Positions 1-64,000 of a stretch of 64,000 bases of DNA are shown piece by piece. The DNA comes from Paenibacillus beijingensis (GTDB lineage: Bacteria; Bacillota; Bacilli; Paenibacillales; Paenibacillaceae). Made by a program: the position numbers and the translations under genes. Where the stretch lies: positions 3,478,492 to 3,542,491 of the forward strand of contig NZ_CP011058.1 in NCBI RefSeq assembly GCF_000961095.1, read 5' to 3'. Every line of letters starts with the position of its first letter. Positions within the stretch are counted from its first letter, which is position 1. The notes beneath the pieces are model-generated. The model worked only from the letters and a program-made list of their open reading frames with translations, had not been told where the DNA came from and searched no databases.

Positions 1-140
1 GGGACTGAACACTTCCAACACGGAGAAATGGGCGAAAGTGAACTTCCTGATCTCCGTCAACTATTTAATGATTGTCTTTTTGCTGATGATTGCAGATACG
101 AGCTGGTCCTAAACTGTCCGAAAGCGGGGGGGAAAGCTTG

Positions 141-773
141 ATGGCTTTCGCGCGTAAGCATGCTTTCAAAATTGCGGTTATCGCGCTGTGCGCGGCAATG
201 GGAGTTTATCTGCTTATGACGATGAGGGAGGATGCTCCGGCAAGCTTCCCCATGAACAACCCGGCACCGGAATTCGAGCTGGCCGACGCGCTTGGCGGCG
301 GGAAGGTGAAGCTGTCCGATTCGGCCGGCAAAGTAAGGCTTGTTTATTTTTACTGGTCGAACTGTCCCGACGTTTGTCCGGTAACGACATTTATACTGTC
401 CAAGGTGCAGGATGAGCTCAAGGCGAAAGGGCTGTTCGGCAGCAAGGCGGAGATCCAGTCGATCACGTTCGATCCGCAGCGCGATACGCCGGAAGCAATC
501 CGTAAGTACGCGGACAAGTTTCATGCGGATGCCGCAGGCTGGAAGTTTTTGCGCCATTCCGATGAATCGGCTTCCGCACAGCTTGTGAAGGATTTCGGTC
601 TTGGGCTGATGAAGGACGGTAAGGGGAATTTCACCCACAACGATTCCATCGTGCTCGTCGATCCGCAAGGCTCGATCCGGAAATATATTACCGGCGGAAT
701 GAACACGGAATTGACGGCGGAAGAGAACGCCAAGGCCATCGTTTCGGATGTCACGAAGCTGCTCGCTTATTAA
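141..773 (+). CDS. SCO family protein (SCO1/SenC-type thiol-disulfide, copper chaperone-like)
   Basis: CPDVCP thioredoxin-like motif and an N-terminal TM anchor. RBS GGGGGGAAAG precedes ATG 141. The ORF track gives 90..773 with an upstream alternative start. Confidence 0.75.
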   Translation: MAFARKHAFKIAVIALCAAMGVYLLMTMREDAPASFPMNNPAPEFELADALGGGKVKLSDSAGKVRLVYFYWSNCPDVCPVTTFILSKVQDELKAKGLFGSKAEIQSITFDPQRDTPEAIRKYADKFHADAAGWKFLRHSDESASAQLVKDFGLGLMKDGKGNFTHNDSIVLVDPQGSIRKYITGGMNTELTAEENAKAIVSDVTKLLAY

Positions 774-833
774 AACGAACCTGCTGCAGCCTGAAGGCGG
801 GGCATGGCGGCGGGGAAAAGGTGAACCGACGTC

Positions 834-1756
834 ATGATATTTTTATCGATATTATGGAACAATGTGCTGCCGCTCTCCATCATGATTGCGCTCGGAATCC
901 TTTTGCAGCGCATTTTTGCGCTCGACATTCGTACACTGTCAAAACTGAATTTTTATTTGTTTTCTCCGGCAGTCATATTCGATCTGCTCTATACGACCGA
1001 AATTTCGGCCGGGCTGATCGGCCAGGTGCTGTTGTTTGTGACCGTGTTTATGCTGCTGCAGTACGGACTTCTGGAAGCGGTTATCCGGCTGCGCGGTCTG
1101 CGCGGCGGATGCGCGCGACGATGCGCGGCAGCGTACTGTTCTATAACAGCGCCAATTACGGCATTCCGCTCAACCAGCTCGCTTTTGCCGGCAATCCGGT
1201 TACGCTCGCGGTTCAGGTGGTCATTATGATGGTGCAGTCGCTGCTCCCGAATACATACGGCATTTACAGCGTCAACGCCCACAAGAACGACATTCGGGCG
1301 ATCTGGCGCGTCATCGTTTCACAGCCGATTATTTATGTCATTCCGCTGGCCTTTGCGCTCCGCGGATTTTCAGTGCCGCTGCCGGGCTTTATCGAGACGC
1401 CGGTCGGGTATTTGGCGGACGCATTTATCGGAACCGCGCTCATTACGCTCGGCGTTCAGCTTGGCTCGATGAAGGGGATGGCGGGCCGCATTCGCACTGC
1501 GGACCTGCTGCTGTCGGTATCAGCAAGGCTTGTCGCAGGGCCGGCGCTCGCTGCGCTGACGGTATGGGCGCTTGGAATTGACGGCATCATTGCCCAGGCG
1601 CTGATCGTGTCATCAGCTGTTCCGACATCGCTGAGCAGCGTGCTGCTGGCCGTCGAATTCGACAATGAACCGGAATTTGCTTCGCAGGCGGTGCTGGCCT
1701 CGACCGTGCTCAGCATTTTCACCGTCACCCTTGTCATCGCGATGCTTCAAATTTGA
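834..1756 (+). pseudogene. AEC family transporter (auxin-efflux-carrier/malate permease-like), apparent frameshift
   Basis: The N-terminal membrane part reads in the frame of ORF 834..1229. The C-terminal part (VLFYNSANYGIP... to the end) reads in the frame of ORF 821..1756. The switch lies near 1100-1125, in a GC-rich GCGCGCG run. Confidence 0.5.
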
Positions 1757-2121
1757 TCTTCCTTCGTCCAGCGGATGGCCGAATCCGGCTCGGGATAACG
1801 TACATATTGCTCCAGCCCCGCCTTTTCAAGCTGCTCGATCAAATATTCGGGCGGCGTTTTCTCGACGCCGGGATAGCCTTTGCGGGTATAAATATGCTCG
1901 GCGTCCGGGAACAGATCGCGCAATATGCCGCGGATACGCTTGCCCGATGAATCGTTGTCGGTAAAAACATACACCTGCCGGTCGCCCACCTGCTTGCGCA
2001 GCGTTTCGAGCTGCTGTGTGCCGGGCGTACCATACGTGCAATAAATCGCAATCTCCTCACCCAGTACGAGCCTCAGCCGGCTGCGATCGTTTTTACCCTC
2101 CACAATGATGGCCGCCTCCAT
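1747..2121 (-). CDS. Toprim domain protein (YusF-like)
   Basis: 124 aa with the EGKNDRSRL and FTDNDSSG Toprim signature. Convergent with the AEC gene. Confidence 0.6.
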   Translation of the reverse strand: MEAAIIVEGKNDRSRLRLVLGEEIAIYCTYGTPGTQQLETLRKQVGDRQVYVFTDNDSSGKRIRGILRDLFPDAEHIYTRKGYPGVEKTPPEYLIEQLEKAGLEQYVRYPEPDSAIRWTKEDQI

Positions 2122-2186
2122 AAAAATCCGCTCCCTCTCCCGCGTATGTTAATCAATAGGGCTTGTCCTTATACATATACAAAAAA

Positions 2187-2210
2187 AGGCTTGCCCGCGC
2201 AAGCCTGAAA
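2187..2210 (-). terminator. rho-independent terminator (minus strand)
   Basis: AGGCTTGC-CCGC-GCAAGCCT hairpin followed by a T-run on the minus strand, after the small YjcZ-like gene. Confidence 0.5.
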
Positions 2211-2297
2211 ATCGGAATAAGATCCGTACAAGAGTTTTTTCTTCTATGGAAGGTTCGCTTGCAAAGAGAGGCAGGGGCGGTTAAGCCCCTGTCATTA

Positions 2298-2423
2298 ATA
2301 CCAGCAAATGGCGCTGAGGATAATGACCAGCAGGATGAACAAAACAAGAACAGTACCGGGAGTAGTACATACTCCACCAACGGCAGGGTATTGATCGTTA
2401 TCATGACCTTTTCCGTATGACAT
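2298..2423 (-). CDS. YjcZ family small sporulation protein (42 aa)
   Basis: MSYGKGHDNDQYPAVGGVCTTPGTVLVLFILLVIILSAICWY. The Gly-rich N-terminus, hydrophobic VLFILL core and short Cys/aromatic C-terminal tail are typical of the family. RBS GAGGGGTGA precedes ATG at 2423. It sits inside track ORF 2295..2546. Confidence 0.6.
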
Positions 2424-2552
2424 AGGTAAGTCACCCCTCTTACTCCGAATTAAATCGTCCGGCCCGATCGTGGAATGCTCCGCTCCCGAACCATCCGACA
2501 CAATGGTAGTATATGTACCCTGTAGATAGCCGCCCTGTGCAAACACCCAGGT

Positions 2553-3797
2553 TCAAGTAAAATGGGTGCGAGCGGATATTTTCCGTCCGCCGCCGTGAAA
2601 AGGCAGGAGCGTGACGGCAAGCATGAGAACAACGAACGAAATATAGTACGGGGATACGAGGTGCCGTAAATGTCCGGCGAGCATCGGGCCCAGAAAGGAA
2701 CCGACCGAAAACGCGATCGACAGAAAAGAAAACGTCCGGCCGTAACGCGAACTGCCGCTCAGCTCGATCAGCAGCGTGGACAAGGCGGGAAAAATGATTC
2801 CTTTGGCCATCCCGACCAGCAGCAGCATAAGGGCAAACGGTGCACCGACCCCAAAGGCAATTGCAAAATAAACAAGCGCCAGCATGAACGCCCCCCAGAG
2901 CGAGCGGCGGAAGGCGGACAGCCGGTTCAGGAACAGCATCGACAGCGTAATGAGCCCGCCCGCGCTGACAACGGAAAACAAGAGACCAGTCGTCATGATC
3001 CCTTCCTTGGTCGTATTCATGAGCGGCAGCTCAAACGAAAGAATGCCCTGGGAGCAGCTAAGCGCAACCGGGAGCAGAAATACAAGCCATGGATAGGAAC
3101 GGGACGAATCGCTTCCGTGCGGCAGCTCCGCTGCTGCCGGAGCGGTATGGGAGGCCAGCGAGAGTCTATTTCTGCCGGCGCGGCCGCCGCGTTCTGAACG
3201 GGGACCAATTGCGGCAGCTTTGCCGGGCTGGACGTTCGAATACGTCTCAGCCGGTTGATCTCGGACGAACAGCAGCGCGCATACGGCGGTTGCGATCAGG
3301 ATCCAGCCAAGCAGATAGAAGGCCATCGTGAACCCGAGCTTGGCAACCAGATAAGCACCGGCAGCGGGGGAGAAAACCGAAGCGAGCGTGTGCACCAGCC
3401 CGTTGCCGGCCATCAGCTTCCCCTGCTGCTCGCTGCTGCGGGCCATCCGCGCGAGCAGCGCCATGCAGGCTGGAGAAAGGAAAGCCAGCACAAAGCCGCT
3501 GATCGAGCGGAGCACGAGCAGCTGCCACGGATTGGCGGCGCGCGATTGCAGCAGCAGAATAATGCCCGCTCCGAGCAGGCTGAATACAATGAACATACGG
3601 CTGCCGTAACGGTCGACGCTGAAGCCGGCAATCATGTTGCCGGGCAGATGGGTGATGGAATATAAACCCATCATCAGCCCGATAAATGACGGAGCGGCGC
3701 CAAGCGAAACGGCGTACGGCGTCAGAATAGGGTACTGGGCATGAAGATCGAAGAACGCAACGAACAGAAACAGGTAAAGCCACACGGCCGTTTTCAT
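2553..3797 (-). CDS. MFS transporter
   Basis: 414 aa with 12 predicted TM helices and a central loop. MFS-like DRYGSR motif. Confidence 0.8.
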   Translation of the reverse strand: MKTAVWLYLFLFVAFFDLHAQYPILTPYAVSLGAAPSFIGLMMGLYSITHLPGNMIAGFSVDRYGSRMFIVFSLLGAGIILLLQSRAANPWQLLVLRSISGFVLAFLSPACMALLARMARSSEQQGKLMAGNGLVHTLASVFSPAAGAYLVAKLGFTMAFYLLGWILIATAVCALLFVRDQPAETYSNVQPGKAAAIGPRSERGGRAGRNRLSLASHTAPAAAELPHGSDSSRSYPWLVFLLPVALSCSQGILSFELPLMNTTKEGIMTTGLLFSVVSAGGLITLSMLFLNRLSAFRRSLWGAFMLALVYFAIAFGVGAPFALMLLLVGMAKGIIFPALSTLLIELSGSSRYGRTFSFLSIAFSVGSFLGPMLAGHLRHLVSPYYISFVVLMLAVTLLPFHGGGRKISARTHFT

Positions 3798-3967
3798 GCT
3801 TAGCCTCCTTTCTTATTCACCACACTTACTTGTACGTGGACAGGGGGCCGGATATGTCTACCGCTTCCGTCCCCGCTTCCCGGCAGCGTTTACGCTCTGT
3901 CCCCTGTAGGTTATAATGGGAGGTAAATGAATTTTTTTTGTAAAACCAGAGGGGGTACTTCAAAGCA

Positions 3968-4405
3968 ATGGATATACAATACGATTGGACGACATGGAGT
4001 CAGTTTTTCAAGGAAAACTGGATCGTGCTCGCAGTGGCTCTCGTCATTTTGCTGGCCGTGATCGGCATTGTGAAGACAGTCGCCAAGTGGGCGCTCGTGG
4101 CGGTCATCGTAATCGGCATCGTTGTTTACAGCGGATACAACCTGCAGGATTTGAAGGATTTGGGCACGAAGGTGACGGACTCGGTCAAGGAGCAGGCGGT
4201 TAATGCGATGATCGGGGAAGCGCAGGATGCCACTTATACGAATAACGGCGACGGCACATACACCGTCAAAACGAAAAACGTCGAATTAACGGGCAAAATT
4301 GGGGGCAGCGAGGTAGCCGTATCGTATCGCGGCACTTCGCTCGGCACCTGGAAAATAGATCAAACGATTCGAGGATTGATTGACCGGGCCAAAAACGATG
4401 TATAA
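3968..4405 (+). CDS. hypothetical membrane-anchored protein
   Basis: 145 aa with one N-terminal TM segment, no recognisable domain. Confidence 0.4.
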   Translation: MDIQYDWTTWSQFFKENWIVLAVALVILLAVIGIVKTVAKWALVAVIVIGIVVYSGYNLQDLKDLGTKVTDSVKEQAVNAMIGEAQDATYTNNGDGTYTVKTKNVELTGKIGGSEVAVSYRGTSLGTWKIDQTIRGLIDRAKNDV

Positions 4406-4423
4406 CCGCACGGCTTCCAGGAG

Positions 4424-5590
4424 GTGCTTGACATGACATCATGGGCGGATATGCTGCTGAAGTTGGAACCGGTTGCGCTGCTTGTGCTGCTGATCCTGCT
4501 CGGATCGTTTATGCAGGGATTGTTCCGCGGCGCTTCCGGTTCGGCAAACCGGCTGTTTATATTTTTGTGGGAGGGCGTGCTGCTGGTCGTCTCCCTCTTT
4601 CTGGCCGGAAGGATTGCGGGGGCTGCTTCTGCGCCCGTCCGCAATTGGCTGATGGCAAGCGTAGAGGTTCCCGCCCGGCAGCTCGGCGCTTTGGAACAAG
4701 CATGGTATACGTTCGCCACAAGCGTTCGCGACTTCGCGATGCTTCGTTTCGGCGTTTTGTTTCTGATCGCTTACATGCTGCTGCGGTTTCTGTTTTCTTT
4801 TCTGAGTCCGCTCGCCTGGATGCTCTTTGCCGGCCTGTCCGGCGGCCTGAAGGCGGGGGAGAAGACGATTCCGGGAGGGCGGGTCATCAGCAGGCTGACC
4901 GGCGCGCTGATCGGCGTGCTGCATGGGGCTGCCCGCTCGCTCGTACTGATCGCGATATTGTTCATCTATGTTTCCTTGTTCCCGGTCGCTCCGTTTACGG
5001 ACGGCATTAAAGCTTCCCCGGTATATAAAGAAGCGTCCGCGAAGCTGCTGCAGCCGGTAGCGGGACAAGTGTTAGAGAAGAGCGGACCGGTCATTACGAA
5101 GGCGGTCGGCGATGAATTTCAACAAATCTTGCAGCGCAAGTATGAAATTATCGATTATAACATTCCGTCCGATATTAACGGCGCCGCCAAAGAGATCGTC
5201 AATGGGAAACAGACGGACGAGGAGCGGGCGCGCGCTCTTTATGACTGGCTCGGCGATCGCATCGCCTACGATTGGGATAAGGCGAACAACTATATTAACA
5301 ACGGCGTTTGGAAGGAGCAGACGCCCGAGGAGACGTTTGCGACGCGCAAGGGCGTCTGCATCGATACGGCGCGCCTGTATGCGGTAATGGCGCGGTCGGT
5401 CGGCCTTGAAGTGCGCGTCGTCACCGGTCAAGGTGCGGACGGCAGGGGCGGCTTTGGTCCGCATGCCTGGAACGAAGTGAAGCTGGCGGACGACGGCGGC
5501 AGGTGGGTTCCGCTGGACGCGACATGGGCTTCCTCCGGCGACTGGTTCGACACGCCCGATTTTGACAAAACCCATTTTCGGGAAGTGTAG
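4424..5590 (+). CDS. CvpA-like membrane domain plus transglutaminase-like domain protein
   Basis: N-terminal multi-TM region. The C-terminal Cys...His...Asp transglutaminase core is present (KGVCIDTARLYAV, HAWNEV, D). Confidence 0.65.
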   Translation: MLDMTSWADMLLKLEPVALLVLLILLGSFMQGLFRGASGSANRLFIFLWEGVLLVVSLFLAGRIAGAASAPVRNWLMASVEVPARQLGALEQAWYTFATSVRDFAMLRFGVLFLIAYMLLRFLFSFLSPLAWMLFAGLSGGLKAGEKTIPGGRVISRLTGALIGVLHGAARSLVLIAILFIYVSLFPVAPFTDGIKASPVYKEASAKLLQPVAGQVLEKSGPVITKAVGDEFQQILQRKYEIIDYNIPSDINGAAKEIVNGKQTDEERARALYDWLGDRIAYDWDKANNYINNGVWKEQTPEETFATRKGVCIDTARLYAVMARSVGLEVRVVTGQGADGRGGFGPHAWNEVKLADDGGRWVPLDATWASSGDWFDTPDFDKTHFREV

Positions 5591-5731
5591 CGAAAGTTCC
5601 GGGGGATTCTGCCGTATCTCGGCAAAACCGAATGGAGACCAGAATCGTTATTGTATCAAGATGTCATTCGATCAGGGATATTGAGATCAATATTGGTTTA
5701 TTGCGAATGCAGCAAGGAGTGATCAGTTCAA

Positions 5732-7846
5732 GTGCATGAAGATGATCCGCAGAAGCGGGATGTCGTTAACCGGCGAAATTTCTCGCTGCGGTTGAACGTG
5801 TTTTTTTTCGCCGCGTTTTTTCTATTCAGCGTTCTTATTGTGCGGCTGGCGATTTTGCAGTTTGTAGAGGGACCTTCTCTTTCCAAGGAAGAGAGCAGCA
5901 TGGGAACCCGGAATGTGAAAATTCCGCCCATCCGCGGCGACATTTACGATTCATCGGGCTACCCGATTGCGTATTCGACGTCGACGCAGTCGCTTTATTT
6001 TACGATCCAGACCGGATTCAAGACGGAGGAAGCCAAGTCGCTCGCCAACAAGCTGGAAGCCGCATTTACCAAATACGGCAATCCGGCGAAAGCGATGACG
6101 GTCGACGACATCATCCGGCAGATGGATTTGGGTTTCAAGCAGAACACGGTATCCGTTCCGCGCCGGATTAAGTCGGGCCTCACCAACGAAGAAATCGCCT
6201 ACTTTTCGGAGCACAGGGACGAATTTCCGAGCATCGACATCGTCGAGGAGAGCGTCCGCAATTACGACAAAAGCACGATCGCGGTCCAGCTCGTCGGTTA
6301 TTTGAAGAAGTACAGGGGCGTCAAAGACAGCGTCGACAAGTATAAGGAAATGAAGGCCGAGGAAGACCCCAAGCTTCAATATCTCGATGACGAAGAGGTC
6401 GGCATGGACGGTCTGGAAATGCTGTACCAGGACGTGCTGCGCGGCAAGAACGGGTTGAAATCGTATCCGGTCAACGCTGCCAGCCGCATCATCGGGCCGG
6501 TGCAAATTACGAACCCTGAGCGGGGAGACGATCTGTACCTGACCTTGAACAAAAACGTTCAAATGGCGGCCGAGCAGGCGATCACCGACCAGCTCTACAA
6601 GCTGAAGCATGCGACGAGCGTGCCCCTAAGAGAGGGAAACCAGGCGACGACCGGCTATGCGGTGGCGATGGAAGTAAAGACCGGCAAAGTGATCGCGATG
6701 GCGAGCATGCCGGATTATGATCCGAATGTATGGTCCGGCGGCAAAATCAGTCAGGAGGATCTGAAAAACATCCAGTACTTTCAGTCAAACGGCGCGATCC
6801 GTCAAGTATACCCGCCTTACGACGATGCGAAGCAGCGCAACCGTCATCCGTCTTCGCTGGTGCCGCTCGGATCGACGCAAAAACCGTTGACGGTGCTGAT
6901 CGGATTGAAAGAGGATCTGTATTCGACGGATTTTGTATATCATGATTCCGGCGTGTTCTCGTTCGGTAAAAAAGGGTACCAGGTATCCGTTCGCAACTCT
7001 TCCAATCACGCATACGGTCCCATCGACCCGGCGATGTCAATCGCCCACTCCTCCAACACGTTCATGTCGGAGATGATCGGCAACAAGCTGTACATGAAAT
7101 ACGGCAGAAAAGGCGTCGACATTTGGGACGGCTACGTCAAGCAGTTCGGCCTGGGCGTCTCGACGGAAAGCGGGCTGCCGGGCGAGTCCAAAGGCGTCGT
7201 CGATTATTACCACGAAGCCGACAGCGGCAGCGCGCAATCGGCGCTCATTTATGCCTCGTTCGGCCAGCAGGGCCGTTATACGGCGCTGCAGCTGGCGCAA
7301 TATGCGGCGGCGCTCGGCAGCCGCGGCAAGCGGATGCAGCCGCAGTTCGTGAACGAAATCAAGGATGCGGACGGCAATGTCGTTCAGTCGTTTAAGCCGA
7401 AAGTGCTTAACTCGGTGACGTATCCGGATTCGTACTGGAACGAGATTTTCCGCGGCATGTCGAAAGTTTCGGTGCAGGGCTTTGATGGCGCGAACTACTC
7501 GTTCCTGCGTAAAACCGGTACGTCCGAGCAAGATGTAGGCGACCGCAAAAAGGTCGAAAACGCCGTATTTATCGCACTGGCCCCGGCGGAGAATCCGGTA
7601 ATCGCCGTGTCGGTCGTCATTCCCGACGGCGGCTTCGGCGGATACGGCGCCGCTCCTGTCGCGCGGCAAATTATCGACGCTTACGACGATTACATCGGCC
7701 TGAACGGAACGCCGCGCAAGGCGGCGAACGCGCCCGCCTCGGGCGGGGCAGCGGGCAACGCTTCGGCAGGCACGGCCCCGGCAGGCACGGCGGCAACCGG
7801 TACGGCTAACACTGATACGGCCGCAGCGGCGGGGGCGGCTCGTTAA
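5732..7846 (+). CDS. penicillin-binding protein 2 / peptidoglycan D,D-transpeptidase (FtsI/SpoVD family)
   Basis: GTG start with RBS AAGGAGTGA. N-terminal TM and a dimerisation domain. SXXK appears as GSTQKP, and an SXN motif is present. Ala/Gly/Thr-rich C-terminal tail. Confidence 0.85.
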   Translation: MHEDDPQKRDVVNRRNFSLRLNVFFFAAFFLFSVLIVRLAILQFVEGPSLSKEESSMGTRNVKIPPIRGDIYDSSGYPIAYSTSTQSLYFTIQTGFKTEEAKSLANKLEAAFTKYGNPAKAMTVDDIIRQMDLGFKQNTVSVPRRIKSGLTNEEIAYFSEHRDEFPSIDIVEESVRNYDKSTIAVQLVGYLKKYRGVKDSVDKYKEMKAEEDPKLQYLDDEEVGMDGLEMLYQDVLRGKNGLKSYPVNAASRIIGPVQITNPERGDDLYLTLNKNVQMAAEQAITDQLYKLKHATSVPLREGNQATTGYAVAMEVKTGKVIAMASMPDYDPNVWSGGKISQEDLKNIQYFQSNGAIRQVYPPYDDAKQRNRHPSSLVPLGSTQKPLTVLIGLKEDLYSTDFVYHDSGVFSFGKKGYQVSVRNSSNHAYGPIDPAMSIAHSSNTFMSEMIGNKLYMKYGRKGVDIWDGYVKQFGLGVSTESGLPGESKGVVDYYHEADSGSAQSALIYASFGQQGRYTALQLAQYAAALGSRGKRMQPQFVNEIKDADGNVVQSFKPKVLNSVTYPDSYWNEIFRGMSKVSVQGFDGANYSFLRKTGTSEQDVGDRKKVENAVFIALAPAENPVIAVSVVIPDGGFGGYGAAPVARQIIDAYDDYIGLNGTPRKAANAPASGGAAGNASAGTAPAGTAATGTANTDTAAAAGAAR

Positions 7847-7905
7847 ACTCCGGCAATTGCAAGCAGATGACCCGGCGAATGTTGGATAAGCATCAACGAT
7901 CGTAC

Positions 7906-7950
7906 TGCCCTTCGAACGCTGCAATCGTTCTGCACCGAAGGGGTAATTTT
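7906..7950 (+). terminator. rho-independent terminator after the PBP gene
   Basis: Nested hairpin CCCTTCG...CGAAGGG followed by TAATTTTT. Confidence 0.5.
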
Positions 7951-8148
7951 TGAAATACATGCGATCGTACATCTTTTTTCTTTTTATATCAAGACTTTGT
8001 TAAAATTCCTCCAAAACCGAAACTACTTTTTTTGTCAACTCCATCTCACGTTCAGGCCATAAAAGCCTGGAATTCCTGTACGATCAGGTATTCTCTCCAG
8101 ACATGAGATTTCGATGGATAAAGCCTGCACCGATGCAGGTTTAGCGAA

Positions 8149-8205
8149 GGACCTCCAATTCACCCCGCTTTGCCGGCGGTGTGAATTGGAGGTCCTTTTG
8201 CGTCA
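8149..8205 (+). terminator. strong hairpin plus T-run with no upstream CDS
   Basis: GGACCTCCAATTCACCCC...GGTGTGAATTGGAGGTCC, an 18-bp perfect stem, followed by TTTTG. Confidence 0.5.
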
Positions 8206-8922
8206 ATAGAGGATGTTCCGAAATTGACGATACCAGAGGGATAGGGTATCTCGTCTACTTTACCCATCCAAGCGGAATGATTACAATGTTTCTCAAGCAG
8301 AATCGACGCACAGTAACTTGGACCTATAACGTTTGCTTAACTTTTACTGCTTCCGGTTCGTCGTATCGGTTAAGAACGTTGCGGATTGGCGTGAACAAAG
8401 ATCCGAGGAACGCATCCCTGAGGACGTCGCATGGCAATTGATCTTGACGGGGATGGATTGGTTCTGATGCGACCACCTGAAGGGGCAGGGAAGCAGTGAG
8501 GAGGAAAGTGAGAAGTAAAGCAGTTGCCAACCTTTTTTGCAGCACGGTCTATCCCTCCTTTGATGGAGTTATTTTACTCCCGACAGACTAAGAATATCCA
8601 GTCGCTTGTCAGAACCCCGATGCGGCCATTTTGACTTGTATTAATGAGTTTGCTGGTTACAGCCTTCGTACGTCTTACCGGAAACAGAGCGGAGCGGTCC
8701 GTTCTGTTCTATTCTGTTTTTTTCATTTCAGCGTGCCAAAATCGAATCATATAACGCCAAAATAGGTAAGCGTATTCAACTGACGGTGGAGCTATAATGG
8801 ACATGAGCCGAATGGAACGAAGATCACCCGGCCGATCCTTCGAACGGGCATTTACCGAGTCTTCCGTTTAAAATCCTTGCGAATTGTGATAAAATGGCTC
8901 TAACAGTCGCTAGGAGGATACA

Positions 8923-9699
8923 ATGGGAAATTATAAACTGCTCGCACTCGATATGGACGGTACACTGCTCAATGACGAACAAATGATCAGCGAAGAAAAC
9001 CGCGTTTGGATTCATAAGGCGCTTGATGCCGGCGTGACGGTAAGCTTTTCGACCGGACGAGGCTTCCAAAGCGCGCTTCCTTTCGCCGAAATGCTCGGGC
9101 TTGACACGCCGATGATTACGGTCAACGGCAGCGAAATTTGGAGCAAGCCGCACGTGCTTCACCGGCGGACGCTGATGAATCCGGGAGACATGAAGCGGAT
9201 GCACAAGCTGGCGCTCCAGTACGGAGAGCCGTGGTATTGGGCTTACTCGGTTGAAGGTATTTTCAACAAGGAGAAATGGATCCGGCCGGAGGAAGAGTAC
9301 GACCATTATCACTGGCTCAAGTTCGGTTTTTATACCGAGAACGATTTCACCCGCAAGGCGCTCCGGGAGGAACTGGAGAGCTGGGGGGCGTTCGAAATTA
9401 CGAACTCCTCTCCATACAACCTGGAAATGAATCCGCTCGGCGTTTCGAAGGCAACTGCGGTTCGCGAGCTGTGCGGGCTGCTCGGCATCGAGATGTCGCA
9501 GGCGATTGCCGTAGGCGACAGCTTGAACGATATCGCGGCAATCCGCGAGGCCGGACTCGGCGTCGCGATGGGCAACGCGCAGGATGCGGTGAAGGAAGCC
9601 GCTGATGCCGTGACGCTGACGAACAACGAGCACGGCGTGGCCGAAGTGATCCGCAAATTCATTTTCGAAGAGAATGCTTCTTATGAACGTAACGCTTGA
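8923..9699 (+). CDS. Cof-type HAD-IIB family hydrolase (sugar-phosphate phosphatase)
   Basis: LALDMDGTLL motif I. RBS AGGAGGA upstream. Confidence 0.85.
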   Translation: MGNYKLLALDMDGTLLNDEQMISEENRVWIHKALDAGVTVSFSTGRGFQSALPFAEMLGLDTPMITVNGSEIWSKPHVLHRRTLMNPGDMKRMHKLALQYGEPWYWAYSVEGIFNKEKWIRPEEEYDHYHWLKFGFYTENDFTRKALREELESWGAFEITNSSPYNLEMNPLGVSKATAVRELCGLLGIEMSQAIAVGDSLNDIAAIREAGLGVAMGNAQDAVKEAADAVTLTNNEHGVAEVIRKFIFEENASYERNA

Positions 9700-10174
9700 A
9701 ATCATCGGCTGGGTGCTGGTAGTCGCGCTGTTTGCGGTCGGGATGGCCGGAGCGGTCTATCCGATTTTACCGGGTGCGCTTGCGATTTATGCCGCTTTTT
9801 TCGTCTACGGTCTGTTCCTCGGCTTTGGGGAATTCGGCGTTGTGTTCTGGACGCTGCAAACGCTCATTGTCGCCATTCTGTTCATTGCCGATTACGCCGT
9901 CGGGGCATGGGGCGTGAAGAAATACGGCGGCTCCAAAGCTTCGGTTTACGGCAGCACCATCGGCATTATTATTGGTCCGTTCGTCATTCCCGGCTTCGGG
10001 CTGCTGCTTGGACCGCTGCTGGGAGCCGTTATCGGCGAGCTGATCGCCGGCTCGGATTTCAAGCAATCCGTGAAGGTCGGCTTCGGCGCGGTGGTCGGTT
10101 TGTTCACGAGCACCGTCGTCAAAATTATTTTGCAGCTGGTCATGATCATCCTGTTTATCATTTGGATTATTTAA
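9674..10174 (+). CDS. DUF456 family membrane protein
   Basis: 166 aa, Gly-rich, four TM helices. Overlaps the end of the HAD gene. Confidence 0.6.
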   Translation: MLLMNVTLEIIGWVLVVALFAVGMAGAVYPILPGALAIYAAFFVYGLFLGFGEFGVVFWTLQTLIVAILFIADYAVGAWGVKKYGGSKASVYGSTIGIIIGPFVIPGFGLLLGPLLGAVIGELIAGSDFKQSVKVGFGAVVGLFTSTVVKIILQLVMIILFIIWII

Positions 10175-10213
10175 TCCTCATTCAATCAGACCATTTAAAA
10201 GGAGATCATACAC

Positions 10214-10948
10214 ATGATCAAAGTGACGATTTGGAACGAATTTGTGCACGAAAACATTCATGAAAAAGTGAAAGAGGTTTATCCGGACGGCATTCATAAC
10301 GCGATCGCCAAAGGCATTGCGGACAGCAGCTTCCAGATCCGGACGGCTACGCTCGATCAGCCGGAGCACGGCTTGACGGAAGAAGTGCTTGCCGATACCG
10401 ATGTGCTGATTTGGTGGGGCCATATGGCGCACGACAAAGTCGACGACGCCATCGTAGAGCGCGTCCAGCAGCGCGTTTGGAACGGCATGGGTCTCGTTGT
10501 GCTGCACTCGGCCCATTTTTCGAAAATTTTCAAAAAGCTGATGGGCACCGGCTGTGATCTGAAATGGCGCGAAGCGGGCGAGCGCGAACGGATTTGGGTC
10601 GTCAATCCCGCCCATCCGATCGCCGCGGGTCTGCCCGAGCAGTTCAGCCTCGAGGAAGAGGAAATGTACGGCGAGCACTTTGACATTCCGGCACCGGACG
10701 AGCTCGTTTTCGTCAGCTGGTTCGAAGGCGGAGAAGTGTTCCGCAGCGGCTGCACGTTCTCGAGAGGACAAGGAAAAATTTTCTACTTCCGTCCGGGCCA
10801 TGAGACGCATCCGACGTACTACAACGAGAACGTGCTCCATGTTATACGCAACGCCGTAAACTGGGCGGCTCCGTCCAATGCGGCAGCGCCGGTTCGCGGA
10901 CACCGTCCGGAGCCGCTGGAGACGATCAAGGTGAAGCAGCCTCAATAA
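10214..10948 (+). CDS. ThuA family (trehalose-utilisation, class I glutamine-amidotransferase-like) protein
   Basis: [10 protein letters not shown]...LIWWGH...VVLHSA pattern. RBS AAAGGAGA. Confidence 0.8.
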
Positions 10949-10974
10949 GCTGCCGGAAGCTTAATGCGCATAGA

Positions 10975-11008
10975 CGAAACGCCGCATGTACCGTGTGGCG
11001 TTTTTTTG
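10975..11008 (+). terminator. rho-independent terminator
   Basis: AACGCCGCA...TGTGGCGTT followed by TTTTTTG. Confidence 0.6.
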
Positions 11009-11078
11009 TGTTAAACTAGCAAAAGGTTTTGTTGGAACGCGCAATACAGCCCTATTGATGGAAGAAGGATTCGCACTC

Positions 11079-12794
11079 ATGGTCAAAAAAGATTCGCTCA
11101 TTAAAGGTACGCTTATATTGGCGGCGGCAGCGCTCGTCGCCCGGTTTCTCGGCATTTTTCAGCGGGTACCGCTCGATTATATGGTTGGCGATGACGGTGA
11201 CGTCTATTTCGCGGTTGCCAATACCGTCTATATGTATCTGCTTATTATCGCGACGGCCGGCATTCCGAGCGCGATCAGCAAAATGGTGTCGGAGCGCTAC
11301 GCACTCGGCCGTCCAGCCGAAGCGCAGCAGATCTACAGGGCGGCGCTGATCTTCGGCGCGGTAACGGGCATCGTACTGGCGGCGCTGCTTTACGCGCTGG
11401 CACCGCTCTATTCCAGCTTCATCGCCAAGACGCCGGGGGCGGATATATCCGTCCGTGCCATCGCGCCGGCGCTGCTGCTGTTTCCGGTCATCGCGATGAT
11501 GCGCGGTTATTTTCAGGGACGGCAAATGATGGCCGCCGGCGGCATCTCGCAAATTGTGGAGCAGATCATGCGCGTTGTGCTCGGGATCGGCATTGCGCTG
11601 ATCGTGCTGAACTGGGGTTGGGGGGACCGCTGGATCGCCGCGGCCGCAACGTTCGGCAGCGTGTTCGGCAGTATCGGCGCTTTTGCCGTCATGCTGTGGT
11701 ACGGCCGCAAGCTGAAAAGAATGGACGCGGCAGAAGCGGCGCTCGCCCGGCGGGACACTTCTTCAGCGGCACCCGACGCCTCAGCTGCAGCGGTCGAGTC
11801 GGCAGCGGCCGCAAAAACCGAACAGCGGGTGAAGCTACCGTTCCGTTCCATCTACAAAGAAATTTTCTCTATGTCGCTGCCGGTCGTCGTAACCGCGATG
11901 ACGGTTCAGTTTCTTTATCTGGTTGATACATCGTTTTTTGTGCGTCTGACGGAATCGTATTATTCTTCGTATGCTGCGGCAAAAGAGGCAATGGGTTATC
12001 TTACTTTCAATGCCCAGGCGATTGCCGGAATTCCGCCGATCCTGGCGATTGCGCTCAGCCAGTCCATCATCCCGGTGATCTCCGCTGCCAACTCGGTGCG
12101 GAACATGGATGAGGTGCAGCGGCAGGCGTCGCTCGTCATGCGGATCGTCGTCTTCACCGGCGTGCCCGCCGCTCTTATATTAACCGTAGCGGCGTATTCC
12201 GTGAACGGCCTGCTGTTCAGCAGTCCGGCGGGGAGCGGGATGGTAGCGGCGCTGACGGCGGGAACGATTTTTCAGATTACGATGATGACCAGCAATTCCA
12301 TTCTGTTCGGACTCGGAAAGCCGCGGCCGGCGATGATCCACACGTTGCTCGGGTTCGCCGTGAAGATCGCCGCCAGCCTCGCGCTCGCTCCGCTTCTTGG
12401 CGGATACGGCCTTGTGCTCGCTTCCACGCTCTGCTTCCTGCTTATTACCGTGCTTAATCTGAGAGTCGTAAGAAGCAGCGTGAAGCTGGCCGTGCTCGGT
12501 AAGCGTTGGCCGGCTTATCTGCTCACGATCGTGGTTACCGCCGGAGCCGGCTACGGCGTTGACGTGCTGGTGCGCGGAGCGCTTGAAGGCGCCCTGCCGC
12601 CGAAGCTCATTTATTTGCTGGGCTGTATGGCGACGGGGCTTGTCACGCTTGGGCTGTATGCGCTGCTGCTGATCATGCTGCGAGTCGTAACGGAAACCGA
12701 AGCGAAATCGTTTCCGGGTCCGCTGCGCAAGCTGCTGCTCCCGCTTGTCCGCAGACTGGGCCGCAGCCGCGCGGCGTCTGTGAAAGCCGATTAA
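11079..12794 (+). CDS. MOP-superfamily polysaccharide biosynthesis / flippase protein (SpoVB/YtgP-like)
   Basis: About 14 TM helices with the conserved LGIFQRVPLDYMVGD N-terminus. An Ala-rich insertion is present. The start could instead be 11058. The track ORF from 10986 overlaps the upstream terminator. Confidence 0.7.
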   Translation: MVKKDSLIKGTLILAAAALVARFLGIFQRVPLDYMVGDDGDVYFAVANTVYMYLLIIATAGIPSAISKMVSERYALGRPAEAQQIYRAALIFGAVTGIVLAALLYALAPLYSSFIAKTPGADISVRAIAPALLLFPVIAMMRGYFQGRQMMAAGGISQIVEQIMRVVLGIGIALIVLNWGWGDRWIAAAATFGSVFGSIGAFAVMLWYGRKLKRMDAAEAALARRDTSSAAPDASAAAVESAAAAKTEQRVKLPFRSIYKEIFSMSLPVVVTAMTVQFLYLVDTSFFVRLTESYYSSYAAAKEAMGYLTFNAQAIAGIPPILAIALSQSIIPVISAANSVRNMDEVQRQASLVMRIVVFTGVPAALILTVAAYSVNGLLFSSPAGSGMVAALTAGTIFQITMMTSNSILFGLGKPRPAMIHTLLGFAVKIAASLALAPLLGGYGLVLASTLCFLLITVLNLRVVRSSVKLAVLGKRWPAYLLTIVVTAGAGYGVDVLVRGALEGALPPKLIYLLGCMATGLVTLGLYALLLIMLRVVTETEAKSFPGPLRKLLLPLVRRLGRSRAASVKAD

Positions 12795-12938
12795 TCCGCT
12801 TTCGTGCCGGTGCGCGAATCTTGTCAAAGCGGCAGGCTGTACGCTACAATGGGAGTCAACTGGTGATCATTACAAATCGCTGTTGAGCCAGCGCGAAGTC
12901 CATTTATATGAGCGCAAGGAATAAGGGGATGATTCAGA

Positions 12939-13286
12939 ATGGAAAAGGTGCAAAGCGAAGAGGCGTTCCGTTCGGCGGTGTCGGACAGCGGCGTAACCGT
13001 AGCCGTGTTTAAGACGACCTGGTGCCCGGACTGCCACTTTATCAATCCGTTCATGCCGGATTTGGAAACCAAATACGCTGGCCGTATTAAATTCATCGAG
13101 ATCGACCGGGACGATCTGCCGGATCTGTGCTCGGAGCTTAATATTCTTGGCATTCCGAGCTTTATCGCGTTCCGCGGCGGCAGCGAAGTGATCCGCTTTG
13201 TGAGCAAGCTGCGCAAGACGCGCGAGGAGATCGAACAATTTCTGGACCGCGCCCTGCAAGTAAGCGATGCGATGCCGCAAGCTTGA
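12939..13286 (+). CDS. thioredoxin family protein
   Basis: WCPDC active site, 115 aa. Confidence 0.8.
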   Translation: MEKVQSEEAFRSAVSDSGVTVAVFKTTWCPDCHFINPFMPDLETKYAGRIKFIEIDRDDLPDLCSELNILGIPSFIAFRGGSEVIRFVSKLRKTREEIEQFLDRALQVSDAMPQA

Positions 13287-13297
13287 GAAGCCTTTTT

Positions 13298-13343
13298 TGA
13301 AACCGCACGAACCTTCGTTAAGAAGGGGCGTGCGGTTTTTTCA
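13298..13343 (+). terminator. rho-independent terminator
   Basis: AAACCGCACG...CGTGCGGTTT followed by a T-run. Confidence 0.7.
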
Positions 13344-13965
13344 ACATTAGCGCGCCTAGCCAAGCTAGGGACAACTAGCCGGTGAAAGTCCGGTCGAGGT
13401 AAGAGCCAAAATTTCGGGGCAGGAAGTCTTCCGCCTCGTTTTTGTTTTCCTTATGGCTGCTCGGTTTTGGGACAATCTTGAGACAGGGGAGTCCTCGAGC
13501 AGTGCACGGCGGCGAATGGCGGCGAACGAATGCATGAAACTGGCCTAACGAATCGTAAAACCGTTCGTTCAGGAATAAGGAGACTTCTTGAGCGATAACG
13601 AACCCTGCAATCACTATTTCATCACAAAACAACCCAACCGAGTCGATATGAATCCAATAGTGACGCTACGATTCGTTAGAACCTGGAACAGGTTCAAAAG
13701 GTACAAATAACGATGGCTCGGTTCGTTAGCCATACGATGATAGGCTTGATGCAAAATGGATGCCGTTTACGGCGTTCATTAGCTTCATGCTTACCATACC
13801 GGTCGCGGGAGGGGCCAAGCCCCTTCTTTTACTGCGTTCTTTAGGGCAGAATAGAAAATGGGCAGTTGCAGAATATAGCGGGAATCGTCACATTTTCAAC
13901 ATGGCTTTTGTCATTTTATATCGATATAATGGTTTGTAATGATTTTCGGGAAGGTGTGATTTGTA

Positions 13966-14892
13966 ATGATATCCGGCCGTTATCGCGCGCTTGCATGGGC
14001 ATCGTGTGTCGGAATGTTTATCGTCCTCATTGCGGGCTCCACGGTGACGACAACCGAATCCCAACTCGGCTGCGGACATGATTTTCCGCTTTGTAACGGG
14101 AAGTTCGTACCGGCTCATACGTTTGAATCGCTCGTTGAATATTCGCACCGGTTTATTACCGGTATTGTAGGGCTATTGATCGTGGCTACGTTCATCGCGA
14201 CGCTTAGGCTGTACCGCAAACATAGGGAAGCGGTCATGTATGCGACGGCTTCGCTGGTGTTAACAATTATTCAAGCTGTTATGGGCGCTCTCGCGGTTGT
14301 CTATTCCCAGTCGCCGCCGGTGCTTGCGCTTCATTTCGGCATTTCGTTGCTTGCGGTCGCAAGCACGGCGCTGCTCGTCGTCTGGGTGCGGAGGATGGAC
14401 AGGGGCTATGCGCAGCGCGCAGGCGAACCTGTGCCTCGCTTCATATACAATTTCGTTTTGTTTATCGCGGTCTACTGTTATGTCGTCGTTTATTTGGGCG
14501 CATTTATCCGCCATACCGATTCCGGCGGCGGCTGTCTCGGCTGGCCGCTGTGCAACGGCGAATTCGTCCCGGAAATTAACGGAGCGACAGGAATCGTGTT
14601 CCTGCACCGGATTGCGGGACTGCTGCTCTTTATTCTTATAGCGATGTTCTATCTGATCATGAAGCGGGTTCATAGCGGACGGACAAGCATGCGCGCATCC
14701 GCCAAGTGGGCGCTTGTGCTCGTCATTGTACAAATTTTGAGCGGCGCGCTGTTGACCGCTACGATCGGCGACGAGAAGAAATTTGTCTTTACCAGCTTGC
14801 TGCATAACGTCATCGTGACGGGGTTGTTCTCCGTTATTCTCGATATGGGAATCCAGGCGTGGCGAACACGGGGAGGTCGTCTTGGTTCATGA
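13966..14892 (+). CDS. ctaA: heme A synthase
   Basis: Two conserved Cys pairs (CGHDFPLC and CLGWPLC) and eight TM helices. Conserved His residues present. Confidence 0.85.
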   Translation: MISGRYRALAWASCVGMFIVLIAGSTVTTTESQLGCGHDFPLCNGKFVPAHTFESLVEYSHRFITGIVGLLIVATFIATLRLYRKHREAVMYATASLVLTIIQAVMGALAVVYSQSPPVLALHFGISLLAVASTALLVVWVRRMDRGYAQRAGEPVPRFIYNFVLFIAVYCYVVVYLGAFIRHTDSGGGCLGWPLCNGEFVPEINGATGIVFLHRIAGLLLFILIAMFYLIMKRVHSGRTSMRASAKWALVLVIVQILSGALLTATIGDEKKFVFTSLLHNVIVTGLFSVILDMGIQAWRTRGGRLGS

Positions 14893-16655
14893 ATCATAAT
14901 TTAAGGCAATTTGTCGAGCTGCTTCGCAGCGAAGGGGACCTGGCCGTCATCGACGCGCCGGTCGATCCTTATCTGGAACTGGCGGAAATTCATAGACGGG
15001 TAATCGAACAGGAAGGACCGGCGCTGCTTTTCACGAACGTGACAGGCAGCTCTTTTCCTGTTCTGACGAACATGTTCGGCACCGCGCGCCGCGTCGATCT
15101 CGCTTTTGGACCGAGGCCGGAGGCGCTGATGAAAAATATTGTCGGCGCGGCCGACCGTCTGCTGCCCCCGTCGCTTGGCGCCGTATGGGGCGAGCGCGGC
15201 CTGATCAAAGATGTGCTGAAGGTCGGGCTGAAGACGGTAGCCCCTTCGAATGCGCCGGTGCTGGAAGTGTGCCGCAAGGACAAGCCGCTTGCCGGCCTTC
15301 CGGTGCTTACAAGCTGGCAGGAGGACGGGGGACCGTTCGTCACGCTGCCCCTCGTCTATACGGAACATCCGGAGCACCGCAAAAAGCATAACCTGGGCAT
15401 GTACCGGATGCAGGTATTCGACGATTCCACAACCGGCATGCACTGGCAAATCCATAAAGGCGGCGGCTTTCATTATTACGAGGCCGAGAAGCGGAATGAA
15501 CCGCTGCCGGTGACGGTATTTCTCGGCGGGCCGCCGGCGCTTATCGCGTCGGCGATCGCTCCGGTGCCGGAACATTTGCCGGAGCTGATGATCGCATCGC
15601 TCATTCTCGGCGACAAACTGCCGGTCGTTACCGACCCGTACGGACCGCACCGTCTGCCGGCACAAGCGGAGTTCGCCATCAGCGGCAGCGTTCCGCCCCA
15701 TCTGCGGCGTCCGGAGGGACCGTTCGGCGATCATTTCGGCTATTACTCGCTGACGCACGATTTTCCGGTATTCAATGTGAACCACGTCTGGCACCGGAAG
15801 GATGCCATCTATCCGGCGACGATCGTCGGCAAGCCGAGGCAGGAAGACTACTACTTGGGCGAATATTTGCAGCGGCTGCTCGGGCCTGCCTTCCCGATGG
15901 TCATGCCGGGGGTGCGCGACCTGTGGGCGTATGCCGAAACGGGCGTTCACGCGCTGGCTGCCGCCATCGTTCGGGAAAGCTATTCCCGCGAAGCGCTCGG
16001 AACCGGCTTCCGCATTCTAGGCGAAGGACAGCTGTCGCTCACCAAGGTGCTGATGCTGACCGACCAGCCGCTCGACCTGTCCCGCTTCGACACGCTGCTG
16101 GAGACGGTGCTGGAGCGTTTCCGGCCGGAAACCGATCTGTTCGTCTTCGATAAAACGTCGCACGATACGCTCGATTATACGAGCGGCAAGCTGAATCACG
16201 GCAGCAAGGCGATTCTGCTCGGCGTAGGAGAGCCGGTCCGGTCGCTGCCGGGAGAATACAGCGAAGGCCCGCTGGCCGATATTAACGATATCGCCGTTTA
16301 CTGCCGCGGCTGCCTGACCGTATCCGGCGCTTCTTACGCGTCTGATCCGGAGCTGCCGCAGCGTGTGCTCGGAGAGCTTCTGGAGCGAGGCACCGATTGG
16401 CCGCTCGTCGTGCTGGTCGACGACGCCAAGCAGACGGCAAGCGCGCAGACGCCGTTTTTATGGACGGTATTTACCCGTTTCAACCCGGCTGACGATATTT
16501 ACGCCGCAACCGATGTGCAGCGGCATCACTTGGGATACCGGCTGCCGCTTGTCATCGATGCCCGCATGAAGCCGGGCTATCCGGATGAGCTCTTCCCGCG
16601 CGAAGATATTGTGCAAAAGGTAGACAGCCGCTGGAAGGAATATTTCCCGGGCTGA
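14889..16655 (+). CDS. UbiD family decarboxylase (menaquinone biosynthesis decarboxylase-like)
   Basis: About 590 aa with UbiD-family conserved stretches. Overlaps the ctaA stop. RBS GGGGAGG. Confidence 0.7.
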   Translation: MNHNLRQFVELLRSEGDLAVIDAPVDPYLELAEIHRRVIEQEGPALLFTNVTGSSFPVLTNMFGTARRVDLAFGPRPEALMKNIVGAADRLLPPSLGAVWGERGLIKDVLKVGLKTVAPSNAPVLEVCRKDKPLAGLPVLTSWQEDGGPFVTLPLVYTEHPEHRKKHNLGMYRMQVFDDSTTGMHWQIHKGGGFHYYEAEKRNEPLPVTVFLGGPPALIASAIAPVPEHLPELMIASLILGDKLPVVTDPYGPHRLPAQAEFAISGSVPPHLRRPEGPFGDHFGYYSLTHDFPVFNVNHVWHRKDAIYPATIVGKPRQEDYYLGEYLQRLLGPAFPMVMPGVRDLWAYAETGVHALAAAIVRESYSREALGTGFRILGEGQLSLTKVLMLTDQPLDLSRFDTLLETVLERFRPETDLFVFDKTSHDTLDYTSGKLNHGSKAILLGVGEPVRSLPGEYSEGPLADINDIAVYCRGCLTVSGASYASDPELPQRVLGELLERGTDWPLVVLVDDAKQTASAQTPFLWTVFTRFNPADDIYAATDVQRHHLGYRLPLVIDARMKPGYPDELFPREDIVQKVDSRWKEYFPG

Positions 16656-16783
16656 ATCACGGCACCTTACGAAGTGGTTTTGCTGAGGCAAAACCTTAAG
16701 CCTATGCTTACGATGCTGATTTTGACTTATGTCTAACCTTAATGATGCTGGTTTGACTTACCCAAAGCCTTAAGGAGGACGAC

Positions 16784-17485
16784 ATGCTTCGATTCCTGTT
16801 CGGCGAATCGCCGCATACGCCGCAGGGTGAGCTTGCGGATGCGGTGAAATCGATGACGGCCGCGGCCGCCTATTTCCGCCGGGAAGCGGAGCGGGGCCGC
16901 GACATGAACCACAAGCAACGGACATACGAAATATGGACGCTCGGCCTGATCTCGTCGCTCGATGAGCTTGAGCAGAGCCATTATGCCGCACAACGGTTCG
17001 GAAGCCGCATCCGGAGCGATACGTATGCCGGATTAACGGATGAAGAGCGGCTTGATTACCGGCGTTACGTCTATTTCGACAAAAATATGTTTATCCGGCT
17101 GTTCGCCCTGCTCGATAAGCTTGGTACGCTGCTGAACGATCGGCTGGCGCTTGAAACGGAGCGGGTGAAGCCGTATTTTTCGTATTTCACGGTGCTGCGG
17201 CGGATGCGGGAGCGCAGGCTGCACGGGCAGCTTGCGGCAGCTTTGAACGAAGTGAACGACAAATACGAGGATTCGATGACGCGACTGCGCAAACGGCGGA
17301 ACGTCGAAGTGCACAATATGAACTCTGAGCTGCAGGACGACTTGGCGCAGAGCCGTCTTCATTACGGGACGGAGATGAAGCTGGAAAATTTGCAGCAGCA
17401 AATCGACGATTCCGCGGCGGGACTGGCCATGGCTGCGGAAACGCTGCGAATCGCGTTTGACTACCTGAACTCCGCGCGGAGATAG
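16784..17485 (+). CDS. hypothetical protein with a HEPN-like Rx4H motif
   Basis: 233 aa, predicted all-helical. RKRRNVEVHNMN matches the HEPN Rx4-6H signature. RBS AAGGAGGA. Confidence 0.4.
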   Translation: MLRFLFGESPHTPQGELADAVKSMTAAAAYFRREAERGRDMNHKQRTYEIWTLGLISSLDELEQSHYAAQRFGSRIRSDTYAGLTDEERLDYRRYVYFDKNMFIRLFALLDKLGTLLNDRLALETERVKPYFSYFTVLRRMRERRLHGQLAAALNEVNDKYEDSMTRLRKRRNVEVHNMNSELQDDLAQSRLHYGTEMKLENLQQQIDDSAAGLAMAAETLRIAFDYLNSARR

Positions 17486-17540
17486 CATTCCTGAATATGG
17501 TATACTGGCACCATGCATATGTAGTCGGGGAGGGAGAAGC

Positions 17541-18317
17541 TTGGAGCTGCAGGGCCGCACCGTACTGATCACGGGAAGTGCAAAGGGATTGGGCCGGCGT
17601 ACTGCTATGGAGCTTGGCGCCAAAGGCTGCAATGTCGTACTGAACTACAAAACGAGCGAAGCGGAAGCGCTGCGGCTGTGCGCGGAAATATCGGATCTCG
17701 GCGTCGGCTGCGCCGCCGTGCAGGCGGATATTTCGCAGCCGGACGACGTCGAGCGGCTCGGCGCGGAAGCGGAGAGGCTGTTCGGCGGCGTTGACATTCT
17801 GGTTAACAATGCGGGGCCGTTCATCCGGGAGCGGCGCGTATTCGCCGAGTATGATCGCGAAGATATCGTCGGACTGCTGCACGGCAATCTTCTTGGCGCC
17901 ATGCTGCTCGATCATCGGCTGCTGCCGGGCATGAGAGAGCGAAGGTGGGGTCGCATCGTGCACTTCGGCTTTGGCCGTGCAATGGAAGGCAGAGCCTGGC
18001 CGCACCGCGCCGTATATGCCGCCGCCAAGACGGGTCTTGTATCGTTTACCAAGACACTGGCCGTCGAGGAAGCGGAATACGGCATTACCGTCAATATGGT
18101 CTGTCCGGGAGATATCCGCGGCGAGAATAAAGAGAAGTCGATTTCCGAAGTGATCGGCGTACCTGACGACGAATCGCCGCGCGGAAGGCCGGGTACGGGC
18201 GAGGATGTTGCCAGGGTCATCACCTTTTTGTGCCTGCCGCAGTCCGATTTTTTAACCGGTAACATCATTGACGTAACCGGAGGGCTCGACCCGATCCGGC
18301 CGTCCATCAAACGGTAG
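17541..18317 (+). CDS. SDR family oxidoreductase
   Basis: TGSAKGLGRR Rossmann motif and an NNAG motif. TTG start with GGAGGGAG RBS. Confidence 0.8.
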   Translation: MELQGRTVLITGSAKGLGRRTAMELGAKGCNVVLNYKTSEAEALRLCAEISDLGVGCAAVQADISQPDDVERLGAEAERLFGGVDILVNNAGPFIRERRVFAEYDREDIVGLLHGNLLGAMLLDHRLLPGMRERRWGRIVHFGFGRAMEGRAWPHRAVYAAAKTGLVSFTKTLAVEEAEYGITVNMVCPGDIRGENKEKSISEVIGVPDDESPRGRPGTGEDVARVITFLCLPQSDFLTGNIIDVTGGLDPIRPSIKR

Positions 18318-18371
18318 CCGTTCAGGTATTGGCTAAAAAAACGTAACCCGAATAACGACGGAGCGGAACAA

Positions 18372-18425
18372 AAAAGAGTCTTTCCGGCGGTTTAACGAAC
18401 CCGCATCGGAAAGACTCTTTTAATT
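18372..18425. terminator. bidirectional terminator between convergent genes
   Basis: AAAAGAGTCTTTCCG...CGGAAAGACTCTTTT. Confidence 0.7.
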
Positions 18426-18454
18426 CGTATCGTTGCTTTTGTGAAGCGCTCATA

Positions 18455-18700
18455 TTAGAATACTTGAACAACCTCTTGCACGCCTTCCACTTCTTCAAGC
18501 AAAGCGCGCTCGATGCCGGCTTTCAGCGTAATGGTGGAACTAGGGCAGCTGCCGCATGCGCCCATCAGACGCAATTTAACGATGCCGTCCTCCACGTCAA
18601 CCAGTTCAACGTCACCGCCGTCGCGCTGCAGAAACGGGCGGAGTTTGTCCAGAACGTCGAGCACTTCATCATACATCGTGCTTTGTGCATTCTCGCTCAT
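18455..18700 (-). CDS. NifU family Fe-S cluster scaffold protein (YutI-like)
   Basis: 81 aa with the CGSC motif. Confidence 0.8.
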
Positions 18701-18804
18701 TGCAATTCACTCCTTTCTCCCCTATTATAATACAAAGCCATTCAAATGAAAATGGACTCCTTAAACCGGCACGCCCGGTATTTTTGTATAAGCAGGTGAA
18801 CATC

Positions 18805-19077
18805 ATGCTGAAACCAATGATTGAATTTTGCGCCAGCAACATGCATCATGGCACCCGAAGGCTCCTCGAGAAGCTCGAAGAGAATCCCGAACTGGATGTC
18901 ATCGAGTACGGCTGTCTGGGCAACTGCGGCGAATGCTACCTGGCGCCGTTTGCGCTTGTGAACGGAGAGATTGTCTCCGCTGAAGATGTGGAACAGCTTG
19001 AAGAGCGGATCCGGGACGTGCTGAAGGACCAGCAGGCGGACCGGGAAGCGCTGGACAAGCTGATCGACGATCTGTAA
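18805..19077 (+). CDS. DUF1450 family protein (YuzB-like)
   Basis: MLKPMIEFC...CLGNCGECY. RBS AGGTGA. The track ORF is extended upstream. Confidence 0.7.
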   Translation: MLKPMIEFCASNMHHGTRRLLEKLEENPELDVIEYGCLGNCGECYLAPFALVNGEIVSAEDVEQLEERIRDVLKDQQADREALDKLIDDL

Positions 19078-19107
19078 GCGCGAACCGGCCGCCGGCCGGC
19101 TTGTCCG

Positions 19108-20175
19108 CTATCCGAAGTGACGCTTGGATTTCCAGAGCACGCCGCTCTTAAGCAGACGGGGCACACGTCCGACGAGCGACGTTTTGCCCATCAAACCGAA
19201 CCCGGCTTTTTTGCCGAGGGAGCCGAGTACGCCCTTGAGCCTGATCGGGGACATCTTCGGCTCTTTGCCTTTCCAAAGCGCCTGCATCACTTCCGCGACC
19301 TGCTTGCCCATTGCGCCCGCGAGCTGCCCGCTTGGGGAATAAGGGACGGATGCGCAGTCGCCGATGACAAACACGTTCGTATGCTCCGGAAGCTGATAAA
19401 AATCATTGACCACTAGCCGGCCCTGCTTATCTTTCGGCAAGTTTAAACGCTGCACAATCTCAACCGGCTGAATGCCGGCCGTCCATACCGTGACGTCGGT
19501 CAGAATCGTCTCGCCCGACTTGCAGTCGTGAAGCGCTCCTTGCTCAACACGGTCTAACGAAACGTTTCCGCGCATTTCCACATGATGCTCGACAAACCAG
19601 GAGCTCACATAACGTTTCAGCGTGCCCGGGAATGCAGACAGTACGCTGCTTCCCCGGTCGATAATCCGGATGTTCAAATCCGGCCGGCTTTCCCGCAGCT
19701 CTGCAGCCACCTCGACGCCGCTCAGTCCGCCCCCGATAATCGACACTTGTCCGTAAGGCTTCGTATCGTTGATCAGCTGGTACGTTTTGCGTGTCGAGGA
19801 AAAGCTTTGGATACTGGAAGAGTATTGCTGCGCGCCTTCGATGCCGTGGTAGTTGTCCGTACAGCCGAGCGCAATGACGAGCCAGTCGTAAGAAAGAGGA
19901 TCTTGGCCTGCCAGATAAACCAGCTTGTTCGCCGGATCGATTTCCGTCACTTCACCGTACGTGAGCAGCAGCCGCGGGTCGGAAGGAAACAATACCCGCA
20001 GTTCATGATCCGAAGCGGTTCCCGCCGCAAGCGCGTAATATTCTGTCTTGAGGCCTTGAAACGGCATCCGGTCAATCATAACAAGGCTAACATCGCTGGG
20101 GACATCCCCGTCGAGCAGCTCCTGCGCTAAAGCCAAACCGCCGTATCCGCCGCCCAGAATGACAAAACGTTTCAT
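19108..20175 (-). CDS. NAD(P)/FAD-dependent oxidoreductase, type II NADH dehydrogenase-like (YutJ-like)
   Basis: Two GxGxxG dinucleotide folds (ILGGGYGG and IIGGGLSG). Confidence 0.75.
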   Translation of the reverse strand: MKRFVILGGGYGGLALAQELLDGDVPSDVSLVMIDRMPFQGLKTEYYALAAGTASDHELRVLFPSDPRLLLTYGEVTEIDPANKLVYLAGQDPLSYDWLVIALGCTDNYHGIEGAQQYSSSIQSFSSTRKTYQLINDTKPYGQVSIIGGGLSGVEVAAELRESRPDLNIRIIDRGSSVLSAFPGTLKRYVSSWFVEHHVEMRGNVSLDRVEQGALHDCKSGETILTDVTVWTAGIQPVEIVQRLNLPKDKQGRLVVNDFYQLPEHTNVFVIGDCASVPYSPSGQLAGAMGKQVAEVMQALWKGKEPKMSPIRLKGVLGSLGKKAGFGLMGKTSLVGRVPRLLKSGVLWKSKRHFG

Positions 20176-20280
20176 CGTATCCACAACCTTATCTTCTCGA
20201 ATCTTTTCCTAATGTTTCCAACGCATTTCATCCATATCATATAAGGGTTGTTAACCTAATATGCGCCTCGCTGAAGCGGC

Positions 20281-21384
20281 TTACTCATACACTTTGATTT
20301 CGTTGTAAAAGGTGTCCCGTTCCACCGGAATGCGGCCTGCCCCTTTAATGAGCCAGACCAAATCTTCACGCGACAGCCCTGCCGGCGTCAGCGCGCCGGC
20401 CGAATGGCTGATCCGCTCGCGCACAAGCGTCCCATGCGCATCGGAGGCGCCCATCGTCAGGGATACCTGCGTCAGCTGCGGGCCGATGTTGATGAAATAC
20501 GCTTTGATGTGCTGGAAATTATCGAGCATGAGACGCCCGATCGCAATCGTCTTCAAGTCCTCGTATGCCGAATTGCGGCGACGGATGCCCGCTTTAGGAC
20601 TGGACGGCTGCATCGACAGCGGAATAAAGACCATGAAGCCGTTCGTTTCATCCTGCAGCTCGCGCAGCTGCGCCATATGGTCGATGCGCTGCTCGTACGT
20701 TTCCACCGAGCCGTACAGCATCGTCGTATGCGTGCGCAGGCCGAGTTCGTGCGCGGCGCGGTGAACGGCGAGGTATTGGCTTACGTTCGCTTTTTCCACG
20801 CGCATCTTCTGACGGTACTGATCGGACAAAATTTCCGCTCCGCCGCCCGTAAGCGACTCGAGCCCCGCTTTCATAAGCTCCTGCAGCACTTCCTTGTAGC
20901 TGAGACCGCTGATGCGGGAGAAGAAATCAATTTCTGCCGCCGTATAAGCTTTCAGCGTGACATGCGGGTATTTTTCCTTGAGCGCTTTAAGCGAATCTAC
21001 ATAGTATTGAAACGGAACATGGGGGTTATGCCCGCCGACGATATGGAATTCCCGGACGCCGGGGTGAATATGCTGCTCGATATACTCGATCATTTCCGCA
21101 CCCGACAGCGTGTAGGACCCTTCCTCTCCCTGATCCTTGCGGAAGCTGCAGAAGGCGCAGTGCGCTTCGCATACGTTCGTAAAGTACAGTGTCATCGTAT
21201 CGATAAAATAAACCTTTTTGCCGTTTTTGCGCAGATTCACCTCATTGGCCATTTGGCCGATCGTCAGCAAATCGTCGGACTTGTACAGGAATACGCCTTC
21301 TTCCCGCGTTATTCGCTCGCCATGCCGGACTTTTTCCATGATGTCCAGCATTTTCCGGTCTTCAGTCGGTAGTATGACGCTCAT
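20281..21384 (-). CDS. radical SAM protein, MqnE/MqnC/CofH family
   Basis: CEAHCAFCSF CxxxCxxC motif. Its 367-aa size matches aminofutalosine synthase and dehypoxanthine-futalosine cyclase. Confidence 0.65.
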   Translation of the reverse strand: MSVILPTEDRKMLDIMEKVRHGERITREEGVFLYKSDDLLTIGQMANEVNLRKNGKKVYFIDTMTLYFTNVCEAHCAFCSFRKDQGEEGSYTLSGAEMIEYIEQHIHPGVREFHIVGGHNPHVPFQYYVDSLKALKEKYPHVTLKAYTAAEIDFFSRISGLSYKEVLQELMKAGLESLTGGGAEILSDQYRQKMRVEKANVSQYLAVHRAAHELGLRTHTTMLYGSVETYEQRIDHMAQLRELQDETNGFMVFIPLSMQPSSPKAGIRRRNSAYEDLKTIAIGRLMLDNFQHIKAYFINIGPQLTQVSLTMGASDAHGTLVRERISHSAGALTPAGLSREDLVWLIKGAGRIPVERDTFYNEIKVYE

Positions 21385-21658
21385 GATGCAACCTCCTTAT
21401 AGGTAATCAAAAAACAGCTTCGATTCCGCCTGAATTTTTTCCAGGATTGTGAAAAAAAGAACTTGTTCGCTCCACAAAAACACGTCTTGTTTATTATAAA
21501 CTGCATATACTAAAGCTTCAATGAGAAAAACTCGTATCGGAGTCATTCGAAGATGAGCGACCGCGTTTAGAGGTGAGCTCGGGGCAGCCATGCCTTGAGC
21601 GATTTCGGCTGTTTGGAGTATAATGAAGAAACAGGAAGATGAAATGGAGGGATAACGC

Positions 21659-22018
21659 ATGATCGCAATCAGCGAATCGGCATCGGATAAAATTAAGGAA
21701 ATGCTCGCCTCAGAGGAAAGCGCGGATTTGTTCCTTCGTATCGGCGTGAAGGAGGGCGGCTGCAGCGGCTTCTCCTACGGTATGGGCTTCGACGACGAGC
21801 ATCACGATAATGACAAAGAAATGGAAGTTCAAGGCCTGAAAGTGGTCGTCGACGGCGACAGCATCGTTTATTTGAACGGCCTCGAAATCGACTGGAAAGA
21901 ATCCGCGATGGGCGGCGGTTTTACCATTCATAACCCGAACGCCACCGCAACGTGCGGGTGTGGCTCGAGCTTCCGCACGGCGGCTGCGGCCGGCAAGCCG
22001 AATCCGGAGCAGTGCTGA
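21659..22018 (+). CDS. HesB/IscA family iron-sulfur cluster insertion protein (SufA/YutM-like)
   Basis: GGCSGFSY motif and a C-terminal CGCGSSF motif. Confidence 0.85.
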   Translation: MIAISESASDKIKEMLASEESADLFLRIGVKEGGCSGFSYGMGFDDEHHDNDKEMEVQGLKVVVDGDSIVYLNGLEIDWKESAMGGGFTIHNPNATATCGCGSSFRTAAAAGKPNPEQC

Positions 22019-22222
22019 TTAGAAAATCGGTCGAATAAAATTTGATTGTTAATTTACCTCCTTAATGTGTGAATGTCGTACATTCATTATTTTGAGGAGG
22101 TTTTTGTTTGCTTAAAGGTATTTGCCAAGCATTCCGGGATGTCTGCCGCTCAGTCGGGTGCTTTCTATTCCTGAAGTAACGGGAGTATACTTGTTAGAAT
22201 GATAGATCAGTACAGCTAAATT

Positions 22223-22654
22223 GTGGAGGAGATTGCGTTGAAAAGAACTGTAGGTTTGATTGTTGCCGTAACAACGTTTTTTCTTCTTGTAACGAAATCG
22301 CTTTATGTAGAACGGATCGAACTCTACGTTATCATTGTTTCTCTTTCTCTTATTGCAATCGTTTTTAATCTAACCTCTAAACAATGGAAAAAGTCCGGAG
22401 AGATTGTAGCAAGCTCAGCCATTGTAGGATCTGTATTTTTCTGGGTATTTGCTTTGACCGATTTAATCGCAGACCATTTTATGTACTTTCTCCCGTCAGG
22501 AAATGAGGATGGCCGGCCTTTACCATTAGTTTTGAAAATCCAGGAGTTCAGTGATGATTTATTTATTGCAAGCATTACAGCCTTGATACCGGCAGTTTTA
22601 ATCTCTTTTCTGTCAACAACATTATTTGCGAAAGTTATTACGAAAAGAACATAG
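22223..22654 (+). CDS. hypothetical membrane protein
   Basis: Four TM helices. The region is lower in GC. Confidence 0.4.
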   Translation: MEEIALKRTVGLIVAVTTFFLLVTKSLYVERIELYVIIVSLSLIAIVFNLTSKQWKKSGEIVASSAIVGSVFFWVFALTDLIADHFMYFLPSGNEDGRPLPLVLKIQEFSDDLFIASITALIPAVLISFLSTTLFAKVITKRT

Positions 22655-22861
22655 GATTTGTTCCTCAACTTCCGTTAAGAGATATTTTACGAGGACTCTC
22701 ACTCACCAAGAAGAATAAACCGAACATAAACCACGCCTACAATGATTTACGCTCAAGGAAGTTACCCCGAAAAACAGAATTCGGTATTAAAAGCGAGTCC
22801 GAGGAATAGCTGAACTCTCTACGCCGGTTCGTTTAAATTCATAAGTGAGGATGAATAAATC

Positions 22862-23905
22862 TTGTTGCTTGAAAAAAATCTGTCTCCGCGATTTGACCCG
22901 CTTGTTAAACATGTTAAAAATCTTCATGATTTAAGAATGGCTTCCGCATCCGCACTAATGGTCATACATAACGATAAAATTGTTGCCGAAACGTATCACA
23001 GTTTTCTCTCCACCCTTCCGGGATCAAAGCCGGTGCAGCCGCAGTCGCAATTCAACGTTGCTTCGGTTCGCAAAAGTTTGATCGGCTTTTCAGTTGCTTG
23101 GGCCATGTATAACGGGAGATTAGGTTCAATTGACGACCCCGTGCTCCAATATCTACCGAATCTCAATAAGGATGTAATGAAGGGAATTACTTTACGGCAT
23201 CTGTTAACGCATACTCACGGGCTGAGAACGAACGAAAAAGATGAGCTGTACAACCATTTCACGGCCGGCAGCGGGTGGGACTACAGAGGCGAAAACATCC
23301 GGCTGTTAACGGAAATCGTTCATCAGGTTACAGGCAAAACGGTCGCACAAATTTGCCGGGAGCACGTTTTTCTCCCTATGGGATTAACGGAGATTGGATG
23401 GAGAACTAAGCCGCACGATGATCTTGTGCAGGTTGTACACGATCCCGGCAGAGGAGCTTCCTCGGAATTGAAGATGAGTCCGGACGGGGATATGCCGAAC
23501 TTGTTTGCTTCAACACGAAACCTCGCTTGCTGGGGGTATTTGCACCTTAAGAGGGGCTGCATCAACGGCAAGCAAATCGTTCCTGAACAAATCATCGACT
23601 GGATCACCGCCCTTCAAAGTCCCAAATTGCCCAGTTCCGATCTTCCTCAAAATGGTTTTTTGTGGCAAGTTAAAGATCGGCCAGCCAAGCAAAGCGAGAT
23701 TGGTTCGCAGGTGCCACCCGGTTCCTATCAAATCCTTGGAGCTATGGAACAAGCGGTATTAGTAATTCCAACGCATAACATCGTTGTGGTCAGGCTGATG
23801 AATCGGCTCGGCAACCCGCCGGGCTATAATTACTTGGAAAGCATTCGCTCTTTCGGCGACTGTGTGATGCAATGCTTGCATACTGATGCTGACTCGAAGC
23901 TTTGA
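22862..23905 (+). CDS. serine hydrolase, beta-lactamase family
   Basis: SVRKS SxxK motif. Lower-GC region. Confidence 0.7.
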   Translation: MLLEKNLSPRFDPLVKHVKNLHDLRMASASALMVIHNDKIVAETYHSFLSTLPGSKPVQPQSQFNVASVRKSLIGFSVAWAMYNGRLGSIDDPVLQYLPNLNKDVMKGITLRHLLTHTHGLRTNEKDELYNHFTAGSGWDYRGENIRLLTEIVHQVTGKTVAQICREHVFLPMGLTEIGWRTKPHDDLVQVVHDPGRGASSELKMSPDGDMPNLFASTRNLACWGYLHLKRGCINGKQIVPEQIIDWITALQSPKLPSSDLPQNGFLWQVKDRPAKQSEIGSQVPPGSYQILGAMEQAVLVIPTHNIVVVRLMNRLGNPPGYNYLESIRSFGDCVMQCLHTDADSKL

Positions 23906-24015
23906 CGCAGATTGCGATTGGGAAACGATACTAGAAAAGCAACATTTATTCCAATATATGTTACAGTATTATTGGATACAAACTGATGGCTTTTCAACGT
24001 GATGGAGGGGTAAAT

Positions 24016-24705
24016 ATGTTGCCAAAGAAAAAGATGATTATTATTGGGGCTTCAATTGTTTTTCTACTAGGTAATGCTGTTGGGGCTATGGCATCTTCAA
24101 AATTCAAAGAGATTAAGGCTATTTTAAATCCATCGTTAAATGTTGAATTTAATGGAGAACAGCTTGCACCAATGAAGGCTATTAACTATGAAGGAACAAC
24201 TTATCTGCCAATACGAAATATTTCGGAGATAGCCGCACTGGACAGTAGAATTGAATTCGACAGCAAGAAAAACAAGCTGATCATTGGTGGGCCAATGTAC
24301 CTCAATCTCTATTCCCAAAATAGCGATGGTTTTTATCAGATGATTGTTAACGGTAACTGGCATCCGTCAATAATTACGCCGAACAGAAAAATTTACAGTA
24401 ATTATTATATGGGAGTTGACTTCTTTCTTGAGACCGAAGCAAGCGATAGTTTAGATGAATACTACAAGTCTATAGTAAATGACCAGTCTTCAGGTATAAA
24501 AATTACAAGTGAAACAGATACGGAAATATTCAAGCAACAGGCAAAAGAAGCCACTTTTGAATCATCGGATTCAATTGGAAAGTTGGCAATAATCCAAAAC
24601 GGTAATGATTTTATTATCATTCGCTTTTTTGTAGATAAGACAAGGTTCAAACAATCTGACTTTAAAGAGTACGATAAGATGTTGAAAAGTTTTAATATTC
24701 AATAG
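24016..24705 (+). CDS. secreted protein with a copper-amine-oxidase N-terminal-like domain
   Basis: Signal peptide. GTTYLPIRNISEIAALDSRIEFDSKKNKLII matches the CuAO N-terminal (stalk) domain pattern. RBS GGAGGGG. Confidence 0.5.
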   Translation: MLPKKKMIIIGASIVFLLGNAVGAMASSKFKEIKAILNPSLNVEFNGEQLAPMKAINYEGTTYLPIRNISEIAALDSRIEFDSKKNKLIIGGPMYLNLYSQNSDGFYQMIVNGNWHPSIITPNRKIYSNYYMGVDFFLETEASDSLDEYYKSIVNDQSSGIKITSETDTEIFKQQAKEATFESSDSIGKLAIIQNGNDFIIIRFFVDKTRFKQSDFKEYDKMLKSFNIQ

Positions 24706-24746
24706 CACACTGTTAAAGCAACAGGGACTGATGGAGATGTCTATAA

Positions 24747-25418
24747 ATGAAACGAATTTTATATATCGAAGACGAAGCGGAAATCGGCGAGTGGGTGAAA
24801 TCGGACCTTGAACGACGCGGTTACAGCGTCCGGTGGCTCACTTCCGGCCAAGGGGCGACCGAAGAGGTGAAGCAGGCCGATCTTGTTGTGCTTGATGTGA
24901 TGCTGCCGGGACTGGACGGCTACTCAGTCGGGCAAAGGCTGAAGCGGGAGGCGCCGCAAGTGCCGATTCTGATGCTGTCCGCATTGTCCTCAGTGGAGGA
25001 CAAGCTGCAGGGCCTCAGCTTTGCGGACGACTATATGACGAAGCCGTTCCACCCGGACGAGCTGGCGGCGCGTCTGGAGGTGCTGCAGCGGAGGTTCGGG
25101 CAGTCGATCGGCAGTGAAGTGAGACTCGGTCACATTACCGTCCGGCTTGAACAGCAATCCGTCATGGATAGCCGGACGGGGGACGAAATTCCGCTGACGG
25201 CCAAACAGCTGCAAATTTTGCTTTTTTTCCTGAAGCATTCGAATCAGATCATGACGAAGGAGCAGATCTACGAGTCGATCTGGGGAGAGCCTTACATGGA
25301 AGGCGATAAGACGGTAATGGTCCATATCCGTTACTTGCGCGAAAAAATCGAAATCAATCCGAGCGAACCGGCGATCATCGAGACGATTCGCGGCATCGGT
25401 TACCGGGTGAAATTATGA
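24747..25418 (+). CDS. OmpR-family response regulator
   Basis: Receiver domain with DLVVLD phosphoacceptor region, plus a winged-helix output domain. Confidence 0.85.
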   Translation: MKRILYIEDEAEIGEWVKSDLERRGYSVRWLTSGQGATEEVKQADLVVLDVMLPGLDGYSVGQRLKREAPQVPILMLSALSSVEDKLQGLSFADDYMTKPFHPDELAARLEVLQRRFGQSIGSEVRLGHITVRLEQQSVMDSRTGDEIPLTAKQLQILLFFLKHSNQIMTKEQIYESIWGEPYMEGDKTVMVHIRYLREKIEINPSEPAIIETIRGIGYRVKL

Positions 25419-26779
25419 GATTCAAGCTTCGCAATTCGCTTCTTTCCAAATATTTGCTGATCATTTTGTCCGCACTGGTGCTGCTGCCGCTGACTTTTCC
25501 TTTCGTGTCGCTGTTGTTTTTCCTGTCCATGCAGGTGATGAATAGCGATATCTTCGATGACTACCGATATCAGAACGGAGCCGCTTTGGAAAAAAGGTGG
25601 CACGAGGAAGCAAAGAAGCTCGGCGGAGCGTCCGCTGAAGTTATCGACAGAGCGCTTCGGCGGTTGCAGACGGCTTACCCGGAAGCCGGAATGTTCTGGG
25701 TCGACCAGTCAGGCACGACCAGGCTGCAGCTGCCGGACAATTCGTCGCTGCCGGACGTTTGGTCAGCCGCGTATACCGTTCAATTTATGAAGGAACGGAT
25801 AAACGGCGATCCATTTACGATTGTTGCCTTTATCGGGGAAACGAGAGATGAAGGGTTCATCGTGTTTGAAGTTCCGCGAGAAATGATGCAGGCTCCCGTT
25901 CAGCGAGTGCCGGATACCGCTTTTATTGCCGGCACGCTGCTTATTTTGGCCGGATTTCTTTTGATCTCCTTTTTCTTTTTTTATCGGATCAGGAGGAGGC
26001 TTGTCCGTCTGCAAACGGCGATGACCGGTGCTCCCGGGCGGGCCATTCCGGACATGATCGAGGTGCAGAACGAAGACGAGATCGGAAGGCTGGAAGCGAC
26101 GTTTAACGAAATGGTGCGAAAACTCGATGACAGCCGGGTGCGGGAATCGAAGGAGGAGGCGCTGCGCCGCGATTTGATCGCGAAGCTTTCGCATGACCTC
26201 CGCACCCCGCTTACGACGATTCGCGGCCATGCGTTCAGCTTGAGAAACGAGGAATTGTCCGACCGGGGAATGGAATCCACGCTTCTCATTGAACGGAAAA
26301 TCGACTACCTGAGCCGGTTGATTGACAATCTGTTCTCGTATTCGCTGCTTTCCGCCGGCAAGTATCCTTATCAGCCGCAAGAAATCGAAATCGTGCGCAC
26401 CGTACGGTCGCTGTTTGCCGGCTGGTACCCCGTTTTTGAACAAGAAGGGTTTACAATCGAACTGGATCTTGCGGAAACGGCCGTTTATTGGCAGGTCGAT
26501 CCGGCGTGGCTGGAGCGGGTGCTGGACAATTATGTGCAAAATGTGCTCCGTCATGCGAAATCGGGCCGGTACATCGGAATGCAAGTCACGAAGGAGCGCG
26601 GAGGAACCATTATCATTACGGACCATGGCCCGGGCATGGAAACGGAATCGGCTGAGAAGGGGGCGGGACTCGGACTGTCCATCATTTCATTGATGCTGAA
26701 GGAAATGAAGCTGCAAAGCGCGACCGACAGCAAACCCGGAGAGACTATTGTACGCCTGTCGCCTAAAGCCGGCGGATGA
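25415..26779 (+). CDS. sensor histidine kinase (2 TM, about 150-aa extracytoplasmic domain)
   Basis: HDLRTPLTTIRGHA H-box and an HATPase region. Overlaps the response-regulator stop. Confidence 0.85.
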   Translation: MRFKLRNSLLSKYLLIILSALVLLPLTFPFVSLLFFLSMQVMNSDIFDDYRYQNGAALEKRWHEEAKKLGGASAEVIDRALRRLQTAYPEAGMFWVDQSGTTRLQLPDNSSLPDVWSAAYTVQFMKERINGDPFTIVAFIGETRDEGFIVFEVPREMMQAPVQRVPDTAFIAGTLLILAGFLLISFFFFYRIRRRLVRLQTAMTGAPGRAIPDMIEVQNEDEIGRLEATFNEMVRKLDDSRVRESKEEALRRDLIAKLSHDLRTPLTTIRGHAFSLRNEELSDRGMESTLLIERKIDYLSRLIDNLFSYSLLSAGKYPYQPQEIEIVRTVRSLFAGWYPVFEQEGFTIELDLAETAVYWQVDPAWLERVLDNYVQNVLRHAKSGRYIGMQVTKERGGTIIITDHGPGMETESAEKGAGLGLSIISLMLKEMKLQSATDSKPGETIVRLSPKAGG

Positions 26780-26909
26780 AACGATTCGTTCGCCTGTCGC
26801 CTAAAACCGGCGCATGGAACGGTCGTCCTAGCGCTAAAGCTGACGCATGAGACAGTCATACGCCAATCGCCCAAAGTCGGCGCGTTATGAGTTCGCGGAC
26901 TCATAAATG
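26753..26909. repeat. four degenerate tandem units of 36-42 bp at and beyond the kinase 3' end
   Basis: CGCCTGTCGCCTAAAGCCGGCGGATGAAACG is reiterated with decay. The first unit encodes the kinase C-terminus and stop. Confidence 0.6.
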
Positions 26910-27004
26910 CGCCGGCTTTTTTGCTTTTTTAAACGGATTTTAAACGGGACGGTACTTCGGATTTAACCTTGCGGGTGTACGATAGTTTGCGAGGTGATGA
27001 AAGA

Positions 27005-27919
27005 ATGAACGAATGGATATTGCAGACGGACAGATTGACGAAAAAATTGGGCGGAAAAGCGGTCGTGAGCGATGTTGACGTCCGGATCGAAAGAGGGGAT
27101 ATTTACGGCTTTCTCGGACCGAACGGCGCGGGCAAAACAACGACGATCCGCATGCTGCTCGGTCTGGCCAAGCCGACCCAAGGAAATATCCGGATTTTCG
27201 GAAAGGATCTGCGCAAAGAACGAATGGCGATTTTGCGCAAGGTCGGCTCGCTTGTCGAGTATCCTTCCTATTACGGCCATTTGAACGCATGGGAAAATTT
27301 AGAGGTTGTCCGGCGGCTGCTGGATGTCCCGCGAGCCCGGATCGGCGAAGTGCTGGACATTGTGCGGCTGACGGCGGAAGCGAAACGTCCGGTAAAAGGC
27401 TTCTCGCTTGGCATGAAACAGCGGCTCGGAATCGCAACGGCGCTGCTCGGGCAGCCGGAGCTGCTTATTTTGGACGAGCCGACCAACGGACTCGATCCGG
27501 CGGGAATTCTCGAAATTCGCGAACTGATCAAGAGTTTGCCGAAGGAGCAGGGCGTTACGGTGCTGGTATCGAGCCACCTGTTGTCGGAAATCGAACAAAT
27601 GGCGACGAGAGTCGGCATTATTACAAAAGGCCGCATGATTTTCCAGGATTCCATCCGGGCGCTGCAGGAGAAAGCGCAGACGAAAATCCGGCTTCGGGTG
27701 AGCGATCCGGAAACGGCATGGAAGCTGCTGCTGGCGGGCGGTTATGAGGCCGATTGGAACCGCAGCGAACTGACGGTGAGCAGCGATACCGACGAAACGA
27801 TTGCCGATATGGTCGCAAGACTGGTCCGGAACGACTTTGACGTCTATCGGGTTGAACAGGAGGAGGCTTCGCTTGAGCGCATTTTCCTGGAGATGACCGG
27901 CGGGGAGGGAAGCTTGTGA
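27005..27919 (+). CDS. ABC transporter ATP-binding protein (LanF/BcrA-like)
   Basis: GPNGAGKTT Walker A, LSGG-like signature and Walker B. RBS GAGGTGA. Confidence 0.85.
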   Translation: MNEWILQTDRLTKKLGGKAVVSDVDVRIERGDIYGFLGPNGAGKTTTIRMLLGLAKPTQGNIRIFGKDLRKERMAILRKVGSLVEYPSYYGHLNAWENLEVVRRLLDVPRARIGEVLDIVRLTAEAKRPVKGFSLGMKQRLGIATALLGQPELLILDEPTNGLDPAGILEIRELIKSLPKEQGVTVLVSSHLLSEIEQMATRVGIITKGRMIFQDSIRALQEKAQTKIRLRVSDPETAWKLLLAGGYEADWNRSELTVSSDTDETIADMVARLVRNDFDVYRVEQEEASLERIFLEMTGGEGSL

Positions 27920-28632
27920 TCGTGCGCGTCCTTTCCGCGGAGATGCTGAAAATCCGCAAAAAGATGATCTGGTTTCTGACCGTACTGGGACCGCTTGGCG
28001 TAGTCGGCTTGCAAGCGGTGAATTTCGGCCTCCGCTACGACTACTTGACGAAGCAGTATGCGGCCGATCTATGGGGCGGCTTGTTATGGAATGTGGGCAT
28101 GCTGATGGTGCCGACGCTGTTCATCGGGCTGGCGATCATCGCTTCGATGACGGCGGGAATCGAACACCAGACAAATTCCTGGAAACAGATTTTAGCGCTG
28201 CCGGTCAAAAAATCTCAGGTGTTCATCGGCAAATTTCTGCTGTCGGCGCTGCTGCTCTTTTGTTCGTCCACGCTGCTGGCGGCCGGAACGGTCGCACTCG
28301 GTTTCGCCCTTCGCTTTCCTGCGGCGGACATCCCTTATCGCGAGCTGCTTGAAATGGCTTACTATCCATATTTGGCGATTGTGCCGTTTATCGCGCTGCA
28401 GGTGTGGCTTTCCGTTACGATGCACAACCAGGCGATTGCGCTGACCATCGGAATTGCGGGCACCGTCTTTTCCTTGTTCTCCACCCGCTTCGACGACTGG
28501 ATGCCTTATAAATGGCCTTATTTGCAAAATGCGGCGGATAACCCGCTTTATTCCGCGGCACTCGGGATCGTCTTCGGCGTTGTTGTGCTGTATGCCGGGG
28601 TAATCGAGTTTGTACGAAAGGATGTGAAATAA
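27916..28632 (+). CDS. ABC-2 type permease (LanE/BcrB-like)
   Basis: 238 aa with six TM helices. Overlaps the ATPase stop. Confidence 0.7.
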   Translation: MIVRVLSAEMLKIRKKMIWFLTVLGPLGVVGLQAVNFGLRYDYLTKQYAADLWGGLLWNVGMLMVPTLFIGLAIIASMTAGIEHQTNSWKQILALPVKKSQVFIGKFLLSALLLFCSSTLLAAGTVALGFALRFPAADIPYRELLEMAYYPYLAIVPFIALQVWLSVTMHNQAIALTIGIAGTVFSLFSTRFDDWMPYKWPYLQNAADNPLYSAALGIVFGVVVLYAGVIEFVRKDVK

Positions 28633-28634
28633 AG

Positions 28635-29363
28635 ATGGTGGCGATGATTCGTTCCGAATGGTTAAAGCTGCGCAAAACGGTGATCTGGATGCTGGCTGCC
28701 GTCAGTCCGATATTGGCGGCGGTAATCGGCGTTCTTGACGTCGATCGAACTCAGGATTCCTCAGCTTGGGTTTACGCGCTTTCGATGATGTCCGTCCTGC
28801 ACGCGATGCTGTTTCTGCCGCTGCTGACCGGCGTCTATGCGGCGCTCGTTTGCCGATATGAACATATAGGAGGCGGCTGGAAAATGATGCTCGCGCTTCC
28901 GGTAACGCGCAGCCAGGTGTTTCTGGTCAAATTCGGGTTTGTTGTACTGCTGCTTGCGGTCACGCAAATTATTTTTCTTGCCGCTTTGCTGCTGATCGGT
29001 CTGGCGCTCGGGTTTGCCTTTCCGATCCCGTGGGCGGAGCTGCTTCGTTCGGTAGCGGGAGGCCTGCTGGCCTGTCTGCCGTTGGCCGCTCTGCAGCTCG
29101 GCGTGTCGACGGCCTGGTCGAGCTTCGGCGCGCCACTCGCCGTTAATGTCATTTTTACGCTGCCTAACCTGCTCATTGTAAACTCGGAAGATTACGCCCC
29201 TTACTACCCTTGGGCGCAGCCGATGCTTGCGATGGTGCCCGGCGGTCCGGATTCGTATGGCGCCTTCAACGTGTCTGCGGAATCGTTATTCGGCATCATT
29301 TTGGGCGGATTTGTGCTGTTTATCGTGTCCGGCCTGCTCTATTTCTCGAAGAAAGCGATTTGA
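28635..29363 (+). CDS. ABC-2 type permease (LanG/BcrB-like)
   Basis: 242 aa with six TM helices, a paralogue of the preceding permease. Confidence 0.7.
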   Translation: MVAMIRSEWLKLRKTVIWMLAAVSPILAAVIGVLDVDRTQDSSAWVYALSMMSVLHAMLFLPLLTGVYAALVCRYEHIGGGWKMMLALPVTRSQVFLVKFGFVVLLLAVTQIIFLAALLLIGLALGFAFPIPWAELLRSVAGGLLACLPLAALQLGVSTAWSSFGAPLAVNVIFTLPNLLIVNSEDYAPYYPWAQPMLAMVPGGPDSYGAFNVSAESLFGIILGGFVLFIVSGLLYFSKKAI

Positions 29364-29615
29364 ACACAGCGCCTTGGGGTCCGAAAGGTGCATGGTTCGT
29401 AAGAGAAGTGAAGACAATAATAGGTCCGAGGGTTGCGGCTGCAAGTATAGTCAGGTAAAATAATGGCAGCGATTATTCCCGGTACAAAATATAGACCGAT
29501 TCAACTCCCTTGTTCTCCGTCCGAGATACGAGGGAGTTCTTTCGTTGCCATGAACAGACCGGATAACGACAAGGGACTCTCCGACGTGGAACTTCTCAGG
29601 TGAGATGGTGGCGCA

Positions 29616-30794
29616 GTGATGAATTTTTTGCTGGATATGAAAACCGTTTTCGTATTGCTTATGATTGGACATCTGTTTACCGTCATTTTGATCAGCGCTT
29701 ACCGGCGTCAGCATGCGAAAGACAGCACCGTGAACACTTTTTTCGGGGCAAAATTAGCTCAAGCGCTGGCATGGCTGCTCGTCGCGCTGCGCGGCCAAAT
29801 ACCCGACTATCTCTCCGTCTCTGCAGGCAACACGCTTCTGTTTCTCGGGGAGGCGCTGGAAACGGCGGCGCTGCTGAAGCTGCAGGGAGCCTTCAATCAA
29901 AAGATCAAACGGATCTACATTATACTGTCCGCCGTCAATTTCGCGGCTTTTCATGCGGTGTTTCTGCTGTACAACGTCGAATACATACGAATTGCAGTCG
30001 CTTCGTTCGGCACGGCGGCTTACATTATTATACCTGTGTGGCTGATGATCCGGCGGCGGGATTCCTCATTGCTTAACGTTATGGTCGGGTATTTGTATCT
30101 GCTCGTTTTTATATCTCTCATTGGCAGAGGGATCTTAGCGCTTCGGCCGGGTTCCAGCATGGGGTTGTTCACGCCAGACCTGTTTCAGACATTGACGTTT
30201 GTGTCCATTTACCTCGTCATGATTTTGGGCAATACCGGTTTTGTGCTCTTGTCCAAGGAACAGGCAGATCGGGAACTGCTGCGGGTGGCCAGCTATGACG
30301 ATTTGACGGGCACGCTGAACCGCAGAACGTTCATTTTGCGTTCCAGGCAGTGCCTCGCCGATTATGCGCGAAAAAAAGCGCCGGTGTCGCTGCTGCTGTT
30401 TGACATCGATCATTTTAAAACGATTAACGATACATACGGTCACAGTGCCGGGGATATGGTGCTGGAGCTTTTGGCGAGCCGCATCCAGGAGCAGCTCGGC
30501 GCGGGCGATCTGTTCGGCCGGTACGGAGGCGATGAATTTGCGGTTCTGATGCCCGGCGCCGATGAAACGGCATCTGGCCGGACTGCCGAGCGGATCCGCG
30601 AGGTGGTAAGCTCCGTTACGCTGCCGGATATTCCATTAACGTTTACGATCAGCGGGGGGCTCGTCACCGTCGTCCCCGATCAGCGGACGCAGCTTGAGCT
30701 GCTGTATACGCTAACCGACAACGCGCTGTACAGCGTGAAAAAGAGCGGGCGAAACGGCGTGCAGCGCAGCCGGCTGCAGCTTGATTCCGGATGA
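29616..30794 (+). CDS. GGDEF-domain diguanylate cyclase with an N-terminal multi-TM sensor region
   Basis: Six to seven TM helices followed by a GGDEF domain (RYGGDEF). No inhibitory-site RxxD motif was checked. Confidence 0.8.
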   Translation: MMNFLLDMKTVFVLLMIGHLFTVILISAYRRQHAKDSTVNTFFGAKLAQALAWLLVALRGQIPDYLSVSAGNTLLFLGEALETAALLKLQGAFNQKIKRIYIILSAVNFAAFHAVFLLYNVEYIRIAVASFGTAAYIIIPVWLMIRRRDSSLLNVMVGYLYLLVFISLIGRGILALRPGSSMGLFTPDLFQTLTFVSIYLVMILGNTGFVLLSKEQADRELLRVASYDDLTGTLNRRTFILRSRQCLADYARKKAPVSLLLFDIDHFKTINDTYGHSAGDMVLELLASRIQEQLGAGDLFGRYGGDEFAVLMPGADETASGRTAERIREVVSSVTLPDIPLTFTISGGLVTVVPDQRTQLELLYTLTDNALYSVKKSGRNGVQRSRLQLDSG

Positions 30795-30800
30795 TGCCGC

Positions 30801-31187
30801 TTAATCATCAATGGCGGAAGGTCCCATCGTTGCCTGGCAGGCCAACCGGTAACCAGCCTTAACGTCGTCGGACAATAATTTGCGCTCGCGTTTATTGGCC
30901 TCAGTGAGCAAGCCGGCTCCGCTGATTAAGCGTATTTTGCATACGCCGCAGGAGCCTTTTCGGCATTTGTATTTGAGCGGAATACCGTTGTCCAAGCCTG
31001 ACTCTAATAGATTTTTCCCTGGAATAAAAGATACCTCATAAACATTTCCGTCCTGAATGAGGCGGATGCCCGATATTGCAGTTCTTGATACCGTCTTTGG
31101 AATCCCGGGGGGAGTCGACGTTTTATGTTGTTGATTGACAACAACCGAGCTTGGCACTAAAGAGCCGACCGTCAATTTTCGATTCAT
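30801..31187 (-). CDS. 2Fe-2S ferredoxin-domain protein with an N-terminal encapsulin targeting-peptide-like motif
   Basis: CRKGSCGVC...LACQA plant-type [2Fe-2S] ligand pattern. N-terminus MNRKLTVGSLVPS. RBS GGAGATG. Divergent from the cargo-encapsulin ORF. Confidence 0.7.
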   Translation of the reverse strand: MNRKLTVGSLVPSSVVVNQQHKTSTPPGIPKTVSRTAISGIRLIQDGNVYEVSFIPGKNLLESGLDNGIPLKYKCRKGSCGVCKIRLISGAGLLTEANKRERKLLSDDVKAGYRLACQATMGPSAIDD

Positions 31188-31219
31188 AATCGGCATCTCC
31201 TTTCCAAGTGACAACGAAG

Positions 31220-31228
31220 TGTTATAAA
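31220..31228 (+). promoter_or_regulatory. putative extended -10 promoter (TGtTATAAA) for the cargo-encapsulin ORF
   Basis: TG-n-TATAAA, with a weak TTTCCA -35 sixteen nt upstream. Confidence 0.3.
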
Positions 31229-31280
31229 ATGAATGAAACAAGTAAATACTAGTTCAATAGCGAGAAAGGGGGAGAAACGA

Positions 31281-32720
31281 TTGCAGCGAATCGCACAGTT
31301 AAGAGATATGTTTACCGTCACCAAAGAGAATATCCAATATTTTATGAACTTGATCAGTCCGATTATTGCAAACGCTGTCGATGAGCATCAACGGATGTAC
31401 TTTCATCACATTTTCGAAGAAGAAGAACAGCATTTGGAGCGTCTGGAACTATTTCTCCCTAAGTTGGCCGAGCTGGCTATCGTTTCTCCGAACGAAGCTG
31501 CCGAGCGCAAATTGATAGGTTTGCTGCAGGATATCAACCTGGAAACGTTCGGGCAGCATAATTTTCTGGAGCACCTTGAACTGATGCTATTCCACTTTAC
31601 ATCCGGCGAGACCAACCAGAAGCTGCACGGAATGATTGACCAAACGAAACGTGATTACCTTATTATAAAAGATATTTTGTTTCAATTGAATGAAGAATTT
31701 CTTCCGGAAGCCAATCGTGCCAAAGCATCCGATCATCATGACGTGCACAGCGCGGCTCATCAAAGCCCCGTTTCAGCCGATTTCAATTGGAAGAACGAAG
31801 CGCCGGCAAGAAAAGGATTAACGGTTGGCAGCTTGAAAGGAATGAAAAAAGAGCAATTTTTCCGGAGGGTTACGATGGCAAACAAAGTCGATATTTATCC
31901 CGACTCCCCGCTAAATGCGGCGCAATGGGAGCAAATGAATGAAACCATTATTGAGGCCGCCCGCAAACAATTGATCGGCAGACGGTTTATCGAAATCTAT
32001 GGTCCGATCGGAGAAGGCATCCAGTCGATCAATGTCGACATCTTCGACGAACTTCAGGGCGGGGGAATCGACGTTCACGGCAGTAAACTTGAACTTTCCG
32101 TCCCAAGCCGGAGAAGGAACTTGACCATACCGATGCTGTACAAAGATTTTACGCTGTATCGAAGAGATTTTGAATTGGCGAAAAGTCTTTCCATCCCGCT
32201 TGACTTAAGTCCGGCTGCCAATGCGGCAACGCAGTGCGCAAGACTTGAGGATGAGCTGATCTTCCAAGGCTCGGAAGAATTCGATCTTCCCGGGTTAATG
32301 AATGTTAAAGGCCGTCTGACCCACATTATCGAGAATTGGATGGAATCGGGAAAAGCGTTTGAAGATGTCGTAGAGGCAACCCGTAAATTACAGCAGGTGG
32401 GACAAACCGGGCCGTACGCGCTTGTGTTGTCGCCCGAATTATACGCATCGTTGCATCGTGTCCATCAAGGAACCAATGTTCTGGAGATCGAGCATGTGAA
32501 GGAGCTCGTAACCGACGGCGTATTCCAGTCTCCGTCGCTTAAAGGCCGATCCGGAGTGATGGTCAATACAGGGCGCCACAATTTTGACTTGGTCATCGCC
32601 GAGGATTTCGACAGCGCCTTCCTTGATTCGGAACATTTGAATTTTCTGTTCCGGGTTTATGAGACGATCGTGCTCCGCATCAAGCGGCCAATTGCGATTT
32701 GTACGTTTGAAGAAGCTTAA
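31281..32720 (+). CDS. IMEF/ferritin-like cargo domain fused in frame to a family-1 encapsulin shell protein (full-length product)
   Basis: The reading frame is continuous from ATG 31233 (the likely start is TTG 31281, RBS AAGGGGGAG) to TAA 32720. The N-terminal roughly 200 aa are helical and E/H-rich (EEEEQHLERLE, FLEHLE). They end in the targeting peptide GLTVGSLKG (31815..31841). The C-terminal 281 aa are a linocin-M18/encapsulin fold. Confidence 0.7.
   Translation: MQRIAQLRDMFTVTKENIQYFMNLISPIIANAVDEHQRMYFHHIFEEEEQHLERLELFLPKLAELAIVSPNEAAERKLIGLLQDINLETFGQHNFLEHLELMLFHFTSGETNQKLHGMIDQTKRDYLIIKDILFQLNEEFLPEANRAKASDHHDVHSAAHQSPVSADFNWKNEAPARKGLTVGSLKGMKKEQFFRRVTMANKVDIYPDSPLNAAQWEQMNETIIEAARKQLIGRRFIEIYGPIGEGIQSINVDIFDELQGGGIDVHGSKLELSVPSRRRNLTIPMLYKDFTLYRRDFELAKSLSIPLDLSPAANAATQCARLEDELIFQGSEEFDLPGLMNVKGRLTHIIENWMESGKAFEDVVEATRKLQQVGQTGPYALVLSPELYASLHRVHQGTNVLEIEHVKELVTDGVFQSPSLKGRSGVMVNTGRHNFDLVIAEDFDSAFLDSEHLNFLFRVYETIVLRIKRPIAICTFEEA
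31875..32720 (+). CDS. family-1 encapsulin nanocompartment shell protein (internal initiation product)
   Basis: GGAGGG at 31864..31869 lies 5 nt before ATG 31875. The 281 aa align along their whole length with T. maritima encapsulin (AAQWEQMNE...LIGRRFIEIYGPIG, EDELIFQG, GPYALVLSPELY, and the C-terminal ICTFEEA). Confidence 0.8.
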   Translation: MANKVDIYPDSPLNAAQWEQMNETIIEAARKQLIGRRFIEIYGPIGEGIQSINVDIFDELQGGGIDVHGSKLELSVPSRRRNLTIPMLYKDFTLYRRDFELAKSLSIPLDLSPAANAATQCARLEDELIFQGSEEFDLPGLMNVKGRLTHIIENWMESGKAFEDVVEATRKLQQVGQTGPYALVLSPELYASLHRVHQGTNVLEIEHVKELVTDGVFQSPSLKGRSGVMVNTGRHNFDLVIAEDFDSAFLDSEHLNFLFRVYETIVLRIKRPIAICTFEEA

Positions 32721-32726
32721 GTTTTG

Positions 32727-32765
32727 CATGCTCTCCTTTGTGGAGGGCATGCTTTTTATTTTTCT
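32727..32765 (+). terminator. rho-independent terminator after the encapsulin gene
   Basis: GCATGCTCTCC...GGAGGGCATGC followed by TTTTTATTTTT. Confidence 0.7.
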
Positions 32766-32833
32766 TGAATAATAACAGGAAGAAAATCATAAGTTAAGCA
32801 CTGAGATGAGAATTTTGGGAATGAGAATCATTC

Positions 32834-32863
32834 TTGACAAATGCGACCGCCTTATACTATGAT
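32834..32863 (+). promoter_or_regulatory. sigma-A-type promoter (TTGACA-N18-TATGAT)
   Basis: Consensus -35 and a near-consensus -10 upstream of the 32994 gene. Confidence 0.6.
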
Positions 32864-32871
32864 GGTCTCAA

Positions 32872-32890
32872 GATAATGAGAATCATTATC
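32872..32890 (+). promoter_or_regulatory. Fur box (GATAATGAGAATCATTATC)
   Basis: 18 of 19 positions match the classical Fur box GATAATGATAATCATTATC. It sits at about +1 of the promoter. A second half-site-like palindrome, AATGAGAATCATT at 32820..32832, overlaps the -35. Confidence 0.7.
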
Positions 32891-32993
32891 GCGAAGAAAC
32901 GATCAAACTGCTGCTGTATTTCTGTTGTTCTTGCTCTTCTTTGCTTGTTTCGTACTGGGATATTTGAACTTCAACAGGAATTAACTGCATAAG

Positions 32994-33479
32994 ATGGAGG
33001 CTATTATGATTACGTCAATTAATGGTTTGCAGGATATTCATACCGTGATACGAAATGAGCGAAAAGTCGGGGGAGCAGTAGAGGCAGAGCGAATCCGCTT
33101 ATGTTCTGGCGAAGAATATGCTTATCCTGTCATAACAAGCGTGGATACCGATGGAAAAACAATCTATTCGATCGGTTTTTTTACCAATGACGGAACACGA
33201 ATTATCGCAAATATAAGTGAGGTCGCCCAGATCTCCCAGCCGTCGCATAAATGGCTAAAGGATTTGGTCAATACAAATTATAAGTCGTTCAAGATCGGTC
33301 AGAAAGTAAACTATTTGCTTCGGCTTTGTGAACTGAACGAGGGAAGCGCAACTTCGATTTTTCGAGCGGAAGTGGAAAGAATCGTGGAAGATATCGGTGC
33401 AGATTCGATTGCGCATGTGAAAAATGCGCATCCAATCCTGCAGCATTCCGCCAAAATACTGCCGATGCGCATCGCCTAA
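32994..33479 (+). CDS. hypothetical protein (predicted Fur-regulated)
   Basis: 161 aa with no recognisable domain. Lies downstream of the Fur-box promoter. RBS GATGGAGG. Confidence 0.5.
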   Translation: MEAIMITSINGLQDIHTVIRNERKVGGAVEAERIRLCSGEEYAYPVITSVDTDGKTIYSIGFFTNDGTRIIANISEVAQISQPSHKWLKDLVNTNYKSFKIGQKVNYLLRLCELNEGSATSIFRAEVERIVEDIGADSIAHVKNAHPILQHSAKILPMRIA

Positions 33480-33583
33480 GAACTAAAATCGGGAGCAAGA
33501 TGCTGTCCCGTTTCATAAGCTTCAAAACAACGAACCGGTCAAAGGCTGATCTTGACCGGTTCGTTTGCTTGGAGAGTAGAAAT

Positions 33584-34276
33584 TCAGCCCGGGGTTTTCC
33601 GGCCGAACATGACAACGAAGTTGAAATATTTGTACATACAGTCCACATCCGCAAAACCGGCTTCCTTCAGCCAACTTAGCTGCTCGTCCAAAGGCGACAT
33701 TTTATCCAGCTTCGTCCGTTCATAGGCGGACAGGATCGCTTTTTCGGGCAGCCCGCTGCGTTCGACCTTTTGCTTCCAATCCTCCTTATAAAGCGTCTCC
33801 AGATACGGAGTGCTTCCGAGAACCTGGTCCGCATTAACCATTACCCCGTCGTCATTCAGGAGCGAGTAGATCTTCTTGTACAACGCCTTTTTTTCGATGT
33901 CCGTCAAATGATGAATGGAGAGGGACGAAATGACGATGTCGAAAGAACCGCTATAATCGTGCGTTGTGTAATCATCTGCGATGTAAGTCACATTTGGGCG
34001 ATCGTTAAAGCGTTTTTTAGCGACCTCCAGCATTTTCTCTGAAATATCGATAAGCGTCACATTGGCCTCAGGATATTTCTCCAGCAGAAAGGCTGAAAAA
34101 AGTCCCGTCCCGGCGCCGATATCCAATATGGTCGGCGAATCTTTCGCCGTCGCGGCCAGCGATACCGCAATGTTGTAAAAATCGTCGAAGCAAGGGATCA
34201 GTTTTTTTCGCTGAAAGTCGTAGTCAAGCGCAATTTCATCAAATCGGGCGATTACGTTATGCCGGCCGTTGTCCAT
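33584..34276 (-). CDS. class I SAM-dependent methyltransferase
   Basis: LDIGAGTGLFS motif I. RBS GGAGGAG. The track ORF is extended to 34312. Confidence 0.8.
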   Translation of the reverse strand: MDNGRHNVIARFDEIALDYDFQRKKLIPCFDDFYNIAVSLAATAKDSPTILDIGAGTGLFSAFLLEKYPEANVTLIDISEKMLEVAKKRFNDRPNVTYIADDYTTHDYSGSFDIVISSLSIHHLTDIEKKALYKKIYSLLNDDGVMVNADQVLGSTPYLETLYKEDWKQKVERSGLPEKAILSAYERTKLDKMSPLDEQLSWLKEAGFADVDCMYKYFNFVVMFGRKTPG

Positions 34277-34502
34277 GTTCAATCTCCTCCGCTTAAAGTA
34301 ATTTCCTTTCATTCCCTGTCATTATCATAACAAAAGGAATCGTTATTAAACAAATATATAATATTTATCTTATTTATAGTTTCTTTCTATAAATGGGATT
34401 TATTCGCTTGCGCATGCCGCAATGGTTTACTATAGTGACAGGACGGATGAAAACCGCCGACGCTGACTTGAGGTTTACATATATTTCAGGAGGACAACAG
34501 CA

Positions 34503-35219
34503 ATGTATCGTATCTTGATCGTAGAGGATGATGAGAAGATCGGCGCGCTGCTTCAAAGCTATATTTGCAAATACGGCTTCGAGGCGATCATCGCCAAACG
34601 GCTGAACAAGTTGAACGCGGAGTTTGAAGAAACGGCTCCGCATTTGGTGCTGATGGACATCAACCTGCCTTTTTTCGACGGCTTTTATTGGTGCCGCCAG
34701 TTTCGCGTCCGCTCGAATGCGCCCGTTATCTTTATTTCCGCGCGGGCGGGGGAGATGGATCAGGTGATGGCGATCGAAAACGGAGGCGACGATTATTTGA
34801 CGAAGCCGATTCATCTGGACCTGATGATCGCCAAAATCAAAAGCGCGCTTCGCCGCGCTTACGGCGAATATGCGTCGGCTTCGGCGGCCGGCAAAGCGGC
34901 CGGGCCGTCCTGCGGCGGCCTCCGTCTCGACAACGGGCGCAGCCATCTCGAGTGGTCGGACCGCCTTGTAGAGCTGACCCGCAACGAGCGGCTGCTGGCG
35001 GAATGTCTGCTGGAAGCGGAAGGTCGGATTGTTTCCCGCGAACGGCTGCTGGAAGCGCTCTGGGACGATGTTCAGTTCGTCGACGACAATACGCTGACGG
35101 TGAACGTGACCCGGCTGCGCAAAAAAATGGAGGAGCTCGGGCTTTCGGAAGCGCTCGAAACGGTGCGCGGACAAGGGTACCGGCTGCGGACGGAAACGTT
35201 GGCGGACAGGACGGTATGA
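34503..35219 (+). CDS. OmpR-family response regulator (BceR-like)
   Basis: Receiver domain (LMDINLP) plus a winged helix. Confidence 0.85.
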   Translation: MYRILIVEDDEKIGALLQSYICKYGFEAIIAKRLNKLNAEFEETAPHLVLMDINLPFFDGFYWCRQFRVRSNAPVIFISARAGEMDQVMAIENGGDDYLTKPIHLDLMIAKIKSALRRAYGEYASASAAGKAAGPSCGGLRLDNGRSHLEWSDRLVELTRNERLLAECLLEAEGRIVSRERLLEALWDDVQFVDDNTLTVNVTRLRKKMEELGLSEALETVRGQGYRLRTETLADRTV

Positions 35220-35478
35220 GGAGCGGATGGACGTATGTGCTGGACAGGCTTTTTTACATCGTCTCTTTTCTGGCTGCAATCGGAGTCGGGTGTCTCATCT
35301 GGATATTGGACCGAACCGCTGCGCGGACAAGGGTACCGGCTGCGGACGGAAACGTTGGCGGACAGGACGGTATGAGGAGCGGATGGACGTATGTGCTGGA
35401 CAGGCTTTTTTACATCGTCTCTTTTCTGGCTGCAATCGGAGTCGGGTGTCTCATCTGGATATTGGACCGAACCGCTGC
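35167..35478. repeat. perfect tandem duplication of 2 x 156 bp spanning the RR 3' end and HK 5' end
   Basis: Two identical 156-bp copies. Each contains the RR tail, the RR stop (in copy 1), the HK RBS and the first 36 HK codons. Confidence 0.85.
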
Positions 35479-36466
35479 GGGCAGCGGCTATTACGGGTGG
35501 ACACTGCTTTATTTTGTGCTGCTGTCCGTTTTTGCGCTCGTGCTTTTTCTGGCGGCGGATTACGCCCGCCACAAACGTTATTTGCGCCAGCTGCAGGCGG
35601 CGCTTGCGCAGGCGGGCGATCCGCAAGCTCTGCAGCAGCTGAACGCGGGCGTCACGCGTGAGCAGCGCGCCGTGCAGGAGTTGCTTGCCGCCCGCCATCT
35701 GGCCTATCACAATGCGCTGGATGCATACAAGAAACGACAGGAGTTTCACCATCATTTTATCCATCAATGGGTTCACCAGATGAAGACGCCTGTTTCGGTC
35801 ATCGATCTGATCGCGCAGCAGGAGAGCGGCGGCGGGCTGTCCGGAGCGGAAGCGAAGGCGTTGCTGCTGAGCGTCGGCGAAGAGGCGGAACGGCTCGCAC
35901 GAGGGCTGGAGCAAATGCTGAACACGGCCCGCCTGGACAAATTCGAGCTCGATCTGCATCCGAAGCGGCTAGCGCTGCACGAGGCGGCGCGCAGCTGCAT
36001 CAATACGCATAAGCGGCTTCTTATTCGCGGGAGCATTTTTCCGCAGGTGGAGGGCGAGGCTTGGGCGGAAACGGACGAGAAATGGCTGGCTTTCATTCTG
36101 AACCAGCTGATCGCGAACGCCATCAAATATTCCCGTCCGAAACCGGGCAGCAAGCGGCTGACAGTAAAAGTCGGGCACGCTCTGAACGGCGTCGCGACGG
36201 TGACCGTGCAGGATGAGGGCATCGGCATCCCGTCCCAAGACTTGCCGCGCGTGTTCGATCCGTTCTTTACGGGCGAGAACGGCCGCTCCAGCGAGGAGTC
36301 CACCGGGATGGGATTGTATCTTGTTCAGCAGGTGTGCCTGAAGCTCGGCCACCGGATCCGGATCGAATCGGCGGAGGGACGGGGAACGGCGGTGACCGTT
36401 GAAATAAGCGGCGGCGGAATTCACGGGATGGCGCGGGAGATGCAAACTTTTGCGGAAGAACGGTGA
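35372..36466 (+). CDS. sensor histidine kinase, intramembrane-sensing BceS-like
   Basis: Two TM helices with a minimal loop, an H-box-like QWVHQMKTP region, and an HATPase. ATG 35372 is in copy 2 of the duplication. An alternative start at ATG 35216 in copy 1 would add a 52-aa in-frame N-terminal repeat. Confidence 0.75.
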   Translation: MRSGWTYVLDRLFYIVSFLAAIGVGCLIWILDRTAAGSGYYGWTLLYFVLLSVFALVLFLAADYARHKRYLRQLQAALAQAGDPQALQQLNAGVTREQRAVQELLAARHLAYHNALDAYKKRQEFHHHFIHQWVHQMKTPVSVIDLIAQQESGGGLSGAEAKALLLSVGEEAERLARGLEQMLNTARLDKFELDLHPKRLALHEAARSCINTHKRLLIRGSIFPQVEGEAWAETDEKWLAFILNQLIANAIKYSRPKPGSKRLTVKVGHALNGVATVTVQDEGIGIPSQDLPRVFDPFFTGENGRSSEESTGMGLYLVQQVCLKLGHRIRIESAEGRGTAVTVEISGGGIHGMAREMQTFAEER

Positions 36467-36658
36467 ATGGTGAATGGGGAACGGAATGTCGGCGTAATTT
36501 TTCAAGGTTGCGCTTAAGGGTGTAAGGTACGGTGCTGTAAAGGTGACAACATTGTAAGGTTAGGGGCTCCGAATGAAAGGCAAATCGATGGGTAGAGGCT
36601 TCTATTCCGTTTATACTTGACATTAAGCTACTCCATTCGGAAAGGAAGTACCGCTCTT

Positions 36659-37435
36659 ATGAATGTTTTGAACGTACAAGGCGTCGGCAAAATTTACAGT
36701 ACGCAAGGGAATGTGAATTACAAAGCACTGGATGGAATCGATCTGCGGGTGGATGCGGGCGAATTCGTCGGGGTAATGGGACCGTCGGGAAGCGGCAAAA
36801 CGACGCTGCTCAATATGCTGGCTACAATCGATAAGCCGACAACCGGATCGATCGAAATTAACGGAGTGAACCCGTCCATGCTGGGGGAGAAAAAGCTGGC
36901 GCTGTTCCGGCGCCGCGAGCTCGGCTTCGTATTCCAGGATTTCAACCTGCTCGACACACTCAGCATAAAAGAAAATATTGTACTGCCGCTCGTGCTGGAC
37001 GGCCTTCCGCCGAAACGGATCGAAGAAGCGCTGGCGCCGTGCGCCGAGCTGCTTGGCATCACCGCCATTCTCGGCAAACGTCCCTATGAGGTGTCGGGCG
37101 GGCAGAAGCAGCGCGCGGCGATCGCCCGGGCCATCATTCACAAGCCGGCGCTGCTGCTGGCCGATGAGCTGACCGGCAATCTCGATTCCAAGGCGGCCAA
37201 GGATGTGATGGAATCACTCCAAGATATGAACGAAAAGTTTGGAGCGACGGTGCTAATGGTCACCCACGACCCGTTCTCGGCCAGCTACTGCCGGCGGATC
37301 GTGTTCATCAAGGACGGCCGTTTCTTCTCGGAGATTCGCCGCGGGACGAACCGGCAGACGTTTTTCCAGCAAATATTGGACGCGCTGAGCGTGTTGGGAG
37401 GGAATTTCGATGACGTTCCGTTCGCTCGCGCTTAG
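36659..37435 (+). CDS. ABC transporter ATP-binding protein (BceA/MacB-type)
   Basis: GPSGSGKTT Walker A and LSGGQKQR signature. RBS AAAGGAAG. Confidence 0.85.
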   Translation: MNVLNVQGVGKIYSTQGNVNYKALDGIDLRVDAGEFVGVMGPSGSGKTTLLNMLATIDKPTTGSIEINGVNPSMLGEKKLALFRRRELGFVFQDFNLLDTLSIKENIVLPLVLDGLPPKRIEEALAPCAELLGITAILGKRPYEVSGGQKQRAAIARAIIHKPALLLADELTGNLDSKAAKDVMESLQDMNEKFGATVLMVTHDPFSASYCRRIVFIKDGRFFSEIRRGTNRQTFFQQILDALSVLGGNFDDVPFARA

Positions 37436-39365
37436 CAACATCAAAGGGAATCTGCGGACATACAGCGCTTTTTTTCTCAGCAGCGTGTTCTCGGTTCTCA
37501 TCTTTTACTTGTACGCGGCGTTCCTGTTTCACCCCGACATCGTGAACGGCAACATTGCGGCGGCGGGCAAAGTGACGACGATGATGCAGGTGTGCGAATA
37601 TTTGATCGTCATCTTCTCGTTCTTCTTTGTGCTCTATTCCAATTCGGCTTTTTTGAAAACACGGACGAAGGAGTTCGGACTGCTGACGCTCTTTGGCACG
37701 ACTCGCGGCCAGCTGCGCATAATGGTGCTCTATGAGAGCGCTGCCCTGGCCGTCGTTTCAATCGCAGCCGGAATCGGTCTCGGCATGCTGCTGAGCAAGC
37801 TGTTTTTCATGGGGCTTGGCGTACTGCTGAATTCGGACGTTTCCATCCTTTTCGCGGTACCTATGAAAGCGGTCTGGCTTACGGCGGGCGGATTTTTTCT
37901 GCTGTTCATGCTCATATCGTCGGCAACGGTCCTCCGTGTCGGGCGGAAGCAAATTATCGATCTGCTTCAGGAAGCGCGCAAGCCGAAGCAGCCGCCCACT
38001 TTCTCGCCGCTGTTGTCGCTGCTCGCCTGCGTATGCCTTGCGGCCGGGTATACGATGGCGCTCAAGATGACGATGATGAATTTCACTTTGTTTGCGCTCC
38101 CGGTAATCGGGCTTGTGACGCTTGGGTCTTATTTTTTGTTCACCCAGCTCAGCGTCGCCCTGATCCGGCTGCTTCAGCGCAGCACTCGCTTTTTCTACAA
38201 CCGCACCAACCTTATTACCGTATCCCAGCTCGCGTTTAAAATGAAAGACAATGCCCGAATTTTGTTTGCCGTATCGATTATGAGCGCGGTGATGGTGACG
38301 GCCGTCGGCTCGGTTTACTCGATCCAGAAAGTGAGCCGGGATCAGCTGCTCGAGCACGTCCCTTATACGGTCGGTTTTTTGGAACGCGGCCTGAACACGC
38401 ATGAAGTTGCCGATCCGCAGGAGGTAAGGTCGGTTATCGCCGCATCGGGGGAGATGCTCGAAGCGGAGGCCCGGGTTGTCGGCATCGCCGCAGCAAAGGT
38501 CCGGATTCAGCAGACGAAAGGCAAAACGGCAAATTTCCCCGAACGTTCGGCGATGGCGATCTCACAGACGGATTATAATGCGCAGGCGCAGCGGCTGGGC
38601 AAAAAGCCGGTTAAACTTGAAGACGGCCATGCCGTATATGTGCTGCCTTACAAAGAAATGAATACCGGCGGCAGCGGCAAGGGCGGCGTTATCGAAGCGG
38701 TTATCAACGGCAGCCCGGTGAAACTGAGCCTGGACGATTACGCGTACGGCGCGGTGCTCAGTCCTGTCGCAGAAGCGACTTATCTGATCGTGGCGAGCGA
38801 CAAGCAGTTTATGGAATGGGACCGGCAGACGCCGGCGGAGCGGAAGCTTGTTGCGTACGGCTACGAGATTCGCGGCTGGGAACAGGCTCTGCCGGCCGTA
38901 CAGAAGATTGAACAGCTCATTCCGGCAGATAAAAAGGCTCAGGCCCAGACGTACCGGGTCAGCTCATATATCGAAACCCAGCAGTCGATATCGCTCGCGT
39001 TGTTCATCGGCATGTTCATCAGTCTGCTGTTTTTCATCGCGGCGGGCAGCATGATTTATTTCAAGCTGTTTACCGAGCTGCAGGAAGACCGGGCGCAGTT
39101 CAAGGCGCTTGCGCGGATCGGAATGACGGCCGGGGAGATCCGGCGCATCGTCGCCACCCAGGTCGGGATGGTTTTCTTCGTCCCCTGTCTGGTCGGAATC
39201 GGGCACAGCCTGTTCGCGCTGAAGGCGCTCGGCGATTTGCTGGCGGCGCCGGTGTGGATGTACGGGCTGCTCGTCATCGGTATTTATGTTGTCATGCAAA
39301 CCGTATATTTTCTTTTTTCATGCTCCACGTATATTCACAGTATAAGACGCGGGACGGCCGGCTGA
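37410..39365 (+). CDS. FtsX-like ABC permease (BceB-type, 10 TM with a large extracellular domain)
   Basis: 651 aa. FtsX-fold TM bundles flank an extracytoplasmic domain of about 200 aa. Confidence 0.8.
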   Translation: MTFRSLALSNIKGNLRTYSAFFLSSVFSVLIFYLYAAFLFHPDIVNGNIAAAGKVTTMMQVCEYLIVIFSFFFVLYSNSAFLKTRTKEFGLLTLFGTTRGQLRIMVLYESAALAVVSIAAGIGLGMLLSKLFFMGLGVLLNSDVSILFAVPMKAVWLTAGGFFLLFMLISSATVLRVGRKQIIDLLQEARKPKQPPTFSPLLSLLACVCLAAGYTMALKMTMMNFTLFALPVIGLVTLGSYFLFTQLSVALIRLLQRSTRFFYNRTNLITVSQLAFKMKDNARILFAVSIMSAVMVTAVGSVYSIQKVSRDQLLEHVPYTVGFLERGLNTHEVADPQEVRSVIAASGEMLEAEARVVGIAAAKVRIQQTKGKTANFPERSAMAISQTDYNAQAQRLGKKPVKLEDGHAVYVLPYKEMNTGGSGKGGVIEAVINGSPVKLSLDDYAYGAVLSPVAEATYLIVASDKQFMEWDRQTPAERKLVAYGYEIRGWEQALPAVQKIEQLIPADKKAQAQTYRVSSYIETQQSISLALFIGMFISLLFFIAAGSMIYFKLFTELQEDRAQFKALARIGMTAGEIRRIVATQVGMVFFVPCLVGIGHSLFALKALGDLLAAPVWMYGLLVIGIYVVMQTVYFLFSCSTYIHSIRRGTAG

Positions 39366-39670
39366 TTAGCCGGTCTTTTTTTTTGTTGCCCAAGGCTTCA
39401 GAGCCGGAAAAGAAAACAGGATTTAACGAAGCGGCGGACTCTGCCCGGAATTCAAGCGGGGAGAGATCGCCGATTTTTCTTGTTCTCCCATCCACATTCG
39501 AACGGCTTTTTTCTTCGTCTCTTCTCTAAAGGACTGAACGTTTGTCTCTTTTAATCCGCGCTGCCGATAAGCCAAATGTTGACACATTCTTTCTCTTTGA
39601 GTCTTCGCGTAAATTTTGCCTTATCCACTTGTGTAAAGTACATGTTCCTTTATGGAAAAAAAGTTATTGA

Positions 39671-40174
39671 ATGTACCAGATCGTCGAACAGGCGGGTCCG
39701 AAAATCAATGAACAAATGAAGCCGCGCTGGATTCAAGGCAATCCGCCGGATGTCGTCTACATCGATGGAGACGGTACATTTACAGAATCGCTGTTAGTTA
39801 AAAATCAGCAGCTGATGGATATTACCGATTGGGTCAAGACAGCCAAAAACGTCGATGGAGAAGTGATCAAGGATCAATTGATCGGTCAACCGAAGCTGTA
39901 TGACGGTAAGAGTTACGCCATTCCGCTCGTTTTCGGAGTGTTCGGCTTGTGGTATGACAAAGCGCTTTTCAAAGAAAAGGGTTGGGCCGTACCTACGGAT
40001 TGGACCAGCTTTTTGGAAGCCAACAAACAAGGCTTGGCATTCGGGGTTAAACCTATTATTCATCAAGGCCAATATCCGTACTATTTCATTCGCAACTTCA
40101 TGAGACAAGGATTTGTTACGGCTACCCCGAAAATTACTATTAGCTCAGACCCAAAAATGGCAGCACGAAACTAA
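39671..40174 (+). pseudogene. carbohydrate ABC transporter substrate-binding protein, 5'-truncated N-proximal fragment
   Basis: Solute-binding-protein family 1 similarity (PDVVYIDG..., GKSYAIPL). No signal peptide or lipobox is found upstream. The fragment ends where the IS110 element begins. Confidence 0.6.
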
Positions 40175-41703
40175 GCCCAGCTTTTATGGTTTTTAAAAAC
40201 TGTGCTTCTTCGCAATTTTGAGACATTGAAACGCTAAGAGGCCTCCGAATTAAAGAGGGCTACCTGAAAACCAAGATTCTCAAGCTTTCGTACGGCTTGT
40301 CTCACGATCGCTTCTTGTTGTCGCTGTTCAAAATAATGACTTCCTAAATCTTTGTAATCTTCTTTTCGTGTAAGAACGTAATAAACAATGGTCATGATGG
40401 AGTGCGCGACGGCTACGGCTGCTCGGTGTCTGCCTTTTCGGGCGGCAATGCGTCTGTACTGTGCTCCTAGGTAGTTGTCGGATCTGCATACGGAATGGGC
40501 GACTTCAATCAGTGCCGCTCGGAGATATTTGTTGCCTTTGCGAGTTTTTGAGGATTTTCGTTTTCCGGCACTTTCATTCTGCCCTGGAACTAGGCCCGCC
40601 CATGAACAGAGATTAGGGGCGGATGGGAAGCGCGAACCGACATCAGTCCCAACTTCGGCAAGGATTTGTTCTGCGGTTCGTCGGCCGATCCCTGGAATGG
40701 TATCTAGACGTTCAATGTCTTGCTGAAAAGGGTCGAGCCGTTTGGCTACCTCCGTATCCAGTTCGAGAATCTGCTCATTCAGAAAATCGACGTGTGTGAG
40801 CATCGTTTTCAGCATGATCCGTTGGTGGGCACTCATGTTGCCGCGTAAGGCCAATTCCAACTCTTCCTTCTTTTTCTTCAGAGTTCGTCGCGCGAAAGCT
40901 GCCAGCTTTTCGGGATCTTCTTCTCCCTCGATCATGGCCCCCATCATATCGCGGCTGCTCACGCCCATAATGTCGGAGACAACAGCAGCGAGCTTAATGT
41001 TGGCGCCTTCAAGGACCTTCTGAACCCGGTTATGTTCACGAGAGCGTTCCTGCATCAGGCTGCGACGGTAACGGACTAATTCGCGGAGTTCGCGTTGGTT
41101 ACGGTCCGGAATGTAGCTGGGTTTGAGCAGTCCATGACGCAGAAGGTTACAGATCCACTCGGCATCTTTCACATCCGTCTTCCTGCCGGGAACAGCTTTA
41201 ATGTGCTGTGCGTTTACGACGAGGAATTGAATCTCCTCGGCTTCAAGCAGGTTGACGATTGGTTTCCAGTAAACACCGGTACTCTCCATGGCCACGTGCG
41301 TACAGCGATGCTGCTTGATCCAGTCGATTAAATCCAGCAGGAACACCGTATGCGTACGAAAGGTCTTAATCTCCTTTCCTTCGGGAGTCATGACGCAAGC
41401 GGTAATGGACTTCTTGTGAACATCCAAACCGCAAGCGCGCTCGATGAGGACATCCATAACATTCACCTTTCTACGGCAATTGAAATTGAGGACTGGTGCA
41501 ACAACCAGAAAGGATTACTCTACCCCGCGTGCTTCCCAAAAGGAGCGACATACCGTGGTGCACCGTGATCGTCGTAGTCAGACTAACGGATGGGTTCGCG
41601 ACACCATAGCTTAACGACCTTCCTCACCAGCCGTAAGAATAGTATAGAACGCCGCACCAAAATTTTCATTACTCTGTGGTGCCCCGAGAGGGGCATGGAT
41701 GGC
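40162..41703 (-). mobile_element. IS110-family insertion sequence (about 1.54 kb) interrupting the SBP gene
   Basis: The SBP reading frame resumes perfectly across the element: ...SSDPKMA on the left and MANGDNP... on the right. ATGGC flanks both ends. Boundaries are uncertain by about 5 bp. Confidence 0.7.
40234..41466 (-). CDS. IS110 family transposase
   Basis: 410 aa. N-terminal DEDD-type catalytic domain (GLDVHKKS, AMESTG) and the IS110 C-terminal domain (PGIGRRTAEQILAEVG). Confidence 0.85.
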   Translation of the reverse strand: MNVMDVLIERACGLDVHKKSITACVMTPEGKEIKTFRTHTVFLLDLIDWIKQHRCTHVAMESTGVYWKPIVNLLEAEEIQFLVVNAQHIKAVPGRKTDVKDAEWICNLLRHGLLKPSYIPDRNQRELRELVRYRRSLMQERSREHNRVQKVLEGANIKLAAVVSDIMGVSSRDMMGAMIEGEEDPEKLAAFARRTLKKKKEELELALRGNMSAHQRIMLKTMLTHVDFLNEQILELDTEVAKRLDPFQQDIERLDTIPGIGRRTAEQILAEVGTDVGSRFPSAPNLCSWAGLVPGQNESAGKRKSSKTRKGNKYLRAALIEVAHSVCRSDNYLGAQYRRIAARKGRHRAAVAVAHSIMTIVYYVLTRKEDYKDLGSHYFEQRQQEAIVRQAVRKLENLGFQVALFNSEAS

Positions 41704-42361
41704 TAACGGGGACAATCCGGCGATTCTGGACGACATTAACAATTTGAAGGAAGGTGTCTTCAAGAGCGCACCGGTCATGGCTACATTGGACAAAGTCGAA
41801 TCCTTGAACAAACTGGGCTATATTAACAAGGCAGCATTGGCTTTGAATCATACGGACTCCCAAAATCAGTGGTTGCAGCACAAGGCAATCTTCATTCCGT
41901 CCGGACTTTGGCTGGAAAATGAAATGAAAAAGACGGCTCCTGCAGGCTTCGAATATGGATTCATTCCTTCTGTTACTCAAGATAAAGGTGGAAAATATGT
42001 TGCCGTCCCTTATACGAACGAAATAGGGATCGCGAAGTACGCCAAAAATGTCGAAGCTGCAAAAGCATTTTTACAATTCGTCTTCACGAAAAAGGCTGCC
42101 ATTAACTGGGCTGAAAAAACAGGCGCGTTAATGAATTATAAAGTTGATTTGGCTTCCACTCAAGCGAGCGGAGCCGTGAAAAGCGCCATGACCTACTTGA
42201 ACTCGCCGGATACAATTGTTACTTCTACGGACAGCACGTTTGACCAGGATGTAGAGAAGGCTATGGAAGACGCAACAGCGGCCTTGCTTGGTGAGAAGAT
42301 TACGAAAGAGGAATGGTCGGATCGAATGGAAAAAGCAGCAGCAGCAGCGCGGAAAAAATGA
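41699..42361 (+). pseudogene. carbohydrate ABC transporter substrate-binding protein, C-terminal fragment
   Basis: In-frame continuation of the 39671 fragment after the IS. Confidence 0.6.
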
Positions 42362-42409
42362 GCTAGGGGGGGAGCTTTCCCCCCTTTCTATTGATAGGAT
42401 GGTGGTAAT

Positions 42410-42772
42410 ATGAACACTCAGAAGAAGAGCTTGTCCTCAAAAGGGCAATATCTTTTGTTTATCGGTGTTTTTATCGTTCCGACATTTTTGCTGTTTGGGC
42501 TGTTTACGTTGTACCCGATGGTAAAAGGGATGTATATCAGTTTGTTTGATTGGACAGGCAGTGCTTCGAATATGAAATTTGTCGGGCTGGATAACTATCG
42601 CAAATTGTTCGAGGATGCGATCATTCCGCGCACGATTTACCACGATTATTTTTTGGTGTTCTGGAAAGTCATTTTCATTATGTTGATCGCGATATTTTTT
42701 GCCGTCGGATGCGTCTACCATTGGTGTCATGATATTGGTTGTATCCCTGATTACGACCGTTATTATCAATAG
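42410..42772 (+). pseudogene. sugar ABC permease (MalF/UgpA-type), truncated
   Basis: N-terminal TM1, a loop, and part of TM2 only. The EAA region is missing. Confidence 0.5.
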
Positions 42773-42818
42773 GCTCATGAAAAAAGAAGTGGTTCAATGG
42801 TAGGAATGGGGGATTTCC

Positions 42819-43642
42819 ATGTTTAAGCTAATCGCGAGGGCGCTGCTTTTCTGTTGGGCGATGTTTGTTCTGTATCCATTGTTTTGGACAGTCGCTACTT
42901 CATTGAAAAGGACGCAGCAATTCAATTTGGGAAAACCCTGGGATTTGCCTCAATGGCCTTTACAATTTATTAATTTTGCAACAGCCTGGCAAAAATCGCA
43001 TTTTGGAGACTATTTCATCAATACCACTTTGATCGTTATCTCTGCGGTGATTATCTCCCTTTTGCTTTCCTCGACATCGGCCTTTATGATAACACGACAT
43101 CCTTTCAAGGGCAGTCGTATGTTATTTATGGTATATCTCGACGATGATGATTCCAACCATTTTAGGGTTGATTCCTTTATTTTTCCTCATGTCGACCTTA
43201 GGTTTGACAGATTCCTTGATCGGTTTGACGATTGTGTATTGCGGTCATTCAGATTCCGTTTGGGATTTTTATTTTATCTGGCTTTTTCCAAGCACTTCCC
43301 AAAGAACTTGAGGATGCGGCTACAATCGACGGCTGCGGAATATTCGGCACTTTCTTCAAAATCATGCTGCCGCTGTCCCGATCCGGTTTAATTACCGTAG
43401 GCATAATGAACGCACTTACTTACTGGAACGAGTACATCATTTCGATGACTCTTATAAGCTCCCCGGGAAAATATACGGTGTCATTAGGTCTTGTTTTCAT
43501 GCAAGGAGAGATGCAATACAGTGTCGATTGGGGAATCCTGTTCGCGGGATTGGTTATTTCGGTTATTCCCGTGTTTCTACTCTACACTTTTTTTCAACGA
43601 CAAATTAGAGAAGGACTGACAGCTGGGGCGCTTAAAGGGTAA
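42819..43642 (+). pseudogene. sugar ABC permease (MalG/UgpE-type) with two frameshifts
   Basis: Homology runs through three frames: 42819 to about 43135, about 43144 to 43250 (MMIPTILGLIPLFFLMS) and 43250 to 43642 (includes the EAA-like region). Confidence 0.6.
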
Positions 43643-43858
43643 ATATTGCTGAGGGCTTCGTTCCGAATATTAAGAGAATGTGATGTTAGCCGCCGGACTT
43701 TTATCGTGCGTCCTCTGCACATAAAGGTCCCGATTTCATTGGTTTCTGCACTCTCCCGTATACCTGTCTACTCTTGCAACCTAGCGGAATCAGGCGTTTC
43801 TACTCGGACAATCATCCAAGAGGGACGGATCTCCCATTCATATGATGAATAGAAAGAT

Positions 43859-44551
43859 ATGGAAAGGAGATTCATCGATATGAGTGAAATTCAAGGCCGG
43901 CAGCTCGCCAGCAAATGGGCCAAGACGGCGGCGCTGCTTTCCCACCCCAGGATTGCTTCCCATATTCCGCCCACTCGGATGTTTAACGGGGATAATCTGC
44001 GCAGCATGCTTCGGGTGCACGGAATGGTCGTCATCAAGCCGGTGAAAGGCGCAGGCGGACACGGTGTTATGAAGGTAACGTCCAGCGGAAGCGGATTCTC
44101 GTATACCTACTATTCGCGGACCCGGCATTTTAACAGTTTTCAAGGGCTTTTGCAGGCATTAAAGAAGGAACAGAAGGGCCGCCGGTATTTGATCCAGAAA
44201 GGAATTCGTCTCGCGGCAATAAGCGGACGGCCGATTGACTACCGGGTAAAATATGTGAAGACGGATACGGGCTGGCAAATCCGCTCGATGGTCGGACGGG
44301 TGGCAAGGCCGGGCCTGTTCGTGACCAATTTATGCCGCGGAGGAAGCATGCTGACTGCAGCGCAAGGAATCAGCCGTTCATTGTCGGGGGCGATGGTCAC
44401 CCGCAAAAAACGGGAGATGAGAGAGCTGACACGAGTGTCTACGGCGGTACTGGAAGGGAAATTTCACGGAATCGGCCAGCTCGGCTTCGACTATGGCATC
44501 GACCGGAGCGGGAAAGTCTGGATTTTTGAAGTGAATACGCGTCCGCAGTAA
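43859..44551 (+). CDS. YheC/YheD family (ATP-grasp-like) protein
   Basis: 230 aa with the ATP-grasp-like pattern typical of the YheC/D sporulation-associated family. Confidence 0.6.
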   Translation: MERRFIDMSEIQGRQLASKWAKTAALLSHPRIASHIPPTRMFNGDNLRSMLRVHGMVVIKPVKGAGGHGVMKVTSSGSGFSYTYYSRTRHFNSFQGLLQALKKEQKGRRYLIQKGIRLAAISGRPIDYRVKYVKTDTGWQIRSMVGRVARPGLFVTNLCRGGSMLTAAQGISRSLSGAMVTRKKREMRELTRVSTAVLEGKFHGIGQLGFDYGIDRSGKVWIFEVNTRPQ

Positions 44552-44809
44552 AGGATAGGTAAGAAATAGAACCTAAAGAGAACAAAAATTCAAAAAATTT
44601 TTTGACCAAATTCGACATTAAATCCGGCTGTGCATAACTCTATCCACACTATCCCCATCTAAAACCCTCATTTTTCGACTCCTACCCACATATTGTACAC
44701 ACCTTGTCCACGACTGGCTGTGGATAACAGAACGCTTGTTCCGGTGATTAAGGGCATGTTAAGATGGGTTAGGAAGAATTAGGCAATATAGATGAAAGGA
44801 GTGTGAGGG

Positions 44810-44953
44810 ATGGAGTTGCTGTCTGATGAGCTGTTGGTGGAAACGTATTTAGCGGCTGTGCAGTTCAATCTGGACCCTGAATTTATCGAGATGTTGATCG
44901 GTGAATTAAAGCGCAGACAGATCAACCCGGACAAAATTCGACTCGGTGCATAA
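44810..44953 (+). CDS. sda: sporulation histidine kinase inhibitor Sda
   Basis: 47 aa, MELLSDELLVETYLAAVQFNLDPEFIEMLIGELKRRQ. The SDELL(I/V)E(S/T)Y and FIE motifs match B. subtilis Sda. RBS AAAGGAG. Below the ORF-track size cutoff. Confidence 0.6.
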   Translation: MELLSDELLVETYLAAVQFNLDPEFIEMLIGELKRRQINPDKIRLGA

Positions 44954-44956
44954 CGA

Positions 44957-45205
44957 TCAAACGTTCAGGTTCGGTGATTCCCATTCGGCAACCGACACTT
45001 CATAGCTGCGGTTACACCCGGAACAATATACAATATGTTCACAATATAATTCCGTTCGGTTGAATAAAGGTTCCGTTGAAACGGGACTGTAGGGAGCATA
45101 AGGACCGCTCCAGTCCGCAATCCGACCGCAATCGTCCGCTTCGCAGCGGCAGTGCGGGCAGGGCACGTTGAGCAGTCGAATTCCATTGCAAACGGGACAT
45201 AACAT
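44957..45205 (-). CDS. hypothetical Cys-rich small protein (two CxxC pairs)
   Basis: CPVCNG...CPHCRC...CSGCNRSY. Confidence 0.4.
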   Translation of the reverse strand: MLCPVCNGIRLLNVPCPHCRCEADDCGRIADWSGPYAPYSPVSTEPLFNRTELYCEHIVYCSGCNRSYEVSVAEWESPNLNV

Positions 45206-45212
45206 AAAAAAG

Positions 45213-45295
45213 GGTATCCTCCTTGCCTGCGGCCGCCGTCGCTTTAACGACTTCGAGCCGGTGATTCGAGCGCAAGGTTAGGATACCCTCTTTTG
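45213..45295 (-). terminator. long hairpin terminator
   Basis: AAAAAGGGTATCCT...AGGATACCCTCTTTT. Confidence 0.5.
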
Positions 45296-45313
45296 TTTCA
45301 TTTAACCGACTTG

Positions 45314-46153
45314 CTAAAGCTTCATGTTGCTGCTGTGGCCCGGAGACAGCTTGGCGCCCGGATCGAAATAAACTTTGGCGTTGTTGACGGCGGTTGGCGC
45401 TTCGCCGAACCCGACTGCGATCAGCTTCACTTTGCCGGGATAAGTTGTGATATCGCCTGCCGCAAAGATGCCCGGGATGCTGGATTCCATCCGGGAGTCG
45501 ACAACGATTGATCCGTGGTCGATGTTCAGACCCCACTCGGTGATCGGACCGAGCGACGAGACGAAGCCGAAATTGACAATGACGGCGTCAACGTCAAGCT
45601 TTACTTCTTCTTTCGTTTTGACGTTGCGCAGGGTGACGCTCTCGATTTGGCTTTCGCCTTCAAGCGCTGCGATTTCCGTCGGAACGACAACGTTTACTTT
45701 CGATTTCATCAGGTTTTCCACGCTGTGCTCGTGTGCCCGGAATTTGTCCCGGCGGTGAATGAGCGTTACGCTTTCCGCGATCGGCTCCAGCATGAGCGCC
45801 CAGTCGACTGCGGAATCGCCGCCGCCGCTGATCAGCACTTTCTGCCCATTGAACTGATGCAGGTCGCTCACAAAATAATGCAGGTTTTTCTTTTCGTATT
45901 TCGCCGCTTCCGGCAGCTCCAGACGGCGGGGTTCAAACGCACCGACGCCGGCCGTAATGATGACCGAACGCGCGAAGTGGACCGCTTTGTCCGTACGGAT
46001 CTCAAACAGGCGCTCCTCACGCTTGATCAGCTCGACCACTTTCTCCTCCAGACAAACTTCCTGCGAGAAGTGACTCAGCTGCTTCTGCAGCGAATCGACC
46101 AATTCCTGAGCCGTCACTTTCGGAAATCCGGACGAAAAAGCCCTCCCAAACAA
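45314..46153 (-). pseudogene. ferredoxin-NADP+ reductase type 2 (YumC-like), N-terminally truncated
   Basis: Aligns to B. subtilis YumC from about residue 50 onward (FPKVTAQEL..., [13 protein letters not shown]). The FAD-binding GGGPxG N-terminus is absent. TAG sits immediately 5' of a TTG, and AT-rich non-coding DNA lies upstream. Confidence 0.5.
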
Positions 46154-46483
46154 CTAATTAGATTTTTATTATAACGTTTCTTGCGAAAGGAGGGAAATAA
46201 CCTTTTTGTATGTTCTTCTAAAGTTTTTCGTATAAATGCACCTTGAACTTTATGCCAAAAATTTGTATCATTTCAGAAGTACTGGGGGATTCTCTCGATT
46301 CTGACCGGTGCGACCTGTTTGCAGGGCCTTTATTTTTTATTTCTAAAAATTTGTTTTCTAGCAGGGTTTGTGTAATTTTTCACAAACTTTTTTGTTCATT
46401 CGGACGTCTTTCGGAAGGATGAAATCATACACAAAACCGGCAATAACGATACTTAAATAGAGACGGAATGGATGGGATTTTTT

Positions 46484-47677
46484 ATGAGCAATATACCGAA
46501 AATCGTTATATTGGGGGCGGGCTACGGAGGCGTGCTGACGGCGCTGAAGCTTCAGAAGCAGCTGAACTACAATGAAGCGGACGTAACGCTTGTCAACAAG
46601 CATGATTACCATTATATTACAACGCACCTTCATATGCCCGCAGCCGGTACCGACAACCCGGAAAATGCCCGCGTAAATATTTCCAAATTGATCGATGAGT
46701 TCAAAATCGATTTTGTCAAATCGACCGTGGTGCAGATCCGCGTTCAGGATAAAAAGGTCATTCTCGAAGACGGAACGTTATCGTACGACTATCTGGTCAT
46801 CAGTCTGGGCGGGGAGCCGGAAACGTTCGGCATTCCCGGATTGGCTGAGCATGCGATGAATATTCGCAGCATCAACTCCGTCCGTCTCATCCGCGAGCAT
46901 ATCGAGTATCAGTTCGCCCGCTTTAAACGCGAGCCGCACCGCATTGATTATTTGACGTTTGTGGTGGGTGGAGCGGGCTTCACCGGCATCGAATTTATCG
47001 GGGAGCTGTCCGACCGCATCCCGGAGCTGTGCAAGGAATTTGACGTTGACCGCTCGCTGGTGAAAATTTATAACATCGAAGCCGCGCCGACCGCGCTGCC
47101 GGGCTTCGATCCCGAGCTTGTCCAATACGCGATGGATGTGCTGACGAAAAAAGGCGTTATTTTCAAAATCGGCACGGCGATCAAAGAGTGCACGCAGAGC
47201 GGCGTCATCGTCGGAGACGGCGAGGAAATCCGCTCCAAGACGGTCATCTGGACCGGCGGCATCCGCGGCAGCCGCCTCATCGAGGAAGCCGGTTTTGAAA
47301 CGATGCGCGGCCGTGTTAAGATTGACGACTTCTTGCGCGCCCCGAGCCACGAGCAAGTCTATATTATCGGCGACAGCTCGCTGATGATGAACGAGGAAGG
47401 ACGCCCGTATCCGCCGACGGCGCAAATCGCGATGCAGCAGGGCGTGACGTGCGCGCACAACCTGGTTGCTTCCATCCGCAACCAGCCGCTGAAGACGTTT
47501 CAATTCAGCAACAAAGGAACGGTCGCCTCGCTCGGCAAGGGCGAAGCGATCGGCATCGCGTTCGGCAAGAAGTATAAAGGACGCAAGGCGGCTTGGCTGA
47601 AAAAGCTGATCGACCTGCGCTACCTGTTCATTATCGGCGGCATTCCGCTCGTGCTGCGCAAAGGAAAGATTCTGTAA
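46484..47677 (+). CDS. type II NADH dehydrogenase (NDH-2, YumB-like)
   Basis: ILGAGYGG and VVGGAGFTG dinucleotide folds. Confidence 0.8.
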   Translation: MSNIPKIVILGAGYGGVLTALKLQKQLNYNEADVTLVNKHDYHYITTHLHMPAAGTDNPENARVNISKLIDEFKIDFVKSTVVQIRVQDKKVILEDGTLSYDYLVISLGGEPETFGIPGLAEHAMNIRSINSVRLIREHIEYQFARFKREPHRIDYLTFVVGGAGFTGIEFIGELSDRIPELCKEFDVDRSLVKIYNIEAAPTALPGFDPELVQYAMDVLTKKGVIFKIGTAIKECTQSGVIVGDGEEIRSKTVIWTGGIRGSRLIEEAGFETMRGRVKIDDFLRAPSHEQVYIIGDSSLMMNEEGRPYPPTAQIAMQQGVTCAHNLVASIRNQPLKTFQFSNKGTVASLGKGEAIGIAFGKKYKGRKAAWLKKLIDLRYLFIIGGIPLVLRKGKIL

Positions 47678-47937
47678 TGCGGCACTGCAGCGTGCAAGTG
47701 CGGGGGCTGCTGACGCGGGATGAGCTGGACCGCTACAACGCCTTGATGGAGGTCGGATCGTTTCTGGAATCCCAGAACCGTTACGATTTGGCGTATACGG
47801 TCCAGCAGGAGGTTGACCGATTGATTCAGCCGGCGATCGAACGGCTGAAGGACAAAGGCCGCGAGCGCGACCGGGCGACGCAGGAATATTTGGAATCGAA
47901 GCGGCTGCAATTGGTTGAGGACGACGAGGAGGAGTGA
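47678..47937 (+). CDS. hypothetical protein (86 aa, acidic C-terminus)
   Basis: ATG directly abuts the ndh stop. Helical, no recognisable domain. Confidence 0.35.
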
Positions 47938-47944
47938 AAAAGGG

Positions 47945-48200
47945 GGCGCTGCGGCTGACTTGATCTTCCGATCGCTCGCGGGGAGAGAAATGCGGTGAAG
48001 AAAGGTCGCTGCGCGGCTGACTTGTCTTACGGTCGCTGTCCTGGGGAGAAAGTGCGGTGAATTAAGGCCGCTGCGCGGCTGACTTGATCTTCCGATCGCT
48101 GTTGTAGTCGGATCCTTTGATTATATAACCCTTAGCAGGGTTACGATCCTCCTACAAAGGCGAACGCTGGCACTTCTCCAGATCAAGTCAGCCGCTCCGC
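47945..48200. repeat. three tandem direct repeats of about 60 bp plus an inverted partial copy
   Basis: Unit core GCTGCGCGGCTGACTTGATCTTCCGATCGCT...GAGA(A/G)ATGCGGTGAA. An inverted GATCAAGTCAGCCGC lies at about 48165. Confidence 0.7.
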
Positions 48201-48380
48201 TCTCCTTTTTCACGGTGAAGGAGCAGATGTGGCTGCGCGAGTGTTGCGCTTGCTGTCTGAACCGACCAAAGGTATAAGATTGTCTGAACAGCTGCGATGT
48301 CTAGAAAAGCCATGAAAAAAACATCTTGCCCTCAGCGCGGCAAGATGTTTTTTTCATATGTTTGAGGTGACTTAAATCGG

Positions 48381-49127
48381 TTAGACCCGCAGCAATTCGG
48401 CGAATTTGCCTCCGTCCAGCAAATTGCCGACGTAAAACTCGCCGAATTCGCCGTAGCGGGCGCTCACTTCATCAAAGCGCATTTCATACACTAGCTTCTT
48501 GAACTGCAGCGCGTCGTCCGCAAACAGCGTCACGCCCCATTCCCAGTTGTCGAAGCCGACGGAGCCGGTAATGATCTGCTTGACTTTGCCGGCGTAGCTG
48601 CGGCCGATCATGCCGTGGCTGCGCATCATCGCTTTCCGCTCGTCCATGCTGAGCATATACCAGTTGTCGTTGCCTTCGCGCCGTTTGTTCATCGGATAGA
48701 AACAAATATGGTTCGCTTTCGGCATCGTCGGCTTCAGGCGGGCGACGATATCGGGATTATCCAGCGGGTCGCTGCCCGGCTTCGCCATATAGTTGCTCAG
48801 CTCCACGACGCTGACGTAGGAGTGGGCCGGCTTCGTAAACGCCGCGAACGACGTTTTGTTGAAGGCCGTCTCTATCGCATTCAGATCCTCCAGCGTTTCG
48901 CGCAGGAACATCAGCACATAATCGGCTTTTTGGCCGACGATGGAATAGAAGGCCGTGCTGCCGTTTTTGTCCGCCTCTTCGCGGCTCCATACTTGAAGAA
49001 GCGATTGAAGCTCATCCAAAGCTTGTGCGCGCTCGGATTCGGCAGCCGCCTTCCAAGCCGCCCAATCGATGCTGCGGAAGTCGTGCAGCGCGTACCAGCC
49101 TTCCAATGTTTGTGCCGCTTCGCTCAT
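48381..49127 (-). CDS. hemQ: coproheme decarboxylase / heme-dependent peroxidase HemQ (chlorite dismutase family)
   Basis: 248 aa. Full-length match to Firmicute HemQ/ChdC. Confidence 0.8.
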
Positions 49128-49574
49128 TGAGATTCCTCCTTTATAATGGGGAAGGGTTCCCTCCCCTGATCTGCAATGTATATCATTGTAGCGTAACCGC
49201 TCCGATTAGAGCAAATGACGGATTTATGACCGCGTATGAGAGCGGGCGGGAATAAACAATGCGGAGAGGAAATCGGAAATTGACTTCGGCAGGACCTTCT
49301 ACTACACTAAAAGCAAATGATAAAAACAGCGCGAGCAATGCGTCGTCATGCCTTACAACATCCAATGTTAAGCGCTTACAAACGAGGTTCGGAATCAGTT
49401 GGGAATAAAAGCCGGCTATCGGCAGCGTTATCCTTTTACCGGCTATAGGCGGCAAGCGGACCTATCCGCGCAGCAATCATCTGTTTCCCCACCGAAAAAG
49501 CTTCGCCTGAGCGGGCGGGTTTGAATCTGGATAAGCAGCGAAGGGTGCGGTGAAACGAGCGGAGTGGCTGACTT

Positions 49575-49700
49575 GTGACTGGAGAAGCGTCAGCGTTCGC
49601 CTTTGTTCTCGGATTTCTACCGTTGATAAATTCGAATCAGAAATCTGAGAACAACAGCGATCGGAAGCACAAGTCAGCCGCGAAGCGGCCTTACTTCACC
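49575..49700. repeat. inverted copy of the 47945-48200 repeat family
   Basis: Reverse complement of unit 2 (GTGCGGTGAA-GTAAGGCCGCT-TCGCGGCTGACTTGTGCTTCCGATCGCT). CAGCGTTCGCCTTTG is the reverse complement of 48160-48174. Confidence 0.7.
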
Positions 49701-49777
49701 GCACTTTTCATATTCTCAAACCCGCCCGCGCAGCGACTGCTTTTTCACCACTTCACGATTAAAGGAGGATGGCGGGC

Positions 49778-50065
49778 ATGCTTCAAGTTGCCGTGGCGGT
49801 TGTGCTGTTCTGTGTGATGATGTTCGGGATCGGCTTTATCTTAAATATGCTGATGAAGACGACCTGGTTTCCGATCTATCTGTTTCTGGTCGTCATCGTG
49901 CCTCTGGGCGTTTGGGCCACATGGGATCACAACAAATCCGCTCTTGCCAATTTTACATCCTTTACGATCGTAGATTTGCTGCCCGTCATCGGCGCGATTA
50001 TCGGCGCTTATATGAGCGGATGGGCGATTCGTGCGCTGCGGCGCGGCGGGTATAAAATGTTTTGA
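49778..50065 (+). CDS. small membrane protein (3 TM)
   Basis: About 95 aa, hydrophobic. Confidence 0.4.
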   Translation: MLQVAVAVVLFCVMMFGIGFILNMLMKTTWFPIYLFLVVIVPLGVWATWDHNKSALANFTSFTIVDLLPVIGAIIGAYMSGWAIRALRRGGYKMF

Positions 50066-50097
50066 CATGGCGGGTGCCGGGGTCATGTCTTTTTTTT
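50062..50097 (+). terminator. rho-independent terminator
   Basis: GACATGGCGGGTGCCGGGGTCATGTC followed by TTTTTTTT. Confidence 0.7.
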
Positions 50098-50187
50098 GAT
50101 CCCGCTTCCAATTTGTCGTTCCTTGTCATAACCGGTCCAACTTATGATAAACTAATAGAAAGATAGAAGAGGGATGGAGTAGGTAAC

Positions 50188-51729
50188 ATGAAAATCGGTA
50201 ATCGGCTGCAGTTCACGGAGCATCATCGTTTCTACTTGTACCGGGACTTCTCGCTGAGTGCCCTTGACCATAAAATGCTTACGCTAATCTATCAGCCTAT
50301 GATCGGCGCTTTTGCCGCCTCGCTCTACCAGCTTCTCTATTTCCAGGTGGCGGAAGGTTTTACCGGCTATTCGCCGCTGGAGCCGCAGCGGAAGCTGTTT
50401 CTCGGGCTGGGGCTGGAGATGAATGAGCGGGGCAGAGCTTTCTTGGCGGATCAGGCATCGGCGCTGGAAGCGGTCGGACTTCTGCAGACGTCTCGTCTCA
50501 GCGTTCCGGAAAACGACGACGTCGTCTATGAATATGAGCTGGCCGCTCCGCTGACGCCGGCGGAGTTTTTCCGGAATCAGCACCTGAGCATGCTGCTGCG
50601 GGACAAGGTCGGCAAATTTGCGGTCATTTCGCTGCGGGAGGCGTTCTTCGTCCGCGAGCCGGATGAGCTGGCCGGGGCAGAGCTGCAAAAGGAAAATATT
50701 TCCGTGCCCTTCTACGAGCTGTTCCGGCTTAATACGCAGGTGGTTGATTATGAGCTTGAGCAGGCGCTGACGGAGGTGGCTCCTTCCCGCCCGGCCGCTG
50801 CGCCTGCGGGACCGCTGCCGAGCGAGACGGCGGGCATTCCTTACGGGGAAATTCTGCTCCGTTTCCCGCGCCATTCCGGCAACCGCGCTTATGTGGAACG
50901 GCTGCGCGGCGACAAGGATGCGTTGGCACAGCTGAACTACGTCGCGTATAAGTACAGCCTGAACGCTGCCGATATTAGCCGGCTGCTGGACGAGGACGGC
51001 GTCTTCGGCTCCCGCGGGGAGCTGCTCATTGACGAGCTGCAGCTGAAGGCCGGGCAGCTGTACCGTCAGGACCGCAAACGGGAATCCGAACGGGAACGCC
51101 ACCTTGCGCGGGCGGCTGCGATGAGCCACGAAGGCGGCGCCGCCGAGCCGCTTGAGGAATACGCTGTGGAAGCGAAGGATTATATGGAAGTGCCTCCGCG
51201 GCTCGCGGGGCGCTGCGATATTCACCAGTACAATATGCTGATGCGCAACGAGCCGCATACGAAGTTTTTGCAGCGGTTTTTTCCCGGGGCCGTACCGGAA
51301 TGGATAGAGCGCACGTACGAACGGATCGATCTCAATTACCGTCTTCCCGCACCGGTTATTAATGTCCTGATCCATTATGTGCTCGGGATGAACGAATCGA
51401 AGCGGGTAACGAAAACATTCATCGAAGCGGTTGTGTCCAACATGCTCGTTCAGCAGGTGGATACTTTCGAGAAGGCGGTGATGTACGTCCGCGAGCAGGT
51501 GCAGATGGAAAAGGAGAAGCAGCTCCGCAAGCAATCGCCGGCAGGCGGCGGCGCGGCCGGGGCGCGAGGCGCGAGAAGCGGGGGTGCCAGAGGCTCTGCC
51601 CGCGGCGGTCTGTCGCGCAAGCCGGTCATCCCGATCGTGCAGGAGAAGACGTCCTCCTCTGCGGCGATTACGCCGGAGGAGCTGGAAGAGATGCGCCGGC
51701 TGGCCCGCAAGCTGGACGGCAACAACTAG
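50188..51729 (+). CDS. dnaB: replication initiation and membrane attachment protein DnaB (Bacillus-type helicase loader)
   Basis: Full-length similarity to Firmicute DnaB (the helicase-loader cofactor, not the helicase). Gly/Ala/Arg-rich linker near the C-terminus. Confidence 0.8.
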   Translation: MKIGNRLQFTEHHRFYLYRDFSLSALDHKMLTLIYQPMIGAFAASLYQLLYFQVAEGFTGYSPLEPQRKLFLGLGLEMNERGRAFLADQASALEAVGLLQTSRLSVPENDDVVYEYELAAPLTPAEFFRNQHLSMLLRDKVGKFAVISLREAFFVREPDELAGAELQKENISVPFYELFRLNTQVVDYELEQALTEVAPSRPAAAPAGPLPSETAGIPYGEILLRFPRHSGNRAYVERLRGDKDALAQLNYVAYKYSLNAADISRLLDEDGVFGSRGELLIDELQLKAGQLYRQDRKRESERERHLARAAAMSHEGGAAEPLEEYAVEAKDYMEVPPRLAGRCDIHQYNMLMRNEPHTKFLQRFFPGAVPEWIERTYERIDLNYRLPAPVINVLIHYVLGMNESKRVTKTFIEAVVSNMLVQQVDTFEKAVMYVREQVQMEKEKQLRKQSPAGGGAAGARGARSGGARGSARGGLSRKPVIPIVQEKTSSSAAITPEELEEMRRLARKLDGNN

Positions 51730-51833
51730 CGGCTATTCGAGCAAGCTGAGGGCTTGCGCTATTATATTTAAGCCATGGACGGCGGCGTATGGAAGGAGGC
51801 CGCCGTCCTTTGCGTCAGAGGGGAGAGACGCCG

Positions 51834-52790
51834 GTGGAATCGCTTGGCGAATTGCTGAAGATGTGGCCCCGGGGCGGCGAAATGACGGTGCGCGCAGAGC
51901 AGAAGGCGGCACAGCTGCTGGAGGAACCGCTCGTTATCCGGCTGAGGCAGAAATATCCGGAGCTGGACGAATCGATGATCCGGCTGAACCTGAACGTGGT
52001 CTACCAATATGTGAAGGAGCACCGGAACTGCGCCGATTGCCCGGGGCTGGACCGGTGTCCGAACGATTATGAGGGACACTATACGATGCTTTCCTGCAGC
52101 GGGGAGTCCGGAAGCGCGCAGCTGATCGACCGCAAGGCGGAGTGCCGCAAATTTATCGCGCGCCGCAATGAAGAGCAGATCCGCAGACGGATCCGCAGTT
52201 TCTATGTAAGCGAGAAGACGCTGCAGCGGGCTTATTCCGCCGACGAGATTTTGACCAAGGACTTGGAGCGGGCGCCGGCGGTGATGAAGGTGCTGCGGTA
52301 CATCGAACGGACGAAGGAGCAGGGGTTGCAGGCCGACGGGCTCTATTTGGCCGGACGGTTCGGCACCGGCAAAACGTTTTTGATGGGCTATTTGCTCGGA
52401 GAACTGGCCAAATCCGGCTATTCCGGCGTCATCGTATATATGCCGGATTTTGTGGAGGATTTGAAATCGATGCTGGGAGAGCCGGGCAAGCTGAAGGAAA
52501 CGGTGGACTTGATGAAAGAGGCCGACCTGCTCGTCTTCGACGACATCGGGGCGGAAAATTTAAATCCGTGGGTGCGCGACCATGTGATGGGTTCGATTTT
52601 GAATTACCGGATGGAGCGCAAGCCGACTTTTTACACGTCCAACCATGAACTGGATGATCTCGAACGCCATTTCAGCTTTACGAGCAAGGATGGGGAAGAA
52701 TTCCACAAGGGCCAGCGGCTGATGGACCGGATCCGTCCGTTCGTGGAAGTGGTCATGGTAACCGGAGAGAACAAACGCGGCCGCAGTTAG
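51834..52790 (+). CDS. dnaI: primosomal protein DnaI (helicase loader, AAA+)
   Basis: GRFGTGKTFL Walker A, and an N-terminal zinc-binding CxxC...C region. GTG 51834 has a GGGGAG RBS and matches the B. subtilis N-terminus (MEPIGRSL vs VESLGELL). The track ORF starts at 51789. Confidence 0.75.
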   Translation: MESLGELLKMWPRGGEMTVRAEQKAAQLLEEPLVIRLRQKYPELDESMIRLNLNVVYQYVKEHRNCADCPGLDRCPNDYEGHYTMLSCSGESGSAQLIDRKAECRKFIARRNEEQIRRRIRSFYVSEKTLQRAYSADEILTKDLERAPAVMKVLRYIERTKEQGLQADGLYLAGRFGTGKTFLMGYLLGELAKSGYSGVIVYMPDFVEDLKSMLGEPGKLKETVDLMKEADLLVFDDIGAENLNPWVRDHVMGSILNYRMERKPTFYTSNHELDDLERHFSFTSKDGEEFHKGQRLMDRIRPFVEVVMVTGENKRGRS

Positions 52791-52978
52791 CGCCGTCTTT
52801 ATGCAAGAGGATCTGTATGTTCAGATCCTCTTTTTCCAGTACCTTATATTGAAAGTTTCAAAAGTGCACGTTCATATTTCCTCAGTTCATTCCTCTGCTC
52901 ATGTTACCTTATTACTAAATTCACGGAGGAACACTCCAAGAGCAGTATAGCGCAAAGAATTATTTTTATTTGATTAAC

Positions 52979-53563
52979 CTAATCTGCATGTATTACGATT
53001 TCAACCGATGAATTGTCTTTAGCTGTAAAAACAAAATCAAGTCCTGAAATGTCGTCAGGTAAAGGTGGAGTCACAACAAAGTTAAAAGATGAATGTCCGG
53101 TGGAACCACTTCCTCTATCCATCCGACAATGATACTGAGCGCCTATATCTAGTTTTAAAAAATGGTGTTGAGGCCGTTCACCAGGTCCATCGCTAGTAGG
53201 GTCCCAATCTATAGACAAATTTACAACACTCGCATTCGTATATTGCCGTATAGAGGTTACGGAATATATATATTGCTCCCGTTCGATTGCTTTTAGGACC
53301 TGTACATGCTTTCTGAACCCTGTTGGTTCCACAACAGGTCGGAACTGTTCTTCATTTTCCAATACTCCAAAAACGGCATATAAAAAATCGTCGAGCAGGT
53401 CATACGCTCTTGCCCACTTAGAGATATATTCAAGAGGTGGAAAACCGGGGTTTTTATTTGTAGCAACCCGGCGTTGGTTTAACAAGGCACAAATTTGCTC
53501 GTCAATTTGTGATGCTCGTTCATCATAATGTTCGTTTGGACGTTTAAATGGCAAACGTTTCAT
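52979..53563 (-). CDS. hypothetical protein
   Basis: Lower-GC gene, RBS GGAGGG, no recognisable domain. Confidence 0.4.
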   Translation of the reverse strand: MKRLPFKRPNEHYDERASQIDEQICALLNQRRVATNKNPGFPPLEYISKWARAYDLLDDFLYAVFGVLENEEQFRPVVEPTGFRKHVQVLKAIEREQYIYSVTSIRQYTNASVVNLSIDWDPTSDGPGERPQHHFLKLDIGAQYHCRMDRGSGSTGHSSFNFVVTPPLPDDISGLDFVFTAKDNSSVEIVIHAD

Positions 53564-53704
53564 GCTAATCCCTCCTCGCTTCAAGTTGTGATCATTCAAC
53601 TAATTTAAAATGGTTTAGGAACATTTTACCATTTTATTTTTCGTTCCTGGTTGTTCGATGAAAAAAGGATCCTTGACATTTATGTTGAAAATTAGCAGTG
53701 TCGA

Positions 53705-54652
53705 TTGATTTCGCTCATCAGGCCCGTTAATTATGTTCATTTGGAGGAGATCCGTCTGGTTTATGTAAATCCGTCCCAATATCCCGTTCCAGAGCTGCAG
53801 CCTTACGCGACCCGCAATGGGAGCGAGCTTTATTATCGGTATTACCCCAGTGCGGCTGAAACGGCACCCGTGATTATTCTTCTTCATGGAATATCCGAAG
53901 ACAGCAAATATTTATACCCTTACGCGCAAAAAGTTTCATCGACTGGACTCGCCCACGTTTATACGCCTGATCTTCGAGGCTACGGTCCGAGAGCCGCACG
54001 CCTTGGCGACGTCGATTATATCGGCCAGTTAGAGGATGATCTCGCGGATCTAATCCCGCACATTAAAGCCGAGCTCTCTCATGTCAAACAAATCGTGATG
54101 GCCGGTCACTCAGCCGGGGGCGGCACCGCGATCCGCTTCGCCGGGAGCCGGTATGCCGACCTCGTCGACTCGTATTTGCTGCTTGCGCCGCACCTGGGTC
54201 CGGGCAACCCGACGGAGCGCCCGGCAAACGGCCACCGCAAGCTCCATATGGGAAGGGTGATCATCCTCAGCCTGCTCGATTCGCTCGGCATCAAGGGCTG
54301 GCACGGACTCACGGCCATGGAGCTGTACAAGCGTCCGGAGGAGCTGCACGATGGAATGGCTGCAAAGCTCAGCTTTCGGCTTCTGCTGTCACGCTCGCCG
54401 ATGAAGTACAGACGCAGCCTGATGAAGCTGACGAAGCCGACTCTTGTGCTGGTCGGGGCTGAAGACGAAGTCTTTTATGCTGATCGCTATGAGCCGCTGC
54501 TTGGGAAGTATACGAAAGCGCAGCTTCACATCGTTCCCGGTTCGAATCATGACGGTCTGCTCGACAATCCGATCGCTTATGCGCATACCGCCAATTGGCT
54601 GCAATCAAACTTGCTGGGACAATCCGCATTTTCACAAATCGCCAATCCGTAA
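53705..54652 (+). CDS. alpha/beta hydrolase
   Basis: HGISED...GHSAGG nucleophile elbow. Confidence 0.75.
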   Translation: MISLIRPVNYVHLEEIRLVYVNPSQYPVPELQPYATRNGSELYYRYYPSAAETAPVIILLHGISEDSKYLYPYAQKVSSTGLAHVYTPDLRGYGPRAARLGDVDYIGQLEDDLADLIPHIKAELSHVKQIVMAGHSAGGGTAIRFAGSRYADLVDSYLLLAPHLGPGNPTERPANGHRKLHMGRVIILSLLDSLGIKGWHGLTAMELYKRPEELHDGMAAKLSFRLLLSRSPMKYRRSLMKLTKPTLVLVGAEDEVFYADRYEPLLGKYTKAQLHIVPGSNHDGLLDNPIAYAHTANWLQSNLLGQSAFSQIANP

Positions 54653-54658
54653 TTCGCG

Positions 54659-55057
54659 CTACAGACGTTCGAAAAATGTAATGAGATTATTGTCCGGATC
54701 CAGGACGCCGAAATCGCGGACCCCCCATGGCCGGTCGCTCAGTTTCGCACGGGGATGCAAGATGCCCATGGGCTCAATTTCGTGATAAAGTTCGTCAACG
54801 CCTTCTACGCCGATCTGGCAGCTGGCCGTCCCGGCAATAAACGATTCGGCGCCTGAAACGACCGGCGATGAAGCGGTGCGGGCACGCCAGCTTTCATCGC
54901 TTGCAGCCCAAAGATGAATGCGGACATCGTTGCGCAGAAGAACCGCGAAGCCGTCTTCCTGGTGGACGATCGTGAAACCAAGGTTATCGCGATAAAAGTC
55001 AGCGCTGAGCGCAACGTTCCTTACAGGCAGGGCAGGGATAGCTTGCAGCATTTTCAT
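54659..55057 (-). CDS. VOC family (glyoxalase/bleomycin-resistance) protein
   Basis: 133 aa. RBS GGGGGGA. The track ORF is extended upstream without support. Confidence 0.65.
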   Translation of the reverse strand: MKMLQAIPALPVRNVALSADFYRDNLGFTIVHQEDGFAVLLRNDVRIHLWAASDESWRARTASSPVVSGAESFIAGTASCQIGVEGVDELYHEIEPMGILHPRAKLSDRPWGVRDFGVLDPDNNLITFFERL

Positions 55058-55235
55058 CTGGATCCCCCCATTAAACTCTTCTCGTACTGCGATTACTTCA
55101 CCACGCTCACTGCAGTTTCCTGCTTTAGCGAGAAGGCCGGTGATTAACGATTCAAGACGGGAACATATTTCAACGCGGCACCGTCTGTAAAAGAAATAGG
55201 AAAGGGGCTGACCGACCATACCTGCCAAGCGGAAA

Positions 55236-55913
55236 ATGTTCATGCTGCTGCTTGTCGCTGCCGCCACCGCATTCGCCTCGGCTTGTACCAACGTCGTGGA
55301 CGATGCAGCCAAGCGGAACGCCAACACCGTTCAGTCGAACGAGGGCGGGCAGACCGGGACTGCGCCTGAAGCAACGGAAACGGACCAACCCGGGAAGGAT
55401 GCTGCTCAGGGCGCTTCGGGGCAATCTGAGGAATCCAGGGAATCTGGCATGAATAAGCAATTTCTGTTCGCCGACATTCCCGAATACGACGGCACGAACG
55501 AAATAAGCATAACTTTGGACGGCAAGGAAACGAAAGCGGCGTTCCAAACCGATCCGATCAATTCCCCGTTCGGTTTCTTCATTCCTTCTGTTCTGGAACG
55601 ACAAGATTTTGAAGATGGATCCGAATGGAGCTTCGAGTCACGAAACCGTCTTACGCTGCTGAAGTTCGACCAATTCGGAGTCAACGAAAGCGAATTGAAG
55701 CGAACCAATGACCTCTTGCTTCCGTATGCCGAATACGTCGGATCGCAGCCGGAAGGCGGCGACAGCAGCGCGGTCATGACAAGCTATTTTGCCTTCGATT
55801 ACAACGGCGAGAAGTACGGCATTTGCTTCCGTTATTTCAAGGACGATGAGCAGCGCGCCGTTCCGCTCTTTTTGGAGGTTATCCGCACGATCCGTCACGT
55901 CACGCTCCCCTAA
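55236..55913 (+). CDS. lipoprotein, hypothetical
   Basis: Lipobox FASAC after the signal peptide. Confidence 0.5.
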   Translation: MFMLLLVAAATAFASACTNVVDDAAKRNANTVQSNEGGQTGTAPEATETDQPGKDAAQGASGQSEESRESGMNKQFLFADIPEYDGTNEISITLDGKETKAAFQTDPINSPFGFFIPSVLERQDFEDGSEWSFESRNRLTLLKFDQFGVNESELKRTNDLLLPYAEYVGSQPEGGDSSAVMTSYFAFDYNGEKYGICFRYFKDDEQRAVPLFLEVIRTIRHVTLP

Positions 55914-56308
55914 AACCACAGACCAACGACCATTAACGGCCATTAACGACGATTGAAAAGACCGCGGCTTCGCGGTCTTGCCCGTTTTTTCTCCGTATGA
56001 CAGCCTGAATCAACGCGAGCGGACACAGAATCCGCTATATCCGTCTAATCACTCATTTTTTGCCTAAATACGGACTGACGATCCGTTATTGGCTGTGAAT
56101 CTTCTCAAATTGACTTAAGAATGATCAAATAACGGCTTCTCTGTCCGCGAATATTGCATGTAAGCGATCACAGCACGAAATAACGGCCTGACGGTCCAAC
56201 TGCTTTGTTGATTGTAAGGTCTACCGCTCTTATTGCCCCTGAACTTTATCCAATCTCTGGTTCATAAATAATTCTGATAAAACCAATAAGTTAACCTGAA
56301 AAAAGTCG

Positions 56309-56338
56309 TTGACAAGGACACGGGCCTGCTGGTATTAT
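56309..56338 (+). promoter_or_regulatory. sigma-A-type promoter (TTGACA-N18-TATTAT)
   Basis: Consensus -35 and a near-consensus -10, about 110 nt upstream of the sulfate SBP gene. Confidence 0.55.
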
Positions 56339-56448
56339 TTCCACATAACCGACTAAACAAGTAGGAATTTAAGTTTTTTGTGACCGGACCAACCGGAGCA
56401 GGAGCGGAGATTCGATTGTTTGGCAACAAACAAGGGGTGTGTTAAAAA

Positions 56449-57558
56449 ATGAAAAAATGGAATTTGATTCGTTCGTTTGCCGTCCTGCTGATCTTCTCGC
56501 TCGCTCTTACAGCATGCGGCTCCGCCGGCTCGAATACGAACAAATCCGCGGGAAGCGGTACAACAGAACAAAACAGCTCCGCAACCACTGAAACGACAGC
56601 CGACAATACCTCCGAGGCGAAACCGCCGGTCGAACTGCTTAACGTCTCTTACGATCCTACACGGGAATTATATGTTTCCTTTAACGAAGCATTCGCAGCT
56701 TATTGGAAAAATAAAACGGGCCAAGATGTGACGATCAAGCAATCGCACGGCGGCTCGGGCAAACAGAGCTTGTCGGTCATCGGCGGCCTGAAGGCAGACG
56801 TCGTGACGCTGGCGCTCGGGTACGATATCGATGCGATCGCGGACAAAGGGCTGCTGAACGCCGATTGGCAGACGAAGTTCGATCTGAACAGCTCGCCGTA
56901 TACGTCAACAATCGTATTCCTCGTCCGCAAGGGCAACCCGAAAGGCATTAAGGACTGGGGCGATTTGGTCAAGCCCGGTGTGCAGGTCATTACCCCGAAC
57001 CCGAAAACGTCGGGCGGCGCCCGCTGGAACTACTTGGCCGCATGGGGATATGCGCAGAAGCAGGACAACAACGATGAAGCGAAGACGCTTGATTTCATCA
57101 AGAAGCTGTTCAAAAACGTACCGGTGCTCGATTCCGGCGCGCGCGGCGCAACGACGACGTTCACCGAACGCGGCATCGGCGATGTGCTGCTCGCCTGGGA
57201 GAATGAAGCGTTCCTGTCCCAGAAGGAGCTTGGCGACAAATTCGAAATCGTCTATCCTTCCGTCAGTATTTTAGCCGAGCCTCCGGTTGCCGTCGTCGAC
57301 AAGGTGGTCGATCAGAAAGGCACTCGCGAAGTAGCCGAAGCGTACCTGGAATATTTATACACCGAAGAAGGGCAGACGATCGCCGCCGAGAACTTCTACC
57401 GTCCGACGCTGCAATCCGTCGCCGACAAATTCAAGGATCAATTCAAGCAGCTTGACTTGCTGACGATCGACAAAGACTTTGGCGGCTGGGCCGAAGCGCA
57501 GAAGAAGCATTTTGCGGACGGCGGCACATTTGATCAGATTTATCAGCCGGGATCGTAA
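56449..57558 (+). CDS. sbp: sulfate/thiosulfate ABC transporter substrate-binding lipoprotein
   Basis: Lipobox LTAC. Full-length similarity to Sbp/CysP. Confidence 0.85.
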
Positions 57559-57587
57559 GCCGGCGGAAGATGAGGAGCTGACTTCAC

Positions 57588-58421
57588 ATGAAAGGTTCCC
57601 GAGCGAAGAGCGTCCTTCCGGGCTTCGGATTGTCGATGGGAATTACGGTGTTTTACCTTTGCGTCATGGTGCTCATTCCGCTGTCTTGCGTCTTTCTCAA
57701 GACAGCGGAGCTCAGCTGGAGCGAGTTCTGGCAGACGGTTACGAATCCGCGCGTCGTGGCTTCGTTCCGGATCAGCTTTGTGACCTCTTTTATCGCCGCT
57801 TTCATTAATTTATTTTTCGGACTCATTATCGCCTGGGTGCTCGTCCGTTACCGCTTTCCGGGGAAAAAGATCGTCGACGCGCTCGTTGATCTGCCGTTTG
57901 CGCTGCCGACCGCTGTGGCGGGCGTGGCGCTCACCACAATCTATGCGCCAAACGGCTGGATCGGCAAGCTGATGGAGCCGCTCGGATTCAAGATCGCTTT
58001 TACGCCGCTTGGCATTACAATTGCGCTGATGTTTATCGGACTGCCGTTTATCATCCGGACCGTGCAGCCGGTGCTGCAGGATATGGAGCAGGAAACGGAA
58101 GAGGCCGCGGTCATGCTGGGCGCGTACCGCTGGAGGACGTTCCGCAAAGTGGTGCTGCCCGAGCTTGTGCCGGCGCTGCTGACCGGCTTTGCGCTCGCCT
58201 TCGCCAGAGGCGTCGGCGAGTACGGCTCGGTCGTCTTCATTTCCGGCAACATGCCGATGAAGACGGAAATTGCGCCGCTGCTCATCATGTCGCAGCTGGA
58301 GCAGTTCGAATACGGCAAAGCGACGGCGATCGCGCTTGTCATGCTTGTCATTTCGTTTCTCATGCTGCTCGTGATCAATATGGTGCAGTGGCGGGTCAAC
58401 CGGCGCGTCGCCGCCAGCTGA
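57588..58421 (+). CDS. cysT: sulfate ABC transporter permease CysT
   Basis: EAA loop and six TM helices. Confidence 0.85.
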
Positions 58422-58472
58422 AATTCGCTTTAAACATGATTTGTTTTGGTCAAAACTGAAGGAGGCTGAAAT

Positions 58473-59363
58473 ATGGCCGGAGCCGTCACCGTCCGTTTGT
58501 CGGAAGAAGCTTCGCACAGGCCGAAGCATATTACCGAATCGGGCCCCGTAAAGTGGCTGCTGATTGGAATCGCGTTTCTGTTCCTGACTCTTATCGTTAT
58601 CCTGCCGCTTATTACCGTCATTACGGAATCGTTCAAAAAAGGCGTCGACGTCTATTTCGCCGCCCTGCAGGACCCGGACGCGCTGGCGGCGCTGAAGCTG
58701 ACGCTGCTCGTCGCCGGCATCGCCGTACCGCTCAATACGATCTTTGGCGTAGCGGCGGCGTGGCTGATCGCGAAATTTCCGTTCCGCGGCAAAAACACGC
58801 TGCTGACTCTGATCGATTTGCCGTTTTCGGTATCTCCGGTTATCGCCGGCCTGGTGTTCGTGCTGCTGTTCGGGGCGCAGGGATATTTGGGACCGTGGCT
58901 TGACGAGCGCAACATCCAGATTGTCTTTGCCGTCCCCGGCATCGTGCTGGCCACCATTTTCGTTACGTTTCCGTTTGTCGCCCGGGAGCTCGTCCCGCTC
59001 ATGCAGGCGCAAGGGACGCAGGACGAGGAGGCGGCGGCAAGCTTGGGCGCGGGAGGCTGGCAAATTTTTTGGCGGGTGACGCTGCCTAATATTAAGTGGG
59101 GGCTGCTGTACGGCGTCATCTTGTGTAACGCCCGCGCCATGGGCGAGTTCGGCGCCGTGTCGGTCGTGTCGGGGCATATTCGCGGAGAGACGAACACGCT
59201 GCCGCTGCATATCGAAATTTTATATAACGAATATGCCTTCTCCGCCTCGTTCGCGGTCGCATCGCTGCTGATGCTGCTGGCGCTGCTGACGCTGGCCGTG
59301 AAAGGGTTCGTGGAATGGAGAACCGCCGCGCTGGGGCGGAATACAACAAAATCGGAGGGATAG
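58473..59363 (+). CDS. cysW: sulfate ABC transporter permease CysW
   Basis: Paralogue of CysT with an EAA loop. Confidence 0.85.
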
Positions 59364-59366
59364 CAT

Positions 59367-59555
59367 ATGGCAAAACCGCTGGAAATTGATGAGGCTTGGA
59401 TCGACCGGATCGCCGACCAGGTGAATGGTCTGGAGTACGGTTCGGTACTGATCACGGTGCATGACGGACGCATAGTGCAGATTGACCGGACGGAGCGCAA
59501 GCGTTACGACGCCGCTGCCCTTACCCGTCAGGAAAACTCCGCTTCAGCGAAATAA
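59367..59555 (+). CDS. YezD family protein (DUF2292)
   Basis: 62 aa, VLITVHDGRIVQIDRTE. Typical small partner gene of sulfate-uptake operons. Confidence 0.7.
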   Translation: MAKPLEIDEAWIDRIADQVNGLEYGSVLITVHDGRIVQIDRTERKRYDAAALTRQENSASAK

Positions 59556-59610
59556 TGCAAGAAGCCCGTCCGTTGATGGAACAAAAGATGAAAACTAAAC
59601 CGTTGAAACC

Positions 59611-59656
59611 GAAAATCCCTGCCGCTTCCAGGAAGCTCCGGCAGGGATTTTTTTTA
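59611..59656 (+). terminator. rho-independent terminator
   Basis: AAATCCCTGCCG...CGGCAGGGATTTTTTTT. Confidence 0.75.
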
Positions 59657-59676
59657 CAGCCCGAATCGGTCATGTA

Positions 59677-60033
59677 TTACATGAAGTAAGTATTTTTCGT
59701 TTTCCATTCTTTAAGCTTGATCGACAACCAAAAAGAATAGATGCCTAAAGTTACAATCGTAAGCAAAAACCATTTGATCCACTGTCCAAACAGACTAATC
59801 GCCGTTCCTTCAAAACGGAGCCGCCGCCCCTCTATAACGGTGTGCTCGATTTCCCATTTGTAAATCATCGTGATGCTCCAAGGATAACAAATGCCAAATG
59901 TGATGATCGTAACAAACCAACCGGCAATGTATAGACCGATGAGTTGTCGGAGCTTCCCGTCAAAATAGGATTGAATCTCCAGTCTGGCTGGCTGTGGCGC
60001 AGCATCATTGACGCTTGCCATATTGAAGCTCAT
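59677..60033 (-). CDS. hypothetical membrane protein
   Basis: 118 aa with two to three TM helices. Confidence 0.4.
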   Translation of the reverse strand: MSFNMASVNDAAPQPARLEIQSYFDGKLRQLIGLYIAGWFVTIITFGICYPWSITMIYKWEIEHTVIEGRRLRFEGTAISLFGQWIKWFLLTIVTLGIYSFWLSIKLKEWKTKNTYFM

Positions 60034-60587
60034 TCAACCTCCGCCCTTCTCCCTTGATTTCCGTAATTTGATTCGACTTCCGGGACTAATTTCCTGCAAA
60101 AAACGAATGAAACAAGAAAAATCCCCACTAGCCGTGCCAGCGGGTATTCATCCGTGCGACCTTTGGTCGATTGCTTTGCTCTTATGAACTTGTCACTTCC
60201 ACCCATTTAACGAACACTTCGGTAAGCTTTTGTTTCTTGGCTTGCACATCATTCATGTCGGTCAATTTAACGATCGCTCTGTCAACAGAAACTCGGCGCA
60301 TTCCATTTTATGTGTTCGGTAATTTGGCTATTTGCACTTAAAATGATTTTTCGAAACTCCTCTATTTCCTGCTTCAGAGATGTTCGAGATGATTCATGAA
60401 TTCCATGACTTGTTGATGACCGGATAATTTCATTGATTGCTTGCCTCCTGAGAACTTAAGGAACATTGATCGATTGTCATTCGATTCGAAATTCAACAAT
60501 GAAGTTAACCGATTGATGCAGCAAAAAAAGAAAGCGGTTACGGAAACGGTGACTAATAGGTGAAGGTTAACAGGTCTGAGCAGGGGA

Positions 60588-60740
60588 TCAGGAGATCAAG
60601 TACTTGATCACGACGGCAGCGGCAAACACGATAATCATAAAAGCGGACATACCGACGGCGCCCATCATGAGATCGCCCAAATCATCGCGCGGCTCCTCGT
60701 TCACATGCTCGCGCGGATCGCGGACATTAGCGTTATCCAT
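60588..60740 (-). CDS. small tail-anchored membrane protein (50 aa)
   Basis: MDNANVRDPREHVNEEPRDDLGDLMMGAVGMSAFMIIVFAAAVVIKYLIS. Strong RBS GGGGAGG six nt before the ATG. Below the ORF-track cutoff. Confidence 0.45.
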   Translation of the reverse strand: MDNANVRDPREHVNEEPRDDLGDLMMGAVGMSAFMIIVFAAAVVIKYLIS

Positions 60741-61024
60741 CGAACATACCTCCCCGGGACGCGGTCCAACGACTGGAGCGACTCTCCCGTCTTTGCCGCC
60801 ATCCGTAAATGGTTGATCTACAGCTACAGTATACCCAACTTACCCGGAATCTGTAAACGGCGGCTTTGGCCGGCAGCCTGATTTGACCCAGGCGATTGCC
60901 GAGCTCGTTTACAGCAGGTGATGAGAGTTGATGCTGGCGGGATACCGAACGCTTGCTCCCTGTGCTAAAATAAGTGTGAGGCGTTTAAGACGTTTTGAAA
61001 GAAAGGTGGTCGGTGAAACGAAAG

Positions 61025-63073
61025 ATGGACACGATTCGGGGCAAGCTTGCGCTGCTTCCGGACCAGCCGGGCTGTTACTTGATGAAGAACGGGGAAGGCG
61101 ACATCATATATGTCGGCAAGGCGAAGGTTCTCAAAAACCGCGTCCGGTCTTATTTTAACGGTACCCATAACGGGAAAACACAGCGGCTTGTTTCGGAAAT
61201 CCGCGATTTTGAATATATCGTCACCTCCAGCAACATGGAGGCGCTTATTCTGGAATGCAACCTGATCAAAAAATATCATCCGCGGTACAACGTGCTGTTA
61301 AAGGATGACAAGTCGTTTCCTTATATTAAAATTACGAATGAAACCCACCCGCGACTGGAAGTGACGCGGCGCATCGTGAAGGATAAAGGCAAATATTTCG
61401 GTCCGTACCCGAATGCGTTCGCCGCCCAGCAGACGAAGAAGCTGCTGGATCGGCTGTACCCGCTGCGCAAATGCAAAAGCCTCCCGGACAAAGTGTGCCT
61501 GTACTATCATATGGGCCAATGCGTCGCCCCGTGCGAGTTCGAGGTGGAGCCGGGAACGTACGAAGCGATGGTGCAGGAGATCAGCCGTTTCTTGAACGGC
61601 GGCCACGATGAGGTGAAGGCGGAGCTGCAACGCAAGATGGAAGCGGCGGCGGAATCGCTGGAATTCGAGCGGGCGAAGGAATACCGGGATCAAATGACGG
61701 CGATCGACGCGGTGATGGAAAAGCAAAAAATTACGCTGGCCGACGCGATGGACCGGGATGTGTTCGGCTACGCCGTGGACAAAGGCTGGATGTGCGTGCA
61801 AATTTTGTACATGCGCCAAGGCAAGCTGATCGGACGCCATGCGTCTTCCTTTCCTTATTACGGGGAGGCGTACGACGATTTCATCACGTTCGTGACGCAG
61901 TATTACAGCGACAACCCGGCGCTGCCGAAGGAAATTTTGCTGCCGGCTCCGCAAGAGGAGCAAGGCGGAGCGGCAGCTTCGGTGTCGGGATCCGGCGCGT
62001 ATGGCGAGGCGAGTGACGGCGCCCGGGAGCGGGAGCATGCGGCCGCTGCAGCCGCGGAACCCAGAGCGAATGCCGAGTCCAGTGGCGATGCAAGGGAGCA
62101 TGCGGCCGCTTCGGCCGCTCCCGCGGCGGAAGGCGGGGCGGAACCGGCCGCACCGAATGAGGGCGATGAATCCGCGGGAATAGCTTCCCCAGCCGAGGAA
62201 GAACATGCCCCCGGTTCCCATGCCGATGATGTCCGTTCCACGCTGCAGTCGTGGCTGAAAGTAAAGGTATACATGCCGCAGCGTGGACGGAAGCGGGAAG
62301 TGGTCGCGATGGCGGTCGACAACGCGAAGGTGACGCTCGACGAGAAGTTCCGGCTGATCGAACGGGACGAGGAGCGGAGCGTGAAAGCGTCGGGCGGTCT
62401 GGCCCGTTACTTGGGGCTGGAGACGATCCGCCGCATCGAAGCGTTCGACAACTCCAACATTCAAGGGACGAACCCGGTATCGGCAATGGTCGTCTTCACC
62501 GACGGCAAGCCGGACCGCAAGGAATACCGCAAATACAAGGTGCGCACGGTGCAGGGGCCCGACGATTATGAAACGATGCGGGAAGTGATCCGCCGCCGGT
62601 ACGAGCGGGTGCTCAAGGAAGGGCTGGAGATGCCCGACCTGATCGTCGTGGACGGCGGCAAAGGCCAAATTTCCGCCGCCATCGACGTGCTGGAAAATGA
62701 ACTGGGCCTCTATTTGCCCGTTTGCGGCCTTGTGAAGGACGCCAAGCACAAGACGGCCCAGCTGATGACGGGAGACCCGCCGGAGGCGGTGCCGCTGCCG
62801 CGCGACAGCCAGGAATTTTATTTGCTGCAGCGCATCCAGGACGAGGTGCACCGCTTTGCCATCTCGTTTCACCGCGAGCAGCGCGGCAAATCGATGGTGG
62901 CGTCCCGGCTCGACGCCATCCCCGGCATCGGGGAGAAGCGGCGCAAGCTGCTGCTTAAGCATTTCGGCTCGCTCAAAAAAATTCGCGAGGCGTCCATCGA
63001 GGACTTCCGTCCGCTGTCGATCGGCGACAAGCTGGCGGCGCAAATTTTGGAGGCGCTGAACGAAGAGGAATAG
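61025..63073 (+). CDS. uvrC: excinuclease ABC subunit C
   Basis: GIY-YIG (GCYLMKN...IYVGKA), UvrBC-interaction, endoV/RNaseH-like and HhH domains. The N-terminus matches B. subtilis UvrC from [20 protein letters not shown]. About 95 extra Ala/Glu-rich residues are inserted at 61960-62240. Confidence 0.85.
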
Positions 63074-63105
63074 GCAACGCGGAGTCGGAGGTCCTTTCCT
63101 CGTTA

Positions 63106-63300
63106 AACCTGCAACGGTGCAGAGAATACCTGTAACAGAGTGGTGGAGGTTTTTCGACCGAAATTGCATGTCTTGAGAGAATACCTGCGATTGTGCAGGT
63201 ATTATCGATCGAAATCGCATGAATAGAGAAAATGCCTGCGATGGTGCAGGAATTACGGGCTACAATGGTCTGAACGTGAGATCGGGTCAACAATAAAAGC
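63106..63300. repeat. three to four degenerate tandem repeats of 50-65 bp, each with a CCTGC-N6-GCAGG hairpin
   Basis: GAGAATACCTGCGATTGTGCAGGTATT...CGAAATCGCATG reiterated with decay, downstream of uvrC. Confidence 0.55.
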
Positions 63301-63658
63301 ACTTTTGCAGGAATTTTATCGTAATCAATAAATAAAATGAAAAAAGATGTACGAACGCATCATTTTCAACAATCACCCCTTCGTTCAAAGCGATAAAGCC
63401 GAACGAACCGGCCAAGGATAGCCCCTTGATCGGTTCGTTTTTCGCTTTTGAAGCGGAAAAACTTGATTGATACGACTCAAAGCCTGATTATGGGACAGCC
63501 CCGTTCGTTTTGTAATTGTGATTTGGCGATTCGCTCCGGATTGGGTAGATTGGACGATTTTGCGATGTGATTGATAATTTGCTATCGGCTTTGCGACGCA
63601 CCGCCGTTATTTGATGGACGTATTAAAGGATACCCTGATGAAGACGGCCTTGGGAGGG

Positions 63659-64000
63659 TTACGCGATCGTGGGGCTGCCCGTCCGACTTCCGCTGTATTT
63701 GCGCAGCAGCCAGGCGACTCCGACAGGAGCCAAAATATAGACGATGCCTGCGATGATGTCGCGGACCGAGCCCAGGAAGAACAGCGAGCTCGACATCAGG
63801 ACGCTGTCCATAATGGCGTGTGTGAAGACCGCGGTAATAAACCCGTACCGGAGGAAAATAAAACTGAACAGCAGCCCGAGCAGCGTCACCTCGATCAGGC
63901 GCGTCGTCGACGGATAGATCGGGTAAGTAACATGTCCAAGCGCCCAAATAACGGTCGGAATAAGCGAGGCGACGAACGGGCTGCGCAGCCATTTGCGCAT
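63659..64000 (-). CDS. CPBP family intramembrane metalloprotease (CAAX protease), C-terminal part; 5' end beyond the window
   Basis: Conserved His-containing TM motifs (WALGHV, FTHAIMD). Confidence 0.6.
   Translation of the reverse strand: MRKWLRSPFVASLIPTVIWALGHVTYPIYPSTTRLIEVTLLGLLFSFIFLRYGFITAVFTHAIMDSVLMSSSLFFLGSVRDIIAGIVYILAPVGVAWLLRKYSGSRTGSPTIA

What the first reader, a model, noticed from the sequence alone, without database searches (positions are those of the whole stretch)
30801..32765. Encapsulin iron-storage nanocompartment locus with a dual-cargo targeting motif
The C-terminal 281 aa of ORF 31233..32720 align end to end with family-1 (linocin-M18/HK97-fold) encapsulin shell proteins. 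Immediately N-terminal is an E/H-rich helical domain of about 200 aa whose last residues are GLTVGSLKG. That matches the (L/I)TVGSL-type cargo-loading peptide used by Firmicute IMEF (ferritin-like) cargo. The divergent neighbour (30801..31187) is a plant-type 2Fe-2S ferredoxin that opens with MNRKLTVGSLV, the same peptide at its N-terminus. This mirrors the Fdx/IMEF/encapsulin architecture described for Bacillaceae large T=4 iron-mineralising compartments. Here it sits in a Paenibacillus-like accessory region beside a Fur-controlled promoter and a GGDEF cyclase. Automated annotation would label all three as hypothetical.
Basis: partly seen in the sequence, partly recalled or inferred. Interest (0 to 1): 0.9.

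Follow-up and report, generated by a model that had tools for sequence, protein, structure and literature searches.

The report
IMEF encapsulin locus, cargo fused to shell
This is a known type of bacterial iron-storage protein cage (an IMEF encapsulin system) in Paenibacillus beijingensis, ordinary except that a lost stop codon has joined the iron-oxidising cargo gene in frame to the shell gene.

Summary
ORF 31233..32720 holds an IMEF ferritin-like cargo (PF24309, TIGR04536; PDB 6N63, 1e-29) and a family-1 encapsulin shell (NF041155; PDB 6NJ8, the T=4 shell, 1e-114). The divergent gene 30801..31187 is a PF00111 2Fe-2S ferredoxin starting MNRKLTVGSL. The IMEF/shell/ferredoxin system and both targeting peptides are already published, so the system is not new. 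The source is Paenibacillus beijingensis, and NCBI already names the shell correctly.

In 81 of 83 related loci they are separate genes. The closest relative (82% nucleotide identity) ends IMEF at ...LRGMKK-TAG. The window has GAG there and a spacer one base shorter. This gives a 479-codon in-frame IMEF-linker-TP-shell fusion that keeps the shell's own Shine-Dalgarno sequence and ATG. Two other independent fusions exist. The fusion is therefore lineage-specific. It is probably expressed, but I could not show that it functions.

The Fur-box promoter drives the next gene, not the encapsulin. That gene, orfX, encodes a 157-aa protein with no known family. It accompanies 71 of 85 IMEF loci, nearly always behind a Fur box. 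The papers I read do not describe this link.

The parts
30801..31187 (-). fdx: 128-aa plant-type 2Fe-2S ferredoxin, the secondary cargo or electron donor. Start ATG 31187, with AAGGAG 9 nt upstream.
   Evidence: PF00111 at 4e-13. Cys pattern CX4CX2CX33C, read from the translation. RefSeq WP_052702992.1 is 128 aa, '2Fe-2S iron-sulfur cluster-binding protein'. dN/dS against L085 is 0.21.
31158..31175 (-). N-terminal targeting peptide LTVGSL of the ferredoxin (residues 5-10).
   Evidence: Read directly from the sequence. Most ferredoxins in related IMEF loci carry the same (L/F)T(V/I)GSL motif at residues 4-15. It is described in PMC8346489.
31188..31280 (.). Divergent fdx/IMEF control region with weak sigma-70-like hexamers. 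A block at about 31215-31262 is nearly identical in the closest relative. No Fur or PerR box is present.
   Evidence: Promoter scan, alignment with L085, and no Fur or PerR match at up to 4 mismatches.
31281..32720 (+). Fused ORF of 479 codons: IMEF domain, disordered linker, targeting peptide, 11-residue former spacer, then shell.
   Evidence: No stop codon lies between cargo and shell. The TTG 31281 start follows SD GGGGGAG (31268-31274) and matches the ATG start of L085 and position 1 of TIGR04536.
31281..31841 (+). IMEF ferritin-like ferroxidase cargo. It has a four-helix bundle, a linker of about 45 residues and the targeting peptide.
   Evidence: TIGR04536 2.5e-55, PF24309 2.6e-43, PDB 6N63 1.2e-29. 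39 of the 42 positions conserved in at least 90% of 83 IMEF sequences carry the consensus residue, including D50, H52, H58, H59, E62-64, E104, H109, E113 and H114. AF2 gives four helices at residues 2-152 with block-mean pLDDT mostly about 80-97, and a linker with pLDDT about 30. dN/dS is 0.115.
31818..31835 (+). Cargo targeting peptide LTVGSL. It is internal here rather than C-terminal.
   Evidence: The family consensus is LTVGSLK followed by 0-7 residues and a stop.
31851..31853 (+). GAG codon at the position of the ancestral IMEF stop codon (TAG in the closest relative).
   Evidence: Pairwise DNA alignment with L085.
31842..31874 (+). Codons MKKEQFFRRVT between the targeting peptide and the shell. 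MKK is still cargo. EQFFRRVT is the former intergenic spacer, which is one T shorter than in L085 (TT at 31870-31871) and so puts the shell in frame.
   Evidence: The RNA here has no significant structure (z = +1.2).
31864..31869 (+). Internal Shine-Dalgarno sequence GGAGGG, 5 nt before the shell ATG 31875.
   Evidence: Read directly from the sequence. It is conserved in L085.
31875..32720 (+). Family-1 encapsulin shell protein, 281 aa, of the T=4 IMEF type.
   Evidence: NF041155 8e-86, PF04454 3e-70, PDB 6NJ8 1e-114. It is 100% identical to the NCBI protein AJY77782.1/WP_045673370.1 of Paenibacillus beijingensis. dN/dS is 0.042.
32726..32762 (+). Intrinsic terminator after the shell gene.
   Evidence: 11-bp stem with 7 GC pairs, followed by a T-run. 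L085 has a hairpin at the same place with a different stem sequence.
32817..32890 (+). orfX promoter: TTGACA 32834-32839, 18-nt spacer, TATGAT 32858-32863. Two Fur-box-like elements flank it: a weak one at 32817-32835 and GATAATGAGAATCATTATC at 32872-32890.
   Evidence: The promoter matches 11 of 12 consensus positions. Fur-box search. Both boxes and both hexamers are 100% conserved with L085, while the intergenic region overall is 77% identical.
33006..33479 (+). orfX: a 157-aa protein of unknown family that accompanies IMEF loci. SD GGAGG lies 5 nt upstream of ATG 33006.
   Evidence: No Pfam, NCBIfam or PDB match. Homologues occur in 71 of 85 IMEF loci. dN/dS is 0.077. NCBI lists it as 'hypothetical protein VN24_15915'.

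Best explanation
The locus is a four-gene, low-GC cassette (30801-33479) in Paenibacillus beijingensis that encodes an IMEF-type family-1 encapsulin iron-storage compartment.

**General mechanism (from the published Quasibacillus thermotolerans system, inferred here by homology).** The 281-aa HK97-fold shell protein self-assembles into a large T=4-type cage. The IMEF four-helix-bundle ferroxidase sits inside and oxidises Fe2+ to a mineral core. The 2Fe-2S ferredoxin carries the same LTVGSL peptide at its N-terminus. It docks to the shell and probably supplies electrons for reductive iron release.

**Specific to this genome (shown by sequence comparison).** The IMEF stop codon has changed from TAG to GAG, and the 22-nt spacer has lost one T. 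Cargo, its flexible linker, its targeting peptide, an 11-residue stretch MKKEQFFRRVT (the last three cargo residues plus the eight translated spacer codons) and the shell are now one 479-codon reading frame starting at TTG 31281.

**Inferred consequences.** Ribosomes that start at the cargo TTG make a roughly 55-kDa cargo-shell fusion. Its cargo end points into the lumen, as in archaeal Flp-fusion encapsulins. Ribosomes that start at the retained internal GGAGGG/ATG 31875 make free 32-kDa shell protein. Cages would then be mixed, with cargo covalently tethered. No free IMEF would be made. The cargo:shell ratio would be set by the two initiation rates.

**Neighbouring gene.** orfX, transcribed from its own Fur-box promoter, is a conserved companion of IMEF loci. 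It would be switched on when iron is scarce. I infer a role in using or releasing the stored iron.
For: **Identity of the parts.** Searches give HMM and PDB matches far above the curated cutoffs.

**Organism and names.**

**The published system.** It includes the N-terminal TVGSL ferredoxin that co-purifies with the shell, and 42 cargo dimers per 240-subunit shell (PMC6668986, PMC8346489, PMC11202242).

**The fusion.**
- There is no stop codon between 31281 and 32718.
- 81 of 83 relatives have a stop and a spacer, or a short overlap, of -4 to 309 nt.
- L085 has the same gene order and is 82% identical over 30800-33478, with unrelated flanks. It reads LRGMKK-TAG-22 nt-ATG out of frame. The window differs by T->G in the stop and one T fewer in the spacer.
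- The stop is lost by a substitution, not a homopolymer-length change. All four genes align with L085 without frameshifts.
- The internal SD and ATG are kept and the surrounding RNA is unstructured.

**Cargo integrity.** 39 of the 42 positions conserved in at least 90% of 83 IMEF sequences carry the consensus residue, including all the conserved His/Glu/Asp positions. The other three are L->M, R->H and L->Q. dN/dS is 0.115. AF2 predicts a confident four-helix bundle plus a disordered linker.

**Fusions are tolerated elsewhere.** L083 (Brevibacillus sp. SYP-B805) keeps the targeting peptide and an internal SD+ATG. L001/P0063 has the linker and peptide deleted.

**orfX.**
Against: - There is no protein-level or read-level evidence. 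The fusion rests on one assembly of one strain.
- The closest relative is unfused, and the three fusions are phylogenetically scattered. Nothing shows selection for the fusion.
- dN/dS averages over the whole divergence (dS about 0.7), so it cannot show constraint since the fusion arose.
- A retained, now redundant targeting peptide suggests a recent event.
- AF2 did not dock the peptide onto the shell in cis (pLDDT about 30).
- Whether a T=4 shell tolerates N-terminal extensions of about 22 kDa on a fraction of its subunits is untested.
- A role for orfX in iron release is pure inference. Its model is poor (pLDDT 51) and it has no detectable homology to anything characterised.
Confidence: 0.6

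Rival explanations
1. The fusion is a recent neutral or mildly harmful stop-loss mutation. The fusion protein is made but assembles poorly or loads badly. The system in this strain is degraded, or survives only through internally initiated, cargo-less shells.
For: The closest relative L085 is unfused. Fusions are rare and scattered: 3 of 84 loci including the window. The spacer evolves fast, with about 5 changes in 22 nt. Since one spacer in three is in frame, stop loss would often give a fusion by chance. The targeting peptide is still intact, which suggests a young event.
Against: Cargo, shell, ferredoxin and orfX show no other lesion. The IMEF positions that differ from the family consensus (3 of 42) are conservative or at variable positions. 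The N-terminus of family-1 shells faces the lumen, and N-terminal ferritin-like fusions work in archaea (PMC8346489, PMC11202242). Two other lineages carry comparable fusions with intact domains.
Confidence: 0.25
2. The single ORF is a sequencing or assembly artefact. The real genome has separate cargo and shell genes, like its relatives.
For: Only one assembly of this species is in the databases (P0001 is on a single contig). The frame match depends on the length of a short T-run (TT against TTT), a type of site where indel errors occur. No metagenome contig carries this junction, so there is no independent confirmation.
Against: The stop is removed by a T->G substitution, not an indel. Even with TTT restored, IMEF would still read through, for about 31 more codons by my own reading of the sequence. 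The 2.7-kb cassette aligns with L085 without any frameshift in four genes.
Confidence: 0.1
3. The fusion is an adaptive, fixed architecture: a bacterial IMEF-fusion encapsulin class, equivalent to the archaeal Flp-fusion encapsulins, selected to fix cargo loading.
For: There are three independent occurrences. One of them (L001/P0063) has lost the linker and targeting peptide, as expected of a matured fusion. All three keep an internal SD and start codon for free shell. The window's cargo start is the weaker TTG, where L085 has ATG.
Against: No clade of fused relatives was found. Among 83 relatives only 2 are fused. The best 150 of 1.84 billion cluster representatives each matched over a single stretch, in either the shell part or the IMEF part of the query, never both. 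The 62 IMEF hits from 5.8 billion proteins are all 175-264 aa.
Confidence: 0.05

Closest known systems
Quasibacillus thermotolerans IMEF encapsulin system (shell PDB 6NJ8, cargo PDB 6N63; Giessen et al. 2019, PMC6668986)
   Same: The shell family is the same (1e-114, aligned end to end). The IMEF cargo family is the same, with all the conserved His/Glu positions kept. The cargo has the same LTVGSL-type targeting peptide after a disordered linker. The 2Fe-2S ferredoxin has the same N-terminal TVGSL peptide. An orfX homologue is also nearby (L074).
   Different: In Q. thermotolerans the order is IMEF, stop, 45-nt spacer, shell, then fdx on the same strand, with orfX convergent. In the window IMEF and shell are one ORF. 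The ferredoxin gene is upstream and divergent, and orfX is co-directional downstream. The host is a Paenibacillus; no other Paenibacillus appeared among the 80 best genome hits.
Archaeal Flp-fusion encapsulins (Pyrococcus furiosus, PDB 2E0Z/5N5E)
   Same: A ferritin-like ferroxidase domain is fused to the N-terminus of a family-1 shell protein in one ORF, so assembly itself puts the cargo inside.
   Different: The cargo class differs: a two-helix EncFtn that forms decamers, against the four-helix IMEF dimer. The archaeal fusions have no targeting peptide, are conserved across archaeal lineages and form T=3 shells. The window's fusion keeps its peptide, is not conserved in the nearest relative and keeps an internal start for free shell. 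PMC8346489 states that all Flp-fusion systems are archaeal.
Bacterioferritin with its ferredoxin Bfd (iron mobilisation under low iron)
   Same: An iron-storage cage is paired with a small 2Fe-2S ferredoxin thought to deliver electrons for iron release. A neighbouring gene is Fur-controlled.
   Different: The ferredoxin here is the PF00111 plant type, not the BFD-like fold. In the window the Fur box sits in front of orfX, not fdx.
Other IMEF-shell fusions found here: L083 (Brevibacillus sp. SYP-B805) and L001/P0063 (Logan metagenome contig)
   Same: The IMEF and shell are in frame with no stop, and an internal SD plus start codon sits at the shell's normal start.
   Different: The junctions are independent. 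L083 has the linker SSRLEWRYH after GLAVGSLR. L001 joins the end of helix 4 directly to the shell and lacks both linker and targeting peptide.

Membership tests
Family 1 encapsulin shell (NF041155 / PF04454) | Sequence match above the curated cutoff over the full length. | tested here: met
   NF041155 scores 287.6 bits against a cutoff of 100, covering profile positions 5-261 of 261. PF04454 scores 236.7 bits against a cutoff of 24.3.
Family 1 encapsulin shell (NF041155 / PF04454) | HK97 fold and assembly into an icosahedral cage (T=4 for the IMEF type). | not testable with these tools
   The fold is inferred from 1e-114 end-to-end homology to the solved T=4 shell 6NJ8. The AF2 monomer model of the shell part is only partly confident. 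Assembly needs electron microscopy.
IMEF cargo (TIGR04536 / PF24309) | Sequence match above the cutoff, with conserved ferroxidase His/Glu residues on helices 2 and 3. | tested here: met
   TIGR04536 scores 187 bits against a cutoff of 100. PF24309 scores 148 bits against a cutoff of 27. H58, H59, E62-64, E104, H109, E113 and H114 are all retained. AF2 predicts a four-helix bundle.
IMEF cargo (TIGR04536 / PF24309) | A separate protein whose targeting peptide is at its C-terminus, encoded just upstream of the shell gene. | tested here: not met
   The peptide LTVGSLKG is present and the position upstream of the shell is right. However, no stop codon follows, so the peptide is internal to a 479-aa ORF. 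81 of 83 relatives meet this feature.
IMEF-system ferredoxin (secondary cargo) | A 2Fe-2S ferredoxin with four Cys ligands and an N-terminal TVGSL-type peptide. | tested here: met
   PF00111 at 4e-13. The Cys pattern is CX4CX2CX33C and the protein starts MNRKLTVGSL. Relatives carry the same motif. The feature is described in the literature.
IMEF-system ferredoxin (secondary cargo) | Binding to or co-purification with the shell. | not testable with these tools
   Published only for the heterologously expressed Q. thermotolerans-type system.
Fusion encapsulin (cargo domain N-terminally fused to shell) | One ORF encodes the cargo domain followed by the shell. | tested here: met
   The reading frame is open from 31281 to 32720.
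Fusion encapsulin (cargo domain N-terminally fused to shell) | The fusion is conserved in related lineages, showing a stable architecture. | tested here: not met
   The closest relative L085 and 80 others are unfused. Only L083 and L001 are fused, and each arose independently.
Fur regulon member | A Fur box overlapping the promoter. | tested here: met
   This holds for orfX only. The box at 32872-32890 matches 18 of 19 bases, sits just after the -10 hexamer, and is 100% conserved in L085. No box was found upstream of IMEF or fdx in the window at up to 4 mismatches.

The most novel reading that the evidence does not exclude
P. beijingensis may really build its iron-storage cages from a mixture of two products of one ORF. 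One is a covalent IMEF-shell fusion. The other is free shell made by internal initiation. That would make this a bacterial counterpart of the archaeal fusion encapsulins, caught at an early stage: stop codon lost, targeting peptide not yet decayed. L001/P0063 would represent the later stage, with the peptide deleted. This would show directly how fusion encapsulins arise from two-gene cargo/shell operons. Separately, the Fur-controlled orfX family could be an undescribed component of IMEF systems that acts when iron is scarce.
Probability: 0.4. Interest if true: 0.55.

Novelty: new variant of a known kind. Interest (0 to 1): 0.4.

Why it matters
The system itself (IMEF cargo, T=4-type shell, ferredoxin with an N-terminal targeting peptide) is textbook for the encapsulin field. 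Finding another copy adds little.

Two things could be useful:

1. **A natural in-frame cargo-shell fusion with a retained internal start.** It is a ready-made test of whether T=4 encapsulins tolerate covalently tethered cargo, and of how cargo:shell stoichiometry can be set by translation. That matters for engineering cages. It may also be a snapshot of how fusion encapsulins evolve. Annotation pipelines lose the cargo in such cases: this genome has no IMEF protein record.

2. **orfX.** How iron leaves encapsulins is an open question (PMC11202242). A small protein of unknown family sits next to most IMEF loci behind a Fur box. It is a concrete candidate to test.

Tried and rejected
- **Exact-protein look-ups.** The 495-aa ORF and the 281-aa shell returned no contigs. 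The source genome seems not to be in that index, and it did not appear in the genome-contig scan either.
- **Junction in metagenomes.** An exact-pattern search for the junction found nothing, so there is no independent confirmation.
- **Representative-library search with the fusion.** Among the best 150 of 1.84 billion representatives, every hit matched over a single stretch, in either the shell or the IMEF part of the query.
- **Sequencing-error explanations.** I considered a homopolymer error at GGAATGA or in the A6 run as the cause of the fusion. I rejected it after L085 showed that the stop was lost by a T->G substitution.
- **Programmed frameshifting or slippage.** I considered slippage on the run ATG AAA AAA G. 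I rejected it because the alternative frames do not give a family-like C-terminus. This rests on my own reading of the sequence.
- **RNA structure at the junction.** None was significant.
- **Fur or PerR box between fdx and IMEF.** None was found at up to 4 mismatches.
- **AF2 of the fusion.** The mixed alignment A7 misplaced the IMEF linkers, so I rebuilt it as A8. The peptide did not dock in cis.
- **orfX.** Pfam, NCBIfam and PDB sequence and profile searches gave nothing. The only matches were summed weak hits of one 30-residue stretch to designed TPR proteins, and no single stretch was significant. The AF2 model was too poor for a fold search (pLDDT 51), so I ran none.
Full report
**What is there**

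The window comes from Paenibacillus beijingensis. The 281-aa C-terminal part of the ORF is 100% identical to that species' NCBI protein 'family 1 encapsulin nanocompartment shell protein' on a 5.75-Mb contig.

ORF 31233..32720 (+, 495 aa) contains two well-defined modules.
- Residues 18-202 match the NCBIfam equivalog TIGR04536 'IMEF encapsulin system ferritin-like cargo protein' over profile positions 1-193 of 194 (2.5e-55). They also match Pfam PF24309 IMEF_Flp (2.6e-43) and the solved IMEF cargo 6N63 (1.2e-29).
- Residues 215-495 match NF041155 (8e-86), PF04454 (3e-70) and the T=4 shell of Quasibacillus thermotolerans, 6NJ8, end to end (1e-114).

The divergent gene 30801..31187 (-) is a PF00111 2Fe-2S ferredoxin (4e-13). 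Its Cys pattern is CX4CX2CX33C and it starts MNRKLTVGSLV. GLTVGSLKG is at residues 195-203 of the ORF.

**It is a published system**

Giessen et al. 2019 (PMC6668986) described IMEF operons in 71 Firmicute genomes, 70% of them with a 2Fe-2S ferredoxin. They reported the T=4, 42-nm shell holding 42 cargo dimers and a C-terminal targeting peptide built as TVGSLIQ. [quoted passage not shown] The 'dual-cargo targeting motif' is thus known.

The claim that annotation would call all three genes hypothetical is wrong for the shell and for the RefSeq ferredoxin, which is '2Fe-2S iron-sulfur cluster-binding protein', 128 aa. The original GenBank call was a 91-aa 'hypothetical protein' that cut off the targeting peptide. 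The IMEF part has no protein record anywhere. A search of 5.8 billion proteins gave a best hit of 87% identity from another organism.

**The unusual point: one ORF**

I collected 80 genome loci, four short metagenome contigs and one 29-kb contig. For each I located IMEF, shell and ferredoxin by tblastn and followed the IMEF frame to its stop.
- In 81 of 83 relatives IMEF ends ...LTVGSLK followed by 0-7 residues and a stop. The distance from the stop to the shell start ranges from -4 to 309 nt, that is, from a short overlap to a long spacer.
- The window, L083 (Brevibacillus sp. SYP-B805) and L001/P0063 (a Logan metagenome contig) are open through the junction.

The decisive comparison is with L085. 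It shares the same four-gene order and 82% nucleotide identity over window 30800-33478, while its flanks are unrelated.
- At the junction L085 reads TTG AGA GGA ATG AAA AAA TAG, then CGATTGATCCGGAGGGTTTACG, then ATG.
- The window reads TTG AAA GGA ATG AAA AAA GAG CAA TTT TTC CGG AGG GTT ACG ATG.

So the stop was lost by a T->G substitution (31851-31853), and the spacer is one T shorter (31870-31871), which puts the shell in frame. The shell's Shine-Dalgarno sequence GGAGGG (31864-31869) and ATG 31875 are intact. The local RNA is unstructured (z = +1.2).

The cargo start is TTG 31281, preceded by GGGGGAG. It corresponds to the ATG of L085 and to position 1 of TIGR04536. The upstream ATG 31233 has no SD, and its frame is closed in L085. 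The predicted product is therefore a 479-aa fusion: IMEF, linker, targeting peptide, MKKEQFFRRVT, shell.

**Is it real and functional?**

A pure sequencing artefact is unlikely. The stop is removed by a substitution. Even if the T-run were really TTT, IMEF would still read on, for about 31 more codons by my reading. All four cassette genes align with L085 without frameshifts.

The cargo domain is intact. 39 of the 42 positions conserved in at least 90% of 83 IMEF sequences carry the consensus residue. These include the His/Glu/Asp positions on helices 2 and 3 that form the inter-subunit di-iron site. The remaining three are L->M, R->H and L->Q (site description in PMC11202242).

dN/dS against L085:

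| Gene | dN/dS |
|---|---|
| IMEF | 0.115 |
| shell | 0.042 |
| fdx | 0.21 |
| orfX | 0.077 |

dS is 0.7-1.0. AF2 on the fusion gives a confident four-helix bundle at residues 2-152, with block-mean pLDDT mostly about 80-97. The linker and peptide (152-198) are disordered, with pLDDT about 30 and no predicted docking in cis. The shell part is only partly confident.

The N-terminus of family-1 shells lines the lumen, and N-terminal ferritin-like fusions work in archaea. The topology is therefore compatible. However, the nearest relative is unfused and the three fusions are independent:
- The L083 linker is SSRLEWRYH, with the peptide kept and SD GGAGG plus ATG retained.
- L001 joins helix 4 directly to the shell, with linker and peptide deleted, and has GGAGG plus TTG at the shell start.

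In a search of 1.84 billion cluster representatives, the best 150 hits each matched over a single stretch, in either the shell or the IMEF part of the query. The 62 IMEF hits from the 5.8-billion set are all 175-264 aa. I conclude the fusion is a young, lineage-specific stop loss. It is probably translated into a fusion plus internally initiated free shell. It is not shown to be adaptive, or even to work.

**Layout and context**

- The cassette (fdx, IMEF-shell, orfX; 30801-33479) has 41-50% GC, against 53-61% in the flanks.
- No other Paenibacillus appeared among the best 80 genome hits. The nearest named genera are Aneurinibacillus and Ammoniphilus, at 69-73% shell identity. Both points are consistent with horizontal acquisition.
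- In the 37 relatives from the first locus set that have a ferredoxin within 5 kb, it is always downstream of the shell: 29 on the same strand and 8 on the opposite strand. Only the window and L085 have it upstream and divergent.
- The GGDEF gene (PF00990) ends 6 nt from the fdx stop and lies outside the conserved cassette.

**The Fur promoter and orfX**

The shell gene is followed by a terminator (32726-32762). Next comes a near-consensus promoter, TTGACA-18-TATGAT at 32834-32863, matching 11 of 12 positions. A weak Fur-like element at 32817-32835 overlaps its -35 hexamer. An 18-of-19 Fur box, GATAATGAGAATCATTATC at 32872-32890, lies just after its -10 hexamer. Both boxes and both hexamers are 100% conserved in L085, inside an intergenic region that is otherwise only 77% identical.

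They precede orfX (33006-33479, 157 aa; 'hypothetical protein VN24_15915'). orfX has no Pfam, NCBIfam or PDB match.

Evidence linking orfX to IMEF loci:
- tblastn finds orfX homologues (36-87% identity) in 71 of the 85 related loci. Usually they lie just after the shell gene on the opposite strand, and often divergent from fdx.
- A TGATAATNATTATCA match with at most 2 mismatches lies within 220 nt upstream of orfX in 60 of 72 loci, and with at most 3 mismatches in 71 of 72. The background is 55 and 129 of 3778 tiles of the same loci.
- Starting from orfX, a metagenome scan gave 27 loci. Nineteen have a shell gene in the flank held, and all 27 have a Fur-like box with at most 3 mismatches upstream.

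In the window no Fur or PerR box precedes IMEF or fdx. In relatives 26 of 82 IMEF upstream regions have one at up to 2 mismatches. The papers I read list ferredoxin and ferrochelatase-like genes as IMEF companions but not this family. The family has no Pfam model.

I infer that orfX is induced at low iron and acts in using the stored iron. That is inference only, and its AF2 model was poor (pLDDT 51).

**Verdict**

The locus is a correct identification of a known system in a new host genus. Its genuine but modest twist is a stop-loss fusion of cargo to shell with a retained internal start. A side finding, the Fur-controlled orfX family linked to IMEF loci, may be of more practical interest than the original claim. 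I rate it a new variant of a known kind, with interest 0.4.

Noticed in passing
window 32817-33479; homologues in L002-L085 and L086-L112: orfX is a protein of about 155 aa with no Pfam, NCBIfam or PDB match. It sits next to 71 of 85 IMEF encapsulin loci. A Fur-like box with at most 3 mismatches lies within 220 nt upstream in 71 of 72 cases, against 3.4% of background tiles. The IMEF papers I read do not mention it.
   Followed up: yes
L083:4395-5831 (Brevibacillus sp. SYP-B805) and L001:1127-2428 (Logan SRR28285722 contig; P0063): These are two further, independent in-frame IMEF-shell fusions. L083 keeps the targeting peptide. L001 has lost both linker and peptide. Both keep an SD and a start codon at the normal shell start.
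   Followed up: partly
window 35156-35467: A 156-nt tandem duplication (100% and 99% identity to the reference copy) spans the end of the OmpR-type response-regulator gene (34503..35219) and the start of the adjacent histidine-kinase reading frame. It could be a real duplication or an assembly artefact.
   Followed up: no
window 31215-31262 and L085 about 6370-6415: A block in the fdx/IMEF intergenic region (...TTATAAAATGAATGAAACAAGTAAATACTAGTTCAATAGC...) is almost identical between the window and L085, although the loci are only 82% identical overall. It contains no recognisable Fur or PerR box. It may be the operator of an unknown regulator.
   Followed up: partly
upstream of IMEF in L005-L084: About a third of related IMEF operons (26 of 82) have a Fur box with at most 2 mismatches within 220 nt upstream of the cargo gene. 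The window and L085-type cassette has none there. Regulation of the storage genes themselves therefore differs between lineages.
   Followed up: partly
window 30801-31187 (-): The original GenBank annotation (AJY77781.1, VN24_15905) called this ferredoxin a 91-aa hypothetical protein, which cut off the N-terminal targeting peptide. RefSeq later extended it to 128 aa.
   Followed up: yes
window 24000-25000: GC content drops to 36-43% here, against about 55% in the neighbouring sequence. This is another possible island boundary or AT-rich intergenic region.
   Followed up: no

What the first reader, a model, noticed from the sequence alone, without database searches (positions are those of the whole stretch)
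31815..31880. Cargo and shell are one continuous reading frame with an internal SD plus ATG exactly at the shell boundary
Every characterised IMEF/Fdx-type Firmicute system encodes cargo and shell as separate genes. Here no stop codon separates the targeting peptide (GLTVGSLKG, 31815..31841) from the shell's first Met (ATG 31875). The only spacer is a 14-aa stretch, MKKEQFFRRVT. Yet a consensus GGAGGG lies 5 nt before that ATG. The locus could therefore make two products. One is a tethered cargo-shell fusion. The other is free shell from internal initiation. That would set cargo-to-shell stoichiometry translationally. The alternative is a recent stop-codon loss or assembly error that fused two genes. 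An A6 homopolymer (AAAAAA, 31845..31850) lies between the targeting peptide and the internal SD and is indel-prone. A homopolymer-length error in reads is therefore the most likely technical cause of an artefactual fusion.
Basis: seen in the sequence. Interest (0 to 1): 0.85.

Follow-up and report, generated by a model that had tools for sequence, protein, structure and literature searches.

The report
Stop-codon loss fuses encapsulin cargo to shell
In Paenibacillus beijingensis the stop codon of the iron-storage (IMEF) cargo gene reads GAG instead of TAG, so cargo and encapsulin shell form one reading frame that still holds the shell's own ribosome-binding site; this is a lineage-specific oddity of a well-known system, with no evidence that it was selected for.

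Summary
ORF 31233..32720 (likely start TTG 31281, 479 aa) runs without a stop through an IMEF ferritin-like cargo, its targeting peptide GLTVGSLKG, 11 further codons and a complete family 1 encapsulin shell. GGAGGG lies 5 nt before the shell ATG at 31875.

The closest relative found (L006; shell 94% aa identity) shows how this arose. Its cargo ends ...GSLRGMKK-TAG, followed by a 22-nt spacer with the same SD, then ATG. The window has GAG in place of TAG (31851..31853) and a 21-nt spacer. The fusion therefore rests on a stop-codon substitution plus an in-frame spacer.

The A6 run is identical in L006, and indels there would not restore a canonical cargo end, so the homopolymer-artefact idea is refuted. 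Five other related loci also keep separate genes.

The "internal" SD and ATG are simply the ancestral shell RBS. Both domains are under purifying selection.

The likely products are a 54.8-kDa tethered fusion and a 31.6-kDa free shell. That is inferred, not shown, and nothing indicates adaptation. One independent metagenomic IMEF-shell fusion exists (L005), made by a deletion. A sequencing error cannot be excluded from a single assembly. I rate it a new variant of a known kind, of modest interest.

The parts
30801..31196 (-). 2Fe-2S ferredoxin with an N-terminal targeting-peptide-like motif (MNRKLTVGSLV). The start is ATG 31187 or 31196; the ORF is open back to TTG 31241.
   Evidence: ORF. PF00111 Fer2 E 5.8e-13. 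TVGSL motif read from the translation. Divergent Fdx also present in L006. Fdx with N-terminal TVGSL is typical of IMEF operons (PMC8346489).
31201..31230 (+). Weak sigma-70-like promoter match upstream of the cargo (TTTCCA-18-TAAAAT, 9/12).
   Evidence: This is a consensus match only.
31268..31283 (+). Cargo RBS: GGGGGAG (31268..31274), 6-nt spacer, start codon TTG 31281.
   Evidence: Sequence. Position-homologous to ATG in L006 (GGGGGAGAACG-ATG). The upstream in-frame ATG 31233 has no SD, and its L006 counterpart is closed by a stop (ATG AAA TAA).
31281..31814 (+). IMEF ferritin-like cargo domain plus a flexible linker.
   Evidence: PF24309 E 1.5e-42 and TIGR04536 184 bits against a cut-off of 100. 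PDB 6N63 E 1.2e-29. 87% aa identity to P0121 of L006.
31815..31841 (+). Targeting peptide GLTVGSLKG, intact but now internal to the ORF.
   Evidence: Aligned with the TPs of relatives.
31842..31850 (+). MKK: the last three codons of the ancestral cargo. This stretch contains the A6 run 31845..31850.
   Evidence: L006 cargo ends ...GSLRGMKK-TAG with an identical GGAATGAAAAAA.
31851..31853 (+). GAG codon at the position of the ancestral stop (TAG in L006). This is the stop-codon loss.
   Evidence: Alignment. In silico G31851T restores a 190-aa cargo, the same length as P0121.
31854..31874 (+). Former intergenic spacer, 21 nt, now 7 codons (QFFRRVT). It contains the shell SD GGAGGG at 31864..31869. 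It is one T shorter than in L006 (TT at 31870..31871 against TTT), which puts the shell in frame.
   Evidence: No significant RNA structure over the RBS (z = +0.98).
31875..32720 (+). Family 1 encapsulin shell protein, 281 aa, with its own ATG. Annotated on its own in NCBI/UniProt (P0001; A0A0D5NS11, VN24_15910).
   Evidence: NF041155 286.6 bits against a cut-off of 100 and PF04454 E 1.1e-69. P0001 is 100% identical. PDB 6NJ8 E 9.1e-115. AF2 model with a confident shell fold.
32726..32762 (+). Intrinsic terminator-like hairpin plus T-run that ends the operon.
   Evidence: 11-bp stem, 7 GC pairs, TTTTTATTTT.

Best explanation
This is a canonical Firmicute IMEF encapsulin operon (divergent Fdx, IMEF cargo, shell) in Paenibacillus beijingensis. 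The cargo stop codon has been lost by a T-to-G substitution (TAG to GAG, 31851..31853). The remaining 21-nt spacer is stop-free and in frame, so ribosomes that start at the cargo TTG (31281) read straight into the shell gene.

Shown: the continuous frame, the identity of both halves, and the ancestral state in relatives. Also shown are conservation of the shell RBS and ATG, purifying selection on both halves, and the rarity of such fusions.

Inferred: the locus makes two proteins. One is a 479-aa (54.8 kDa) IMEF-TP-linker-shell fusion. The other is the 281-aa (31.6 kDa) free shell, from de novo initiation at the retained GGAGGG-N5-ATG. No free cargo would be made.

The TP-binding site, formed by the shell's N-terminal helix and P-domain, lies on the shell interior (PMC6668986). 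N-terminal cargo fusions are internalised on assembly (PMC8346489). Fusion protomers should therefore co-assemble with free shell and carry IMEF inside on its roughly 40-50-residue flexible tether, much as TP-bound cargo would sit.

The cargo:shell ratio would then be set by the two initiation rates. I read this as a by-product of a tolerated, probably near-neutral mutation rather than an evolved device.
For: Continuous ORF and motif coordinates.

Domain identities.

Organism: (P0001 100% identical, P. beijingensis, 5.75-Mb contig).

Ancestral state: L006 has ...GSLRGMKK-TAG, a 22-nt spacer with the same SD, then ATG. Shell identity is 265/281 aa and the operon is about 85% identical at nucleotide level. 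L002, L003, L004, L015 and L016 also have a stop 1-6 codons after GSLK and separate genes.

The A6 run is unchanged in L006, and indels there do not give a canonical stop.

Selection: dN/dS between window and L006 is 0.11 for IMEF and 0.04 for shell. With L002, L003 and L004 as outgroups, 3 IMEF changes are assigned to the window branch, 8 to the L006 branch, and 14 are ambiguous.

Neighbouring genes show no frameshift-type breakage: the overlapping ORF pairs are distinct complete genes.

The RBS region is unstructured.

AF2 folds the shell confidently and leaves the TP plus linker disordered, as expected for a tether.

The published catalogue lists this shell as 'Putative IMEF' with no cargo accession, as expected if the cargo has no stop of its own and was never called as a gene.

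N-terminal cargo fusions are tolerated in other family 1 encapsulins (PMC8346489). An independent IMEF-shell fusion exists in L005.
Against: Only one assembly of this species is available, and no reads, so a base-call error at 31851 or in the TT run cannot be excluded.

No protein or ribosome data exist for either product.

Both fusions found (the window and L005) are singletons whose nearest relatives have separate genes. The architecture is therefore not conserved anywhere, which fits neutrality or mild harm as well as function.

Ribosomes elongating through the internal RBS could lower free-shell initiation, and termination-reinitiation coupling is lost, so shell supply might suffer.

The timing of the stop loss on a branch with dS of about 0.7-0.8 between the two lineages is unknown. 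The low dN therefore does not prove that the fusion state itself has been under selection.
Confidence: 0.68

Rival explanations
1. Sequencing or assembly error. The real genome has TAG at 31851 (two ordinary genes), or TTT at 31870..31872 (a cargo with a 30-aa out-of-frame extension), and the fusion exists only in the deposited sequence.
For: There is a single assembly and no independent copy. P0001 has 1 member on 1 contig. The exact 281-aa protein is not on record in the contig index. The metagenome scan for the junction found only chance matches. From memory and not verified here, the genome is a 2015 long-read assembly, a type that can keep residual errors.
Against: The fusion needs a substitution at the stop codon, whereas residual long-read consensus errors are mostly homopolymer indels. 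The window shows no broken neighbouring genes. About 15% of operon positions differ between the window and L006 anyway, so a true substitution is unremarkable.
Confidence: 0.12
2. Evolved dual-product design. The fusion plus internal start would be selected to fix cargo-to-shell stoichiometry translationally and to tether IMEF covalently.
For: The in-frame SD+ATG is intact and unstructured. Both halves are under purifying selection. The cargo start is TTG here against ATG in L006, which could lower the share of fusion product. A second, independent IMEF-shell fusion exists in L005, where the TP is deleted, so tethering is the only loading route there. Archaeal Flp-fusions show that the architecture can be stable (PMC8346489).
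Against: The internal RBS is inherited unchanged from the two-gene ancestor, so it is not evidence of design. The TP is fully retained although redundant for a tethered cargo. The architecture is not conserved in any relative: six related loci are unfused, and no IMEF fusion appears among the top 150 representatives. One point mutation plus a one-in-three frame coincidence is enough to explain it.
Confidence: 0.1
3. Loss of function. The stop loss cripples the cargo because the fusion misfolds, is degraded or poisons T=4 assembly. The locus would then yield only empty shell from the internal start, or be on the way to decay.
For: The cargo start codon is the weaker TTG. The fusion is a singleton. 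IMEF works as a dimer with about 42 densities per 240-mer shell (PMC6668986), so covalent 1:1 tethering on fused protomers departs from the native geometry.
Against: There are no further lesions. IMEF on the window branch shows fewer assignable changes than on the L006 branch (3 against 8), and dN/dS is 0.11. The metal-site region DEHQRMYFHHIFEEEEQHLERL is identical to relatives. The long disordered linker (37-aa linker in PMC6668986) should allow dimerisation of tethered IMEF. N-terminal fusions are tolerated in other encapsulins.
Confidence: 0.1

Closest known systems
IMEF encapsulin system of Quasibacillus thermotolerans (PDB 6NJ8 shell, 6N63 cargo; Giessen et al. 2019, PMC6668986)
   Same: Same shell family (E 9.1e-115 to 6NJ8) and the same cargo family (E 1.2e-29 to 6N63). 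It has the TVGSL targeting peptide preceded by a long flexible linker. It has an associated 2Fe-2S ferredoxin with an N-terminal TVGSL motif. Gene order is cargo then shell, with a short spacer that carries the shell SD.
   Different: There the cargo and shell are two genes, and the TP sits at the cargo C-terminus. Here the cargo has no stop of its own, the TP is internal, and no free cargo can be made by ordinary translation.
Archaeal Flp-fusion encapsulins (Pyrococcus furiosus PfV, PDB 2E0Z; Saccharolobus) as described in PMC8346489 and PMC11202242
   Same: A ferritin-like domain is fused N-terminally to a family 1 shell protein in one ORF, and is internalised on assembly.
   Different: The fused domain there is EncFtn/Flp-type (decamer-forming), not IMEF. 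The linker is short (about 8 aa) with no TP. Those fusions are conserved across archaeal clades and reported only in Archaea. Here the domain is IMEF, the TP and a roughly 50-aa tether are retained, a functional-looking internal RBS remains, and the closest relatives are unfused.
Metagenomic IMEF-shell fusion P0063 / L005 (Logan SRR28285722)
   Same: IMEF (PF24309) and shell (PF04454) lie in one 433-aa ORF, with an SD (AGGAGG) and a TTG shell start retained inside the frame.
   Different: It was made by a deletion that removed most of the linker and the TP (only 'LT' remains) and shifted the frame past the TAG, which lies inside the SD in its relative L015. It shares only 44% identity with the window protein. 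It is an independent event and also a singleton.
In-frame internal initiation giving long and short isoforms of compartment proteins (carboxysome CcmM 58/35 kDa, Pdu PduB/PduB', phage lambda C/Nu3). From general knowledge, not checked here.
   Same: One reading frame holds an internal SD plus start codon, so a full-length protein and a C-terminal protein could both be made and co-assemble.
   Different: In those systems both products are demonstrated and the arrangement is conserved. Here both products are only inferred, and the arrangement is a lineage-specific remnant of two genes.

Membership tests
IMEF-type family 1 encapsulin system | Shell protein of the family 1 encapsulin (HK97-fold, Linocin_M18) family | tested here: met
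   NF041155 286.6 bits (cut-off 100) and PF04454 E 1.1e-69. 6NJ8 E 9.1e-115. AF2 model with mean pLDDT 81.5 and a confident shell region.
IMEF-type family 1 encapsulin system | IMEF ferritin-like cargo protein | tested here: met
   TIGR04536 184.3 bits (cut-off 100), covering profile positions 1-193 of 194. PF24309 E 1.5e-42. 6N63 E 1.2e-29.
IMEF-type family 1 encapsulin system | TVGSL-type targeting peptide at the cargo C-terminus | tested here: inconclusive
   The motif GLTVGSLKG is intact. It is not C-terminal in the ORF as sequenced, because 11 codons and the whole shell follow it.
IMEF-type family 1 encapsulin system | Cargo and shell encoded as separate adjacent genes | tested here: not met
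   There is no stop between 31281 and 32718. Relatives L002, L003, L004, L006, L015 and L016 do meet this feature.
IMEF-type family 1 encapsulin system | Associated 2Fe-2S ferredoxin with an N-terminal TVGSL motif (present in about 70% of operons) | tested here: met
   ORF 30801..31196 (-), PF00111 E 5.8e-13, N-terminus MNRKLTVGSLV. The frequency figure is from PMC6668986.
IMEF-type family 1 encapsulin system | T=4 shell assembly and iron mineralisation | not testable with these tools
   This needs purification with EM, or expression experiments.
Cargo-fusion family 1 encapsulins (Flp-fusion type) | Cargo domain N-terminally fused to the shell protein in one ORF | tested here: met
   This holds at the level of the reading frame only; no protein evidence exists.
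Cargo-fusion family 1 encapsulins (Flp-fusion type) | Fused domain is EncFtn/Flp (rubrerythrin-like) type | tested here: not met
   The domain is IMEF (PF24309). Archaeal-type fusions P0284 and P0316 hit PF02915 and PF22277 instead.
Cargo-fusion family 1 encapsulins (Flp-fusion type) | Fusion conserved among relatives, so the architecture is under selection | tested here: not met
   The nearest relative L006 and five other related loci are unfused. The only other IMEF fusion, P0063, is unrelated in origin.
Dual-product genes with in-frame internal initiation | In-frame internal SD plus start codon | tested here: met
   GGAGGG 31864..31869, 5 nt, ATG 31875, in an unstructured context.
Dual-product genes with in-frame internal initiation | Both long and short proteins are made | not testable with these tools
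   This needs Western blot, MS, N-terminomics or initiation-site ribosome profiling.

The most novel reading that the evidence does not exclude
P. beijingensis really builds IMEF encapsulins in which the ferroxidase cargo is covalently tethered to a subset of shell protomers. The fused and free shell would come from two in-frame start sites on one mRNA, so the loading ratio is set by translation initiation. Together with the independent L005 fusion, where the targeting peptide has already been deleted, it would capture successive steps of the evolutionary route from peptide-targeted cargo to the fused-cargo architecture, so far reported for ferritin-like cargo only in Archaea.
Probability: 0.3. 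Interest if true: 0.55.

Novelty: new variant of a known kind. Interest (0 to 1): 0.35.

Why it matters
If the sequence is correct, a culturable type strain (DSM 24997) carries a natural covalent cargo-shell fusion in the IMEF class. Published surveys report ferritin-like cargo fusions only in Archaea. They list this very locus as 'Putative IMEF' with no cargo, so the cargo has been invisible to protein-based catalogues.

The strain would be a ready-made natural experiment on three questions. Does a tethered IMEF still load and mineralise iron? Is the targeting peptide dispensable once the cargo is tethered? How easily can two-gene encapsulin operons turn into fusion genes?

There is also a practical lesson. 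Gene-call-based encapsulin surveys miss cargos that lack their own stop codon.

The significance is limited because this is a single lineage-specific point mutation with no evidence of selection.

Tried and rejected
1. My first explanation is rejected. One search showed that deleting one base in GGAA (31839..31842) would give ...SLKG-TGA. The closest ortholog L006 instead shows that the ancestral cargo ran on to ...GMKK-TAG.

2. The A6 homopolymer-error idea is rejected.

3. The genome-contig scan with the 495-aa ORF returned only a distant MAG (L001, 42% identity) and gave no junction information.

4. The metagenome scan for the junction pattern TTGARAGGAATGAAAAAANAGC gave 8 hits. None has a TVGS-coding sequence upstream or a shell gene downstream, so all are chance matches.

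5. The representative-library search with the 479-aa protein found no IMEF-shell fusion in the top 150. The longer hits are anammox cytochrome-c fusions, shells with His-rich N-terminal extensions, archaeal Flp-fusions, or unrelated fusions. This list is not exhaustive, since the known fusion P0063 was not in it.

6. A combined alignment of fusion, shells and IMEFs (A2) misplaced all IMEF C-terminal tails into the shell region, so I did not use it for structure prediction.

7. AF2 of TP + linker + shell (A3) left the first 28 residues disordered. It gives no evidence for or against docking of the TP in cis.

8. Looking up the annotated genome context of P0001 failed because the protein is not on record in the contig index.

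9. The Rfam scan of the whole window found no family at gathering score. The repeat search around the operon found nothing meaningful. The RNA fold of the junction showed no significant structure.

10. P0331 (302 aa), which looked like a partial fusion, is a mis-called start that overlaps a normal cargo gene.
Full report
**1. What is there**

The window is from Paenibacillus beijingensis. The 281-aa protein encoded from ATG 31875 is 100% identical to the NCBI/UniProt 'family 1 encapsulin nanocompartment shell protein [Paenibacillus beijingensis]', found on a 5.75-Mb contig.

- GLTVGSLKG at 31815..31841
- ATG at 31842
- A6 at 31845..31850
- GGAGGG at 31864..31869
- TTACG as the 5-nt spacer
- ATG at 31875
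- no stop from 31233 to TAA at 32718..32720

Pfam and NCBIfam put an IMEF cargo on residues 18-202 (PF24309; TIGR04536 at 184 bits against a cut-off of 100, covering the whole profile). They put a family 1 shell on residues 224-492 of the same 495-aa ORF (PF04454; NF041155 at 287 bits against a cut-off of 100). Against solved structures, the two halves match the Quasibacillus thermotolerans shell 6NJ8 (E 9e-115) and its IMEF cargo 6N63 (E 1e-29).

The real cargo start is most likely TTG 31281. It lies behind GGGGGAG and is position-homologous to the ATG of the closest relative. That gives a 479-aa fusion frame of 54.8 kDa, and a 31.6-kDa shell if translation starts at ATG 31875.

The surroundings are standard for this kind of system:
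- A divergent 2Fe-2S ferredoxin carries an N-terminal MNRKLTVGSLV motif.
- A terminator-like hairpin follows the shell gene.

One small correction: the stretch MKKEQFFRRVT is 11 aa, not 14.

**2. How it arose**

The closest relatives all have two genes.

L006 is a 28.9-kb Logan contig. Its shell is 265/281 aa identical, its IMEF 87% identical, and the operon about 85% identical at nucleotide level. At the junction it reads:
- L006: ...GGAATGAAAAAA-TAG-CGATTGATCCGGAGGGTTTACG-ATG
- Window...GGAATGAAAAAA-GAG-CAATTTTTCCGGAGGGTTACG-ATG

The ancestral cargo therefore ended ...GSL(K/R)GMKK*. The window has GAG where L006 has TAG. Its spacer is 21 nt rather than 22 (TT against TTT), which places the shell ATG in frame.

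In silico, G31851T restores a 190-aa cargo, exactly the length of the L006 cargo. More distant relatives L002, L003 and L004 (shell 81-86% identical) end ...LTVGSLKA(R)* and then have 22-29-nt spacers. L015 and L016 are likewise unfused.

The 'internal' SD and ATG are simply the ancestral shell RBS, conserved base for base.

**3. The artefact question**

Any single indel between 31843 and 31874 yields a 210- or 220-aa cargo that overlaps the shell gene, not a canonical end.

The difference that matters is a substitution. From general knowledge, that is not the usual residual error of long-read assemblies.

Neighbouring genes in the window look intact. The two same-strand overlapping ORF pairs are distinct complete genes: CtaA with UbiD, and an ABC ATPase with an FtsX permease.

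No second copy of the locus could be found:
- There is only one assembly.
- The contig index has no record of the 281-aa protein.
- A metagenome scan for the junction gave only chance hits.

I put the error explanation at about 0.12.

**4. Is the locus decaying or selected?**

dN/dS between the window and L006 is 0.11 for IMEF and 0.04 for the shell. With L002, L003 and L004 as outgroups, 3 IMEF changes are assigned to the window branch and 8 to the L006 branch, with 14 ambiguous. The cargo is not visibly degenerating. The date of the stop loss on this long branch (dS about 0.7-0.8) is unknown, so this does not prove selection on the fused state.

Fusions are rare. In the searches run here only one other protein combined IMEF and shell: P0063 (L005), a 433-aa metagenomic ORF. 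Its nearest relative L015 (72% shell identity) is unfused, with a cargo that ends ...SLTIGSLKTNRSS-TAG, the TAG lying inside the SD. L005 arose by a deletion that removed the linker and most of the TP and shifted the frame past that TAG.

There are therefore two independent singletons made by different mutations. The architecture is easy to reach and at least transiently tolerated, but it is not conserved anywhere.

The top 150 hits of the 1.84-billion-representative search contain anammox cytochrome-c fusions, shells with His-rich N-terminal extensions and archaeal Flp-fusions, but no IMEF fusion.

**5. Most likely mechanism (inferred)**

There is one transcript. No promoter-like site was found inside the cargo on the + strand.

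- Ribosomes that start at TTG 31281 cannot terminate, so they make IMEF-TP-linker-shell.
- Ribosomes that start de novo at the retained, unstructured GGAGGG-N5-ATG make free shell.
- No free cargo is made.

In family 1 encapsulins the TP-binding site is built from the N-terminal helix and P-domain on the shell interior (PMC6668986). N-terminal cargo fusions are internalised on assembly (PMC8346489). Fused protomers should therefore co-assemble with free shell and hold IMEF inside.

AF2 of TP + linker + shell folds the shell confidently and leaves the first 28 residues disordered. That fits a flexible tether, but says nothing about whether the TP docks in cis. The native IMEF linker is already about 37 aa and spans 4.5 nm, so tethered IMEF could still dimerise.

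The cargo:shell ratio would equal the ratio of the two initiation rates. The cargo start is TTG here and ATG in L006.

I see it as a consequence of a tolerated stop loss, not as a design.

**6. Comparison with what is known**

The system is an IMEF encapsulin system in every component tested, but it fails the 'separate genes, C-terminal TP' feature.

It works like the archaeal Flp-fusion encapsulins but is not one of them, for four reasons:
- The fused domain is IMEF, not EncFtn/Flp.
- The TP and a long tether are retained.
- The arrangement is not conserved among relatives.
- The host is a Firmicute.

The 2021 survey states that all Flp-fusion systems are archaeal and names only cytochrome-c fusions as a further type. 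Its supplementary table lists this very shell (A0A0D5NS11, VN24_15910) as 'Putative IMEF' with an empty cargo field. That is as expected if the cargo has no stop of its own and was never called as a gene.

**7. Verdict**

- It is a new variant of a known kind.
- Interest is modest (0.35) because it rests on one genome and one point mutation.
- It is cheaply testable in an available type strain.

Noticed in passing
window 32817..33479: A 161-aa ORF (32994..33479, no Pfam hit) sits directly downstream of the shell gene. It is conserved in that position in L006 (86% aa), L004 (64%) and L002 (73%, partial), and on the other strand in L016 (42%). It is preceded by a strong promoter-like site (TTGACA-18-TATGAT, 32834..32863) and two Fur-box-like sites. 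The site at 32872..32890, GATAATGAGAATCATTATC, matches the consensus at 18/19 and is the only such site in the 64-kb window. The second is at 32817..32835 (14/19). Near-consensus boxes also precede the homologous ORF in L006, L002 and L004. It may be a Fur-repressed accessory gene of IMEF systems, perhaps for iron release.
   Followed up: partly
window 35156..35479: A 156-bp tandem duplication (2.1 copies, 98% identical) spans the 3' end of an OmpR-type response regulator (34503..35219) and the start of the adjacent histidine kinase. It duplicates the kinase's first hydrophobic segment in frame. It could be real or an assembly artefact.
   Followed up: partly
L005 1127..2428: This is an independent metagenomic IMEF-shell fusion (P0063, 433 aa). 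The linker and targeting peptide are deleted (only 'LT' remains), and the old TAG stop inside the SD is read in another frame. An AGGAGG plus TTG shell start is retained in frame. Its nearest relative L015 has two genes.
   Followed up: yes
window 31281..31283 and L006 5001..5003: The cargo start codon is TTG in P. beijingensis but ATG in the closest relative, with a slightly different SD spacing (6 nt against 4). This might lower the yield of the fusion product.
   Followed up: no
window 30801..31196 (-): The divergent 2Fe-2S ferredoxin carries its TVGSL targeting motif at the N-terminus (MNRKLTVGSLV). Its shell binding sites would be shared with the still-intact TP of the fused cargo.
   Followed up: partly
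window 31281..31874; PMC8346489 supplementary file 3: The cargo half is absent from the protein databases searched; the best IMEF hit is 87% identical and comes from another organism. The published encapsulin catalogue lists this locus as 'Putative IMEF' with no cargo accession. Cargos without their own stop codon are invisible to surveys based on gene calls.
   Followed up: yes
L016 2501..3409: The 302-aa 'shell' P0331 is a mis-called start that overlaps a normal cargo gene (cargo ends ...FTVGSLKHNEGGI-TAA; the shell starts at a TTG just after). It is not a partial fusion.
   Followed up: yes
window 29616..30794 (+): A membrane-anchored GGDEF diguanylate cyclase lies immediately upstream of the ferredoxin gene, in convergent orientation to it. 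There is no evident link to the encapsulin operon.
   Followed up: no

What the first reader, a model, noticed from the sequence alone, without database searches (positions are those of the whole stretch)
32818..32993. Near-consensus Fur box on the promoter immediately downstream of the encapsulin locus
GATAATGAGAATCATTATC (32872..32890) differs at one position from the textbook 19-bp Fur box. It overlaps the +1 of a TTGACA-N18-TATGAT promoter. A second related palindrome, AATGAGAATCATT, overlaps the -35. This makes the 161-aa unknown protein (32994..33479) a strong candidate Fur-regulon member, induced under iron limitation. It sits directly beside an iron-storage compartment, so the two are plausibly functionally linked, for example iron mobilisation from the compartment.
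Basis: partly seen in the sequence, partly recalled or inferred. Interest (0 to 1): 0.6.

Follow-up and report, generated by a model that had tools for sequence, protein, structure and literature searches.

The report
Fur-controlled companion gene of iron-storage encapsulins
The Fur box is real, and it controls an unnamed 157-aa gene that sits beside IMEF iron-storage encapsulins and carries Fur boxes in about a dozen Bacillales genera, making it a testable candidate for the unknown step that gets iron back out of these compartments.

Summary
GATAATGAGAATCATTATC (32872-32890) matches the 19-bp Fur box at 18 of 19 positions. It is the only such site in the 64 kb. It lies just downstream of a TTGACA-N18-TATGAT promoter, and a second operator abuts the -35.

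The window is from Paenibacillus beijingensis. The gene starts at 33006, not 32994, and encodes 157 aa ("X"). Every source calls it a hypothetical protein.

- 36 of 40 species loci encoding X have strict Fur boxes within 150 bp upstream, about 100 times the background rate.
- 35 of 40 have an IMEF-type encapsulin within about 6 kb.
- All 5 IMEF loci picked independently from other genera contain X next to the shell gene, with Fur-like boxes.
- X often neighbours the encapsulin-targeted ferredoxin.

X has no Pfam, NCBIfam or PDB relative. The model shows a small Sm/SH3-like barrel plus helices. It has no cargo-loading peptide and no conserved cysteine. Its C-terminal Ile-Ala is invariant.

Best reading: Fe-Fur represses X, iron starvation induces it, and X acts with the IMEF compartment, probably in iron mobilisation. 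Repression and linkage are well supported in silico. The biochemical role is inferred only.

The parts
30801..31187 (-). 2Fe-2S ferredoxin with an N-terminal cargo-loading motif (MNRKLTVGSL...). It is divergent from the IMEF gene.
   Evidence: Pfam Fer2, E = 5.8e-13. The LTVGSL motif is read from the ORF translation. The ATG and RBS are read.
31281..31850 (+). IMEF ferritin-like cargo gene (TTG start). In this genome its stop codon is replaced by GAG at 31851-31853, so the frame runs on into the shell gene.
   Evidence: PF24309 IMEF_Flp, E = 1.5e-42, and TIGR04536, E = 2.2e-54.
31875..32720 (+). Family 1 encapsulin shell gene (281 aa; NCBI AJY77782.1).
   Evidence: PF04454, E = 1.1e-69, and NF041155, E = 1.6e-85. 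The exact protein is in the public collection.
32726..32752 (+). Intrinsic terminator of the IMEF-encapsulin operon: 11-bp stem with 7 GC pairs, followed by TTTTTATTTT.
32817..32835 (.). Upstream Fur-like operator GGGAATGAGAATCATTCTT (core AATGAGAATCATT at 32820-32832), abutting the -35 hexamer.
   Evidence: The same element is conserved as GATAATGAGAATCATT(A/C)TTGACA in L054 and L056 and as GGGAATGAGAATCATTATT in L001. The analogous AATAAAAATCATTCTCA lies before the -35 in Brevibacillus.
32834..32863 (+). Sigma-A-type promoter TTGACA-N18-TATGAT. Predicted +1 is about 32870-32872.
   Evidence: Scores 11 of 12, the best in the region. The -35 hexamer is largely conserved (TTGACA in four of the five Paenibacillus-like relatives, TTGAAA in L055).
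32872..32890 (.). Main Fur box GATAATGAGAATCATTATC (18 of 19 to consensus), covering about +1 to +20. It contains the 7-1-7 site TGAGAATCATTATCG at 32877-32891.
   Evidence: Identical in L001. Conserved position and type in 46 of 47 distinct orthologous upstream regions.
32889..32985 (+). Pyrimidine-rich 5'UTR segment. It is an in-frame remnant, lacking RBS and ATG, of a 28-29-aa hydrophobic leader ORF that is intact in relatives L054 and L056.
   Evidence: No significant RNA structure (z = 0.09). No Rfam match above the gathering score.
33006..33479 (+). Gene X: a 157-aa uncharacterised protein (VN24_15915), with RBS GGAGG at 32996-33000. N-terminal helix, small Sm/SH3-like beta-barrel, C-terminal helices, and an invariant C-terminal Ile-Ala.
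33529..33565 (.). 14-bp perfect hairpin (AACGAACCGGTCAA / TTGACCGGTTCGTT, 9-nt loop) between X and the convergent methyltransferase gene. Probably a bidirectional terminator, which would make X monocistronic.
   Evidence: Read. The scan did not list it (the loop exceeds that scan's 8-nt limit).

Best explanation
The 32817-32890 segment is a Fur-repressed sigma-A promoter. One operator abuts the -35 hexamer. A near-consensus 19-bp Fur box covers the transcription start.

When iron is sufficient, Fe(II)-Fur should occupy both operators and block RNA polymerase. When iron is scarce, Fur should leave, and a monocistronic mRNA for the 157-aa protein X (33006-33479) should be made.

X is not a random neighbour. 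It is a conserved, so far unnamed accessory gene of IMEF-type iron-storage encapsulin loci in Bacillales. It is transcribed separately from the storage genes (IMEF cargo and shell) and is often next to the encapsulin-targeted 2Fe-2S ferredoxin.

The most likely role is in using the stored iron during starvation. X could work with the ferredoxin, accept or escort released Fe(II), or dock on the shell through its invariant C-terminal tail.

Status of each step:
- Shown in silico: the motif, its promoter position, its conservation, and the synteny.
- Inferred: Fur binding, iron-dependent expression, and above all the biochemical function.

Rough sub-probabilities:
- Functional Fur repression: about 0.85.
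- Functional link to the IMEF compartment: about 0.8.
- A role specifically in iron mobilisation: about 0.5.
For: Motif and chance:
- The box matches 18 of 19 positions and is unique in 64 kb, with 0.01 expected.
- The exact 13-mer occurs twice, 55 bp apart, with 0.10 expected.
- It sits on the best promoter match in the region.

Conservation of the operator:
- 36 of 40 GTDB species loci have a strict box (19-mer with at most 3 mismatches, or 15-mer with at most 2) within -150 to -1 of X. The rate elsewhere in the same loci is 0.0095 clusters per 150 bp.
- 46 of 47 distinct upstream regions have at least one 15-mer with at most 3 mismatches. The mean is about 3 per region, and centres lie between -130 and -25.
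- Brevibacillus has TTGACA-GATAATGATTTTCATTA-TACGAT, with the box inside the spacer, plus boxes on both sides.
- The Paenibacillus-like relatives keep both operators while the 5'UTR diverges or is deleted.

The boxes are Fur-type:
- 81% have G at position 2 and C at position 14.
- The same motif precedes siderophore ABC-transporter genes in L009, at 3018 and 3104 between the FecCD and binding-protein genes. It also occurs near the FhuF/FecCD genes in L053.

Linkage to the compartment:
- The encapsulin gene lies within about 6.4 kb in 35 of 40 loci, and IMEF is found in 29.
- The reverse test used IMEF proteins from Aneurinibacillus, Thalassobacillus, Schinkia, B. marinisedimentorum and Bacillus sp. 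Marseille-P3661. Each locus has an X homologue (hmmsearch E = 1e-50 to 1e-56) convergent just after the shell gene, with Fur-like boxes.
- A Geobacillus locus shows the same arrangement.
- Adjacency survives rearrangement. X is co-directional after the shell gene in Paenibacillus-like loci and convergent elsewhere. The ferredoxin is directly upstream of X in L009, L010, L012, L013, L020 and L053, and divergent from X in L050, L052 and L057.

Literature context:
- A 2026 paper still describes a three-gene IMEF system in which the ferredoxin's function is unknown (PMC13572399).
Against: - No experiment was possible. Fur binding and iron-dependent expression are untested.
- The whole P. beijingensis genome could not be scanned, so this site is ranked only within 64 kb.
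- X shows no cofactor or metal-binding signature. It has no invariant Cys, no TVGSL-type cargo-loading peptide in any of 47 sequences, and no hit in Pfam, NCBIfam, PHROGs or PDB sequences.
- In B. borstelensis, B. parabrevis and B. centrosporus, no encapsulin lies within 6 kb of X, although the Fur boxes remain.
- Most of the 40 loci are Brevibacillus and are not independent. The independent lineages number about a dozen genera.
- The position matrix was built from sites selected by similarity to the consensus, so it is partly circular.
Confidence: 0.6

Rival explanations
1. X is a Fur-controlled, Sm/Hfq-like RNA-binding (or small-ligand-binding) regulator. During iron starvation it would act post-transcriptionally. 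For example, it could shut down synthesis of the iron-storage genes or contribute to an iron-sparing response, rather than acting on the compartment itself.
Against: The scores are weak, and small barrels are a very common fold. No Pfam LSM or Hfq hit appears even at E up to 10. The invariant residues (NERKxGG, E26, E36, H81, E122, D129, C-terminal IA) were not compared residue by residue with the Sm1/Sm2 motifs here. The convergent arrangement is not kept in Paenibacillus. This model does not explain the repeated pairing with the ferredoxin.
Confidence: 0.2
2. The operator is real but is read by another Fur-family regulator (PerR or Zur). X would then respond to peroxide or zinc rather than iron.
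For: Fur-family boxes share the 7-1-7 architecture, and the IMEF cargo is Dps-related, so an oxidative-stress link is conceivable (PMC6668986).
Against: The sites have GA...TC at positions 2-3 and 13-14, with G2/C14 in 81%. PerR sites (TTATAATNATTATAA) have TA...TA there, and Zur sites (TCGTAATNATTACGA) have CG...CG; this distinction comes from established B. subtilis work recalled from memory. The same motif sits in front of siderophore-uptake genes in L009 and L053.
Confidence: 0.07
3. X is a general iron-starvation protein. Its position beside the encapsulin reflects only clustering of iron-related genes, with no direct functional interaction.
For: Some loci are iron islands that also carry siderophore transporters and FhuF (L009, L053). 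In a few Brevibacillus species X is more than 6 kb from any encapsulin.
Against: X was found only in lineages sampled here that carry IMEF systems. It was in all 5 IMEF loci chosen without reference to X. Adjacency persists through inversions and different flanking genes. The family is tiny: 23 clusters at 50% identity among 1.84 billion proteins. That is expected for a system-specific accessory.
Confidence: 0.1
4. The match is a chance AT-rich palindrome with no regulatory function.
For: None beyond the general frequency of AT-rich intergenic sequence.
Against: Expected 0.01 per window. The site is conserved in position and sequence type across about a dozen genera.
Confidence: 0.02

Closest known systems
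Fur-repressed promoters of Bacillus subtilis and other Firmicutes (19-bp Fur box, equivalent to two overlapping 7-1-7 sites TGATAATNATTATCA)
   Same: The sequence matches 18 of 19 positions. The operators overlap the promoter at -35 and +1. There are multiple boxes per promoter. The same motif precedes siderophore-uptake genes in related genomes.
   Different: The controlled gene belongs to no described Fur-regulon family. Position 4 of the half-site is often G (TGAGAAT) in this promoter set. No binding data exist.
The bfd / bfrB pair of Pseudomonas aeruginosa, as described in the encapsulin papers read here (PMC6668986; PMC11202242); that bfd is Fur-repressed and induced by iron starvation is from memory
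   Same: A small gene next to an iron-storage cage is predicted to be switched on by iron starvation while the storage genes are transcribed separately. It is often paired with a Bfd-like 2Fe-2S ferredoxin.
   Different: X is not a ferredoxin. It has no conserved cysteines, a different fold, and no known cofactor. The cage is an HK97-fold encapsulin, not a bacterioferritin.
IMEF encapsulin system of Quasibacillus thermotolerans and other Firmicutes (IMEF cargo, T=4 shell, CLP-bearing ferredoxin; PMC6668986, PMC13572399)
   Same: The window encodes all three described components. X is adjacent to them here and in nearly every related locus examined.
   Different: X is not mentioned in the papers read. 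They describe a two-gene core plus ferredoxin (70% of operons) and ferrochelatase-like genes (31%), or a three-gene operon. X lacks the TVGSL loading peptide that defines known cargos.
EncD, the flavin-binding ferric-reductase cargo of the Myxococcus encapsulin (NCBIfam NF058680)
   Same: It is a proposed iron-release component of an iron-storing encapsulin.
   Different: X has no sequence similarity to it. NF058680 gave only a 0.069 hit, and that was to the tail of the IMEF protein, not to X. X has no targeting peptide.
Hfq / Sm-like proteins
   Same: The predicted N-terminal helix followed by a small bent beta-barrel superposes on Hfq and LSm chains.
   Different: Significance is low. There is no sequence-family match. 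X has an extra 60-residue helical domain and a conserved C-terminal tail.

Membership tests
Fur operator (Firmicute Fur box) | Match to the 19-bp consensus GATAATGATAATCATTATC or the 7-1-7 TGATAATNATTATCA | tested here: met
   18 of 19 at 32872-32890. The 7-1-7 site at 32877-32891 has 2 mismatches.
Fur operator (Firmicute Fur box) | Bases that discriminate Fur sites from PerR and Zur sites (G/A at positions 2-3, T/C at 13-14) | tested here: met
   The window site is TGAGAATCATTATCG. Across 138 sites, position 2 is G in 81% and position 14 is C in 81%. The discrimination rule itself is recalled from B. subtilis literature, not re-derived here.
Fur operator (Firmicute Fur box) | Position overlapping core promoter elements, consistent with repression | tested here: met
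   The box lies at about +1 to +20, and a second operator abuts the -35. The promoter and +1 are predicted, not mapped.
Fur operator (Firmicute Fur box) | Conservation upstream of orthologous genes | tested here: met
   36 of 40 species loci by strict criteria, and 46 of 47 distinct upstream regions by relaxed criteria. Alignment footprint.
Fur operator (Firmicute Fur box) | The same motif precedes iron-acquisition genes in the same organisms | tested here: inconclusive
   Met in related genomes (L009, L053). Not testable for P. beijingensis itself: there is no other site in this window, and the rest of the genome was not available.
Fur operator (Firmicute Fur box) | Fur binding in vitro and iron- or fur-dependent expression | not testable with these tools
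   Needs EMSA or footprinting, and qRT-PCR with and without dipyridyl or in a fur mutant.
IMEF encapsulin system component | Conserved genomic association with the IMEF cargo and shell genes | tested here: met
   35 of 40 X loci have the shell gene within about 6.4 kb. All 5 independently chosen IMEF loci, plus Geobacillus, contain X.
IMEF encapsulin system component | Cargo-loading peptide (TVGSL-type) marking encapsulated proteins | tested here: not met
   No [TS][VIL]GS[LIV] motif in any of 47 unique X sequences. X is therefore not a canonical cargo.
IMEF encapsulin system component | Physical or functional interaction with shell, cargo or ferredoxin | not testable with these tools
   No complex prediction or biochemistry was available.
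Bfd-like iron-mobilising ferredoxin | Four-Cys 2Fe-2S binding motif | tested here: not met
   X has no invariant cysteine. C108 is replaced by L, F, V or A in several members. There is no Fer2 hit.
Hfq / Sm-like proteins | Sm fold (N-terminal helix plus five-strand bent barrel) | tested here: inconclusive
Hfq / Sm-like proteins | Sequence-family membership (Pfam LSM or Hfq models) | tested here: not met
   No such hit for any of 12 members at E up to 10.

The most novel reading that the evidence does not exclude
X is the missing iron-release factor of IMEF encapsulins. Iron starvation would induce it through Fur. It would dock on the shell, possibly through its invariant C-terminal Ile-Ala tail. 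Together with the CLP-bearing ferredoxin, it would enable reduction and export of the stored iron. IMEF systems would then be two-module devices: a storage module (IMEF and shell) and a Fur-gated retrieval module (X with or without ferredoxin).
Probability: 0.35. Interest if true: 0.85.

Novelty: new variant of a known kind. Interest (0 to 1): 0.65.

Why it matters
IMEF encapsulins are the largest known protein-based iron stores, and in most of their hosts they replace ferritin. How the iron gets back out is an open question. [quoted passage not shown] A 2026 paper still lists three genes and calls the ferredoxin's function unknown (PMC13572399).

A fourth gene that is conserved, predicted to switch on under iron starvation, and physically linked to the locus gives that question a concrete, cheap target. 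It can be knocked out, purified, and mixed with shells and ferredoxin.

It also shows that the storage genes and the putative retrieval gene are transcribed separately, as with bfrB and bfd. Finally, it supplies a family of about 150-160-aa proteins that deserves a name in the databases.

Tried and rejected
- Riboswitch or sRNA in the long 5'UTR. Rfam at E up to 10 gave only sub-threshold noise. The RNA fold is no better than shuffles, z = 0.09. The stretch is instead the remnant of a small leader ORF.
- Sequence-family assignment of X. Pfam (single sequence and 12 members, E up to 10), NCBIfam, PHROGs and a PDB profile search were all negative.
- Distant homologues. A profile search of 1.84 billion representatives found only 23 clusters, all from the family itself. 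Every source names them 'hypothetical protein'.
- X as a cargo protein. No loading peptide was found.
- X as an Fe-S or Cys-metal protein. No conserved cysteine was found.
- Phage origin of X, as a capsid accessory. There is no PHROG or BFVD support.
- A Fur box in front of the window's own IMEF or ferredoxin genes. There is none with up to 3 mismatches.
- The second Fur-box cluster seen upstream of IMEF in Brevibacillus and Schinkia. It lies 30-90 bp before a divergent DUF2325 gene and downstream of that gene's likely promoter. It therefore probably serves DUF2325 rather than IMEF. No DUF2325 homologue is in the window.

Full report
**1. What is in the sequence**

- Reading 32600-33600 confirms GATAATGAGAATCATTATC at 32872-32890. 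It has one mismatch (T9 to G) to the classical 19-bp Fur box.
- With up to three mismatches it is the only hit in the 64-kb window. The expected count is 0.01, and no shuffle out of 100 reaches the observed count.
- It contains a 7-1-7 site, TGAGAATCATTATCG at 32877-32891, with two mismatches to TGATAATNATTATCA.
- TTGACA (32834-32839), an 18-nt spacer and TATGAT (32858-32863) give the best sigma-70-type match (11 of 12) in 30700-34500.
- The predicted start is therefore about 32870-32872, and the box covers roughly +1 to +20.
- The 13-mer AATGAGAATCATT occurs exactly twice, at 32820-32832 and 32875-32887, against 0.10 expected. The upstream copy ends one base before the -35 hexamer.
- The encapsulin gene ends at 32720 and is followed by a strong terminator at 32726-32752.
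- After the downstream gene there is a perfect 14-bp hairpin (33529-33565), shared with a convergent methyltransferase gene.
- The promoter therefore drives a monocistronic unit.

**2. The gene**

- The ORF is 32994-33479. GGAGG at 32996-33000 precedes the in-frame ATG at 33006.
- The identical 157-aa protein is annotated as VN24_15915 of Paenibacillus beijingensis. All homologues align from that methionine.
- I call this protein X.
- It has no match in Pfam, NCBIfam, PHROGs or PDB sequences.
- A profile search of 1.84 billion cluster representatives finds only 23 clusters, all members of the same family.
- Every public source calls them 'hypothetical protein'. The organisms named include Brevibacillus, Aneurinibacillus, Geobacillus, Mechercharimyces and Ammoniphilus.

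**3. The surroundings**

- Upstream lie a 2Fe-2S ferredoxin gene with an N-terminal LTVGSL loading motif (30801-31187, minus strand), the IMEF ferritin-like cargo gene (31281-31850) and the family 1 shell gene (31875-32720).
- This is the IMEF iron-storage encapsulin system described in PMC6668986.

**4. Is the Fur box conserved?**

- A scan of one genome per GTDB species with the X alignment returned 40 loci.
- 36 of the 40 have a strict Fur box (19-mer with at most 3 mismatches, or 15-mer with at most 2) within 150 bp upstream of X. Elsewhere in the same 473 kb the rate is 0.0095 clusters per 150 bp.
- With a relaxed threshold, 46 of 47 distinct upstream regions have sites. The mean is about three per region, centred between -130 and -25.
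- The architecture recurs:
  - an inverted box just before the -35 (AATAAAAATCATTCTCA-nn-TTGACA);
  - in Brevibacillus, a box filling the spacer (TTGACA-GATAATGATTTTCATTA-TACGAT);
  - one or two boxes after the -10.
- In the four Paenibacillus-like relatives, the -35-proximal operator is kept in all four. The post--10 operator is kept in L001, L054 and L056. The 5'UTR between operator and RBS is variable or deleted, which is a classic footprint.
- The boxes are Fur-type. G at position 2 and C at position 14 occur in 81% of sites. This matrix was built from consensus-selected sites, so it is partly circular.
- In Anaerobacillus (L009), the same motif sits in the divergent promoter of a FecCD / binding-protein siderophore transporter. 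In Bacillus sp. Marseille-P3661 (L053), it lies near FhuF and FecCD genes.
- The boxes persist in Brevibacillus species where X has different neighbours (YitT, thiM). They belong to X, not to the neighbouring genes.

**5. Is X tied to the encapsulin?**

- tblastn with the window's IMEF, shell and ferredoxin proteins finds the shell gene within about 6.4 kb of X in 35 of 40 species loci. IMEF is found in 29.
- As a reverse test, I took IMEF proteins from five further genera without reference to X and fetched their loci.
- All five have a Pfam-less gene of 154-170 aa convergent just after the shell gene. Each matches the X profile at E = 1e-50 to 1e-56 and has Fur-like boxes at its promoter.
- A Geobacillus locus shows the same arrangement, with ferredoxin and X divergent and only a weak 3-mismatch box read by eye.
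- Gene order varies:
  - X is co-directional after the shell gene in Paenibacillus-like loci and convergent elsewhere.
  - The ferredoxin is directly upstream of X in L009, L010, L012, L013, L020 and L053, and divergent from X in L050, L052 and L057.
- Adjacency is nevertheless kept. That argues for selection rather than shared ancestry of one arrangement.
- Caveats:
  - Most of the 40 loci are Brevibacillus, so the independent evidence is about a dozen genera.
  - In B. borstelensis, B. parabrevis and B. centrosporus, no encapsulin lies within 6 kb.

**6. What X looks like**

- AlphaFold2 on a 12-sequence alignment gives mean pLDDT 82 and pTM 0.77.
- The model has an N-terminal helix, a small beta-barrel (about residues 24-82), three to four C-terminal helices (90-147) and a disordered tail.
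- Foldseek's top hit is Synechocystis Hfq at E = 0.017. The viral library gives nothing significant.
- Across 47 unique sequences the invariant residues are G7, D10, N17-E18-R19-K20, G22-G23, E26, L32, G35-E36, T44, H81, N89, K96, L104, L107, G113, F119, E122, D129, G131 and the last two residues, Ile-Ala.
- There is no invariant cysteine and no TVGSL-type loading peptide.
- X is therefore neither a ferredoxin-like protein nor a canonical cargo. The invariant extreme C-terminus after a variable linker looks like a docking or recognition tail; this is inference.

**7. How it most likely works**

- Shown by sequence and comparison: there is a strong promoter whose -35 flank and start site are covered by Fur-type operators. 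These are conserved with the gene across Bacillales.
- Inferred from the established behaviour of Fur boxes in Firmicutes: Fe(II)-Fur represses, and iron starvation induces.
- Also shown: the storage genes (IMEF and shell) are a separate transcription unit ending in a terminator. In this window they have no Fur box.
- Inferred: X belongs to the retrieval side of the system, by analogy with Fur-controlled bfd next to bfrB. Its frequent pairing with the Bfd-like ferredoxin supports this.
- Which molecular act X performs is open. Possibilities are partnering the ferredoxin, accepting Fe(II), or binding the shell.
- The main rival, given the Sm-like barrel, is an RNA- or ligand-binding regulator.

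**8. Comparison with what is known, and novelty**

- The operator is an ordinary Fur box.
- The literature held here does not mention X:
  - The 2019 description lists ferredoxin (70% of operons) and ferrochelatase-like genes (31%) as associates.
  - The 2021 survey mentions only ferredoxins.
  - The 2024 review says release has yet to be shown and suggests that a protein may be missing from in vitro assays.
  - The 2026 paper describes a three-gene operon.
  - One paper contains both 'encapsulin' and 'Fur box', and it is a general review.
- I therefore rate the finding as a new variant of a known kind. It is a known regulatory device on a previously unrecognised, conserved component of a known system.
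- Absence from the held library is not proof that nobody has noted it.

**9. Verdict**

- Interest is 0.65. The Fur box itself is unsurprising. However, it points to a conserved, starvation-gated gene that makes the iron-release question for IMEF encapsulins directly testable.

Noticed in passing
window 31281-32720 (codon 31851-31853): The IMEF cargo and the encapsulin shell form one open reading frame. Where the close relative L001 has the IMEF stop codon (…GMKK-TAG), the window has GAG. The cargo therefore reads through 8 codons into the shell ATG at 31875, which keeps its own GGAGGG RBS. NCBI annotates the shell alone (281 aa); the two fused translations tried (495 and 479 aa) are not in the public collection. 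This is either a natural cargo-shell fusion or a point mutation or sequencing error.
   Followed up: partly
window 32889-32985; L054 and L056 5'UTRs of X: In two Paenibacillus-like relatives, a 28-29-aa hydrophobic peptide ORF lies between the Fur box and X (MMLVVLLSIYCLSAISILACSMYLNLKKN and MLPVLLFAYCSIAAIILGFSMYLNLKKN). Each has a GGAGGG RBS and an ATG. The window keeps the frame open (…AAVFLLFLLFFACFVLGYLNFNRN*) but has lost the RBS and ATG. L001 lacks the segment.
   Followed up: partly
L025 10546-10973; also L002, L015-L019, L022, L023, L027-L029, L031, L033, L034, L038, L042, L044, L046, L048, L051, L053: A 93-99-aa DUF2325 gene lies divergent from the IMEF gene in 20 loci (19 of them Brevibacillus species; L002 is a look-up locus from outside the 40-species set), and also in Schinkia and Bacillus sp. 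Marseille-P3661. Where the sequence was read (L025), two Fur boxes (GGGAATGATAATATTTATC and TGATATTCATTATCA) sit just after its likely promoter; Fur-box hits lie at the corresponding position upstream of IMEF in most of the other loci (L051 and L053 have different box sequences). This would be a second Fur-controlled unknown gene flanking the storage operon. It is absent from this window.
   Followed up: partly
all 47 unique X sequences (window residues 156-157): The extreme C-terminus is invariably Ile-Ala, usually (R/K/T)-I-A, after a variable and predicted-disordered linker. It looks like a docking motif or a degradation tag. Nothing tested here explains it.
   Followed up: no
L010 5956-6474; L052 9517-10029; window 32834-32992: The Fur box translates as …IMR(I/F)(I/V)I…. 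This produces spurious N-terminal extensions of X in ORF calls and annotations (172 aa in L010, 170 aa in L052) and a spurious 52-aa ORF in the window.
   Followed up: yes
window 35156-35479: There is a tandem duplication of a 156-bp unit (2.1 copies, 98% identical). It lies at the junction of an OmpR-type response-regulator gene (34503-35219) and the following histidine-kinase gene. It duplicates the kinase's N-terminal membrane segment.
   Followed up: no
L009 24-5070; L053 10937-15849: In Anaerobacillus and Bacillus sp. Marseille-P3661, the ferredoxin-X-encapsulin cluster is contiguous with a FhuF-like ferric-siderophore reductase gene and a FecCD/binding-protein ABC transporter. In L009 the Fur boxes lie in the transporter's divergent promoter; in L053 hits lie near the FhuF and binding-protein genes. 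Together they form an iron island.
   Followed up: partly
L012 961-4596: A 1211-aa protein that looks CobN/chelatase-like by eye (not run against any family library) lies upstream of the ferredoxin-X pair, with two Fur boxes (4823-4858) between them. This may correspond to the 'ferrochelatase-like' association reported for 31% of IMEF operons.
   Followed up: no
window 29616-30794: A membrane-anchored GGDEF diguanylate cyclase gene ends 7 bp before the 3' end of the ferredoxin gene (convergent). No link to the encapsulin locus was examined.
   Followed up: no
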